The notes under the pieces: generated by a model | What the model saw: only the letters and a program-made list of their open reading frames with translations | Told to the model about the DNA's origin: nothing | Databases searched by the model: none | In this document: positions 1-64,000 of the stretch, one piece after another | Layout of the letters: the number at the start of each line of letters is the position of its first letter | Numbering within the stretch: position 1 is the stretch's first letter | Made by a program: the position numbers and the translations under genes | Source: Trichosphaerium sp. ATCC 40318 | Lineage: Eukaryota; Protista; Tubulinea | Reading direction: 5' to 3' | Assembly: GCA_038496445.1 (NCBI GenBank) | Contig: JALMLS010000197.1 | Span: 62,001-126,000 of the forward strand | DNA length: 64,000 nucleotides

Positions 1-2631
1 GATTTCGGTTTGTCTTCTCGTTTATACACACCATACTTGAAAGAGACTACTAAAAACAGAAAGGTCTCTAACCCTACATGGCTAGGTGCGTAAAACAAAA
101 AGTGTCTCATCAATTAACTCATCGTAAATCAGCGCCTGAAATCATGCGCGAACAAGCCTTTACTGAAAAGTCAGATATTTATGCGTTTGGCATTATATTA
201 TGGGAGATTATGAGCCGTTCACATCCTTTCCAAGAGTTTCACTTTGAGTTCTTGTGCGTAGCCTTTTTTAAACCCTCTGAGTTCCTCTAACACATCGTTG
301 TAGGCATGAACTTGAAGACTCTGTTCGTGATAAAAAGCTTCGACCTACTATTCATTCAGATGATATACCTGCACCTATAGGTGACCTTATACGTAATGCT
401 TGGCATGATGATCCAGAGAAGAGACCAGAGTTCTCTGATATTGTAAACCAGTTAATGGATATCATCAGAGAGTATACACAACCAAAAGAAGTTCATATGC
501 CTAAACACAGCAATAAGTTTCAAAGACAAAAGACACAACTCCTGAGACGTATGTCTTTTGGTTTGATTTTTCTTGGACTAACACTCTTACTTAGACCAAA
601 AGTCGTCTGTTCGTGCATCAAACGTAGTAAGTGCTGCTGGTAAGTCATTCCCACGCTTCAAACACCTTTACTAATGTATACCAAGGCACTCTGATTAAGA
701 CAATAAAACTAAACTCACCTGTGTTGTGTATGGAACAAGTTAAGGATAATCAGATTTGGGCTGGATGGTACGTACCAAAGAACTGGTTGAGCGCCTTTGG
801 AACAAGCTTCTGTGAACAAAAACAAGAATTCTAAACTCGGTGAAGTATTCACTAATTTCTTTCTTTAGTAGCGATGGTTCTATTTGGATTTACAACGCTG
901 AAGGCGGTCAACGCCTCGTAAAAGATCAGACATGTCATGAGCATCCTGTTGTTGCTGCAGTACGTCTAGATGCTTACTGTGAATATTAACACAGTGTTAA
1001 GGCTTGGTCTGGTGATCACGTGTTTACCTCTGATACTACTTGCTTGAAAGTATGGGAAGTACCTAAGTTTGAAGCTTCAATTTTGGATAAGGTACAGATA
1101 AATACGCTTGTGACTTAGTTTGGAAGTACTTACTCTGGTCTTTTAGAAACGCTCTGTTGTTCGTATAAATATCAAGACAGGAGTAGGAAAACAGAAATGG
1201 AAGGTCGCTTTCTTGAGTTATGAGAACAGGAAGCTTTGTATATCAAAGGATAAAGACGTATGTCTAAGACGATTTTTTTTGTTGTTTCACTTTGCCTTGC
1301 TGACTTATTTAGTTGAAAAAAGCTTTCACTCCACCTGTAGGTGTTGAACGTGTTAAACTAAACTCTGGTCCTACAAATGTAAAATCGACTCAGAAAGATC
1401 GTTGTTTCAGCCTACGATATCCGGACTCTGAAGAGGACTTTGTATTTAAGTTCGATACTGCCGAAGAAGCTAACTCTTGGAGTAACTTCTTGGATACAGT
1501 ACAGAAACAACTTGTTCTTGTACGACTCTTGCAGGTTGCATCTTTGATAACACGCTTACTTCTCTTCAGAAAAAACGACTAGTAAGAGCAGAGAAGCTAT
1601 CTGATGTATACGCACAAGATACTGTTGCTCTTTTGGATGTAAGAGGTGAGCAGTTATGGGCTTTTAGTTCGAATGGTGCTATACATATTTGGGATTCAGA
1701 GGTATGCATCTACACTACTTGGTTAGTAATATTTGTCACTAATTGCTTTGAGTAGGATTTCAAGTTTATAAATAGAATTGATCTTGTTAGTGTATCTCCA
1801 CGGAAAGTCTTTCCATCTAAAGTGTACGCCTCTTTTTTTTTTTTTTGAAGTTTTTCAATTAACTTTCTTATGTTTGTTCTAGGAATAACTTTATGGCAGT
1901 ATCTGTGTGTTATGTTGATAACTTTATATTTGCTTCCATGGGAACTACAATCTTTAAATTAGATAGCAAGGTACGTGATAAGGCAAATAGAAAGTAGATT
2001 AATTTTTCTTGTTTTAGAGTTTTGAACTCTTGGGTACATTCCGTGGTCATAAGTCACAGATTATGGGAATATCTTATGGTAATGAAAGGCTTGTATCTGT
2101 GGGAGCGGATGCCTTGCGTATTTGGGATATTGAGACGACGAAACAGACAGAAAAGCATCACCTTGTACGTTATCTTTTTCAACTTTTTTTTGCTTTTCAT
2201 TTTTAATGGCTTACATGGGATTTTATTAGAAGTCTAAGGATTTGAAAGAAAAGAATTCTGTATCTGTATCTGGTAATAAGCATATCATCGAAATGGCAGG
2301 TTCTTTCTGGGTATCTTTGGCCAATAATAATATAGTGAGCGTTAACAAAAAAACATTTGAAATGGAAAAGTTAAAAACTGTTCATGCTCAACAAATAACA
2401 AATCTGGTATTGTGGAATCACTCAGGTAAATAACAATATTATACAATCCTCTTAAAACATGAAGGATTCGAAAAATTTGTTTTCTAAAGCCCTTTGTGGT
2501 CCAAAAAGTCTGAAAGTTTTTAGCAAAATCTTTTGTTCTTTTTACTATCTTTTTGCATCTACATAGGTTTATTAACTTTGTATATTAGTTTGGGCTTCTT
2601 CAGAAGACAATACAATATCTATTTGGTCTTA
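1..2631 (+). CDS. 3' part of a TKL-group protein kinase (ROCO/LRRK-like C-terminus): kinase C-lobe, WD40-type repeats and an inserted PH domain; multi-exon, 5' truncated by the window
   Basis: Spliced translation DFGLSSRLY...[31 protein letters not shown]...LRPTI...WHDDPEKRPEF (kinase subdomains VII-XI). Later exons give WD-like strands (QIWAGC..DGSIWIY, LKVWE, IHIWD, LRIWD, WASSEDNTISIWS*). Confidence 0.85.
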
Positions 2632-3135
2632 ATAGACTATCTCTTCTGCTATCTACAATGAATGGAGGATGAGAAGGAGAAGGAAACAAAAAAACAGCGT
2701 AATCCTCTTTAAAAACTGAAAAAAAAAAACCAAAACAAAAAAAAGTTTGAGACACTGCTTTCAAAGAGGAAACACCACTGGTGGTGGTAAAATTTTTTAT
2801 TATTAACCACCACATAAAAAATGTATCAGCACAAATGACGAAACCTGTAAAGAGTGTTGTATAATAGTGTAATTTACCCAAAAAACCTCTTGATGTATTT
2901 GTTTATTTTTCTCTTTTTTGACAAGTTTGCACAAAAGGCCGTACCTTTTGTTCCCAAATGAAAAGGTGTGACGAGTACGCTTGTATTTCTCCATTGGCAG
3001 TATTACTTTTGCTTCTCAGTTGCAAACAAGTTTTAACGTCGAAATTCTTGCTTTTTTGTTCGCCAGGTTACATTCGAGATGGTCAATTAACTTCACTTCC
3101 TGTGAGAGATTACAAGTTGTACATAGTTACATAGA

Positions 3136-3466
3136 CACGTGAGCAATAGATGGAGAAGGTATTTAATGTTCCAGAGACACTTTTGGCTGTTTTGGAGCAA
3201 ACAAAGAGTTTTAAAGCGATCATAGCATTCTCCAGTACATACAAGCTCGCTCGCACCATCATATGCTCCCCACAGAATACAAAACAGTTATTTAAAGCCT
3301 CATGGTCCAATCCTTTGTATTATGGTACAATTCGCGAATGGCCAATGAAACTACGTGTAAACGACGATATATCTGACTTTGATGGATTACAATACCTCTG
3401 TTTTGCACGTCACTTGGAGAAACAATACCAGGTAAGCTATGTTTAACACGTGATTTCTAACACGTG
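3136..3466 (+). repeat. 331-bp inverted segmental duplicate of 9699-10029, both ends at CACGTG
   Basis: Direct alignment to the reverse complement shows about 4 substitutions; identity starts and stops at the CACGTG hexamers. Confidence 0.95.
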
Positions 3467-4063
3467 GGGAGCAACGAATAGATATTTATATGCTGTAAGT
3501 CTAAAGGATGGTATGTATGATGTTTCTTGTTTTTTTCTTGCTGTGTTAATTGTTGTCAGGTTCTAAATTGTGGAAAAAGAATGCAATACCCTTATGGCGT
3601 GGCATTATCAATGTTGATGGCGAGGGATATATATATCTATATTTGGCAAAATAGCCTGGAAACTGCAGTGATTGATATAAAAACTGGTGAACACGTTGGT
3701 GTTTTGAATCATCTCACTTACCATGTTGAAACTCAAGGCGAATTCATACTCATAGCTGATGAAAATATATTTACAAGTATAAAGAAGCTAACAACACATT
3801 CTATCTGGTGTGGAAGACAGGAATAATGAAACGCAAAAACATCAAACTTTTTCATTTACCTATGATCCCTATTGTGTTTCTCTGATGTTGATAACAATGG
3901 ACAAATTATTATGGATAGAAACAAGATACATGGGCCTGGACTTTATGTGGGCGTGCTTCTATTCAAGTGCGAGGAAAACAAGGCATTATTGTTCAAGCAC
4001 CTATATCAAATACAACAATTTGTCGTTGCATACATAGGCTGGGATGGAACGCAACACTGGTAA
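3150..4063 (+). pseudogene. Chimeric, frameshifted paralog of the 8719-10015 gene
   Basis: Exon 1 is ~99% identical to 9719-10015. The downstream part is a diverged paralog (ETAVIDIKTG vs ETAVLDIKTG; IGWDGTQHW vs IGWDGITKW). Most of exon 2 is missing, and homology (YKYKEANNTFYLVWK) continues only after a frameshift near 3770. Confidence 0.75.
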
Positions 4064-4728
4064 AGTGCTAAAGTGAAACATCTGTGGGATGATTGGGTTT
4101 ATGAGCGTAGCGGGAAAGTAGGAACCTGAATTGACTTAACGGGCCTTAAGGCACATGTTTCTTATGTAATGGTAGAACAAAAGGTCAAGGTTAATTATGT
4201 CATGTTTCATCATTTCGAGAAATATTGCACATTTGTTTTGCTGCTCGTACAGTCTTACACTCAGTATAGTAATTGGTTGTTGTACGGAATCTATCTTATG
4301 TAGCTACCAAAAGGCGTTCAAATCACTTCAGTACAGTAAAGTTTGTGCAAGCTAGGTTGGTAATAATCGCGGAGGTAGCTCACTACTATTTGGCAAACGA
4401 AAAGGGTAAATGTTCCAACCCAAAAAGCCTTTTTGCAGTAAGTAAAGTACTTTTTGATCACGTGACATGTGTTGACCGTAAACTCCTTAAGAGTTGTGTA
4501 TTGTACTACCTTCATCATAATAGCATTAAAGCCCTTTTAATGAACATACTAACCGAATAAGATCAAAAAAGATCCTTCTCCTTGGCCAGAATTCTCATTC
4601 AACTTATTCGCGTGTTCTTTGTGTTGTGTGTTACTGAAATACTACACAGCGTTATTATAATACAACAACGTAAGCATCGCTGTATTTCTTGTTCAATAAA
4701 CTGTCCTTTGGTGGTAGCAATCATATAA

Positions 4729-6159
4729 ATGACAACAGATACGTATAAAATAGTTATCGTTGGACCAGGAGGTAAGGAAATAGACGATATAATCTACTCA
4801 CGTTGTATTAAAACCGGTTAGGCGTAGGAAAGAGCAGCTTAACTCTCAGGCTTGTACAGAACTCTTTTATTGATAGATACGGTACGTTAATCGTTATCCA
4901 ATTCACTGAGTCCTGTCCAACACGTGAATGTTGAACAGGTATAGTCAGAACTTCCGAACAGTATTTTTGATTTAAACGAACTATACTCCGTTTATTTTGT
5001 TTTCCGTTGCTTTTAATTACTTCCTGGTATATGTATTTATCGTCTAATCGTGTTTTTAGATCCAACGATAGAAGACAGTTATCGGTGTGTTATTATATTC
5101 ACGAACTTTCTTTTTTTTTTTTGTACTTGATGATTAACCTTTGTTCTTTACAGGAAAACTGTAAATGTAGATGGTAAAAACGTTGATCTCGATATTTGTA
5201 CGTAATTTAACAAATACTTAATTATTAAACTACGCTCCCATCTTTTCAAAACCCCTCCTATATCACGTGACGCGCGGAGACAAAAAATAAAACATCATAA
5301 TTATTCTTTTTTTCTACTTTTTTTTGTGAATAAGACTTCCACGTGTTTGTTTCATTTACTGATTTTTTCTTTTTAAAATAGACGATACTGCTGGACAAGA
5401 AGAGTATGAGACATTACAAGATGGATACATGCGTAAAGGAGATGGTTTCATCATAGTTTTTAACATTGCCGATGAAACCAGCTTCAAACCAGATGTACTT
5501 CGATTTTTTGATAAACTTCAGAGGTACGTACAGATCAAACGGCAATTTTCAGCCAAAATACACCCTACCATGTATTTGTGATACTTGGTAATTGAAACCA
5601 GGAATTGAGCTTAAACGCCTTTTGCCTTACATAAAAAAATAATACTTTTTTTTTTTTATAGAGTGAAAGAATGCGATTCATTTCCGGTAAGTACTTGGTG
5701 TTGCGGTTTTTTTTTTGGTTTATTTTAAAACGTGTTAACCGTATTTATTTAGATGGTGCTCGTAGGAAACAAAAGTGACTTGGCGCATGTCAGACAAGTA
5801 ACAACACAACAAGGCGTTGAACTCGCATCGAGATTCAAGTACGATTTTATAAGAATTAAATTCCTTTTGCCAGGCTTTTTTGTTTGTAAATTCTGATCCA
5901 CTGTCAGTTGTCGGTATATAGAGACATCCGCAAAAGCCAATACAAATGTAGCTGAATGTTTTCATCAGTGCGTTAGAGAAGTAAACAAAGGTAAAAAACC
6001 AACAGATTAGTTCGAAAAAAAAAACCAAATCACTTTTCTCATATTTTTCTTGTAGAAAAAAAAGCAAATGAACCAAAGAAGGCTTGGACAAGTATAGGGA
6101 AACCCAAAGTACCCAAAATGCAACTAAAATTACGAAATAAATGCTGTAATATCCTGTAA
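4729..6159 (+). CDS. Ras-subfamily small GTPase (multi-exon)
   Basis: MTTDTYKIVIVGPGGVGKSSLT, effector loop YDPTIEDSYRK, DTAGQEEY, LVGNKSDL, ETSAK, C-terminal CCNIL* (CAAX with an adjacent Cys). Confidence 0.95.
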
Positions 6160-6442
6160 ATAAACTCTTTTGAACCACAGACTATCAAACTCACTGCATT
6201 GGTGATCAGCCAAGTTGGATTCTCATAACAATCGTCGATGTTGGTACAGTATTAACACTTATCATTGTTAGTTTTGTGGTCCACAATTGTCTTACACTAT
6301 CTAGATAGGAAAAACACCAAACTTACTAGATTCAACTTTAGTAGTACTGCACTATACTCCTGTTTGGTGTTTTAGATACTAGCTTCATGTACGGTGCTAC
6401 TAGCTTAGTATAAACTGTTGCTAATGGTAAAAGACAGCAAGG

Positions 6443-7336
6443 ATGTTCTCCAAAGTAAGTTTGTGCGATGATGGCTATATAGCTGTAGATCGCGATGGCA
6501 CAACACACTGGAATATCTCGGACGTAGGAAAGATAATAAACAAATCCGGAAACCTAAAACGCTTTGCTGTTGGTGAAAATGGTCAGTATTACCTTAAAAC
6601 CCGTAAAAGAAGGTATTGGCGTGTATCTAGCGATGATTTGGATGAAATAATAGAGGATGGAGCTTTCAAACGTATTTTCTTTGGACCTGGCTCCTCATAC
6701 TTTGTAACGTATTCATCGGGTTCATTTGAATACTCTGATATTCCTATGGATCTTCATAATAGATTACGAGGCCGTCAAAGGTCTCGCGGTGGCGTTAGAA
6801 CCATTGCTTTTTCTCATTACAAGTACTTCATACAGTTCACTGATGGGTCAGCTTGGTGGAGTAGTAATCTTCCAGATGCTATTGTAAAGTTTGTACGAGA
6901 CGAAGGGTATATTAAAGAAATAACAATGGCGAATGATTTTCGTGAATGGTATGTGAAGTCTAATAGCATGGAGTACTATTCTTCTGTATCCTTGAGAGCA
7001 ATTCAAAATGAAGTTGATGACGATCCTGATGATCTTGATCCGGATAGTATCTACTACACCAACAATTCAATAGCTCCGTACTTTCAAACAGGATCGTACA
7101 TATATGATGTCGTAAGTGACCTTGAAAATGGGTATTTGGATGCAGATGATATTCCAGCAATTCGAGTTGTTCGTTTAGATGGTGATTGGTATGCACTTGA
7201 CAATCGCCGTTTATGGTGCTTCAAGCAAGCTGGTATGGCAAGAATCAATGTACAAGCAGTGCCTAATAGATTGTCAAAACGTAGGATTCATTATTTGAAA
7301 TCGCATGATATGACTTACATTAATGTCAGAGGCTGA
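6443..7336 (+). CDS. Intronless 297-aa protein: N-terminal aromatic beta-repeats plus C-terminal ParB/Sulfiredoxin-like domain
   Basis: Uninterrupted ORF. Repeats FAVGENGQYYL / FFGPGSSYFV / IAFSHYKYFIQFTDGSAWW. C-terminus IYYTNNSIAPYFQTG...IPAIRVVRLDGDWYALDNRRLWCFK resembles the DNRRL-type ParB-like domains. Confidence 0.75.
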   Translation: MFSKVSLCDDGYIAVDRDGTTHWNISDVGKIINKSGNLKRFAVGENGQYYLKTRKRRYWRVSSDDLDEIIEDGAFKRIFFGPGSSYFVTYSSGSFEYSDIPMDLHNRLRGRQRSRGGVRTIAFSHYKYFIQFTDGSAWWSSNLPDAIVKFVRDEGYIKEITMANDFREWYVKSNSMEYYSSVSLRAIQNEVDDDPDDLDPDSIYYTNNSIAPYFQTGSYIYDVVSDLENGYLDADDIPAIRVVRLDGDWYALDNRRLWCFKQAGMARINVQAVPNRLSKRRIHYLKSHDMTYINVRG

Positions 7337-7559
7337 TGAGTTTAAAGTTAGTTGTAAATAGAAAAAACAATGAAGTCAGTAAATGCTGATCTTGGAACTA
7401 CAGGTGGGCTGTAGTGATCTGGTTTATCCTTATAACATTACCAATAAATTCTCGTTTTTCACCACGTGATTCTAAGCATTTAAGATAAGATGTTAGCAGT
7501 GGAGCTTCCTCAGAATCTACTTGACTTTCAAGGCTTCATTGACTCAACTTTGCGACAAG

Positions 7560-8143
7560 ATGATCAATTATGATTGTAAACTCGCTATTATTTCACGAAT
7601 ACAACCAAGGGATCTATTATCAATGTCTAGGGTAAATAAACAATGGTATGAAACGATTACAAGCACAGATGGTTGTAAAACGTCTCGTATATGGCCAGTT
7701 GTTATACAAAGAGGTCTAAAAGGATGGTTTAGCCGATATATACAATACAGAAACATTTTCTTTCGCCAGACGCATAAAGAGAACCAAAACATAGTGTATT
7801 TAATGTCCCGTGCGTTTAAACCACCTCCTCTTACTGGTGGAATGCGTGAAAGCCCACGTGAGAGCGCTGACTTGTCATTGAATCCCGATGGTTCATTTTA
7901 TTACCATTATTCTAAACGGATGAACTCATTCATTTCCACGAAACTCAAAGGTACTGCCAAAAACAACTGTTCAAGCTTTTTGTACAATTAATCATCAGCA
8001 GAGAGAAACGTTTCTCCTTAACTTTTTCAGTCCACAAACAAAGCACGTGGACAAAAGACTTACTTTTTAAATGGCAAAACTTTTCAACAAAATTTACAGA
8101 ATCTCTTAGGCACTTGGGCACTAACAAAGAAAAATGGGTATAG
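7560..8143 (+). CDS. F-box-like protein (probably one intron, ~7951-8029)
   Basis: N-terminal DCKLAIISRIQPRDLLSMSRVNKQWYETI fits the F-box pattern. A GT..AG splice restores an open frame to TAG at ~8143. Confidence 0.55.
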
Positions 8144-8718
8144 TGTAGAGCTGCGAGCTAATAAAAAGATCCACCAAAGTGGTCAAATTATGGACAGTTT
8201 CAGCACATATCGTCCTGTGTGGCGTGACTGTAAAGAAATCCTGATGGTCTTTAAAGTTAGAAGTAGAGGGAATAAGCTTTGTTTTAATACTATTAACTTA
8301 ACTATGACACTTGATCGGCGCATGTAGAGTTTGCTGACAAATAATCCCATGTATTAAATATCACTTCCACTTGTGCCTTGTAGATATAACGCTGCATATG
8401 GATAAAAAGCACATGTACTATAAAGTCCATATTTCTGAGTGGCGAAATGTAGTCTTTAGTTTTTACTTACTCAGACAAATGTGGGATTGCCTGTGATAGC
8501 TCTTATCAAATTGTCCAAGAGTTAATAATTATGGACTGACTTGTAAACTGTTGTATCCACATATAAATCAAATGATATGAGCAAAACGATTTGGGTTAAG
8601 ACAACTTGCACAAAAATAAAGAGTTCTTTTATTCATTCTCTTTACAGTTTTTAGTAATGGCCTAACCTGAAGAATTGTCTTTGTATGTAATAAAAAGATT
8701 GTATTGTAATGAAATCTG

Positions 8719-10015
8719 TTATTTTATGTCATGTTGCCATTTTGTGATACCGTCCCACCCTATACATTTGCTTTCTATCAGTTTTGTTGCTGAAAATACA
8801 ATGAATCCTTGTTTTCCTCTTATTTGAATTGAAATTTGGCCAATGTCATAAACAATGTAAGTTTTCACAACCCCTTCTAAGACAGCTTTCCCTTTATCAT
8901 TAATTAATCTTACAAGCAAGCGTCCTACTCTGAATCTTGTTTCCAAAAATAAAATGTATTCATTTGATAAAAAATACAGTTTTGTTTTGTATCTTGAAAT
9001 TTTTAATTTCCATAGCAGATTAAAAGCATTATTTTGCTCCTTGTATTTGTAAAGAAAGTTGTAATCAGTAACAAATACACAATTCATTTGTGAAACAATT
9101 TCGTTGAAAGCATGATCTAGAACATAAACTTCTATGCCAGTTTTAATGTCAAGAACTGCAGTTTCATCAAAGGCATGTCCTTTAAAGATGTAAACAAACT
9201 TGCCTTCTGCCACCATTTTATCCGGTGGTTTTTTTGAAGGGACTATATTTAATATATTCTTAGTCCACAAAGTTGAACCTAACAGTAACAAGTAAGAAAA
9301 AAACAAGAAGATCAATAAACATTTTTCATACCATCCTTAATATCTACAGCAAAAATATCTCTCTCAGTTACATTTCCCAATCTACATATTCTAACACAGA
9401 CCATTATACCACTTTGTTTGCTTATTGAACAGCCAAAAACGTAGTTGTTTTCTATTTCCCACAGTTTTGTGTTTGACATTGTACAAAATGCAGTAAACGT
9501 AGAGTATATGTCTACCTCCTCGATTATAGTTATATAACCAATATTGTAAACTACACGCGATCTATTTATGCCCGGTTCCCATATATTAGTGTCTACGCTA
9601 TGGCCATAGTGATACTCCAAAGCAAGGGGTGGTAGGCAAATCTTTTCGCCTGTATGAATATTGTAAACACCACCCTTCATTCGACACTCACTCTATGGCA
9701 CGTGTTAGAAATCACGTGTTAAACATAGCTTACCTGGTATTGTTTCTCCAAGTGACGTGCAAAACAGAGGTATTGTAATCCATCAAAGTCAGATATATCG
9801 TCGTTTACACGTAGTTTCATTGGCCATTCGCGAATTGGACCATAATACAAAGGATTGGACCATGAGGCTTTAAATAATTGTTTTGTATTCTTTGGGGAAC
9901 ATATGATGGTGCGAGCGAGCTTGTATGTACTGGAGAATGCTATGATCGCTTTAAAACTCTTTGTTTGCTCCAAAACAGCCAAAAGTGTCTCTGGAACATT
10001 AAATACCTTCTCCAT
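8719..10015 (-). CDS. 3-exon protein with F-box-like N-terminus and PQQ-like beta-propeller repeats
   Basis: Three ORF pieces joined by clean GTAAGC..TAG and GTATGA..TAG introns. Repeats such as IFAVDIKDGSTLWT, AVLDIKTGIEVY and AFCTMSNTKLWE. Confidence 0.65.
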
Positions 10016-10029
10016 CTATTGCTCACGTG
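9699..10029 (-). repeat. Second copy of the 331-bp CACGTG-bounded duplication
   Basis: Reverse complement of 3136-3466. Confidence 0.95.
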
Positions 10030-11247
10030 GTAATATCAAGTTTGTTCGTGCTGGTCAATTAGCTTCACGTGTACCTCTTGGCGCGCTTCAAAGATTCGTC
10101 TCCTACACCAATCCAATCATTTACAGCGATTTTCGCTGGCTCTTTCTCCGGTTCCACTAGACTACAAATTCCTTCAAAGCTTCAACACTTTTGTCTGCGG
10201 TTGTTGTCACAGTTGAGTTTGTAAGTATGGTCAGATGGCAAAGAGGAATGATAATGTGCAGATTCGGACTTGTAAGTGTTGATAGGTAGTGCAGGTGAAC
10301 AGTTTTACAATGTTCACTTTTAGTTGCACTTGATTCAGTACTGCGTGATTGTTTTTTGTCATATTTCTGCAATGAGTGCTTCAATTAGGTTGTTAAAATA
10401 CTAGGTAGTGCAGCTATTAATACTTGACTATTTCAGTAGCTAGCTATTGCGTATAAAGTGGCTTCTGATAGAGATTTTTGTTTTCGAAACAAACTCTGAG
10501 GCTACAAGAAAACAGACTAGTAGAAACGGAAGTTTTTCAGGAAGGTAGACACTGGTGTAGTACTTACATCCATTCCTGGGTCATTGGGCGGGCAAGAATC
10601 AGGTCATATTCTCCTGGGTAACATCTATCTAAATCTCGTGGCCAATTTGCCTTGCGAGTACCAAATGTTGTAGTTGGTAGTACAACCATATCGTAACCTT
10701 TCAGGTACAGTAAAAACATCTGTTACTTCTTGACTGCTACATCATGCAAAAGGTGAATCTTCATTTGTATGATGTGCCAGTCGAGGAGGAGAAGCTATGT
10801 TAATGATTCACTAACGTTAAATTGCTTTGCAATGAACGGGTGTTCTGAGCGATTCAACATTTTAGCAACGTTTTCAACACTATCATTTGTATCACGCATA
10901 TTCTACCCTCACTACTACTGACCCATTAATGCTTTGAGTAGTTTCCGTGTATTCTATAGTGAAAGCTTTCTTCAATGTGACATCAATGATGTGAGGAACT
11001 GTTCAAAGAATGTGGTAACAAAAACTTTTACCTATATCAATCAGTTACTCGCAACAATCTTTTCTGACGTTTATCTACTATATTGGTACTTGTTACCTTG
11101 TCGGGATACCATAGCCACCTAATGAAAGAGTGTCATGAGGATAATGGATACATCTTAAATGTGCATCTTGAAGTCTACTATCTGTTCGTAGAGATGCTTG
11201 TTCAGTATTTTTTCTTTAGTTTCTTTTGAGCTCAATCCCTTCTTTCT

Positions 11248-11566
11248 CTCCAAAGTTCTCTATTTGTTGCTTGTCTAACAACAGTGACAAGAGGCGAGGC
11301 TCCAAAGTTCTCTATTTGTTGCTTGTCTAACAACGGTGAGGGAAAATTATATTTATTGACAAATCATGATGCCTTCAATTATGATTTGTATAATTTGAAA
11401 CAAAAAAAGAGCACCTCACTCGTCACCGTTGTTAGACAAGCAACAAATAGATAACTTTGGAGCCTCGCCTCTCGTCACTGTTGTTAGACAAGCAACAAAT
11501 AGATAACTTTGGAGCCTCGCCTCTTGTCACTGTTGTTAGACAAGCAACAAATAGATAACTTTGGAG
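11248..11566. repeat. Foldback minisatellite: ~2 x 52-bp units, ~75-bp spacer, 3 x 52-bp units in inverted orientation
   Basis: Unit CTCCAAAGTTCTCTATTTGTTGCTTGTCTAACAACAGTGACAAGAGGCGAGG at 11248 and 11300; reverse-complement units at ~11414-11566. Confidence 0.95.
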
Positions 11567-12922
11567 GTTACAAAATAGGCTTGTGCCAAGCACAGAATAC
11601 GCTATTCAATGTCAATGTCATGTGCCGAATAGATTTCATTGTTCGTTCCTACACGCTTTTAGCAAGTTCCTTGTTGTACGTTTAACTGTATAAACGTACT
11701 GTAGTAGTCCAATGGTTGTAAATCATCAATGATTTCTTGCCACAGTTGCGGCTATTGTCTTTGGACATTTGAAGCACTGATTGATATTGTTTGTGGTGTA
11801 ACATATTCTAAAGCAATGTGTCAATAGTTAATTGTAACCTAAGACTGTACGTTTGTCGTTCTGAATATAAAGGAGAAAAAAATCTTTATATTGATGGGTA
11901 AGTTGGCATGGGACGGTAGACACACTTTGAACATTGATCCTTAGAAGAATGGTATTTTCACGTACCGTAATATAATGAGATTTGTAGACCATCAATTAAC
12001 AGAATTGTTGTAGTATCGACGTTGATGTTTCTGCAGTGTACACTTGGGGAGTGATAACAAACGACTATAATTGGTTACATTGTGCCATAATCCCTATGCT
12101 TCTGTTGTGCTCATTTATCTCAATGTAAACACTCCCGTAGTGAACACAAAACTATAAAATATTAGAGATTGATTTGCGTATCATGAGCTTGGTTAACACG
12201 TACAGAAGGGACTCAAGCAAAGAGTTTTTGATTGATTGTGGACGTCGTTAAGAAGTTTGAGAAGTGTTGTGATGCATGTGTATACTTTGAATAAATGTTT
12301 ATCATGATTGATTGTAGTTTATTAAATTTATTATGCTAGCGTAATATTTCACCCATCAGAATGTTGGGTGACTACTATTTGCACGTGCCATTACGTGCAA
12401 GTTCACATAAACTTGTTTACCAACAGCTGAACGATATTGACTCATTGCGAACAGTGTCAGCCATCAAAATAGCCTGAAAATATTCTGCAAGCCAATTCTA
12501 CGCGTGGAATTTGCAAGGCTGGTATTTAGATCGTTTCTGATGGAGTTTGGAAAATAACCGTGACACGTCATCAATCAAGGTAGATCAATTTCCATTGCAG
12601 CACTAGGAAATATTCAGTATTTGTACAGGAGTTAACACTAAGCCGAAACATCTAAATGCTGGACTGAAAACGGAAATAACAGCCACAGTTAATATTTTTA
12701 GATATTTTGTAGCGATGTTAGCTTACATTCAACAGATTTATTTTTACGGTTTAAGGCCCTGAATCTAGCGATAAGCAATCAACTACGACATTTGGTATTG
12801 ATAGTATAATTGTTTTATAGAAATTATACTTGTATCCATGCCTACATGGTGCACTTCAACTTACGAGTATCCACACCTTTCATTGACGATATTAAAAAGC
12901 AAATTGTTAGCGAACGTATACA

Positions 12923-14335
12923 CTACGCGTGATGAGGTCTTTGTCGAGGCCGTTGTTGGGGTTTTGGTCCAAAGTACTGAATACGAACTATGTCAATCAT
13001 TGCTAAAACAAATGCAGCGCAGAAACCACGGAATATAAAAAGAATAGAACCAGACCAAAAAGCAGATATACCCTACTCCAATCATATTTAATACACCAAT
13101 TAAAAAAGCTGTGATAACCGTACCCCTTTATTGAATATTTGTTGTATAGCTTCGAGAATATTTGTTTGATGTACGAGCTGATAGCACCTAATTAATGTTA
13201 TCACAATAAAAGCGAAAAAAGTGAGAAAGTTGGTTTTAGCTAAAACTCTTTTATTATTGAGATTCCGTTTAAGCCATTGTATTGCGTATACAATATGTAA
13301 GCTGTGGAGCGTAATTTCATTTAAAAAAAAATAATAAGGTTGGAGATAGCAACACTTTTTTTTTTGGCTAAACAACTAAATGTTATTGCACTTTTTTTTT
13401 GGTCTATACTGTACCTTATTGTGTCTACAGGATATGAAAGCAATCCAGCGGATACTGTAACACCATATCCAAGTACGAACATACTTAGGCCTTTGAAGTA
13501 AGGCTTTGCAAGATCATACAGACCAAAATAAAGTGCACGGTAAACAAAGATACCAACAACACTGACAAAGAATCCCTATTTTCGATTGTTAGTTAACATC
13601 ACGTGATTATTTTGTTAAAGCGAGTTGCTATAAACAATGGCGAATATGTTGCTTACGTAATATAGATCCAAGAATTTGACAGACTGAGCAACAATAGCAG
13701 GATCAATAATTTTAGCTATCGCTCTAAAAAAAACAAGTTCGTTTATTTACCCAAAAAACAGAAGCCATGTGACTATGCACAGCCTTAAAAAACGTTCATA
13801 TGTACCTTATGGTATGCCCTTGCATCCAGTACACTCCAACAAGTGCTAACATTCCTGCCAAACCACCTTTTTCGTTGTAAGTTTTGGTTTTGCGGGATTT
13901 AACTGGTAACCGGATTTCGACGTACCTGCGATGATACTACGCGTTTGCTTGTCCATTGAGGTTAGCTTCTTATTAATCAGATCGATACAATATCTTTTTA
14001 CGAGCAAACTTGACAGCTTACGTCGTTCTACAGTTAGTAAACGTTGTTTAGGTAGTTAACGGACTTGTGTAGCAAAAATTCTTCCAATGTTCACTAAACA
14101 GCCTGTCCACAGTGCCTGATAGCCACCGTGCTTTAGTATGTCTGTCAAAACCTTATTGTAACCAAGGATACCTAAAAACTCGTTACAAACACCACAAGCC
14201 GCTATTTGACGCTTAACCATTGTATTTTCCTGGGTTAACTTGCTTTACTAATTTAATAACCTCAAATGGCGATGTTATCGTTTTAGATATCACTGAAGTT
14301 ACGCCCACAGTAAGAAGCGATTGTAACAAAGCCAT
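12923..14335 (-). CDS. Mitochondrial carrier (SLC25), divergent ADP/ATP-translocase-like
   Basis: SKTITSPFE (first carrier signature), GFFVSVVGIFVYRALYFGLYD and LSYPVDTIR (AAC-like), C-terminal GISAFWSGSILFIFRGFCAAFVL. Confidence 0.8.
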
Positions 14336-14658
14336 TAGAGGGTAGTACGCGTTTGAAGCAAAAATAGCAACTAATCCAAATTCATAAGTGCGATTCTGAG
14401 TTCAGTCCTTCGTGACTGGAACTTAACTATTCTCAAGTCTTTCCTAGTGCATGTAACCATACCCAGAGGGTATGGTTAATACCATTGAACAAGTAGTATA
14501 ACACATACACAGTCTGCATCAGTCGCAATAAGTAAATCACGTTTTGTTCTAAATAGAGCTTTTTCATTTGTAGTCAACAGCTTTCACAGTTGACCTAACA
14601 CGCCAATACACCCACAAAGATTCTTGTATGGTGTATATAGTGTTGGTTTATTACGAAA

Positions 14659-15981
14659 ATGGATCAAAACAGCGCCTTCTTTGATGAAATACCTGTAGAA
14701 ATCATTGTACTTATTCTACAATTCGTATCAGTATTCACGATGAGTTCAGTAGTCCATACTTGTAAACTGTTGTCTAAAATTGCTACAAATCACTTGGGAT
14801 ACATGCCAACTAGAGACATTGTGATTACCAAGGAGAAAGGTCTTAAAAAACTATTCAACAAAGCTCCACGATTAATCCAAACAAATACCATAACCATAAA
14901 GTTTTGTCTCAGGCAAAAACACTTAAAGTACCTTCAAGGAGCATATTACCTCAAGCTGTACAAGTTAAAGAAAGTTGACTTTACAGACTTTAACGTTAAC
15001 TGTGGCATAAACTTTGCTTCTTGCTATTCAATTACAGACATTCATCTTAGACAGCTTGGTGGTATCCACAAAATAATACTTACTAGTAAAAGAAATATAT
15101 CTGATAATGGAGTTAAGTTTCTAGCTGGCGTTCATACAATAGATTTAAGTGAATGTATGATATCAAATAAAGGTGTTAAAGCGTTGGCTGGAGTTCATAC
15201 AATTGGTTTAAATAATTGTAGTGGCGTTTCAGATGAAGGTATTCAGGCATTGTCTGGTGTTCATAAAATTCATCTTTATCAAACACAGATTACTGATGAT
15301 GGCATTGAAGCACTTGCTGGCGTCCATACTATAAATATTTCCCAGAGCAAGGTGACAGATAAGGGTATCGCTGCTTTGGCTGGAGTACATACTATCAATT
15401 TAGACAGTTGCAACTACATCTCAGACCAAGGTGTTAAACTGCTAGCTGGTGTTCATTCAATTAGTGTAGCCTATTGTAAGGTTGTATCAGATGTAAGCGT
15501 TGTAGCCCTCTCTGGTGTCCACACCATTAACCTACCTCTGACACAGGTGACCGATGAAGGACTTGAAGCGCTGGCAGGTGTGCATTCTATTAACCTGTCA
15601 TACTGTAAACATATAACAGACAAAGGTATTAGTGCCCTAGCTGGTGTTCATAGAATTAAGCTTACCAGCACAAGAGTGACAGATAAAGGTGTTAAGGCAT
15701 TGGCTAGAGTTCATACAATAGGTCTAGCCAATTGCGAATATGTCACAGATGAAAGCATTAAGACACTTCAAGGAGTTAAAAGGATTGGTATAGGAAACAC
15801 TAATATCACTGTGGATGTATTTAACTCACTTAAAGGTGTTCTGGAAGTAGTAACATCTTCGCATGATCCTAGAGAACAACTGTTAAGAATACAATTCCCA
15901 AACATATTGGTTATTACTCCACATAGACTATTTCCACATATCTCATGTGTAGAAAGACTTGAAATATTTGGTGATTGGTAA
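14659..15981 (+). CDS. Intronless F-box + leucine-rich-repeat protein, 440 aa
   Basis: F-box FDEIPVEIIVLILQFV...VCK-like motif, then about 12 repeats of LAGVHTINLSxxxVTDxGIxA. Confidence 0.9.
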   Translation: MDQNSAFFDEIPVEIIVLILQFVSVFTMSSVVHTCKLLSKIATNHLGYMPTRDIVITKEKGLKKLFNKAPRLIQTNTITIKFCLRQKHLKYLQGAYYLKLYKLKKVDFTDFNVNCGINFASCYSITDIHLRQLGGIHKIILTSKRNISDNGVKFLAGVHTIDLSECMISNKGVKALAGVHTIGLNNCSGVSDEGIQALSGVHKIHLYQTQITDDGIEALAGVHTINISQSKVTDKGIAALAGVHTINLDSCNYISDQGVKLLAGVHSISVAYCKVVSDVSVVALSGVHTINLPLTQVTDEGLEALAGVHSINLSYCKHITDKGISALAGVHRIKLTSTRVTDKGVKALARVHTIGLANCEYVTDESIKTLQGVKRIGIGNTNITVDVFNSLKGVLEVVTSSHDPREQLLRIQFPNILVITPHRLFPHISCVERLEIFGDW

Positions 15982-16440
15982 AAAAGAATCTACAATAAAA
16001 AGTAACTTCCAAGACGTACTTGTAATATCAAAAATAGTCACACTTTTGTTATATCTTATGATTCAGAGTTCTTAAGCTATACAGGAACTGAGCAAGATTC
16101 TAAATCACCACGAACGAAACAAGCAAGGTATTGTTCTTCCAGGTGTTTGTACTGCTTATTTACTTTAAAGCAACATTAATTAGTCTTCCTATAGAGATTC
16201 AACTTGATAATGGAAGTAGATGCTATGAGTTGCATGGCCTATTATGTATGAATATACAAGGAAGTACTAGGCTTGGTGGAATGAGTACAAATAGATACAA
16301 AGGTCATAAAGTGGAAGCGAGCACATATTGCAATATCTATTGTCAACACAGCATACAGTGATATCCTGAGATTGAAATACGCTGCTAAAAACAAAACTTG
16401 ATTGAACTTAAACACAAAGCTATCGCAACACTATTCTTTA

Positions 16441-18704
16441 TTAGTACACGTATGGGATTAACCTATAAGGCACTTTTTCGCAGTATGCTTTCCAGTATTG
16501 TTTGTACTTCTTGGCACACCTTAAGCAAAAGAGTAAGTACATGGCGTACATGAAGAATAGGTAAAAAAAAGTGTTACCATCGTTCATCACGGTGAAGTCT
16601 ATGAATCAACAGCACTGTAAGGTAGCATCCGTAAAGGAAAGGAGATATTCGTAACGCGTATGAAGGTAAACCATTTGCCCAAGCCATAATCAAGTCACCT
16701 GTGTAATTCATTTTACGACCAATACCCCACCAACCAGAGATGAGAAGTTTGCGACCTCTATCAGCTGGAAAATAAAAAGTAAGTATAAAAGAAGAATATT
16801 GTGAGACTCGACATGAATTTAAAGTAATCACGTGATAAAAGTTATATTGGTTAACTAGGTGAGTGTTTTACGCAGAAAATGATTTAAAAGGCATAAAGTA
16901 CAAACCTGAGATGAATTCTGGAACTCTTCCCCAAATTGGCTATCAACAAAGTCAGCAATGTGTTTATCAGAGTTAAAGTATTTACCTGCTCTGGCGCTTT
17001 TTTAAACTGGAATTTCTGAATACACGTCTGCGCAAAGATGATGTAACCAAAACCCCTTTTTGCAATGTTAGAAAGTGTCAAACAAGACAGTGCCGGAACA
17101 CAAGATTTCATCCTTACCAAAGCAAAAATATACCAGCAAATCCCCAAGCAGAGAGCTCTTGTACTCCTGAGTAGTGGTATAAAAATACAACAGGGAAAGT
17201 AAAAGTAATCATCACCCTAACATGTCATTAAGTTTAAAAAAAGTCAAAAACAAAATCCTCAAAAAGTCACGGCAGCACTCTTGATCATTTTAAAACTAAC
17301 ATACCAAGTCATATTTCCCCAACACAACATAATACCAAAATTTTCAGCATAAAAATCAAGCATAGTCAATACAGCTAAAGGTTACAAAACGCCGTGAGTT
17401 AAAACAATTTACGAATAAAAAAGTTGTTTACCTGTTTCATGAATAAAGTAATGCAAAACGTATAAAAAGTGCAATACTGTTGTTAGTAGCATAGCGCTTG
17501 GTAATACACCGGTTCTTACATATGCAGTATGAAGGAAACACATTTCGATAAGTGTCCAAGCCATCAAAGCTCTAATACATAAGGTGAACTCTGAGCAAAA
17601 AAAAATTTCAAAATACACGAAATCTAGTCTCCTGGCTTTACCTTCCCTCAGTAATCCATTTAGGATCAAGCCATATTTGTCCAAAAAATCTTGGGTTAGC
17701 TTCGTAACCATAAAAGTAATCGAGAACTAAGTTACCAGAAGGATTTCCCTAAAAATAAAATTTACAAAACACTCAAAAAATCAGAGTGACACTTGCACGC
17801 ACCTCATAAAAGAGATATCCACGCAAGTACAAAAGTACACAAATACCGTATGAAAAAGTGGTAGCAAGAGTAGCTATTGGACCTATCAAGTGTCAGAGGA
17901 CAATAAAAAAGGCCGATTTAAAAACAATTGTAATATGCGTACCAAAGTGATCTACGACAAGTGATGGGTCAAAATAACCGTAGTATGTTGTGCCTAGTAG
18001 CGCTACAATAGATACAATAAAACATTCCTGCCAAGTGTCAACTTTTAAAACGCTGAGAGTATTTTTTTTTGAAAAAAAGAAAAAAAACCGTACTTTGCCG
18101 TTAACCAAGTAAGGCAATCTAACGCCATTGTGTGTCTGTGGTTGTCCCATTACTATCTCCCCAGGTATCAAATAATGAAGGAGAATAGATAGAACCCAGA
18201 ATCCAAGGTAAATAGCTGCCTAAGGGAAAGTTTTAATCTAAAGAGCGCATTGTACAAAAAAAAAAGTTTGGCTGCTGTTTTCGCCGTAAAACTAGTTTTT
18301 AGATAGGCCTGTAGTCTATTCGCGCTATAGTAGCGTCTTACTGCTTCGTATGTTGGCATTGGGAACATGTCAATTAACCCTTGCATTGGATCGTTAAGAA
18401 TAGCGTAGATAGCGCCAATTTCGTCCCCTTGTGTACTTCCATAAAGTACCAAAACAAGTTTGGCACGAAGAAAAGAACAATAGTGAGGAAAAACGCTCCT
18501 ATACGCTGATTTTAGTGGTTTTACTGCTAATGGTGGTATTTTAGAGGTTGTCTACCTGGCGCTTCTACAAAACGATCTAATTCTTCTTCTGGACGAACCA
18601 CTGCTGGTTTTTCATCCCGTACAGACCTTTTGTGGAATGTTACAATCAAGAAATACGTATTTCCGTTTTACGAACTTGCTTTGCTCCTTGACGCGCTGTC
18701 TCAT
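16441..18704 (-). CDS. ERG24: Delta14-sterol reductase / ERG4-ERG24 (LBR/TM7SF2) family, multi-exon
   Basis: LLISGWWGIGRKMNYTGDLIMAW, LLIHRLHRDERWCAKKYKQYWKAYCEKVPYRLIPYVY*, GVRLPYLVNG, ENFGIMLCWG. Confidence 0.85.
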
Positions 18705-20394
18705 GCTTTAGTGCTATTGTACGCTTTACAATTGCTCTAGAACCGGGAAAACAGTATAGCCAGATAAGTTCGGTGTTTCGTCGTAAGTCAAGCTCAAATA
18801 CGAGCCGGAGGTACATTTGTTCCGGGTTTTGCAATTGTATCGATGTACATAGAGTGTACCTGTTACTCTCAAATTGCAACTTCTCAAGGGAAGGGGGTAG
18901 TACACTACCGCCCCTTACCCTGTCCTGCAAAGACAACTGCCAAAAAGACAAACATGTGCCAGAAAAAAGTTGTTAAAAGATGAAATAGTAGAAAGTCCTC
19001 TTCTTCCCAGCAACGTTGTATTTCTCGGCAACAAAACCAAAAAGAGGTGATCGCGTAGTGTGCCTCGGATGTGCAGGGTACACAAGATGAATTTATCATC
19101 TGTCATTACCTTAGAGCACAAGGTTTTCAAGGGAAATTTTGTCGAAGTATTAACCACCGACCTTCCACCACTGAGTCACGGTCGCTACAAACAGCCTCGT
19201 TCTCCCGCACTCTGCAGGAAACAAGACAAGTCAGCAGCGCCACAACATAGCAGTGAGCCATTGTAGATTGGTTTATGGAACAAGGGTTTAGATAAGCGAA
19301 GTAAATTACGAAGTATTGTTTAAAGACCCTTGCTCCCTTACATTAAAACGAAGTATATCAATGGCCAGTCAGGCAGTTGGGAAGCACGACAACTATGCAC
19401 CTCGATTATAAAATGGAATCAACTGCGCTTTTATCCACGTGCCTCTTGATTAAAAAAAAAAGTGGGAAGAATGAAACGCCTGAAAAAGGTGATAGTGGGT
19501 TGCAAGATCGTTGGGAAGTAGTATCGAAAACACAAAAGAACTTGGTTCTTAGTTTCTGAAAAACGTGAAAACTCACTTTTTTTCAAATCAAAATGGGGAA
19601 ACTGTTTTTCGCTCAGAAAACGTTATTGGCAATTGATAGACCTTTTTATTGCGTACAGGGCACCATCAATTGAGTAACCTGTTAGCACGTTTCGCTCCAA
19701 GTAGCTTGAAAACCCTCAAACGACTGAAACGAGCTGTGACTATGTATGCCAGTGAAACAAATAATCAGTTTTGTGTGGACTTTGAACGTGCTGCCAGCAA
19801 AATGAATCGAACTGAATGAAACTTGAGACACGCGAAACTTGATGCTGTAGGAGAAATAGTTTAGATGTGTCCAACATTTGATTTTTAATACTCTGGTTAA
19901 ACGGGGCAGCATCGCTGTTGAAAATTCTGGAAAATATATGTTTTGAAAAAAATTGCTTGGACTGTCGGTACTTTTCCTTGGCACAGCATAAACGAATTGG
20001 AAAGTGGTTTTTATACCCATAAGTATAGCACCCTAGATACATGTTGAAAATACCAATTGAAGTTTAAGATGGTTCTGAGGTGAGTAAAAACGTCTCAAAG
20101 ATTCTCAAAATCCTATAAAAATCAACAAACAATTTTTCTGAAACTGTCCCAAAAGCGAGTGCTGCCCCACCCTTGTACAATTGTGGAACTAAGACAGATT
20201 CCAGTTAGTAAAACTTGTTTAATTGAAATGGAGGATGTTTCTACACGTCAAAGCACATATGGTAAAATAAAAAATAATACCCAAGAGAATCACAACCTCT
20301 TTTAAGTCAAAACTATTAAGCAAACCTTATATTAATAGCAACCATTACCACCATCGTTATCAACAACAAAAATAAGTGATAATTTCGTAGTTTA

Positions 20395-21093
20395 ATGGAT
20401 AGACAAAGCTACACAATCATTAATACACTGCCAATCGAAATATTGGTTAAAATAATGAATTCGATCCACAATACTGCTTGTTTACACTCTTTACAACATT
20501 CATGTACTTTCTTTCAAAGTATTATTCAACACCACTTTGGATACAAAGCATATCGTTCAGTTCATCTTGGAGATGAAAAACAACTCAAGAAAATGTACAA
20601 ATCATGTCGTTTACTTGTAAACAAATCTAAAATAAGAATTTTGTTCAAAATCAAACCAAAAACCATGAAAAAGTATCTTAAAGGTGTTCATACAATCAAC
20701 TTGTATCATCTCAATGTTACATATGATGGCATTAAATCATTGGCTGGTGTTCATACAATCAGTCTTTCAAACACAAATGTGACTGATCGTGGCATTAAAG
20801 CGTTGGCTGGTGTTCATACGATTGATCTGAGAAATACTTCAGTGACAGATGAAGGTATTAGAGAATTGGCTGGAGTTCATACAATAGATGTTGCATATAC
20901 ACAAGTCACTGATCATGGCATTGTATCATTGATTGGAGCACATACAATTAATTGTTCATATACAATCGTTACAGATGTAGCTGCTAAAGCATTGGCTGCA
21001 AATGGAGCAATTAAAGAAATCAATGTAATTTGTACAAAAGTGACATCTGAGGGTATTACAGCATTACTCACTTGTGCCAAAGTAGCTTGGTAA
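20395..21093 (+). CDS. Intronless F-box + LRR protein, 232 aa (copy A)
   Basis: INTLPIEILVKIM F-box and LAGVHTI repeats; near-identical to 30940-31638. Confidence 0.9.
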   Translation: MDRQSYTIINTLPIEILVKIMNSIHNTACLHSLQHSCTFFQSIIQHHFGYKAYRSVHLGDEKQLKKMYKSCRLLVNKSKIRILFKIKPKTMKKYLKGVHTINLYHLNVTYDGIKSLAGVHTISLSNTNVTDRGIKALAGVHTIDLRNTSVTDEGIRELAGVHTIDVAYTQVTDHGIVSLIGAHTINCSYTIVTDVAAKALAANGAIKEINVICTKVTSEGITALLTCAKVAW

Positions 21094-21145
21094 GATAATA
21101 AAATCAGGACGAACTTAAATACAATCTTAATTTACATAGAACAAC

Positions 21146-21365
21146 TTAAATGATTTCAAATGTAAGATTTATCCTTTCGCCAACTAGTTTTGGTTGCTTT
21201 ACTATTGTGTGCTTCCAGTGATGTTGTGTATCTCCAGCCATTACTATTAGAGATCCATTTGTTAACTTGAATTCTTTTTTCTCTGTTTTGTCATTGTGCT
21301 TGAGTGCAAAGCGCCTTGTGACACCCAAAGATACTGATGCAATCACGTTTTAACCCTAGAAATAT
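21146..21365 (-). pseudogene. Orphan duplicate of the last exon of the AlkB gene
   Basis: IASVSLGVTRRFALKH...HWKHTIVK...RINLTFEII with a piece of the preceding intron. No upstream exons (the ArfGAP 3' end lies there), and the terminal 2OG-binding Arg is lost. Confidence 0.85.
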
Positions 21366-21449
21366 TTAAGCGCTCATTGTTATTTTCTAATGGTGAGTAG
21401 CACGACATAAACAAAATCTATATCACTGGTTTTTTTTTATTTTATTTAC

Positions 21450-26789
<5,340 letters not shown>

Positions 26790-27696
26790 GACACTAAGGA
26801 TGGAGGTGAGTACGAAATGGAAAAAAAAAAAAAATCAAATTGATTTTTTTATGGAGTCTGTGGGTACTGTAAAACTGTAAGTTTAGTAAAGTGAAGGCGA
26901 TAAAAGCAGTGTAGTATGTAAATTGTGCATTTTCGAAACGGAGTTTGCTTGTCGTAAAAAAAACTAGCTCTGTTGTATCGAAATTTAAACACCACGGTGT
27001 TTACTGTGTTAAAGTCTTGGTTTATTGCGCAAAACTAAACTAAAGAGAGAAATAGCACAGTTCCATTAGAAAAGGTATGTTTTAAAGAGAGGTACAGTAG
27101 GGAGAGATTACTAGTACATACGTTTTTCACAATACCGATCGGTAGCCTATTTTATCTTTTGTAAGCAAGCGCCTACACTAGCAGCGTTACCAAATGAAGG
27201 GTAGTCCTCTTTACGTTACCACAAACGAAATCTGTACGTATTTTGACCTGGTTCACCCTTTTTAAGATCGCAGCCGAAAATGACGCCAACAATTTTGTAC
27301 CCTGACATACGAATAGCAGCGAGAGTTGCTACAAATCATAAAACAGCAATTATGTCCGATGGCACTGTTTTAGGATATCCAGCTATGTACATTCCAAACA
27401 AAGTAGTGCATACGCCATACGAGGTTACACCGTCTTCGGGTTTTTAATAGAAAGGCATTTTCGCTTTTTCAAACACTGGCGCTTTGAAAATTGAGTCCTT
27501 ACGCAGATTCACGCGAGACCCGATAAAACAACACATGACATATCATTGAAGGTGATTTAGGCCTTCCTAAGGTCAAGCGCGTATTTGATAGCCGCTCTTC
27601 TGTGAACAGAAGTTAGTCATTTCTCGTGAACCATAAAATTGTGTTAAACAGGCTGAGTCAGCACCGCTTGGTACCCATAAACTACAAAACAACACA

Positions 27697-29704
27697 ATGA
27701 CACAATCAACCGCTGCGTTAATAGCAACAGTGCTCTCACTAGCTTTATTTGTGGCTGCATATGAGAGAGGTGATCAATATTATGGCAGTAACAGTTATGG
27801 AGGAGGATACCAAGGAAGAGATGGAGACACGTATGAGGAATGGACACATGAAACTTGGTTTGATCGTATGGGCAACTCTCTAGTTGGTACGGCATCACTA
27901 TACAACCAATAAATCGGTATTTATGAGCGTAGGCGTCGGTATTGGGTTTGTAGTTCTTATTGGTACTGGATTCCTACTCTTCTGGAATGAAAAACGCGCA
28001 GTGAACCGTATCAGAGCGTTGAAGGTGAGTTTTTTATTTTTACAACTTCGTTACTTTAAAACGATGATACCCGTTACATGCGACACTGTGCTAAGATGAA
28101 TCCTAGGAAGGATCAGGACAAGTAGTTTCTGTTAGCACAGAAGGCGACAATTTGCGTCAATTTAATCAGTGCCTCATTCATACAACCGGACATGCAGCTA
28201 CGAACGATTTACTAAGCGATGAAGGTACACAGAACAAAGATAATTAATATTTCACGTACTTTACTAAAAATCGATTACCTCTCACCACTCAAGGCTTCTT
28301 TACTTCCAAAATCATTTGTTTTTACTTCTAGCACCACGTTAAAAGCATTTTAAAATAGTTTTACTATGTTTCGAGCTTACCAGACCCTAGATTTTGGCGT
28401 ACAAGTTCAAGCAATAAAGTTGATAAGATCTGTCCAAATCTACCAATGGAAAGAGACAAAACGCTCTCAAAAGTACAAAAATGTAGGTGGTAGTACTGAT
28501 ACGCGTCATACATACACCTACAATAAAGTTTGGAAATCAGATTTATCGTCAAGCCGAAGTTTTAGGTACAAAAAGTCCACTTCCTGTAAGTTTTCTTTCT
28601 TACCTTTTTTAAGGCATCCACAAGGTCATGAGAACCCATCTAAGTCACTGTTCGTATCTAAGACTACTACAGCAAATAATGTTATGATTAATGGGTATGT
28701 TCTGGTGGGTATGGCGTGTTTTAACTTCTGTTTAGAAGCTTGAGTTTATCACAAGACTTTATTTCGAAATTCAGTAACGTTGAAAAAATGACCTTCAATG
28801 AAGGATTATACAATGTTCTACCACCTCATATGCAAGGCATACTAAAGATAGCTAACCAACATGAATTATACTATGGTGTAAATCCAATGAACCCTCAGGC
28901 ATGTTTAAATTTTAGATATCAAAGGACAAAGCTAATTTTTTAACAGATTGGTGACATGAAAATAACTTTTTCACAAGCTCTTCCATGTACCGTTTCAGTA
29001 GTTGGAAAGCTTTCTAATGGTATACTTGTACCTCACAACACTTCAAATAATAGTAAAATTGCTCTTCTACAGGTAAGGATTGACACAAAGTTTTCTTTTC
29101 CTTTTCGCACATCTTGCCTTGAAAAACTTAACTACCATCTTTCGTTCTACTCACGTGGTTTATTAGACGGGAACCCACAAAGCAAATGATATGTTTAAAG
29201 CAGCAATGGCAGAAAATACATTTTTAACATGGATTCTAAGAGCCTTAGGGTTCTTTTTGAACTTTGTTGGATTTGCTCTATTATTTTCTCCTTTGTCTAC
29301 CTTTTTCGATATTTTACCATTTATTGGTGGTATTGTTGGATTTGGTACTTCACTAGGATCTCTATTACTCGGATTTATTGTATCAATTATCACTATTGCA
29401 GTTGCCTGGATCTTCTACAGGTAACGTATTTGCAATCAAATTTATGCTCAGTGACATCATTGTTACTCGTAAATTTCCTTGTTTTTTTACAATTTAGATG
29501 TGTTTTTTTTAAGTCGACTCAACTCAGTCCGACTCGACTTTTTGTAAAATCGGTCCGACTCGACTTAAGACTGAGTCGTTAACAGTACTAATTCTGACTT
29601 TTTAATTTAGACCTATTGTTGGCGTTGCACTCCTATCTGTTGCAGCTGTTATGATATTTGTAAGTAGCAAGGGTGGTGAATATGCTTCTACAGCTCATAG
29701 ATAA
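27697..29704 (+). CDS. TMEM43: TMEM43/LUMA (DUF1625) family membrane protein
   Basis: LLFWNEKRAV, KLIRSVQIYQWKE, YTYNKVW, GHENP, NPQIGDMKITF, ENTFLTWILRALG, IAVAWIFYRP. Confidence 0.9.
29510..29590. repeat. Short GACTCGAC-motif cluster in the last TMEM43 intron, possibly a MITE/transposon end remnant
   Basis: GTCCGACTCGACTT occurs twice, with inverted ACTCAGTC/GACTGAGT and AAGTCGA/TCGACTT. Confidence 0.45.
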
Positions 29705-29923
29705 ATAATGTAATGTAATAAACCATTTTTGGATAAGAATAACAATAAACAATGCCATGAATGTCGATCTAACTATTAGTGTTTTTGAACATTCTAGGTC
29801 AATGGTTTGCTTGCAAAAGCAAGTATAAAACTATCATGTTTTATTAAGAAAGTCGAGAGCGGAGCCACTGTTGACCAGTGTTGGAAAGTCCTGACCCGTT
29901 TTTTCTTTTTTGTAAGAGTTGAA

Positions 29924-30848
29924 ATGGAAAAGCACGTTGTGCGTCTGAGTTCTACTTCTAAGCAATCTAGTAATGTAAAACAAACAAAGAGAAAAGCAGT
30001 AGTTGACCTTAATAAAAGAAAGAAGCGGCTCAGAGCAGAGGAGAAGTACTATCCAACAACAACTACAGCGTACGTAACTGTTTGTTTTTGTACATAAACT
30101 GAAAAGTTTACAACTTCTCACCGAGTTGCGTTTACAATATCTCACTTATATCACTATATAACAATCTAAACTCTTCAAGAACCGGATTGACAAAGACAGT
30201 ACTACGATCTAATTCCGTCATTTTGTGGAAAGAGAACTTTGTTACTGTTGGCGAAAGTAAGAATATTTTCGACTTGCTTCGAAAGCAGATAAGTTGGCGG
30301 CAGTCAACAATAACTATATTTGGGAAGAAACTTAAATCTCCAAGATTGAATAACTGGATGGCAGACACGTGTACGGCGTAAAAGTAGATAGTACACGTGT
30401 AAATTTTATTGTCTATTTATAGCTGTACGACCATACTCCTCATCATCAACACCATGGTATCCAGAAGTTCTTGTTCTAAAGCAACGTATTGAGGAAGCAG
30501 TAGACTTTAAGTTTGACTACTGCCTCATACAACTATATAGAGATGGCAAAGACTCCATTGCGTATCATAATGATGAAGAGGCTCTTGGGAAAGTACAGCT
30601 CTTGTGCCATTGTTTATTATCTACTTAGGCATTTCTAGGGTAAAAACGTGATCGCATCAGTATCTTTAGGTGTCACAAGACGCTTTGTACTCAAGCACAA
30701 TGACAAAACAGAGAAAAAAGAATTCAAGTTAACAAATGGATCTCTAATAGTAATGGCTGGAGATACACAACATCACTGGAAGCACACAATAGTAAAGCAA
30801 CCAAAACTAGTTGGCGAAAGGATAAATCTTACATTTAGGAAATCATAA
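29924..30848 (+). CDS. AlkB-family 2OG-Fe(II) dioxygenase (ALKBH2/3-like)
   Basis: SPRLNNW, YRDGKDSIAYHNDEE (HxD), IASVSLG, HWKH, RINLTFR. Confidence 0.92.
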
Positions 30849-30939
30849 ACATGCATGCAAACCACTGCAGTTGATCAATTCTTAATAAACACATTCTATT
30901 TAAATTAAGATTGTATTTAATTTCATCGTTATTATTACC

Positions 30940-31638
30940 TTACCAAGCTACTTTGGCACAAGTGAGTAATGCCGTGATACCCTCAGATGTCACTTTTGTA
31001 CAAATTACATTGATTTCTTTGATTGCTCCATTTGCAGCCAATGCTTTAGCAGCTACATCTGTAACACTTGTATATGAACAATTAATTGTGTGTGCTCCAA
31101 TCAATGATATAATGCCATGATCAGTAACTTGTGTATATGCAACATCTATTGTATGAACTCCAGCCAATTCTCTAATACCTTCATCTGTCACTGAAGTATT
31201 TCTCAGATCAATCGTATGAACGCCAGCCAACGCTTTAATGCCGCGATCAGTCACATTTGTGTTTGAAAGACTGATCGTATGAACACCAGCCAATGATTTA
31301 ATACCATCATATGTAACATTGAGATGATACAAGTTGATTGTATGAACACCTTTAAGATACTTTTTCATGGTTTTTGGTTTGATTTTGAACACAATTCTTA
31401 TTTTAGATTTGTTTAGAAGTAAACGACATGATTTGTACATTTTCTTGAGTTGTTTTTCATCTCCAAGATGAACTGAACGATATGCTTTGTATCCAAAGTG
31501 GTGTTGAATAATACTTTGAAAGAAAGTACATGAATGTTGTAAAGAGTGCAAACAAGCAGTATTGTGGATCAAATTCATTATTTTAACCAATATTTCGATT
31601 GGCAGTGTATTAATGATTGTGTAGCTTTGTCTATCCAT
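30940..31638 (-). CDS. Intronless F-box + LRR protein, 232 aa (copy B)
   Basis: About 5 amino-acid differences from copy A at 20395-21093. Confidence 0.9.
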   Translation of the reverse strand: MDRQSYTIINTLPIEILVKIMNLIHNTACLHSLQHSCTFFQSIIQHHFGYKAYRSVHLGDEKQLKKMYKSCRLLLNKSKIRIVFKIKPKTMKKYLKGVHTINLYHLNVTYDGIKSLAGVHTISLSNTNVTDRGIKALAGVHTIDLRNTSVTDEGIRELAGVHTIDVAYTQVTDHGIISLIGAHTINCSYTSVTDVAAKALAANGAIKEINVICTKVTSEGITALLTCAKVAW

Positions 31639-32634
31639 TAAACTACGAAATTATCACTTATTTTTGTTGTTGATAAAGATGGTAACGGTTGCTATTAATG
31701 TAAGGTTTGCTTAAAGGTGTTGACTTAAAGGAACTGAATATAAACAAGATTGTGTACGCTGAACTGTTGGCGCTTTCATGGCGGTACACGTCAAAGTGCA
31801 AAAATACTTCTACGTCGTTAGCATAGTATTTGTAGGTTAGGTACCGACTGGACAATGTACAAAGGTATTACAGTTGGTGTATTGAAGGGCCAGTCGAACG
31901 TTAAGTTCTCTGTTGTCAAGATAAAATCTTGATGACTGAGCGGCATTGTTGGTAGTTTGAGTTAAATAAAAGGGTTGAAAGGGCGCAGCCATGCTCAAAA
32001 AGGATACGCTTCGGAATTGCAATTCTTTCGAAACGAGAAGAGCAAATGCTATTTATTTTTGTTGCTCACACTCTCAAGCTCGTTGAGGAGTGCAAGCTTA
32101 GCTACCTGTTCTTCTTTTACGATTTTTGTGGTCATATCACACAACAAGATACAAGTTACGCTTGTTGCGTACCTGTTGCATGATAATTAGAGGCATTTAG
32201 CTAACGCTGTGTTGAGCGAACGACAACAAGTGGTAGCAAGTATTATAAGCCCTATGTGGCTTCTTCGTCGGAGAAAACATAGCAAAGCATGTTGAGTTGC
32301 TTTGCAATGCAACGTTGATGATTGGCTATAGTCGTCTTTGATGAGGAACGATCCGTTGTGTAGTGTTGAAGGTGAGAGATTTTTGGGTTGCACGTTTAAA
32401 AATAAACGTGCAGAAAGGCTCAAAGCTCATTGGTGGTTTTTTTTTGCTAAATAAATTAGAACACGTGCAAATTCAATGGACTTTTTCAACGTGGTAAAAC
32501 TTGCCAGGTTCATTGAAATACCGGTTTAGATTGTACACATAGTACCCACGCCAATGCGGTGAATAAACAGAAATTCATTGTTGGCTTACTTTGTTAAACC
32601 TTGAAGTACACTTAAACAAAAGAGAAATGTATGT

Positions 32635-34948
32635 TTATTGAGAAGATTGTAGTATAATGTTGAGTTTTACTGTTTGTCCTTCTGTGACGACCACAGTTTC
32701 AACTGCAGTATTGTAACCAGGTGCGCTGAATGATAGCCTGTATGTATCTAAAGAAGAGTTATTGAGAATATTGAGTGCAAGTGAAAATAAACGACTATTC
32801 ATTCCAAAGCCGTTGTAACTAGTATTCGTACCTGCAGCCAAGAAAAGATCGAATCGGCCAAATCGTTTATGGCTTCTACGTACTTCATCGGCTTGGAAAT
32901 TAATCTTATCAATATCAATGTCAGCAACGATTGGTGAACCGGCACTGTTTGTTACAAAACCAGATACTGATTCAGGTGTTTTAAAGTATAAGTCGACCAT
33001 GCCTCGTAGTCCATTGACAACAGCTAGGATATGTTAGGAATAACCCCTGCAAACTCACTGAATTCTATAAAAGAGCAAAGAGATGCGTACTTTGACAAGA
33101 GGAATAAGAAGGCTGAAAACCCTGAGTTGCTAGATTATTGTTAAACAAAAATTATTCAATGAACTTTTGCTATTAGCTATTGTATTGGACTGTACCCATT
33201 TCTGTAAGTGATGCATAGCTAGTATGATCTTGTAGGAATTGTTGGAATATCTCACCATCAGCGGAAGGAGAACGAAGTCTATAAATAGGAGTAGCAGCGC
33301 GTCTAAAGTCAGAGTTAATTGAACGGTTTCCAATTATTTTTAGCTTTAAACGTACGCGAGATCGTTTGCATTTGCTGTTAAATAATTACGCCAATTTGTT
33401 GCCATAGGAGAACACCTGTAAGCGTAGAGTTGTTCTTGACCCGATTGGTGGAACTCAAGGTACTTGGCGATACCTGAAAAGAATAATAAGAATTTAATAA
33501 GAATGCAAGGTTGAAGTGTCTTTACCATATTCTGCTGCAAGACCGAAAATAGCTTTAGTTTCTTGCTCTGATTCAGGCTCAGTACCTTAAAAAAAAGTTA
33601 TTACATTCACTTGATATAATAGTGGGCTGTCTACCTTTGTAAGTATCTGAACTTGGATTTGATGATCCGCTGCATGATGAATACCATCCTAATTTAGCAT
33701 TTCTGTTCAAATCCACCTATTTCGTTCTATCACTACTTGTCATGTTAAATGGCGTTGACGTACTCCTACTGCGGTACTAAGAGGCCGTCTATTTTTACGC
33801 CACATGTTGTAAGTGGTGAAAACATAAGTGTAACTAAATAGCGTTAATAGGAAGAAAATAAACCAAAGAAATACCCGTCTGGGTTTACTGTTGGTAAAAC
33901 CCATATTTGTGTTTCATCAACAAGTCTTTTGACGGATGAATCAGTAGCATATCCAGTGAGAAGCTATACAGCATTACTCGTACTCATAAAGCTGTGAGCG
34001 TACTCTATCGATAGTATCAATCGTAACTTCAGGAGTGCATATCTCTCTAAAAAATAACAATCAATAGATTGATCAAAACATATTATTGAGACTACCTTGA
34101 GTGTTCGTTACTCAACACAATATAAGTTGGTTCAGGTTCAATGACATTTGGGTTGTCAGATATCATCAATCCCATAATAGCGCGACCTGGATACAAAGCA
34201 AACATTAAATAACAAAATCGGAAAAGTGAAGCAAACTTTACCTCCGTAAGTTGGGCCAGCACCATACTCAGCGGCAATATCAACCAACTTAGTTATTGAT
34301 GGATAGTCCTAGTATTATTTTTAAACCACTTAAAAACTTCCAAAGAAAGGTGTTCGTACGTTGTGGTATTTTTCCATAATAGCATTAATTTCGGCTAAAT
34401 TTCTATATCCTATGCAAAACATCGGTTAAAAGAGACGTCATGCTTAAATACGTACCCGAAGGAACGGCCATTGGCAAACCGATAGCATCAGCTTCTGGCA
34501 GACTAAAGTTCTTTGAAGTACTTTGAATCAAAGTACTTGGCACGTGCCAATGCTTCCTTGTAAACAATTAGCAATAACAGTTAGCAATTTTCGAAAATAA
34601 CGAAAACTTTTCCTTTTGGTATGGTCGCTTCGTAATCACGTGTGTAACGAACATACTGCTGTGGTGGTTGCTGTTGAAATGAAAGTTGTACTTACTTTAG
34701 GATAGCGTCAAGTTCCTCATCGTTAGCGATAACATAGACGTCGTTTGGTTGTCCCAAGTGAGATAAAGCTAAAAACGTTAAGAGCGTATCATTTTACATC
34801 TTAGAAATCACTTACCATCGTATCCATCGCTCTTTAGGCTATTGTACAACCCAGTATCACGTGTAGGCGACATTTTGAGGACATTCCTTGATAATGCCAA
34901 AGAACACACTGAGAATACTACCAACACAACTAGAAACTCTACTTTCAT
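32635..34948 (-). CDS. Secreted M14 zinc carboxypeptidase (carboxypeptidase T-like) with C-terminal beta-sandwich domain
   Basis: Signal peptide MKVEFLVVLVVFSVCSLA, SNEHSRE (HxxE), PTVNPDG, WRKNRRP, GVDLNRN, EPESEQETKA, LEFHQSG; C-terminal FSAPGYNT. Confidence 0.9.
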
Positions 34949-35036
34949 CACGAATTGTAATTTACGGTTGGTGTAAATGTTAACAAAAAAGTCAACGGAT
35001 TTAGCTGTTCTTTTTTATTATCCAACACTTTCAATA

Positions 35037-36682
35037 ATGCGGTTAGTTACTATTCTCTTTTTGGGATTTATTGGTTCGTAAATGGGGTTCTTATCGGTTG
35101 AATTTATTCAGTATAGCGCTGGCTATCGCATGTAACATGACATGTGCCGAGATAGAGGCTGGTATGCCTGTTCCTTCAGTACCAACCAAAAGAATGCCTT
35201 ATTACACGTACGTACTCTTCGTTAGTAAGTTTTTTCTCTCGCCATGTCACGTATTTACACGATAGTATAGAGACCCTAATATGGTACTTGGCGTGAGAAA
35301 CACAGAGATAGAAATTGCTGTGATTATGGTTCACGTGCGTTTCTTTTATCGTATTGACAGTTCAGCTTTTTTTGTTATCATGTGTACGTTGCTTAGACCT
35401 CTTTTAAGGGTACAGGGCGCAATGCTGACGAATACTTTTGTTACATGCGAAACTCTGTTGATGAGTACTATGGGAAAGATAGGTAATGTTTTCTTTGTGA
35501 GTAAGAGTGTAGAGCTTACTTTTTGGTTACAGAGATAAAGTTCTAGTTATTGCGCCTCACTTTAAAATCCCAAGTGATAATCCGGTTGTTGGTGACTTAT
35601 TCTGGGACCACAATGAGTACTAGCCACCAACCATACTATAAGCTTTGCTAATGCGATGCAGAGACTGGAAGGCTGGATACGACTCGACAAATACGTTTGA
35701 TAAAAGAGTCAGTTCTTTTACTGTTCTTGATGACATGTTGTCGATTTTTGCCGACAGATTAATTTATCCTTCGTTGAAGAAAATCATAGTTGCTGGACAT
35801 TCTGCAGGTTGGAAAGGTTCATTGACATACTTACTCATTAGTTTAATATTAGGTGGGCAAGTTGTACAACGCTACGCACTCGGAACTCCAATTGAGAGGA
35901 AGATTGATCCGGGTAAGTTTTGTTTTTGTTCTTCGCTTCTCATTTTCCTTAGCAATTTCTGTTGTGTATGCTCCTGCCAATCCATCGTCAGTATGTTGGC
36001 TATATAATAAGAGACCTTCAAATTTAGTTTATGACACAAATTGTCCAACGTGTCAGCCAGTGTCTAAGATTCGTAATTTCAAGTTTGAGTTTGGAGTACC
36101 TGATGTTTCTAAATGTCCACGTACATCAAGACCACTCTATGCATTCACCTCATTGGTACCGTTTAGGTTACAATACCTACCGTTATGGATTAGAAAAACT
36201 CAATACTTACATGAGTCAACTTGGGTTAGATGCGATGATAAAGGAATACGCAACACGTGATGTCATTGTAAGCCATCAATTTTTAAAAACTTTTTCTGAA
36301 ACTTGTTTGCTGAGCCACGATCTAGTACTTTCAGGGTGCAGCCGATACATGTAACAGAATCTACAATTGTGGTTGCAATGACCATAGTCTTGCTACTGGA
36401 TGTGAATCAATGCTTAGCGGACAATGCAGGTAAGAACCTCTAAAACTCGTGAGAAAAAGGTAAATGTTGTTTGTAGGTTTGAGCGTGGGTATGCGTTTTT
36501 TAGATCTCTTGAGGAGGTTTACGGACGTGCTGTACATAGACTTGTTGAGGTACCGGGTATAGGTCACTCAGGATGCGATATGTTTCAAGTAAGTATAAAA
36601 AGCAAGCGTTTTTTTTCCTGATGTGTTGTAGTCTGCTACTGCCAAAAATACTCTTTTTGGTGATACTCTTTCTATTGTATGA
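35037..36682 (+). CDS. Secreted alpha/beta hydrolase (esterase-like)
   Basis: Signal peptide, VHGTGRNADEY, VIAPHF, VAGHSAGGQVVQRYA (GxSxG), ANPSS, VPGIGH (catalytic His). Confidence 0.85.
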
Positions 36683-37085
36683 AGTTAGAAAATAAATGTC
36701 ACGAACTAGTATCAAGCAAATACCACAGCCCTTTTGTCATAGATTTACTCAAAAGTTTTAAATACAATCTTTTTTCCACATTGTGAAATCCGCTCGGGAT
36801 ATCAGATCCTACAATTTTCCTAATGTTTCTCATATCAAAAACCACCAAGCCAAGAAAATGCAGAACTTTCACCGGTCCGGACACCTTTTGAAGTACTTGG
36901 TGGGCGCCCCAAGTATTTGTTGCAAACAACATGTTGAACAAAGAAGATACAGAGTCCAAAATAAAATGGTAAACGAAAGTACTATTTTGGCATTTTTACT
37001 TATTTTGCACAATAACGAACTTTATTTGACTGTAGAGAATCGCCCAGAAAAGTACTGCGAATCTTCTGTTGTAAGTCCTGTGTTA

Positions 37086-38702
37086 TGATGCAACACATCC
37101 TACTTATTTTAGTATTCTGTGGTACGTTATCGTTATGTGACAATTGCACTTCGTGGATTGGACCAAACGGAAGCGATCAAGTATGACAAACATCTTCTAC
37201 TCGTTTTGGAGCTTGTGCAAGTATTAATTTTCGTTTAGAGTGGAGATGGGAGTTATAAGAAGCCTTATGCAACTATACAGCGTGCGTCTTTATCACTGTA
37301 ACACTTTTGACTTGAGAAACGATCAGAAACTAAATAAATGATGCTAGGAGCTCAAAAGTATACAAACAGAAATGAATCGACGCTGTCACTTTGCTTTCGG
37401 GAAGGAGTGTACAAGAGTACGTCTTATCGGGCAGAAAACTCGCCAAAATTGCTATTTCGGAGTTTACAAAATATGCGGCATGGCAATAGTTTAGGCTACG
37501 CCTAACGACTAGTTAAAAAAAACTGGATATTCGTTATCTTTTTTGTCGATATCCTGTCAACTCCTTCGTCGTTTTGGACAACTTTCTCAGTGATATTTTT
37601 TAACTTGAATGGTAGTACCTCAAATACTTGCATGTAATAATGGCACAGTGGATTTTACAGACGAAGGAAAAGGAGCTGTGTTGGGAACAATGGTAAGGAA
37701 TTAAACTATGACATTGTTCCAGTAGAATTAATTAACACTTATGCTTAACAGGTTATTGAATCTCCGAATGATTTCTACTTATTCAAACTTTACGTTTCAA
37801 TCACAGGGTTCACAATAAGCAGCCTAACGTCATCATCAACAAATTTAAATGGTTTGAAACTTGCTAATACTACTATTAAAATGGTTAATCTTACCAATAC
37901 TGGGACTATTGACATTACTGATTCTATACTTGGGTCAAAAACAACAGATGTTACTTTGGCAGGCTATGACGTTAATATGAACCACTCCCAAGTTGTTGCC
38001 AAGACTTTTACGACGAATAATCAACTAGAATTCCAGTTCCAAGGTAGTGCAGCATTCTATGACTCAAGTGTATATGTTACAGACGAGATCTTTCTATACG
38101 CAGGTGAGTGCGTTCGTACAATTTTCTTGACAAGGTCAAAAAAAAAAGAAACAATAACAAAGTTGTAGATGATTTCTTTATTAAGAGGTGTAATATCACC
38201 ACACCTCCTGGCCAAAACATACCTCTAGGATTTACAGTCGAGTTTTATGATAGCATATTTGAAAATATTGGTGTACGTACATAACCTTCTAATGATTGAT
38301 TTTGACTTTTTTGTAATTTTAGGGTACAATTCAGCCGGGTCAAAATACTTTTGAGTATGATGTTCATATCTACTTTATTAATTCTATAATCAAAGGAGTT
38401 ACTCTCAGCCCTCAAAAGATTTCAAGGGGAGAAGTTACAAACACTACATTTGCAGCATGTGAAGCTTATGTATGGAACACAAAATTAGAGTTTTTAACAA
38501 TATGGAATACAATTTTTTTGCTTACTCCTCTATGTAGCATGGAAAGGCTCCACTCGATTTTTATCCAGAGGATTTTCCAGAATTTTACATTAAAAATAAC
38601 AACCCATGCCCTGTTACATGTAAACCCGGATATTGTTCTCTTGGAAATCTGTTTGCTTGTGAAAAGTGTGCGCCTAGTAATAATAATGTATCCATTGAGT
38701 GA
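37086..38702 (+). CDS. Secreted beta-helix (pectin-lyase-like fold) protein with Cys-rich C-terminus
   Basis: Signal peptide MMQHILLILVFCGTLSLC, GSDQSGDGSYKKPYATIQ...GVY motif typical of right-handed beta-helix N-termini, Asn/Thr/Ser-rich strands, CPVTCKPGYC...CEKC. Confidence 0.6.
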
Positions 38703-39123
38703 AATAAAAAGGCATATTAGCAAGTATGGACATAAACTTAGCACTTCTATGCTTACAAATAATGTACATAAACAGTAGCACAGTCACTTGGCATGCAGAT
38801 TTGGTGCGTTGCTCTTTACCGTACAACGTTCTAACAAGTCACGATTGTACCATACCAGCCAATGCAATGACATGTTGTCGATTTTGATTTTATTGCTTGT
38901 TTTTTCTAATTACTTGTTTTCCTAACACCTGAATAGAAGCATACTCCAAGAATCCTACTAAATATCTAAACATCTCTTATCACGTGATAAGCACCGGATG
39001 TTATCCGATCAATAAATACCTCATATGTACTACACTTCCTAAAGTAACCAGCAGGTGCTAAAATGAGTCAAGACTAGCAAATACATTTATTTTGCATTCT
39101 TTTTTTTTTGTACACATTGAGAT

Positions 39124-42062
39124 TTATTTGTCTTCTTTGCCAAACCTTAGTTCTGGTAACTCCTCTTTTACTTCATCTGCAATCTCTTGGAATGCTTGAA
39201 TGAATTGTGGCATGTATTTTTTCTTTTTTATCCAGTACTTACCATGAGCACTCTTAAAGGAACCCAGCTTTAAAACAAGTTAACAAAAAATGCAAACAAA
39301 ATTAATGTCCGTGGACGCAGTGTGGTTAAATAAAACACTTCTAATGTCTAGAAGCCAATCCACAACCCTTTTCATTATGTGGGCATACTTTTTGTCCACA
39401 AAAGAGGGAATAGCACTTTGACGAAAAAAAAAATAGTTTTGTACCAGTCGTAATAGTGTATCTTTTGGAAGAAAGCCAAGCTTTCCGGAAGCTTGCTGGC
39501 CGTTATCTTGTATAAGATTAGTAAACAATCCAATAAATGACTTTGAGAGAGAAATAACAGACGTACAAATATACGGAATTTCGTTACATTTCTTTTCAAA
39601 CACGTGATTAAGAAAAGCTTGTACAGCCCATCCCTTTGGATATTTTTTAGAGTACACTACAAATCAAGTTAATCATTGACCAGCAAATATTACTCTTTAG
39701 AATAAAGAACAACACATACGATGATACTCAGTTTCCGTCAATTTTAAAAGGTTCAGAAACGACTCACGACTTGGTTCTAACACCTGCAAAACAAATGGAT
39801 TAGCTGCCTTTAAGTCATTAAGAACGAACTCACCATAAGTCCGCTATTGAATGTATTAAATGTCTTTCCTTTTCTATTCACAAGCCTGGCTGCAGCAAAC
39901 TAAAAAACAAACAAGTTAGAGAATTCAAAAAAACGAAAGTTAACTAGTATACCGCTTTGAGACCAAATAAGTTATTCATAGGACGAAGCATGAGAATATC
40001 TGCATCAATAAAAACGACTTTATCATAATCTGTAAGATTCCAGCAGTGTAACACCCTTAAAAAGACTTAGTGTATTATACTGACCTCTAAAATACTCACG
40101 TGAAGGCATTTTTGTGCCTCTTGTTCATGCCAGGAAGTGTCTTTGATATAGCATCCACTACAGCGAGTTAATGGTAACATATGGTATTAATAGAATGACA
40201 CTCACCACGCCTTACTATGCCTCCTTTCTGAGCTACAGCTTCGAGATATTTCGAATGTTTGACTTTACTTGTCACCATAACAATTACGTCTCTTGTGTTA
40301 CCAAACTTTTCTAGTTGATGCAACAATACCAAAACACCAAGTGGATAACCTCCTTCAGAAAGACTGCAAAGTCAGTAACAAGTAATGGAACTGAAAGCAT
40401 TTTTTTTGGCAAAGGACCTGTCACTGTAATCAGATGTTAATAATGTGACCCATGCTTCTTTCTTCTTTGGTATTTCTACACAAATCAATTAAAGCGAACT
40501 TGTACGCAATGTCCTACCTCTTACTGTGAAAGTGTTTAACAACCAATTACATGCTGAACCTTCCAGAGGTGTAGAAGCCGAAGTAATCTTGCCTAAGCAG
40601 AACAAACTTAGTTGCAAAATGACTTGTGAATTCAAACCATTTAAGTGAACAGCGTATGATTCCTTCTTTATTCTGAATAAAGGCTTAGTGCTATTTGATC
40701 CAAACTGAATAATATTTCTACTTACTTGTTTATAAGTGATAATGCATCATTGGTTCCAAAAAAGCACTTCCAACTACCATGTCTTGATACTTTCTTTTGT
40801 TTGAATTTAAATCTATCAAAAACAGCAATAAGCTTACAAGCGTTAAAGGCACGTAGGATAATAGTAAATTCTTGATTAAATAGACTTTAGGTGCTTACTT
40901 TGCCTTCTTCTCAAGTACATAAAAAGCGTTGACATCGACAAGATTAGTATCAGCTTGTACACAGCTGCGGAAAAAGTAAGTTAACAATTTTAGTTGAGCC
41001 CTTTTTTTACCTATCCTTCGTTGAAGTGCCACAAAGCCTCGTATAAGTACGAGTAAGCAATTTTGGTCCTGCACTAGACCAATCATCTAATGACATATTG
41101 ATACAGTCTCTTAGGAGTTATAACCTATAAGTACCTTTATCGTAATGATGCTGAAGTTGCAGCATGCATTCAGTCAAGAATGAATGCATCCTATCAAAAA
41201 TCATAATGGCTCCATTTATGGCATCTGAACGAGATCCAAGAGGGTGTTGTAATCCTACTCTTTTAAGTGTAAGCTCACTCACCGCAGATACCTATAGTAT
41301 TGTAGAGGTGATGTATGGGCTTCACAAATATCATATCAGTGTCTACAGAACACTTAGATTGAACCATATCATTAGCCGTACCTGAATAAATACCGCCATA
41401 TTTCCACAAGACAGCTAGCCTCATTAAATCTGTAACATGGCTGTAGTAATGCGGATTGTCTTTAAAAGGCTCGAAACTTGAAGTAAACCAATTGAAAAGT
41501 GGTGTGTTCGCAAGGATAGCTCGAGCACTGCTAGGTTCTATTCTAAAACAAGGTCAATTGCAGTAAACAAGAGAAAAGTTGCACCTTATGTCGTAACCAT
41601 AGCTCTGTAAATTTTCAAACTGCTTGGAGCTTAACATACCTCCAACGTCGTGTATGATTATAGTTGACAAAGGGTGATGGTACAAGATACTTTCGACACT
41701 CCTATTGCAGAGTAAAAAGCAAGGAATAACGCTTTTGTTTAAAAAGCTCACCTCTGATTTACGTCTTTCCACGCTCCATTCACACGTGGTTGATCACGTG
41801 GGAATTTCGACTCAAATAGCTGTATTGAGCTATTTCTAGTCGTTGTCCACAATAGATGAAACGTTGGAGGCTCTTCATGGCGCGTTAAAGGCTTAAATAC
41901 AACGAATAGTTTAAAAGTACCTAGACTTATCTCGAACGGAGGTTTAAAGTTATTTCTATGCGATTGTGGCGTTTGATACGTTGTAAAAAATACAAACGTG
42001 CCCAAAACGTACAGAACAAAGAAAAAACATAATGTACTACGCCAACGCCTTGCAAGGTTCAT
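39124..42062 (-). CDS. Type II membrane double glycosyltransferase: GT32 (alpha-1,4-GalT/DXD-like) fused to GT8 (glycogenin-like)
   Basis: N-terminal TM anchor. GT32 motifs RSVESILYHHP, HVTDLMRLAVLWKYGGIYS, YAVHLNG. GT8 motifs EAWVTLL, WNLTDYDKVVFIDADIL, FNSGLMVLEPS. Confidence 0.85.
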
Positions 42063-42233
42063 TAATAAGACGACGTGGTAGTTCTTAACTAACGTCTATT
42101 GCTGAAACGACTTAAGAAGGATAAGCTTCAAACAAAAAAAACAAAGTCACATGCGTAAAGCATGCTAAAAGTAGTTCAAAACAAGTTGTAAACAATAAAA
42201 TAAACAAGCCATTTATTCCGTAAAAGAAAGATA

Positions 42234-43013
42234 TCAATAGTTTTTGTTGCCAAATCTTGGCCTGCTGCGACGTCTGCTTTTTGAATCGTAGCGTTTGTTC
42301 CATATCGCGCATTGTTCTTGAGTTGCACTGAGTAATTGTAGCATAAACTTGGAGTCTACTAATACTCCAAGATGAAACTCTTCTCCCTCGCGGAAGAAAA
42401 ATGGAGCTCCAAAGTTTCCAAGCGCTACATGTGCGTCAACGAACTCCTCTAGCAGAACCAAGTTCTCATATAGAACCTTAACTGTAACGTTGCATCTAAA
42501 CAAAGCAACATTTCCAATATTTAACATTGTGGAAAAATCCGACACCATGAAACCTTTTTGCACAACAAGTCTGGCAACTGATAGTTGACGACTCGCGTTT
42601 AAATAACACCCTTGCTTATAGCTCGTTTGAAACTTGCCAGAATCTCTGCGACATACTAGACAACAAATCAGCGACTGCGCATCATACAAAATAAAAAACG
42701 TGCCGTTGCCAAACTGTCCTGGTGGTACGAAGCATTTTAAGGCAAATGTTGAACTCCTTCTATATTTTTGGACGCTCCATGATAACCAGCACTCGTCGCT
42801 GTTTTCCGCCCGGTTAAACAGTTTACGTACCATTCCCAGGACAATTTCTGGTGGTACTTGGGATATGGCAGTAATTTTACATTCAAAACCTAAAAATACA
42901 ATTTTTAGAAAAGCACGTTTTCGAGTTCGAATGTGATGTGCGTACCGACATTCCAAACAAATACGGGTCGCTCTTTCCGATCTGCTACATACAAAAGGTG
43001 AAGCTAAACACAA
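42234..43013 (-). CDS. Hypothetical protein (long stop-free frame, start codon unclear)
   Basis: 259 codons without a stop in AT-rich DNA; no recognisable motif; first in-frame ATG only ~60 codons in. Confidence 0.4.
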   Translation of the reverse strand: MCLASPFVCSRSERATRICLECRYAHHIRTRKRAFLKIVFLGFECKITAISQVPPEIVLGMVRKLFNRAENSDECWLSWSVQKYRRSSTFALKCFVPPGQFGNGTFFILYDAQSLICCLVCRRDSGKFQTSYKQGCYLNASRQLSVARLVVQKGFMVSDFSTMLNIGNVALFRCNVTVKVLYENLVLLEEFVDAHVALGNFGAPFFFREGEEFHLGVLVDSKFMLQLLSATQEQCAIWNKRYDSKSRRRSRPRFGNKNY

Positions 43014-43103
43014 AGAAAAATAAACCTAACAAAGAAGGCAATAAACGATTTTTTTAATGTGCTATGATTAGTTTCTACAGGATTTGGTTATTTTTTTCTC
43101 TTT

Positions 43104-46100
43104 CTACCATTTCTTGAAGCTTAAGGTAATAGAACCTGATACTCTATCTTCCTTCTTACGTCCACTTCTACCACGTAATTTAAATTCAACATTCTTGTTA
43201 TCTTTAAAATCAGGATACTCTTTCAAATCAATAGTGAAAACACCCATAAAGTCATCCTACAAGAAAAACATTAGACTCGAAAAAAATGGTTCTCAAGCTT
43301 TTTCTTACCTTAGCAAGTGAGTCATGATCCCAACACTCAATAGTAATAATACTATCTGTTGCATGACTACCTTCTAAATCAACATCAACATGTTCGTTAT
43401 CCCACACTGGGTTGAGTGTCTTTTTCTTTACTAAGTAACAGTATTAGTTTGTTTATCTCTTGACAAGCAATGTACCTTTAGTCTTTGCAACACGCTTCCT
43501 AAAGTCAGAGCGACCAAGAGCTTGGTTCAAAGATACCTTAAGATAAGGATCAGAGAATCCATTAGAGTCCTTTGCCACAAGGTTTTTGCCACTAATGTTT
43601 TCAAAGGTAACTTGAGCAGGCCAACCAATTTGATCCTAATTTTGAGTACCAACGTCAGGAACAAGCTGTCAAAGAATACATTGAGCATTTGATAATATAA
43701 CATACCCTTGGTCTAATTTTAGACGAATACAATTCTATGAATTGTGGGATGTAGGCAGAATCCCACAAGAATGTCATTCTATCCTTCTGATCAGCTTTTT
43801 TAGGGAATTTGACCTGCGTTCAATAAATAAGCATTGATCATGATTCACAAGTAACCGTACGCGTTGTGGTAATTTAGCAGGCATAATGTAATCTTTGAGC
43901 AGTTGGAATGACCACTAAAAAGATATTTAGAATCACGTGAATGAAAAATAAAGGTCGATGATCCACAAACAAAAACAACGCAAAAAAAAACTTGCCAAAT
44001 CTGTCCGTTTGTACAATTTACCAACTACAAGTGCACCCATTTTAGCCTCAGACTTTGTGATCTTAATATTAGCACTATATAGAATCATAAGAGACGATGA
44101 ATGCAATAAATCAAGAGCGTACGTGACATAAGATTCATATTCTTTTGAATCATCTTTTCTTGATAGTATTTTAAAAGTTATAGACTCAAAGTTACCAAAA
44201 CGTTGTCTTTGACCTTCGTGATCACGATAGTCAGTTGTATGAATAAGAAAGTAAAGCTCTTTAATCTTATCACTTATACGAGCAGTAGCAAGGTTAAAAT
44301 AATCTGTATTAGTTGCCTTGGTTGACCAACCACCCTCTAACATAAAGTAAAAAAAATGTAAAAAAAATATAACTTACTTTGAGAAGAAGTTGACATTGTG
44401 ATTGATTTATCACGAGACATTTGAGTGTGAACGTCAACATCTGAGCATAGAACATCTCTTAATTTACCATGAACATTCACTCCAATCACTGACGCTTTGA
44501 GTGAAACATTCTTATCGGCACCTACAAGCAAAATAAGAAACTGGACAAAGTTAACACCAAGTCACTCTTGTTCTTACCTGAGGTTTTTTTCCAATGAAAC
44601 GAAAATGCAAGAGCTTCAGCACGCTTAGTAGATAACTCACGCAACTCTCCTTTGTTACGAAGCTCAACCATAACATCTGGTTGAGATGTAACTGGTTTTG
44701 AAGCAGCTTTAGAAAGAGTGCGAAGACTACTTGCAAGTTGAAGACGATTTGTCAAGCGGACAGCAAACATTGCTCCACGAAGCTTTTTACGTGCTTGGAA
44801 TCTCTTCAATTCCTCCTTGACACCCTCTGGAAATTCATCAGCAGATGGTACGTCAACATTAGCGACCCAAGGGTGTTTAAGCGCCATATCAATGTCGAAA
44901 CGGCTAAATCGTAACTATTAGTACATACTACCAGGTTTGGTGTAAAGAAATGTACTTTTCTGGGTCTCTTTGCATCATTTTCCAGACAAGGTCTTTAGCC
45001 TCGTCTGAGATACTGTACCAACATTGTCCTAGCCAATTGAAGGCACCTCTTTCAATGTTGCGCATCATCTCTTCCTAGTAGCTGCGTTAGACATGTGTCT
45101 AACGAAAAGCATTGAGATGAAGTACCTGGTCAGGCTTTTGGAATGGGTGAACACCAGAAAGCAAAATGTATAGAACAACACCGACAGCCCAAACATCAAC
45201 TGGACGACCATATCCTGGCTCACCAGGTATCTTATGCCTTTGCCTGACAAGCTCAGGTGCCATATAAGGGATAGTACCAACAACAAGGCTGAACCCGTCA
45301 TCCTAAGAGCCTTATAAATGCTAGCACGGAGACAATACCTTTCAGAAGGACTTTATCGTACAGTTTCTTGGCATTTACGAGAGAAACCGAAATCTGCTAG
45401 TTTGACTACAGCATCTGCTGTTTTATCCGCTAGAAGCAGATTTTCTGGCTAAAAACGAAACGTGTTACAATGACATTTTAAACAAGCGAAAAAACGCCTG
45501 AAAGGCGTTTAATTATTATCAATCGCTTACCTTAATATCCAAATGCGCAATGCCTTGCGCATGCAAGTGTTTGACGCCCAAAAGCACCTGTTTTATACAA
45601 CGACTTGCTTCGCGCTCAGAGTATCTGTGTAGTTCGATAACTCGCTTAGTTAAGGGTATTATAACACAGTGTCTGCTTTTTCACGTAGAAATAAAAAAAA
45701 AGAACAATGTTGTTCTGCCTTGCTTGAAGTACAAAAAAATAAGGATACTCCTATCAAACAGCTCTCCACCTGTCACGTATTCCAAAACAACGTAAAAGTT
45801 GGTAGAATCAACAAAGATCTCTTGAAAGTTGACGATATTTGGGTGATGTAGCATAGCTGATACTTCTATTTCTTGTGCCATGTTTTCCATAGTTGTTTTC
45901 CGTCTGTTGACTACTTTTACAGCCACATTCTAAAAATGATCGTTAGTATCTGATCGTTCATCGAGTACGCCTAACTCCCTGTTTTTGGGGAGTTTAGTGC
46001 GCTCTTTAGTATTATCGTGATAGTACGCACTGCTCCATCGCTCTTTGATGTCCCCTTGCGTACGACAGAAAATGCGCCCTTCCCTAGCGTTTCATGAAGC

Positions 46101-46274
46101 TAATGTCGTTATTTTGGATCCAGTGCAAACCCAAATTTGTTTTTAGACGTTAGATGTAGTACTACGCACGTCATAACAGTCTATGATCTCTTTGTCATTT
46201 AATTTTGGAAATTTGTATCCTTGTGGTAACGCCACAGGTTTTTGGCTAGTAATCAACGTAAAGGCTTGCTCCAT
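43104..46274 (-). CDS. CAMK-group Ser/Thr kinase with CaM-binding segment, TerD-like domain and C-terminal C2 domain
   Basis: [54 protein letters not shown] (regulatory helix). C2 motifs [29 protein letters not shown]...DDFMG. Confidence 0.92.
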
Positions 46275-46397
46275 TGCACTAAACCACAAATCTGGCTACG
46301 TGAGTTTTTGACTACTTTTTGACTCGAAGTTGTTTCGCAGCTATTTTCCCGTTTTCACTTTGTCATTTACCCATAGGCCCACACGCCATCTGGTTAA

Positions 46398-48641
46398 ATG
46401 TTGTCGCGGTTATACAGGTACTCGTACTAAATGCAAGAGAATGGCCTAATCTAACAGTGTAATAGGGCTACAAGTGTCCGTACAGCTGTTAGAGCCTCAC
46501 GCGGTGTTCAGCAGCGACGATCCTACTGTGTGAATATATTGTACGCGCAACGGCCAGCAATTGTAACTAAATAGATGTAGTGGCGGTCAAGAACAAAAAC
46601 CTTTGGAAGCAGTCAAGCCAAAGGCAGAATTGGTATTGAAACGCGTAGATGAGATCGCAAAGCTAGCTGCAAAGCATTTGTATGCGAATGAGTTTAAAGA
46701 AGCAGCCCAGTATTACGAAAGTGCTTTGGACTTAACAACTTCGGTTTCAGCGGTATGTAGAGCGTAACGGCATCATTCTTGATAGTATTGACGCTCTTTT
46801 ATTTCTTTGCCTTCAAAATTGCTTGTTTGAGCTATGTGCCATGTATTTCGCTGACGTGTTTCATTCTAGGATGAATTATTAGTAGTTCGCGCTAAAGTAA
46901 ACTTGGCATACGCTTATCACAACATGGACAAAATAAGTGAAGCTACAGAGTTGTATAAGAATATTGATACCCTAGAAAAACTACTTGGCGCAGAAGACCA
47001 AGAAGTTAATATTGCAAAGATAAATTATGCTGAAATACTAGCCAAAGAAAAGAAGTACGTACTCAAGAAGGCGTGATATGTTGCTTCGGAAGGCTTTTTT
47101 TGTTATAAGTCGCTTTGAATGCTGATTTTTTTTTTTCAAGGATGGAAGAGGCTGAGAGATACGGTAGAGAAGCTGTAGGTGTACTTGAACGTCATAGACG
47201 TACTGATGAATTTGTTGCTGCCGCTTTGAGTAATTTATCTGGATACCTTGGCGTACAAGTACGTTTTTTTTTTTTGGTTCTTCTCAGTTGCAAAGATTGG
47301 GTTATTGATTTCGTCTTTTTTCTAGAAAAAATACAAAGAGTCCTTGAAATACGCAAGTAAAGCCCTACGCATGACTGAAAAGCATCTTGGACGTAACAAT
47401 TCTGTAACAAAGACAGTATTTAGTAACTACTATTCTCTGTTAAAGCTTGCTGGAGACGAGAAGGGCTTAGCAGGTACAACAATATAACCAATATCAATTT
47501 TTGAAAAATTAAAATCTTGTCGTTCTTCTACTTCGTTTTTTATTTCATTTTACTCACTTTGGTTTTAGATTTGGAAGCAGATTGGAGCACAGAAACAGGT
47601 GAACCAGATCGCGCAGCAGATGAGCTTCTTGAAAAGACACAAAACGGCGAAATTGAAATTGATGATACAGAAACGCCAAGTGAGCGTGGGAAGACCCCTA
47701 AAAAGGATGAAAAAGCTGATACAGAAGCTAAAGAAGATGGAGAGGGTAAAGAAGACAAAGCAGATGCAAAAGAGTCAAAAGAAGAATCAAAGGAAGAAAG
47801 TACTGAGGTTGCAAAAGCTGATGAAGATAAAGAGTCTACTCCTGAAGAAACAAAGGAAGGTGATGTGCCACAAACAAAGGAAGACGCAAATGTATCAAAA
47901 GACGCTGAGAGACTTGGAAAGTACGTGTTGTTTGTGTTTTTTTTTTGGATTTGTTGTTGCAACAAAGTTGTCCGTTTACTGATTGTTTTTTCTTATTAGG
48001 TTTGAAGACATTTACAGAAAAACTCATAAATCTCAACCTAAAGGATTTGTAAAAGATCCTGATTTTGCCAAGAAGGAGTTAAGTGAGTTTATGGACTTAT
48101 GGTCTGAAAGAGGTATGGTTCTGTTACATTTTGAGGCGAAACAACAATCGCTTTTTTTTGTTTCCATTTTTGATGTTGCTTAATTGTAAGGCGTTGACTT
48201 AACTTTTTTGTTTTAGATCCAAAAATCGATTTATATGATCCAGCTTACGCTAAGGTTCTTCAGCAAGAAACTGACGCCATTGAGTACCACGAAAAACTTG
48301 CTAAAGAGCGTATAAAGACTGTAAGGAGAAAGGTTGATGAAAATGTCTTGTCACAAGGTTTATCTGAGGAAGAGAAGAGAGATTACGCTAAAAAAGCAGA
48401 AATATACTTTAATCAGATATCTGCTTCAGGATTTACTAAAGATCAATTGTCGTCTATGATAGATGAGACTGTTTTCGATACAGACCAACTTCTTAAGTTT
48501 GGAAGGAGTCAATTTGGAGCTACACAAGAAGAACAAGAAGCTACACTTGATAGAGAGACAGATGAAGCTTTTGAACAACTTGGAAAACAAGTTGTTAATA
48601 CTATTACAGAAGAAGAAGTAAACAATGAATCTCATGAATAA
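46398..48641 (+). CDS. TPR-repeat protein with predicted mitochondrial presequence and acidic insert
   Basis: MLSRLYRATSVRTAVRASRGVQQRRSYC (Arg/Ser-rich, no acidic residues). TPR helices AKVNLAYAYHNMDKISEATELY and AAALSNLSGYL. Glu/Lys-rich region. Confidence 0.7.
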
Positions 48642-48874
48642 AATAAATAAAAAATAAATTCAGAAAAACATCTTCTTTGTTGACTGATCCCCTCAGGCCC
48701 AAGACAAGGTAAACTAGTGACTGACAAGTCTGTCCATCACGACATAGTGACTACGTAACAATATAGGATAAACACCCTGGGTTTATATGAAGCACGATTT
48801 CGAAAGATAGATTCTTCGGCTGCCATTTTGTACCACAGTTAAGTTAGTTTTGGCTTCCACAAAAAGCACTACAA

Positions 48875-51741
<2,867 letters not shown>

Positions 51742-51912
51742 TGAGGGGTAGCGCTTGGAGAGAGTAGAATAAAACGAAAGTTCTGAGTTTGCATCTTTTT
51801 TTTCCTGTTTTTCTTGTCCCATTGCTTGAAAGAGAAGTTATTTTTGTCTTCGATTTTTCCCTCTACCAATACTATGTGCATTAAATAACATGGACATCAC
51901 GTTTTTTTCGTA

Positions 51913-54709
51913 TTACTTCATGATAGCCCCAAATAGTTTTAGAAACTTGGTTTTTTTCTTCTTCTTCCTTGGTTTCGGTTCCTTTTCCACTTTAACCGGT
52001 ACATCTACATGTACTGATTCTTTCGTTGGCCTTGTTATTGTTTGTCTATAAAACACCATCAGATATTAACAAGGAGAAAAACAAAGCGAAAAAAGCGAAA
52101 AAAAGTGAAACAGTGAAGCCGAACACGTGATTTTTCTAAATTGAAAAAAAAAAAATTGTATTTGGCGTTAAAAACTGCAAGGTAGTTTCCTTCTCGACGA
52201 AAAGGGAAAGATACTGATGGAGTTCACGCGCTCGTGAGTGGTTTTTTGTTTATAAAGGGCAAGATATTTTTTGAACTGCAGTATTTTTTTTGCAGTAAAC
52301 GTGAGTACTGCAAAAACACACATGAGGTAAATAACAATATCCCATCTCTTACCCAGTACTTTCTTCAAAACTTTCTTTTCTCGCCAAAGCCATCGTTATC
52401 GTAGTTGGTTCAGACCCAGAGAACTCGTCCACGCGCCTAGCGGTAAAATGTTATTTACGCTAGCGGAAGAACTAAAAACCCCGTTTCGCTTTCTTCTCCT
52501 TTTGTTAAATTAGAACTTACGTAGATGCTGCGTGCCATGCAGATGAACTTTCGTCTGATCTAGCACGTTTCAGTTCTACACGTGCATGTCCTTGATCAGG
52601 ATCAGAAGAGCTTGTCGTTTCATCTTGTCTCACGCCAGTTCCGCATTCACTAAACAAAAAGTATTACTTTCTCCTCAATAACAGCTTCAAGTATGTGCTG
52701 TACTTGCCTCATAGTCTCTGTGAGTTCCATCTCGAACATGCCTATAATGGCAGCACCAGAACCAGCATCTGGAGATGTCTCTGGCTTGGGATTCATGTAG
52801 GACATATCAAGTTCGATATCAATTTTCTTTGGCTTAGTTTTTTTTTGTAACGGTTTCTTCTCAAGTGCGTCCAGAAGTGATGTCATCGGTGCACTACTTG
52901 CGCAGTCTGATATATCAGAAAAACTAACACCGGCTGAAACAAAAGAAATTAGCCAAAACAAACCAGCAGAGGCGAGGCGAGGTGTACATGTGTTTTTAAC
53001 TTCAAGTGTTTTTGATATCTCTCCAGGAAGAAGTCGTTTTTTTGATCCAGAAGAATCATTTGATTTTTTACGACGTTTTTTTGTATGTACAGGTTGTGCA
53101 ATGACGACGTCATCATCTGAGTTTGACTTTTTATGGTGGCTCAGCAGTTTTGGCACTGATCCAAAAATAATCTTTGATTTCGACCTCCTAAGCTTTGATC
53201 CTCCATCTTTACTTACACCAAGTTTCCCTGAGAAATCAATTAGCACGCATCACAACAGAGAAAGCATACGTGATGAGCTACTCTTCCGTATTTCGCGTCT
53301 GGTTTGCTTATTGGAGCCTAAAGCCCTTGCGGACTTGTCTTTGGCGGAAAACCTTTTTTTTCTTTTCTTAGATATTGCAGGCTCAGTCAAGGCCTCAACG
53401 TACTTTGGAGAAGTGCTAATAGCAACCACTCGCTTTTGAATAGACTAATTGATCGTTATAAGGTAATAATTGACTCAAACGTACCGAGCAAGATGAGCTT
53501 CTTCGTACAGTTTTTTGCTTTTTTTTTCAATAAATGTTAGCTCATGTTTTAAACTATCACGTGTTGGTACCTTGGTTATTGATACTTCTGGGGTTTTATC
53601 TGTTTCTGGGATATTTTGTTGCTCGATGAAATTTAGAGGTTCGAAAGAACCAAGAGGTGTGCTTCCTCCAGAACTCGCAGATATTTGTTTTTTGTGCTTT
53701 TTAGACATGAGAAACTTTTTACTTTTTTTAGAACTCTCCAGTTTCTTTGTGGCTACAGAATTAAAATCAAACAAAAACCAGGTTAATAGTAATATACCTA
53801 TAGTATATAATTCGCTCTGCTTAAATAAAGGTATTTGATTATGCTCCTGGTTTGTAAAGTCAGAAAAAGTTGTTACCTTTTATAGAAAAAAGCTAGCGTA
53901 CCATGATAAACAAAACCTGGTTTTCGGCATCATCAAACAAATTAGATGATAGAGAAAGTCCTGTGGCAATTATTAAATAAAAGCACAAGTGGTAAACAAT
54001 TAAAAAACAATTAAAAACAGGCGTATATGATGAGCCCGAACCTTACCAGAGGATGTTTTCTCCAGGATAGCCTCCTACGTAAACATAAATCTTTTTTTTT
54101 CTGTTGGTTTAATTTCGCTCCTTCCCGTACCTTGACCCAGCCATCAATGTTTACCTCTAGTGGCGCACGTTTACATATGTACTTGTTGAGCATCACAGCA
54201 CATTGTGTTTGCCTGGTTTTATCAGAGCTCGCTTTATATTTTTGTACATCTCGCCAAAACTCAATATTTTCTTCGCTCAAGCTCGTCACCAAGTGCCTTA
54301 TTGTGTTTATGAGTCAATGTTTGTTCAAGCCTCCGTTTATGGAGTGGGTGGTAACGCGAATTAAAGAAGTGATTTTGCTTGAACCAAAATTATCACGTGT
54401 ATTTTTACGCACCGTTTCGTTTAATCACGTGGGTAATATAAAGAAATTTGTCGTTTTGTAAAAAAAAAAAAGCAAAAAACTCAATTATTTGCAATACTTC
54501 AACAAAGAGTAATTAGATTCTGCGTTTGTTAAAATCCCGACAAGTGTTACTTTATATTACCATGAAACGAAAACAAAAAAAGATATTGCGTGGATTGTAA
54601 AAACAGAAAAAGATTTTTTTTGTCGAAAAAGTGTATTGTTTTACCTTGTAAAGTATTTACGTAATATATCGTTACGTAGTACGGTTAGTACTTCAACATG
54701 GGCCGCCAT
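51913..54709 (-). CDS. RGS-domain protein with long Lys/Ser-rich tail
   Basis: LSEENIEFWRDVQKYK...KYICKRAPLEVNIDG...LFDDAENQVLFIM. Confidence 0.85.
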
Positions 54710-55439
54710 CTCCCCTTATAAATGTCAAAAAATAGGTGGGAGGGTGTGACGGCGACGTCTATCCAGCGCTAGTAGCACGAGAATGTGCTGAGATTGTATT
54801 CACCCTTGGTTTGGGTTTTGGCGTTTATGGTACCAAAAAACGGTCAGCTAAAGTTTGACTTGTTATTTTACACTGCTTTGAAGCGTTGACAAATAACAAT
54901 ATTACTTTATTCATAGATGTGGTACTATGTTAGTACCTTTAGGGGCGTATGAAGCAATATAAACCGGGTTTTTTCACTACATGTGACTTGTGATTTTTCT
55001 CGTTGCTTCGCACCAAGTTTCGGTGTGGTGTTACATACTACTTTTGGGACCGCTCTGAATAATCGTCCGACGTGGAGAAATCGTGCTTTATTTTCCCGCT
55101 TTTTGGGGATCGCTTGTGAAAGACACTTCCATAAAAACGCACAGGTGTAGTGTTTAGTGTCTTCACACTCATAAACTAGTTTTCCATCAAACTTCGTTTT
55201 TTTATTTTGATGACATTTATGTGCTGTCTTACAAATACAGTAGTACAACTATGTGTTACTAATGTTGCTACGATAGACCTCAGTTTTTTACGTTTATGAT
55301 ACTCAAACATGTTGTGGGAGTATAAAAACGCGCTTAGCAGCGTAGAGGCGAAAGAAAACCCAGATTTATTGTTACAATAACATCATGACATATTTACATA
55401 AAAGTAGCCTTATGGTTTGTCCGCTTCTTTTAATTACCA

Positions 55440-56999
55440 CTAAAGTATGCTCCCAACTAATTTCAAGTTGACAGTAGGTAATGATTTTCGAAGCTTACAA
55501 ATCACATCATCAGTAACAGATATATTCGATAAGTTCAAATGCTGTAAGCTCTTTACAGAAGAAAGCTGTAGAACGGCTTCAGCGGTAAGCCTGGGTATGA
55601 GTCAACCATTATTTATCAACAAAGAACACGTACTTGATGCACATTACTAGACTCAAGTCGTTTAAACTTGTAAGCCAAGATAAGTAAGAAATACCTTCAT
55701 CAGTCAAGCTGTAACAGTAGTTCATGTTCAATACTTGCAAGTCTCTTAAATGTACCAAGTGCTTCAACCATTGTCCTGTTATGTTTGTATTGGACATGAC
55801 CTGTTTTTAAAACGACAATGTTAGGTATTGTAGCTTACAATAAATTGGGTAAAAAAATGTTTCTATTAGCAGTACCAATACACGAAGTCGCTTCATTTTA
55901 TTACCAATGATTCCCAGGTGATTTTCTTTAAGAGTTAAACCCGATATGTACAACTAACATTGTTAGTAAGCAAATAAAAAGGTCAATAATGATTAGACAA
56001 TTCTGTATTTAAGCAGAAGAAATGTTGGCAAAATACTGACTTGTAACTCACTGCCAAGCGAAATGTAGGCAGCTAATTATTAAAATTCTTGCGCACTTTT
56101 GTAATGTTTGGCATGTTTTCTATGAAGCCAAGATTGATATTCATACAACGGCTAACATCTAATACAGAAATATTGTGCATCTTTATAAGAGGAAAGATTC
56201 TGTTTAAACTCTCTTTCGGGTTGCATTCTTGCCTATCAGATAGAACAATACGCTTACATGATATCCAGTGATCAGTTACAAAGTTATACCATGATTTACA
56301 TACATAATCAAAACTAGGAAGGCGTACACATGTCAAAAAAAAATCAAGCAAGTCAATGAACAAAAAAAAAGCAGAAAAATTAGTCTTCAAGAGGTACCTA
56401 AGAATCGTCTCCACAGTGAGATAATCAAGAATCATGCATTGCAATTCGGGTGGTAAATCTACGACAGGTCCTTCATATTCGGGAAATCGAACACGTGATT
56501 GTTGATCGTCATGTTTTATTTCTTGTCTTGGTGATGGCTCTGTAAGATTGCCCATAGCAGCAGAGACGAACGTAGACGCGAAGAAAGGTGTTGCTATACC
56601 ATTTTGTTCCTGGCTAACCTCCCATGTCCTCCTTTAGAGGAGTTAGTAATTGTGATGTAAGATAGTTTAAAACGCATTCAAACGCAGCTGGTATGGTATT
56701 TAGGAAACTGAAATTACGTGGGAGGTAATTTGGGGTGAATTTACAGCAAATTGTTCCGTTTCAGTGGAATTCAGTCAAAAACGCCTGTTATGGGCGTGTA
56801 AAGCGCTGACATACAAGTATTCATCGGTGTTAACGTCATTAGTATCGTTGCTCTCTGTTTCAGTTGAAAATAAAGAAATTGGAGCAACATTGGTTACTGC
56901 AGAGCCTATCAATTGTTAACTGAAGTTTAGTGACCATGTCAATCTATTTGTACTTATGTAGCTCCCTACAACATCATACAACCACTGTGTATTCTCCAT
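55440..56999 (-). CDS. Intron-containing F-box/LRR (FBXL-like) protein (5' end approximate)
   Basis: DLPPELQCMILDYL...VCKSW F-box; LRRs LQVLNMNYCYSLTDEGISYL and LQHLNLSNISVTDD. Confidence 0.85.
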
Positions 57000-57237
57000 G
57001 ACAATGCAACGTTGCCTCGAGGCTTAAGGGCTGATACAATTAAATGAATGAAGCAGTTTTGAGCTTTAAGCAAGGCTTTAGTGTTGTGTTGACACAACTA
57101 CGTCGGTCAGGGCTGTTGAATAATTTAAGTGTACTCTCTGTTGCCGAACACTGTTGTTCAAGATGGAGGTTGCAACTTTAGGATATCAGAAAATTCAACT
57201 GTTTTACTATTTTTAACAAAACACAATTGACTTGACC

Positions 57238-60200
57238 ATGCAAAGCCTTCTGCGCGTGCTATTAGTATGCTCGTGTTTTTTGGTTGCAAACAGCCAACCC
57301 TTCAATGCACTTATTGGTCCTCGCAGTAATGCGCCTTATGGGTTCTTTATTCGTTTATACACCAGTTTAACAGGCCCAGAAACGCATTGTACACACTTTT
57401 GTAGTTTTAATCAAATAACGGCCAATTAGCGTGTAGTGACGCGCGTATACCACGCCTTTCTTTAGGACTGGCGTACAGTGGTCAAACGGGCAGGGTTTAC
57501 ATAGCTTCGAATACTACGGGTAACACTGTATACGAAATGGACCCTTATTCTTGCGAAGTTGTACGCTATGGACTATTTTAGCATTATATCTAATTAAAAC
57601 AATTTTCTAGACTCGTATCTGTACGCTTACGCGTATCAGCGGTTTTTCTATCGATTTAATCACTGGAAGAATGTTTGGATACAGCGCTGGTGTTTTTTTT
57701 GAAATAGACTTTGACACTTGCAGTACAAACACAATATGTACTGGTTCCCTTGCAACCACGGATGCTAGTACGCACATCTTAACAATACCTTACACTCTAA
57801 TAAATCCATAGTGACTGTTATAAATGGCACAGTTTACGGCGCTACTGCTGCTTCATTGGTTTCTATTGGCAACCTCACAGATGGGACTTGCACTGGAATA
57901 CCTGCAGCGGCTTATCCAGTTCCTTGTTCTCAAGTTAGCGGTAACCTTGGTAAACACACTGTAACATGGTAATAATAGGTTTTTGTAGGTATTACTGCAT
58001 ACGATGATAATACAGTTCTTATGGCGTGCTCGGGGCTATACTACCTCTTTAACATTTCCACATCAACGTTTGGTTCGTCGCTGAGTGGTGAAGCCTCTGC
58101 TAGACCTGGCTTGGCTTCCATGTTCTATGATGTAGGAGCTACACCTACAAGTATGCCAACAGCGTTACCTCCACCAACAGAAGCTCCAACCGAACTATCA
58201 CCTCCTCCAACACCAAACGCATTACTTGTACCCAGAAACGGTACAAACCAACCTGGATTTAGGATTCAGGACTTGGCATCTATAAATGAAACCCTTACTG
58301 GTATGTCCAGACACGTGATATGTGCTCTTACTGTTTTTTTGTTGGAAACTTACTTCTTGTTAGAATGTATTATTCCTGGTCTTGTCAGAGAGGCTATTGG
58401 TATTGCACAATTAAGAAATGGTATGGTTGCATACTCAACGATCGGCAAAATAGTGTATATTGTAGATCCAAACGCTTGTATGATTGTACGTGTTTTCACC
58501 TTGACTAACAAGGCTTTTCTTATTTTTGAACAGGTTAACACATGCCTCACAGTCTTTGAAGTTAATTCATTGGCTGTTGACACCAGAACAGATACTCTCT
58601 ACGGTGTGGTGGGCGGTTTACTCACTGAGATTAACCCAGTCACATGTGCACTTACGAGCTCTTGTGACTTCCCTGATATAAACGGAAGTACGGTTCATTA
58701 CTTAATGTTAACATACTAACAAATACTGTGCGCAGTGTCTATTATAGGAGAAGATGCTTATGGTGCTAGCACACTCACAACTTTTGTGATAAAAAACTTT
58801 GTACAAAACTGTACACGTGACGTTCTAGCGTCTAACCCTACAAGCCCATTTCTTTGTATGGTGAGTGGTACGTAAAAAAAGCAATGTTCCTCAAACAGTT
58901 TAACTTTTTACAGGTATGACTGCACTACCAGATGGAGAACGTTTACTAGTTGCATGCTCTGTTGAACGTTACTATACGTTCAACATAACCTCAAAGGTGT
59001 TCACTCAGTTCCCGACCTACCTTGGTGCCCATAATAATTTTTATTTTGAAACAAAAACATCTTCTTCTGATTGTTTTTTTTTTCAAAGGTAATTCAGCAA
59101 TAAGCACAATGGTATACAGTCCAATAATTCCTACACCACCAATTCCTCCTTTCAATCCTTCAGTACCTATTCCGCCTACACCTCCAACACCTCCGATGGC
59201 ACCTGTAACAGTGCCAATACCGCCTGTAGCACCTATCCCACCCACATCTTTCCCACTACCTCCATCAGCACCTATTCCGCCTACTACACTAGCACCTATA
59301 GTTGTGCCAGTACCACCAATTGCTCCTCCAGTAACCCAAATACCTACAGCATCCTCAGCATTCCCTGATGTGAGTTTTAGCTTACAGCAATATGTTTCTA
59401 ATTGATTTTGATAGATAAGTCCACGCGTGGACTGTGTTCTTGAAACAAATACTGGATTTACAGCAATATTAGGTTGGGTTACAGCAAATCAGACCCTTGT
59501 TGTTCCAATAGGACCAAACAATGTTTTGTCACCAGCTGCACCAACCCAAAACCAGCAACCAGAGACTTTCTCTGGTACAGCACCATTCTTTCCCGCTCCG
59601 GGACAGTACAGGTTAGATTTCGATGGTACAAAAACGACATGGACCTTAGGTAACGGTATTGTATCTTTTGAAGGCAATGATCCACAGACAAAGTGTATTA
59701 CTGACGGTACGTTAGCACACCTTGTACCGTCTATTAATTTTATCGATAGAGGCTACTCTTGAGCTCGTTATCAACGAGATGTTCCCACTTTCTGATACCG
59801 TTTTGATACCATAAAAACCAAACTAGCAGAGGGGATGAATGTCTCTGAGTCTAGCTTGAATGTATCCCAGAGATCCTCTGCCAAAAGACAAGCGAGCACA
59901 ACAGTCAGTGTTACAATAACAAGTACCAAAATTCTTTAAAAATCTCTCCTGTCTAATCACGTGTTGTGTAGATACAGCAGACCCTCCAACTACAGTTATT
60001 GGAACTTTCTTGGCTTCTAATGCACAGAGTACACAAGTTGCTCTTAGCCAAGATGGCATTGGTATAGTTGTACGTTGTTTTCTCGCTACTATAATTCTTT
60101 GTTGACGTTTCGTGTTAGTCCTTCGCGACACCTGCTCCATCCACAGTGACAGATTCCACTCAACGTAAACAAGATACTTCTAGTAGCAATAGGTTGATTG

Positions 60201-60244
60201 CAGTTTTTATATTATCATTGTGTTGTGTACTCTTACACTTGTAG
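57238..60244 (+). CDS. Secreted/GPI-anchored Pro-rich surface protein: two beta-propeller-like modules, Pro-rich linkers, a beta-sandwich domain and a hydrophobic C-terminus
   Basis: Signal peptide MQSLLRVLLVCSCFLVANS; duplicated module (YEMDPYSC / YIVDPNAC; EIDFDTC / EINPVTC); PPTPP-rich stretch; C-terminal SSSNRLIAVFILSLCCVLLHL*. Apparent 1-nt frameshift near 59800. Confidence 0.7.
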
Positions 60245-60560
60245 AATAGAAGGTTAACAATAAATACTTTTTTTCGTTGTGCCTTTGAGCGTGCCATCAG
60301 ATTATTTGAAGCAGGTCTACACGGTAGGCGCAGTCTTCAATGTGAGAAACATCGGTGTACACGTGACGTTTACTGGCTGTTACGAAACTGTAAGTTATGG
60401 GAGAATAAAGTGAAATAGCCTATTTTGTGAGGTATTCTTACAAGTGGTTCTTTTATTTGTTGGGAACTTTGTCCTAATGCCCAACCAAAATCAGTTTAAT
60501 GCTGTCTTACAGTATTGCATTTGATTTATTGTATTTGGATACAGCAGTTGACTATATTTA

Positions 60561-62433
60561 TTATCTCTTGGATAGTTTGATATGAGCTATCTTTGGCATT
60601 TCCCACATTTCCTTTGACTAACAAAACATGTGAATAACTTAGAGAAGTAAAAAAAAAACTGCATCTTGTACCTCGTAACAATAAGATATGTATAAATAAA
60701 AATCATCACCATCTTGATAAGAAAGCTCTGGATGAATTGCCATATCTGAAATGCTTGACACATCAAACTCTACGGTGGCAGGTTTGTCGTAGTCTCCCTA
60801 GGTTAAAATTAGTGTTACAGAAATAGAATATGAAGTGACTTGCCCAAGGTTTGTCAGCAGCGTATATGTTTATTTGTGAACCGTGGCTTGTAAGGAAAAC
60901 AAATTTCTTCAAGAAAGGAATGTACTTTACATCAAAATCACCAGAAACACCTAAAGTTGATTGAGATCTCAAAACCATTTTGACAAAAACAAAATCGTCT
61001 TCAAAAAGAATACTTTGAACTACAGCAGGTGTGTTTGTAATTAATCTAGGCTGGTATACAGGCGTCTCGTTGTCACCTGAAGAATGATGTAAATTATAAA
61101 TACGAGGTTCTTGAAGGAAGGTACCATTCCAAAACAAGTATGTTGGATATGGAGTTATAATAGAGTCTGAATCACACTTTGCAATTATTATATCATGACT
61201 ACCGTCAGCGTTTTTCCTTTTAACAAATTGATACACCTAAGTTCAATAGACATTAATAAGTTTAACATGAACTTGGATGTGTACTGCATTATCATAATAA
61301 ACAGAGACAGATGGTTGAGGCATATCAAACTTAAAACAATGATTAGTATCAACTATCAATCACGTGAAAGTATACTTACAGTAGTGTTGTCTGCGTATAT
61401 ACGAGTAAAGGAAGCTTCAGCATAAGAAGTATTGCTTAATATACCAGCACCATATGCGTAATGATGAGAATCACTTTGACAAAGTTCATTAGCGAAAATT
61501 CATTGTCCTTTAACATACTTGAGTCGTTTAGGATCTAGTTCTAGCACTTCCCAGTACAGAAAAGACATTCCCCATGCGTGAACCTAAACAGCTATCTTAA
61601 TCTCAAAGAGTTATCATGTAAGCGTACACCACCGGAAGGAGAAATGACTGATAAGTCAGGGTCTATATTAGGTGATGGGATTACTGAGGCTGGATCTTGA
61701 AGGACGTTGTTCGCCCCTAGTAGTAACATTAATGTACGAAGTCAGTAATTATTGAGGGTACTATGAGATGAGTAGAACGCCACTGTGCTATTTGGATGTT
61801 TTTCTACGAACATGACTGATGATAGAAGTCGAGTGGATAGTTTTAACGACTTGTTTAAACACTTAGGATATGTGCCTTCATTACATAAAATAGTGTCTCC
61901 AAAAGTCCACATTGAGACGTTAGCGTTAATTAATGTAACTACAATTCATCAAAATTGGAAGTGAAAAATTCAAAAAATGAAACCTTGTCCTCCTCGTTGG
62001 CTTATAACTCTACTTTGGTTGGTAAGATCCGACAGCCTGTTGAGTTCATTAAAACAGTGTTTAGGTTACGATATTATGATAGTGACAAGTAAGCGCAAAA
62101 ACGTGCCATGGCAATTGCACCTTGACAATCTCAAACTCGTAGTGTTCTGCTATCCACGGCTTATCCCATGGTACCTAAAAGGTGTTCGTTCGAACATAGT
62201 TTATAAAACAACGTACTGCAATTGTTAGAACGAGTGCTACGACAACCACAACAATGAGGATATGTACAATGAATAATCCTATACATTGACCAACAGGCAA
62301 CTTCTAACGAAAAGTCACAAGTTAAGAAATAGCACGTGATGAACATTTGAAAAAAAATAAAACAGCAAACCTGTCCATTTTTCGCGCACCTTTGGCTTTG
62401 GGATGTCGTCCTTTGGTTCTTCTTCGTTTTCAT
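60561..62433 (-). CDS. Membrane-anchored DUF4185-like beta-propeller (putative glycoside hydrolase)
   Basis: N-terminal TM helix, MWTFGDT, VISPSG, YLFWNG, DVKYIPFLKKFVFL, IYAADKPWG, MAIHPEL...LYISY. Confidence 0.6.
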
Positions 62434-62679
62434 TATTTTGAACCGTGTTCGACTCTAGTAATGCGTCTCCCACCTTTAATTAGTGTTGAGAGCTAATTTG
62501 ATGACAAAAATGCACATACTTCGGAAGAATTAGTCGCAACCCCGTTCATCTGTTACAAATATTGATGTAAATAAATAAAAATGAAAGACTTTGATTACTC
62601 CTACCCTCAAGGAAAATTCAGACTCAAATTTGTACTCCATTGGTGTTGTTCTCGCTTAAATAACTTTAAGTCACTCATT

Positions 62680-64000
62680 AGCTACGTATTCCTTTTCGCT
62701 TGGCTTGCCGCTCCCGCCAGTACTAAGACTACTGATCTAGCTTTGCAAGAAGAAATTACCTTTGGATAAACTGCAGCACGCTACAAAGCACATGATTTAG
62801 CCAACTTTTTCGACAATTTGTTGCAACAAGAAGTTCATGGTGACCAGACAACATAATGTTGCTTTTTTTTTTCTTTGTTTTTTCATTATTTTTTACATAA
62901 TCGCCAAAGGGCAATCGAATCCTCTTTCTACAAATCTTACACTGTACACAAACCAAAAAATTTCTGATGCAAGCTGTTACCGCATATTTACCGCTTAGAC
63001 ATCCATTCAAATAAATCAATGACGCCACTAGCATCGAGCTCCTCAGGTAGGGGTAGCTCATCCAAGTATATCTAAACATGGTAAGCGTAATATTAACAAA
63101 CAATAAAACCCACCATGTCCAATAAAACCTGAACTGTCTCCATAGGAACATTTGAGAATGTCTTAGCATTCAACTTCTTGTGAAGTCTAGCTAAAGCAAC
63201 AGGTTGATGAAGAGGCATCTTTGATCCTGCATGCCGACACAATACATCACTCCACTCACCACTGTCTAGTAGGGCTTTCAAATCACCCAAAAGACCAGAT
63301 ACTTTAAAAATAGTCAAACAAAAGAGTAAAGATTGAGATATACGCAAAATACTCACCTGGGCGTAGTATGCGCTGTATCCTATGTTGAAATTCTTCTTCG
63401 CCGCAGTTGTTTAAATTGACTTCTTTGAGACCTGATTTACCAGACTTCAGTACGTTCAGAACAGCTCTAGCACCTTGATAGTTTTATAAGTGTAAATGAA
63501 GGTAAGCGAAAAAAAGGTTAAGGAACTTACCCTTCACGCCAATCTTAATGTTAAACAAGTCAAGCTTTTGTAATGTGCGGTTGTTAGCGAGACCACGTAC
63601 ACATAGCTCTTCTACTGCTGTCGGAGACAGGTTATTGGCACCCATTGATAGGCTTGAGCAATAGAGTAAGATAAAGTAGCAGCTACTAAAAAAAACTGTA
63701 TCACTCACCATTGCAACGATGTGTTGTTACTTAAAAAATGAGCTATGTCAGTTGCTTTTGTTATCTTATTGCCACTCAAATCTAATGTGAGAAGAGAGTC
63801 ACTATCACGAAGCAAATTCATAATCTCTGCAACGCCTACGTTTACAGTTAAACAACAAAGTGAAACGTAGTGAAGGTACCATCATCTCTGAGTCCATTGT
63901 TTGCTATATACAAGCGTTGCAGTGTAGTATTCTGTCGTGTAGCTATTACGTTGACTATATCCTTTATTCCTGTACCAAGTCTCATACTTCCTGAAATGTC
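62680..64000 (-). CDS. 3' part of an RI-like LRR + BTB domain protein (5' end beyond the window; 3' end approximate)
   Basis: LRRs LTLDLSGNKI and LANNRTLQKLDLFNIKIG; BTB-like LLGDLKALLDSGEWSDV...PLHQPVALAR. Confidence 0.75.

Follow-up and report, generated by a model that had tools for sequence, protein, structure and literature searches.

Does the palindrome CACGTG direct rearrangements at this locus, or does it lie at the ends of a copied gene segment for other reasons? The question is raised by an inverted repeat in the window (the whole stretch of 64,000 nucleotides that was analysed). Its two arms, copy A at 3136-3466 on the forward strand and copy B at 9699-10029 on the reverse strand, are both 331 nt long and 98.8% complementary; repeat search and blastn agree on this. 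There are four A/B mismatches (at 3266, 3273, 3287 and 3327, where A has C, C, G and A, respectively) and no indels, and CACGTG forms the outermost six bases of both arms (3136-3141 and 3461-3466 in A, 9699-9704 and 10024-10029 in B). Two inverted 331-bp copies of about 99% identity, bounded by CACGTG at both ends, had been described by a sequence-only reading of this DNA, and this description was confirmed. Further copies of the motif are found inside the arms (3447/9713) and at 10066. The parts of the locus to which the following refers are:

3136-3466, forward strand: copy A, the putative recipient patch; it consists of CACGTG and a further 8 nt of 5' UTR, followed by exon 1 and then by the first 35 nt of intron 1, of which CACGTG forms the last six
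3136-3141, no strand: CACGTG with which A starts on the left; its upstream flank bears no relation to B
3150-3431, forward strand: exon 1 of copy A, 94 codons; its end is set by loose ends of cDNA at 3431
3266-3327, forward strand: core of 62 nt with all four A/B differences; the 130 and 139 nt on either side are identical
3461-3466, no strand: CACGTG with which A ends on the right; another copy of the motif, inside the arm, is at 3447-3452
3467-4063, forward strand: old remainder of A, about 72% identical to B where alignable
3467-3510, forward strand: tail of exon 2 of A, followed by an intron-like stretch (3511-3559) and then by an exon-3-like part
8719-10047, reverse strand: gene B, with the transcription start at about 10047 and the stop codon at 8721-8719
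10015-9734, reverse strand: exon 1 of gene B, followed by intron 1 (9733-9693, 41 nt)
9692-9332, reverse strand: exon 2 of gene B, followed by intron 2 (9331-9279) and exon 3 (9278-8722)
9699-10029, reverse strand: copy B, the likely donor, of identical length (331 nt) and within the intact gene B
10024-10029, no strand: CACGTG in the 5' UTR of gene B, about 18 nt downstream of the transcription start and 14 nt upstream of the ATG
9699-9704, no strand: CACGTG in intron 1 of gene B, 6 nt before the 3' splice site; a second intronic one is at 9713-9718
9376-9698, reverse strand: segment of B of about 323 nt without counterpart in A, which defines the right junction of A

Gene B is intact and transcribed. 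The sole cDNA contig on the 331-nt repeat carries the SMART oligo and 18 nt of upstream sequence belonging to B, and it has the letters of B at all four differing sites. At two of these sites, 3266 and 3327, B has the base found in nearly all other paralogs; 3273 and 3287 vary among paralogs. There are also cDNA contigs that run beyond exon 1 into an exon-2-like start, AGTGAGTG, the printed consensus being closer to a paralog than to B.

Locus A had been interpreted as a chimeric gene. Our results do not support this: A is a patched pseudogene on a frameshifted remnant. Its exon-3-like part matches exon 3 of B in two frames, with stop codons and frameshifts (tblastn), the RNA depth over 3470-4257 is zero, the locus lacks B's transcription start, and cDNA was found only with the alleles of B. 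The underlying structure was borne out: exon 1 is a recent inverted copy, it is attached to an old paralog that has diverged, and most of exon 2 is missing. The approximately 323 nt that A lacks (9698 to about 9376 in B) comprise the final 6 nt of intron 1 and the greater part of exon 2. To the right of the repeat, A 3480-3582 matches B 9360-9256 with 72% identity over 112 nt (blastn), a part of B that runs from the tail of exon 2 into the beginning of exon 3. A peptide alignment proposed earlier across this join holds roughly, tblastn pairing TNRYLYAVSLKDG with TERDIFAVDIKDG. The idea that the join was made at a CACGTG that already lay in the coding sequence of A was not confirmed, as B has AGATTG at the matching place.

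Could the patch be a product of assembly or polishing, either written in from mis-assigned B reads or mis-joined as copy A? The four private bases of A and both A junctions occur in no cDNA contig, as would be expected of an artefact. However, the copies differ by substitutions and not by indels, the B side is confirmed by independent cDNA, and an inverted patch of 331 nt in a long contig, placed exactly at the 5' end of a paralog remnant, resembles no known assembler failure. We therefore regard an artefact as very improbable. The window alone extends to base 126,000 of the contig. For the account preferred below, the junctions of A rest on the assembly; the runs that were found are spliced cDNA (SMART oligos, GT..AG joints).

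A fairly probable explanation of the patch is non-allelic gene conversion (ectopic repair) from B, for which no CACGTG-recognising machinery would be needed. B is expressed, A is its decayed sister paralog in inverted orientation at a distance of 6.2 kb, and the 5' end of A would have been overwritten with that of B. The transferred segment would run from the final 20 nt of the 5' UTR through exon 1 to nucleotide 35 of the 41-nt intron 1, and it would end where the pairing between A and B runs out: its left limit would be the 5' edge of the family's homology block, its right limit the deletion of about 323 nt in A, which starts within intron 1. This deletion may have preceded the conversion or followed it, or it may have been made as the copied strand re-annealed by a microhomology of a few bases, in which case CACGTG may double as the microhomology. 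We infer that the process was conversion and that it ran from B to A; any order of conversion and deletion is likewise inferred.

The distribution of identity speaks for conversion. Within the patch the 98.8% identity extends over UTR, intron and synonymous sites alike, and the rest of A is either about 72% identical to B or unalignable. In the 282 nt of exon 1 there are two synonymous and two non-synonymous differences, and there are none in the 14 nt of UTR and the 35 nt of intron. The identity at silent sites, together with the 72% in the rest of A, thus indicates a recent transfer and not selection. The clustering of the four differences into 62 of 331 nt (p = 0.021) is compatible with a mosaic tract or with a core that escaped conversion. 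To the right of the tract the identity falls to 72% past the gap of about 323 nt; to the left the flanks of A and B are unrelated (17% identity over 30 nt). Several points count against conversion. It normally needs pairing outside the tract and no older homology is found left of the patch, so that the tract would have to have reached the very edge of the homology block. The account also needs two events, conversion and deletion, or one hybrid event, and both ends lie exactly on the outer edge of CACGTG.

Three other candidates were rejected. Selection as the cause of the identity was ruled out, since UTR, intron and synonymous sites are identical as well. A mobile element with CACGTG termini was ruled out on the basis of the two genomic copies and an inverted terminal match that consists of the 6-mer alone; in a genome search the 331-nt repeat was present in two copies, the next best match being 82% identical and confined to exon 1. 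An RNA-mediated copy was ruled out because the patch starts 18 nt downstream of the transcription start of B and includes intron sequence.

Comparison with the paralogs shows what the two ends of the patch have in common with the rest of the family. Between L003 and L004 the identity is 95% from position -14 relative to the ATG as far as the stop codon, and the sequences on either side are unrelated. The left edge of this identity lies within 3 nt of the left edge of A and B, there is no CACGTG at that place, and the bases CAC of the A/B left end fall outside the edge seen in this pair. As L003/L004 share the left edge without the motif, the left end is a family-wide edge of homology. Intron 1 contains one or two CACGTG in 10 of 12 genes (B and 11 paralogs), which amounts to about 25 per kb, and the density is about 6 per kb in the 100 nt that precede the ATG in members of the family; the context CTAACACGTG of the CACGTG in intron 1 of B (9699-9704) is common to most paralogs. 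The presence of CACGTG at both ends of the patch would thus be explained by the fact that the word is very common in 5'-edge and intron-1 contexts.

Short, conversion-like homogenisation of exon 1 recurs between neighbouring paralogs of this family. Identity in L006/L007 is 95-100% for exon 1 and 35-92%, mostly 52-85%, for the rest; in L008/L010 the corresponding values are 92-100% and 47-90%. The exon-1 differences in these two pairs amount to 9 of 276 and 9 of 282 nt, synonymous sites included. The upstream edge of L008/L010 falls on CACGTG/AACGTG; the ends of the family's other exon-1 tracts do not lie on CACGTG. L011 shows a plain direct-repeat deletion in which 53 nt were lost between 11-nt repeats.

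A template switch that is mediated by microhomology and completed in one step (of the MMBIR/FoSTeS type, or as SDSA with resolution by microhomology) would account for patch and deletion by one event. A broken or stalled end of the old A would have annealed at a CACGTG of B, copied 331 nt and rejoined A at another CACGTG or at a GTG, so that everything from the old exon 1 to exon 2 was replaced at once; CACGTG would be nothing but a common microhomology of 6 nt. Consistent with this, both junctions are non-homologous joins with six shared bases, and inverted orientation and a loss of about 323 nt are typical of such events. As B has TG at the matching place in exon 2, a microhomology of at least 2-3 nt is plausible there. 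Yet CACGTG, with about 0.9 per kb, is no commoner than AT-rich hexamers at 36% GC, and from these densities we estimate that joining by generic microhomology would involve it at both joints in less than 0.1% of cases. Moreover, what the patch replaces is precisely the 5' part homologous to it, the orientation is right, and the left end of the patch coincides with the homology edge of the family, all of which points to homology-guided pairing. In 264 kb no other repeat end or indel was seen to use CACGTG. Altogether, we consider the template switch unlikely.

The sequence-only reading had gone further and taken CACGTG for a cut, recombination or template-switch site. The motif is over-represented in the window (56 copies, about 0.9 per kb, versus 9.9 expected). 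The chance that both ends fall on the outer edge of a motif is 8e-7 at the mean density and up to 3e-4 in motif-rich contexts. With the raised local densities it is 1e-5 to 3e-4 per repeat pair, so that about 0.01-0.1 cases are expected genome-wide. The double coincidence is thus unlikely.

Other rearrangement points were surveyed in 264 kb (about 0.4% of the genome), consisting of the 64-kb window and a block of 200 kb, and in addition at the query-side ends from searches for window repeats elsewhere in the genome. Among 167 other repeat ends in the 264 kb, CACGTG was found within -9 to +3 nt in one (1.5 expected) and was exactly terminal in none. With a looser threshold, one of 473 repeat ends in the same 264 kb carried the motif versus 4.4 expected, and none of 34 indel junctions did. 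Ends at the half-site CAC were not in excess (2 of 84 versus about one expected), and there was no CACGTG within 10 nt of about eight additional ends of repeats that the window has in common with other parts of the genome. One older repeat end sits in the middle of the motif, CAC|GTG, in one of its copies. The census is therefore at background and does not support the proposed role: within the power of the survey there is no link between CACGTG and rearrangement ends, although a rare motif-linked process may exist.

A possible form of such a process would be a nuclease that cuts CAC|GTG, followed by re-ligation or repair, or a CACGTG-bound protein that stops strand exchange. CACGTG would then be a preferred end-point of strand exchange or breakage, that is, a putative cut site or a protein barrier at which conversion stops. 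Four ends, two per copy, exactly on the palindrome, with 0.01-0.1 chance cases expected per genome, are what this explanation predicts, and the 6- to 10-fold excess of CACGTG in the genome implies some motif-specific force. The older repeat end within CAC|GTG and the upstream edge of L008/L010 would fit as well. However, the predicted enrichment is absent from the repeat ends, the indels, the half-site ends and the window-repeat ends elsewhere, the internal CACGTG at 3447 was not used, and the other exon-1 tracts of the family end off the motif. In a full-text literature search no report of such a mechanism or of CACGTG as a recombination end-point was found, the matches to the term being on other subjects by title. 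Hence a motif-specific process seems quite improbable. If it were real, the patch would be a rare visible footprint of the process that keeps CACGTG 6- to 10-fold over-represented genome-wide.

The case is thus best read as ordinary conversion from a paralog to a pseudogene; duplication ends, indels and other tracts ignore CACGTG. What remains useful beyond this locus is a clustered, possibly F-box-like family whose neighbouring members have a uniform first exon and diverge elsewhere. Its traits are a conserved N-terminal exon of about 94 residues, a fast-diverging remainder and many clustered paralogs and pseudogenes. F-box adaptor families combine a conserved N-terminal box with a fast-evolving C-terminal part, e.g. 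in the nematode and plant expansions, which share this layout and the clustering of paralogs with the present family. Unlike in these families, Pfam detects no F-box here: the exon-1 peptide had no match at E <= 1, the F-box profiles PF00646 and PF12937 included, and a profile of eight paralogs found no F-box chain in the PDB. The AF2 model of exon 1 (pLDDT 59) was too poor for a structure search. The earlier label "F-box-like" does not hold on this evidence; an F-box is hinted at by protein language-model (atlas) features alone, whose similarity to F-box clusters is weak (score 0.91).

The abundance of CACGTG resembles that of HIP1 (GCGATCGC), the highly iterated palindrome of cyanobacteria, as both are short palindromes that are many-fold over-represented genome-wide. 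HIP1 is bacterial, unlike the motif described here, and is not known to mark rearrangement ends; for CACGTG the present survey found no such link. In the full-text search no report of CACGTG as a highly iterated palindrome was found. Any link to recombination would give the puzzle of such an excess a mechanism.

In FoSTeS/MMBIR template switching and MMEJ deletions, non-homologous joins share a few bases. Such joins, inverted copying and an accompanying deletion are also present at locus A. In contrast to those systems, one 6-nt word would serve as the microhomology at either joint, and the replaced piece and its replacement are homologs.

Well-known examples of interlocus gene conversion are CYP21A2 and its pseudogene and the arms of Y-chromosome palindromes. 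With the microconversions of CYP21A2 and the Y-chromosome arms the present case shares a near-identical tract of a few hundred bp within older duplicates, the inverted arrangement of duplicates a few kb apart, an unchanged donor and recurrence in the family. It differs from CYP21A2-type cases in that no older homology is found beyond the tract on the left, the pseudogene is the recipient, and the tract reaches both edges of the pairable sequence, with the same 6-bp palindrome at each.

A repeat search and blastn concordantly gave one inverted repeat in this stretch (contig C157, 62001-126000) of an intron-rich amoeba genome (70 Mb, 36% GC): copy A at 3136-3466 on the forward strand matches copy B at 9699-10029 on the reverse strand over 331 nt, with four substitutions and no indels. 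Both arms start and end with CACGTG as their outermost six bases, and each contains one more (3447 in A, 9713 in B); a fourth lies at 10066, 37 nt outside B. The CACGTG-terminated structure described in the sequence-only reading is thus correct. All four differences fall inside 62 of the 331 nt (clustering p = 0.02), which points to a mosaic tract, or to a core left unconverted, more than to a simple pasted fragment with later random mutations.

The gene that contains copy B is intact and organised as follows:

10015-9734, minus strand, gene B exon 1 (94 codons)
9733-9693, minus strand, gene B intron 1 (41 nt)
9692-9332, minus strand, gene B exon 2
between exons 2 and 3, minus strand, gene B intron 2 (53 nt)
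9278-8722, minus strand, gene B exon 3

At each of the four differing sites, a cDNA contig of RNA run X1 on the repeat has the B base. It begins with a SMART template-switch oligo, after which come 18 nt of upstream sequence belonging to B; this puts the start of the B transcript near 10047, so that the repeat's left end falls within the B 5' UTR. Two cDNA contigs on the exon 1 end extend beyond it into an exon-2-like start (AGTGAGTG), but their printed consensus is closer to a paralog than to B, which makes splicing of exon 1 to exon 2 in B itself no more than likely. In the single cDNA contig derived from B, 67 nt of the conserved exon 1, bounded by GT..AG, are skipped (3159-3225, equal to B 10006-9940). 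The skip would shift the reading frame and could reflect a minor or aberrant splice form. The sequence immediately upstream of gene B (10095-12718) is a dispersed repeat with copies on contigs C11, C594, C600, C93, C479 and C16 (76-97%), in which 52-nt tandem units form an inverted (fold-back) array at 11248-11574.

Copy A forms the 5' end of a degenerate relative:

3136-3466, plus strand, copy A: 20 nt preceding the ATG, exon 1 (3150-3431) and 35 nt from the start of intron 1
3467-3510, plus strand, last ~44 nt of an exon 2, joined directly to copy A and followed by an exon-3-like region

The exon-3-like region is only ~72% identical to B in the alignable parts, and its match to the B protein is split over two reading frames and interrupted by several stop codons. 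No contig from any of the four RNA runs covers 3470-4257, no contig of these runs carries the A alleles, and B's transcription start is absent from A. Hence A is a decayed paralog with a renewed 5' end and not a new functional chimera; what had been called a chimeric gene is a patched pseudogene. The transfer most likely went from B to A, since B has retained the usual structure of the family and shares its base at 3266 and 3327 with nearly all other paralogs; the other two differing sites are variable among paralogs. An assembly or polishing artefact is highly improbable, and it keeps what weight it has because A's junctions and private bases occur in no read, the runs being cDNA contigs. Between A and B lies a highly expressed Ras-like GTPase gene (4269-6179), whose cDNA contigs from three studies show a SMART oligo start at 4269, a poly(A) site at 6179 and at least eight GT..AG introns.

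CACGTG had been proposed as a cut, recombination or template-switch site that shuffles exons. Junctions were surveyed in the window and in C9:560001-760000 (200 kb), together a 0.4% sample of the genome, in which self-alignment yielded 44 pairs of repeats sharing ≥88% identity, many in inverted orientation; the A/B repeat itself was excluded from the counts. Of 167 distinct copy-ends, one had a CACGTG start within -9 to +3 nt (1.5 expected) and none an exactly terminal CACGTG; at ≥80% identity it was 1 of 473, with 4.4 expected. The word was absent from the junctions of all 34 indels of 8-49 nt between copies, and the half-site CAC closed the end in both copies at 2 of 84 ends (~1 expected). 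Nor was it found near the window-side ends of repeats with copies elsewhere (18974-20091, 29484-29590, 47527-47835, 48768-51773), or at the ends of the window's second inverted gene pair, 20298-21363 / 30631-31732 (F-box/LRR genes, 96% identity, 9.3 kb apart). Within the power of this sample, CACGTG does not mark rearrangement junctions in general, and at the 264-kb scale motif-directed rearrangement fails against background.

In each arm of the second gene pair, one 232-aa ORF shows LRR_6 repeats and, weakly, an F-box-like match. The ~107-nt element at 29484-29590, in which ARAGORN found no tRNA, looks like a MITE, given its internal inverted GTCCGACTCGAC-type repeats and its recurrence, at 93-99%, on at least four further contigs. 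The 3-kb stretch 48768-51773 has a 93% copy on C86 (126600-129604), adjoined by a 90% piece corresponding to 47527-47835; the 3-kb stretch has four internal CACGTG and none at the ends.

The word itself is frequent, with 56 occurrences in the window against 9.9 expected and 0.9 per kb in the C9 block. Intron 1 contains one or two in 10 of 12 genes (B and 11 paralogs), usually as CTAACACGTG near the 3' splice site, which amounts to ~25 per kb versus 0.9 per kb genome-wide; the 100 nt upstream of the family ATGs have ~6 per kb. In the paralogs L002-L012 (~+290 to +335 from the ATG) it usually stands straight after CTAAC or TAAC, the likely branch point, and a few bases short of the 3' splice site, a position that may bear on the richness of the word in short introns of the genome.

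Exon 1 has about 13 further genomic relatives (74-82% identity), and its peptide is strongly conserved (82% mean column identity, 8 members). The label "F-box-like" is not upheld: Pfam called no F-box in this peptide, and protein language-model features point only weakly to F-box clusters. The ORF at 7521-7991, which lies between A and B and is unrelated, encodes a true F-box protein.

In two neighbouring pairs of paralogs, exon 1 is far more alike than the remainder of the gene: 95-100% versus 35-92% (mostly 52-85%) in L006/L007 (C131, 36 kb apart), and 92-100% versus 47-90% in L008/L010 (C23, 31 kb apart), with nine differences per pair across the whole exon, synonymous sites counted. The contrast is seen over -100 to +300 from the ATG, introns and later exons being mostly 47-90% identical; L008 has ATT at the start-codon position. 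Judged from these alignments, exon 1 looks locally homogenised as a family habit, the N-terminal exon staying uniform while the C-terminal part diverges. L003 and L004 form an inverted pair separated by 13.7 kb; they share 95% identity over a stretch that opens 14 nt ahead of the ATG and closes with the stop codon, and their flanks are unrelated. The left limit of this stretch matches that of A/B to within 3 nt, the sequences there being homologous (GTCGCAATA vs GTGAGCAATA), and has no CACGTG; the A/B left end is therefore the family's 5' edge of pairable sequence.

Other members show further changes. In L013 (C206) and L014 (C194), at ~1500-1640, an exon-1-like 3' end passes, with no splice donor, into a different downstream stretch common to both, which is another context for the exon-1 module; L014 has a CACGTG 12 nt beyond the end of family similarity. 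L011 (1501-1560) lacks 53 nt of exon 1 present in L005 (1520-1610), exactly between two 11-nt direct repeats (AAATAGTTTTA), a textbook case of deletion by slippage or MMEJ; the two loci, on different contigs, are otherwise 97% identical across 3 kb.

The patch is best explained as a tract of ectopic gene conversion or repair, copied from B into A, the inverted pseudogene next to it. The tract would extend to both limits of the still-pairable sequence: on the left to the 5' homology edge of the family, and on the right to a deletion of ~323 nt in A, the left breakpoint of which lies in the CACGTG-rich intron 1. As B reads ...AGATTG at the matching exon-2 position, 2-3 bases of microhomology (TG or GTG) would suffice for this deletion; L011 shows a clean deletion between direct repeats in another member of the family. 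The neighbouring-pair contrast, the 5' homology edge and the CACGTG-rich intron 1 account for most of the finding.

What they leave is the placement of both ends on the outer edge of CACGTG. For any one repeat pair its probability is 1e-5 to 3e-4, raised local densities included, and with an extrapolated genome total of roughly 12,000 such pairs about 0.01-0.1 cases are expected under realistic assumptions. A template switch of the generic one-step kind is unlikely: ordinary microhomology explains the ends no better, because CACGTG at 0.9 per kb is no commoner here than AT-rich hexamers. With chance this low, a motif-specific role in the single A/B event keeps some weight, but it is quite improbable, as the other junctions in 264 kb are at background. 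We regard the patch as a fresh example of a known process, gene conversion between paralogs, with a residual curious coincidence.

Follow-up and report, generated by a model that had tools for sequence, protein, structure and literature searches.

Gene structure and transcript

The window, a stretch of 64,000 nt from Trichosphaerium sp. ATCC 40318, has a G+C content of ~37%. On its minus strand, a gene extends from an ATG at 46274 to a stop codon at 43104-43106. It has 16 exons and codes for a protein of 735 aa. The features assigned to this protein are a protein kinase domain, a CaMKII-like regulatory segment, a divergent TerD-family domain, a conserved linker and a C-terminal C2 domain (Table 1). 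The peptides that had been quoted in the initial annotation were all found on this strand at the places where they had been put.

The exon model was obtained by three-frame translation and inspection for GT/AG boundaries and was then corrected by intron-free contigs. For this, contigs of four public runs were aligned to positions 43000-46400 of the window. Every predicted intron (15 of 15) corresponds to a joint in intron-free contigs of the runs X1, X2 and X4, which stem from three studies and match the window with at least 95%, mostly at least 99%, identity. Because these contigs lack every predicted intron, they must derive from spliced RNA. One contig from X1 (2248 nt) extends from the 3' UTR (43058) to ~46268 and spans the kinase, the middle domain and C2, which shows that there is a single transcript. 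The contigs from X4 and X2 end at 46287 and 46284, respectively, which is 10-13 nt upstream of the ATG.

Two introns merit comment. The 48-nt intron between exons 10 and 11, which is in-frame and free of stop codons, had been read through as 16 residues in the initial annotation, so that the protein has 735 aa and not 751. An intron is found at the same codon position in an orthologue from another organism (see below). The other is an 81-nt intron inside the TerD-like domain. It underlies an unusual junction of the initial annotation (KRTDL/WSF), which is real: in the contigs from X1, X2 and X4, the joint ends are CT..GC on the plus strand, which corresponds to a GC donor and makes this a GC-AG intron. 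The orthologue has a GT donor at this position.

Table 1. Features of the minus-strand gene, with coordinates counted from the first position of the window
Feature	Residues	Coordinates	Strand	Basis
Exon 1		46274-46170	-	exon model
Exon 2		46099-46031	-	exon model
Exon 3		45929-45749	-	exon model
Exon 4		45640-45531	-	exon model
Exon 5		45448-45362	-	exon model
Exon 6		45302-45126	-	exon model
Exon 7		45074-44956	-	exon model
Exon 8		44903-44578	-	exon model
Exon 9		44521-44378	-	exon model
Exon 10		44336-44123	-	exon model
Exon 11		44074-43996	-	exon model
Exon 12		43914-43861	-	exon model
Exon 13		43813-43706	-	exon model
Exon 14		43635-43476	-	exon model
Exon 15		43430-43309	-	exon model
Exon 16		43256-43104	-	exon model
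48-nt in-frame stop-free intron		44075-44122	-	joint 44074/44123 in X1, X4 contigs
81-nt GC-AG intron inside the TerD-like domain		43915-43995	-	joint 43914/43996 in X1, X2, X4 contigs
Protein kinase domain, CAMK group	34-296	44864..46175	-	Pfam Pkinase, PDB matches
CaMKII-like autoinhibitory/calmodulin-binding-type segment (predicted)	311-338	44738..44821	-	exon 8 matches
Divergent TerD-family domain (envelope 361-553)	372-546	43888..44638	-	local HMM, hhalign
Conserved linker, TerD-like domain to C2	547-597	43618..43887	-	tblastn against L001
C2 domain	598-735	43107..43617	-	Pfam C2 on two exons

The orthologue was found through the largest middle exon. When this exon was compared by phmmer with 1.84 billion representatives, no TerD protein was returned, and P0001 (79 aa, E 2.9e-10, 48% identity) was the sole relative; the collection contains neither the window protein itself nor any full-length one. 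P0001 is encoded on L001, a Logan contig of 4668 bp. Upon tblastn with the gene model, this contig proved to code for an orthologue with 45-55% identity in most segments and with the domain order of the window protein (kinase, regulatory helix, middle domain, C2). Introns 8/9, 9/10, 10/11 and 11/12 have the same codon positions and phases in both genes. From the shared order and the shared intron positions, it follows that the architecture has been conserved across two clearly different organisms.

Whether one mRNA or separate genes are found here had been raised in the initial annotation, and the intron-free contigs show one mRNA. A reading with two genes (a kinase, and a TerD/C2 protein), or with an assembly artefact, retains hardly any probability. 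It draws on the general experience that odd fusions are sometimes mis-joins, and on the fact that continuity rests on contigs rather than on single reads. Against it, there is one open frame through all 16 exons, the introns measure just 41-108 nt, and an intergenic gap is absent. The contig from X1 spans all domains, overlapping contigs from X4 and X2, which belong to other studies, do likewise, and the same order recurs on the independent genomic contig L001. The two-gene reading was rejected because intron-free contigs join the kinase to C2. The locus is one expressed gene with one spliced mRNA.

Kinase, regulatory segment and C2 domain

Pfam Pkinase was matched on exons 3, 4, 5 and 6 in single-exon scans. 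When the kinase exons were compared with PDB sequences, the nearest entries were phosphorylase kinase gamma, CaMKII, CASK, DCLK1, CDPKs and CIPK/SnRK2. The kinase motifs comprise the G-loop GKGAFS (residues 41-46), VAVK (60-63), the catalytic loop HLDIKPEN (151-158), DFG (174-176) and APE (199-201). The catalytic Lys, the alpha-C Glu, the Asp, the Asn, DFG and APE are all there. The sole departure is a Leu for the Arg of HRD, which results in HLD at residues 151-153; the catalytic loop had correctly been described as non-RD. The orthologue also has an HLD catalytic loop. The enzyme is a CAMK-group kinase that, by its motifs, is catalytically complete apart from the non-RD loop. A reading as a pseudokinase was rejected, as all catalytic motifs are in place. 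Having HLD and not HRD, the kinase should do without activation-loop phosphorylation.

The segment that follows the kinase is encoded in the first half of exon 8, which aligns with the regulatory segments of CaMKII (5ig1, E 2.2e-6). For the regulatory segments of CaMKII beta, gamma, alpha and delta, E-values were in the range from 1.6e-4 to 7e-4, and the match to the calmodulin-binding peptide of CaMKII (1cdm_B) is weak (E 0.78). The initial annotation had proposed a CaMK-type kinase with a calmodulin-binding helix, and the matches to Pfam, to PDB entries and to CaMKII regulatory segments agree with it. The segment is assigned as a CaMKII-like regulatory helix, for which calmodulin binding is predicted. 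The window protein resembles the CaMKII/CaMKI family in that its nearest kinase structures are of the CAMK group and its post-kinase segment aligns with the CaMKII helix, and it differs in having HLD, not HRD, in the catalytic loop.

A C2 domain had also been claimed, and this claim is backed by Pfam C2 matches on exons 14 and 15 (25.0 and 25.4 bits, cut-off 22) and by a 12-residue identity to synaptotagmin-3 C2A in loop 1 (residues 613-622). Loop 3 (residues 678-687), as read from the sequence, has the pattern D-x-D-x5-D, which we take to be that of synaptotagmin-1. Between them, the two loops retain all five Asp ligands. By sequence, this is a C2 domain of the Ca2+-binding type, for which lipid binding is predicted; with all five Asp ligands it should bind acidic phospholipids. 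The linker that precedes it is ~34% identical to that of the orthologue (tblastn). The linker exon obtained only a sub-threshold Pfam match (PQ-loop, E 0.11).

Homology of the middle domain to TerD

The TerD domain is widespread in bacteria, where it is associated with stress and phage resistance. Among eukaryotes it is rare, and the copies found there are attributed to horizontal transfer. In the window protein, the TerD-like domain is encoded by the last part of exon 8 together with exons 9-12, and four introns interrupt it. The initial annotation had recognised the TerD pattern in this region and had placed it at ~43880-44680, to which the interval in Table 1 corresponds.

For comparison, a set of 15 bacterial TerD domains was compiled from four annotated records, the domains being 20-69% identical to TerD. 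The sources were the ter operon of E. coli Sakai (TerZ, TerA, TerD and TerE), a Pseudomonas plasmid, a Bacillus replicon and Klebsiella TerX. An HMM built from this set matches the joined middle domain with 32.7 bits (single-comparison P 3.4e-12), and the match covers positions 12-172 of the 190 in the HMM. The best score among 4002 shuffled or reversed versions was 9.4 bits. When the full 735-aa protein was searched, there was one match only (residues 373-546). The middle domain of the orthologue scores 20.1 bits with the same HMM. When a profile of the two amoeba sequences was aligned with the 15-sequence TerD profile (hhalign), a probability of 91.4% and a P of 8.9e-7 were obtained over 146 columns. 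The hhalign score of 46.2 is ~13 SD above the values from 200 column shuffles (mean 13.3, SD 2.5, maximum 21.5).

Exons 9, 10 and 11 were also compared with the profile one at a time. They fall on TerD positions 37-56 (P 0.0084), 89-135 (P 0.0035) and 150-164 (P 0.0035), respectively, which is the colinear order. A profile of exon 10 against an alignment of five TerD sequences gave E 0.45 in the correct register, and this improved only with the more diverse TerD set. A predicted model of a 113-aa piece (exon 10, the retained intron and exon 11) consists mostly of strands, with a pLDDT of 46, which is too low for use.

Several other searches returned nothing for this domain. In single-exon scans, the Pfam TerD model had no match on any middle exon, the domain being split over five exons; the miss is explained by the four introns, which cut the domain into pieces of 18-71 residues. 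It follows that a domain divided by many short introns escapes exon-by-exon scans. With the largest middle exon, the ESM Atlas feature search yielded only phage-like noise at low recognition, a word-index protein search had no match, and a PDB sequence search (phmmer) returned no TerD and one chance match (E 0.67). A scan of JGI metagenomes with a two-sequence exon profile found no relatives. A TerD profile search recovered close enterobacterial TerD proteins (71-94% identity) and one TerA-like protein at 29%.

It might be argued that the middle region is not TerD at all, being an unrelated beta-rich spacer that resembles TerD motifs by chance or convergence. The single middle exons are blank in Pfam, the largest of them has no TerD match by phmmer among the 1.84 billion representatives or in PDB, the ESM Atlas search gave noise, and the identity to TerD is just ~19%. 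We consider this very unlikely, given that 32.7 bits stand against at most 9.4 in 4002 controls and an hhalign score of 46.2 against at most 21.5 in 200 shuffles. Moreover, one colinear alignment extends over nearly the whole domain, single exons fall in the right order, and the orthologue also scores. By profile comparison, the middle domain is genuinely homologous to TerD but divergent, and a beta-sandwich fold is predicted for it from this homology; the TerD pattern of the initial annotation is thereby supported exon by exon.

A literature search (TerD with kinase and C2, TerD in eukaryotes, TerD in Amoebozoa) retrieved no description of such a protein. As this search was blank and just one relative was found among 1.84 billion representatives, the combination is probably novel. 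The novelty lies in how known domains are arranged and does not amount to a new kind of system.

Ligand positions, proposed role and known systems

According to PMC8779313 (citing Pan et al. 2011), TerD from K. pneumoniae binds two Ca2+ ions, with residues 40, 41, 42, 78, 79 and 89 listed for site Ca1 and residues 29, 82, 84 and 88 for site Ca2. In the HMM alignment, which is uncertain within the loop 77-89, the listed Ca1 positions correspond to S398, L399, K400, S437, S438 and D451 of the window protein, and those of Ca2 to W387, G441, K446 and T450. As far as the ligands are listed in that source, five of the six that bind by their side chain are lost and are now non-acidic. Asp42, the sole invariant column among the 15 bacterial TerD domains, is a Lys, and four others from this list are Ser or Thr. 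Degenerate acidic ligands had been suspected before, and for the listed residues this is confirmed.

The core fared differently from the ligands. Of 32 highly conserved TerD columns, 12 are kept, nearly all of them core residues (among them W29, L41, G52, K53, F107, F121, L160, W167 and F169). The N-terminal domains of TerA in the bacterial set likewise lack the ligands and the same loop. A kept core with lost ligands fits a TerD paralogue that would be structural or would bind otherwise. With Lys for Asp42 and Ser/Thr at four ligands, canonical Ca2+ binding is most likely lost. In the orthologue, the residues at the listed positions are N, L, E, D, G and N for Ca1 and F, G, V and D for Ca2. 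Three of the six acidic positions on that list are thus kept (Glu at 42, Asp at 78 and Asp at 88), so residual metal binding may exist in the subfamily.

We consider it probable that the protein is a CAMK kinase with a CaMKII-like helix, a divergent TerD domain, a linker and a C-terminal C2 domain, in which the TerD-like part serves for docking or as a spacer. In such a protein, a rise in Ca2+ would act at two points, the regulatory helix and C2. Ca2+/calmodulin would bind to the helix and release the kinase, and C2 would recruit the active kinase to the membrane by binding to acidic phospholipids. That the protein binds calmodulin and lipids and is active as a kinase is predicted from sequence. 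The TerD-like module, situated between helix and C2, would be a spacer, a docking module or a binder of another ligand; non-canonical docking or a spacer function is most likely.

A less likely option is that the TerD-like domain still works as a sensor (for Ca2+, another metal or a small ligand such as cAMP), which would gate the helix as a third input to the kinase. The domain immediately follows the autoinhibitory helix, it is well conserved in the two organisms, for which overall identity is only 45-55%, and the orthologue keeps the three acidic residues mentioned above at positions listed for K. pneumoniae TerD. In addition, TerD homologues have been linked to Ca2+ and cAMP binding (PMC8123226), and a bacterial TerD-family gene adjoins genes for a PP2C phosphatase and a kinase. 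What speaks against a sensor is that, among the side-chain ligands on that same list, five of six are non-acidic in the window protein, with Lys at Asp42. The docking or spacer function remains our preferred reading.

The bacterial gene neighbourhood is on plasmid pKP36_vir, where a TerD-family gene adjoins VWA genes, a TerY-C gene, a PP2C phosphatase gene and a kinase gene. This cluster is a precedent for a link between TerD-family proteins and Ser/Thr phosphorylation. It differs in that the genes are separate and the kinase is from another family, whereas in the window protein the domain is fused covalently with a eukaryotic CAMK. One might speculate that this fusion serves as a "Rosetta stone" from a eukaryote for the way in which TerD and Ser/Thr phosphorylation are linked in bacteria. 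An amoeba would then have acquired a bacterial module and placed it between the autoinhibitory helix and the membrane-binding C2 domain of a CaMK, where it would still sense and gate, an idea that we regard as doubtful. Should a TerD module indeed gate the kinase in response to a metal, a nucleotide-like ligand or the membrane state, this would be a new class of stress-sensing kinase. If the module is only a spacer, the gene adds modestly to the range of kinase domain architectures. In either case, a TerD module in a calmodulin-type kinase with C2 is placed in a well-understood signalling frame, and its contribution is thus measurable via kinase activity, membrane recruitment and ligand binding.

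Conventional protein kinase C has a Ca2+-type C2 domain and a Ser/Thr kinase in one chain and translocates to the membrane on Ca2+. It belongs to the AGC kinases, carries C1/C2 on the N-terminal side of the kinase and has a pseudosubstrate. Unlike the window protein, it has neither a calmodulin helix nor a TerD domain. In EhC2PK from Entamoeba histolytica, C2 is N-terminal to the kinase, and we know of no TerD-like module or CaMKII-type helix in this protein. As a kinase from an amoebozoan that has a single Ca2+-type C2 domain, it is the best functional analogy; the likeness is one of function only, and in the window protein C2 is C-terminal. EhC2PK starts phagocytosis, and at nascent phagocytic cups its C2 domain, together with Ca2+, binds to membranes that contain phosphatidylserine (PMC4192601).

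Among TerD proteins, those of dictyostelids (capA/B) are candidates for horizontal transfer (PMC3188802). For Dictyostelium CABP1 (capA/B), similarity to TerD/TerE was noted (PMC8123226), and cAMP binding was reported. The window domain shares with CABP1 and with bacterial TerD/TerE/TerZ/TerA (PF02342) profile homology over ~160 of 190 positions and core residues. It differs from them in its low identity (the ~19% given above) and in having lost most of the Ca2+ ligands that are listed for K. pneumoniae TerD. Bacterial TerD and CABP1 stand alone or in tandem, whereas the window domain is embedded in a kinase and interrupted by four introns.

Introns and transcript start of the kinase-TerD-C2 gene

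The gene uses a GC donor in one intron (see table), whereas its orthologue from a second organism (L001, a 4668-bp Logan contig) has an ordinary GT donor at this position. In the C2 region of the orthologue (L001:2005-2590), there appears to be an additional intron 3' of the SDPY-type loop, as compared to the window gene. The transcript contigs from two public sequencing runs (X2 and X4) end at window positions 46284-46287, that is, 10-13 nt 5' of the ATG, and beyond this point they run on into adapter-like letters, which suggests that the 5' UTR is very short.

Features of the kinase-TerD-C2 gene and of its surroundings, and a bacterial TerD region
Feature	Location	Strand	Remark
GC-AG intron	window 43915-43995	minus	verified by spliced contigs in three runs
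Multi-exon neighbour gene	window 46603-47490	plus	divergent to the kinase-TerD-C2 gene, start near 46603
259-aa ORF	window 42234-43013	minus	immediately 3' of the kinase-TerD-C2 gene
TerD-family gene and flanking genes	L006:4443-10594		bacterial plasmid pKP36_vir

Variation between sequencing runs

The spliced contigs of this gene are near-identical across X1, X2 and X4, runs that belong to three studies and were deposited under three different organism names. Relabelling could account for this, as could mixed cultures or strains that are closely related. X2, which carries a different organism label, has the splice junction at 44072/44123 with one additional G (44074/44123 in the window gene), and it differs from the window by several A>G changes (at 43173, 44726, 44729 and 45413). 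The shifted junction and these changes probably represent a strain or allele variant.

Gene neighbourhoods

The divergent neighbour gene has TPR-type Pfam matches (TPR_2 and TPR_3), which are weak and sub-threshold. The 259-aa ORF has an odd composition, a Pfam scan of it gave no match, and it may not represent a genuine gene. On plasmid pKP36_vir, the TerD-family gene is accompanied by VWA genes and by genes for a TerY-C metal-binding protein, a PP2C phosphatase and a kinase, a neighbourhood that provides helpful context for links between TerD and phosphorylation.
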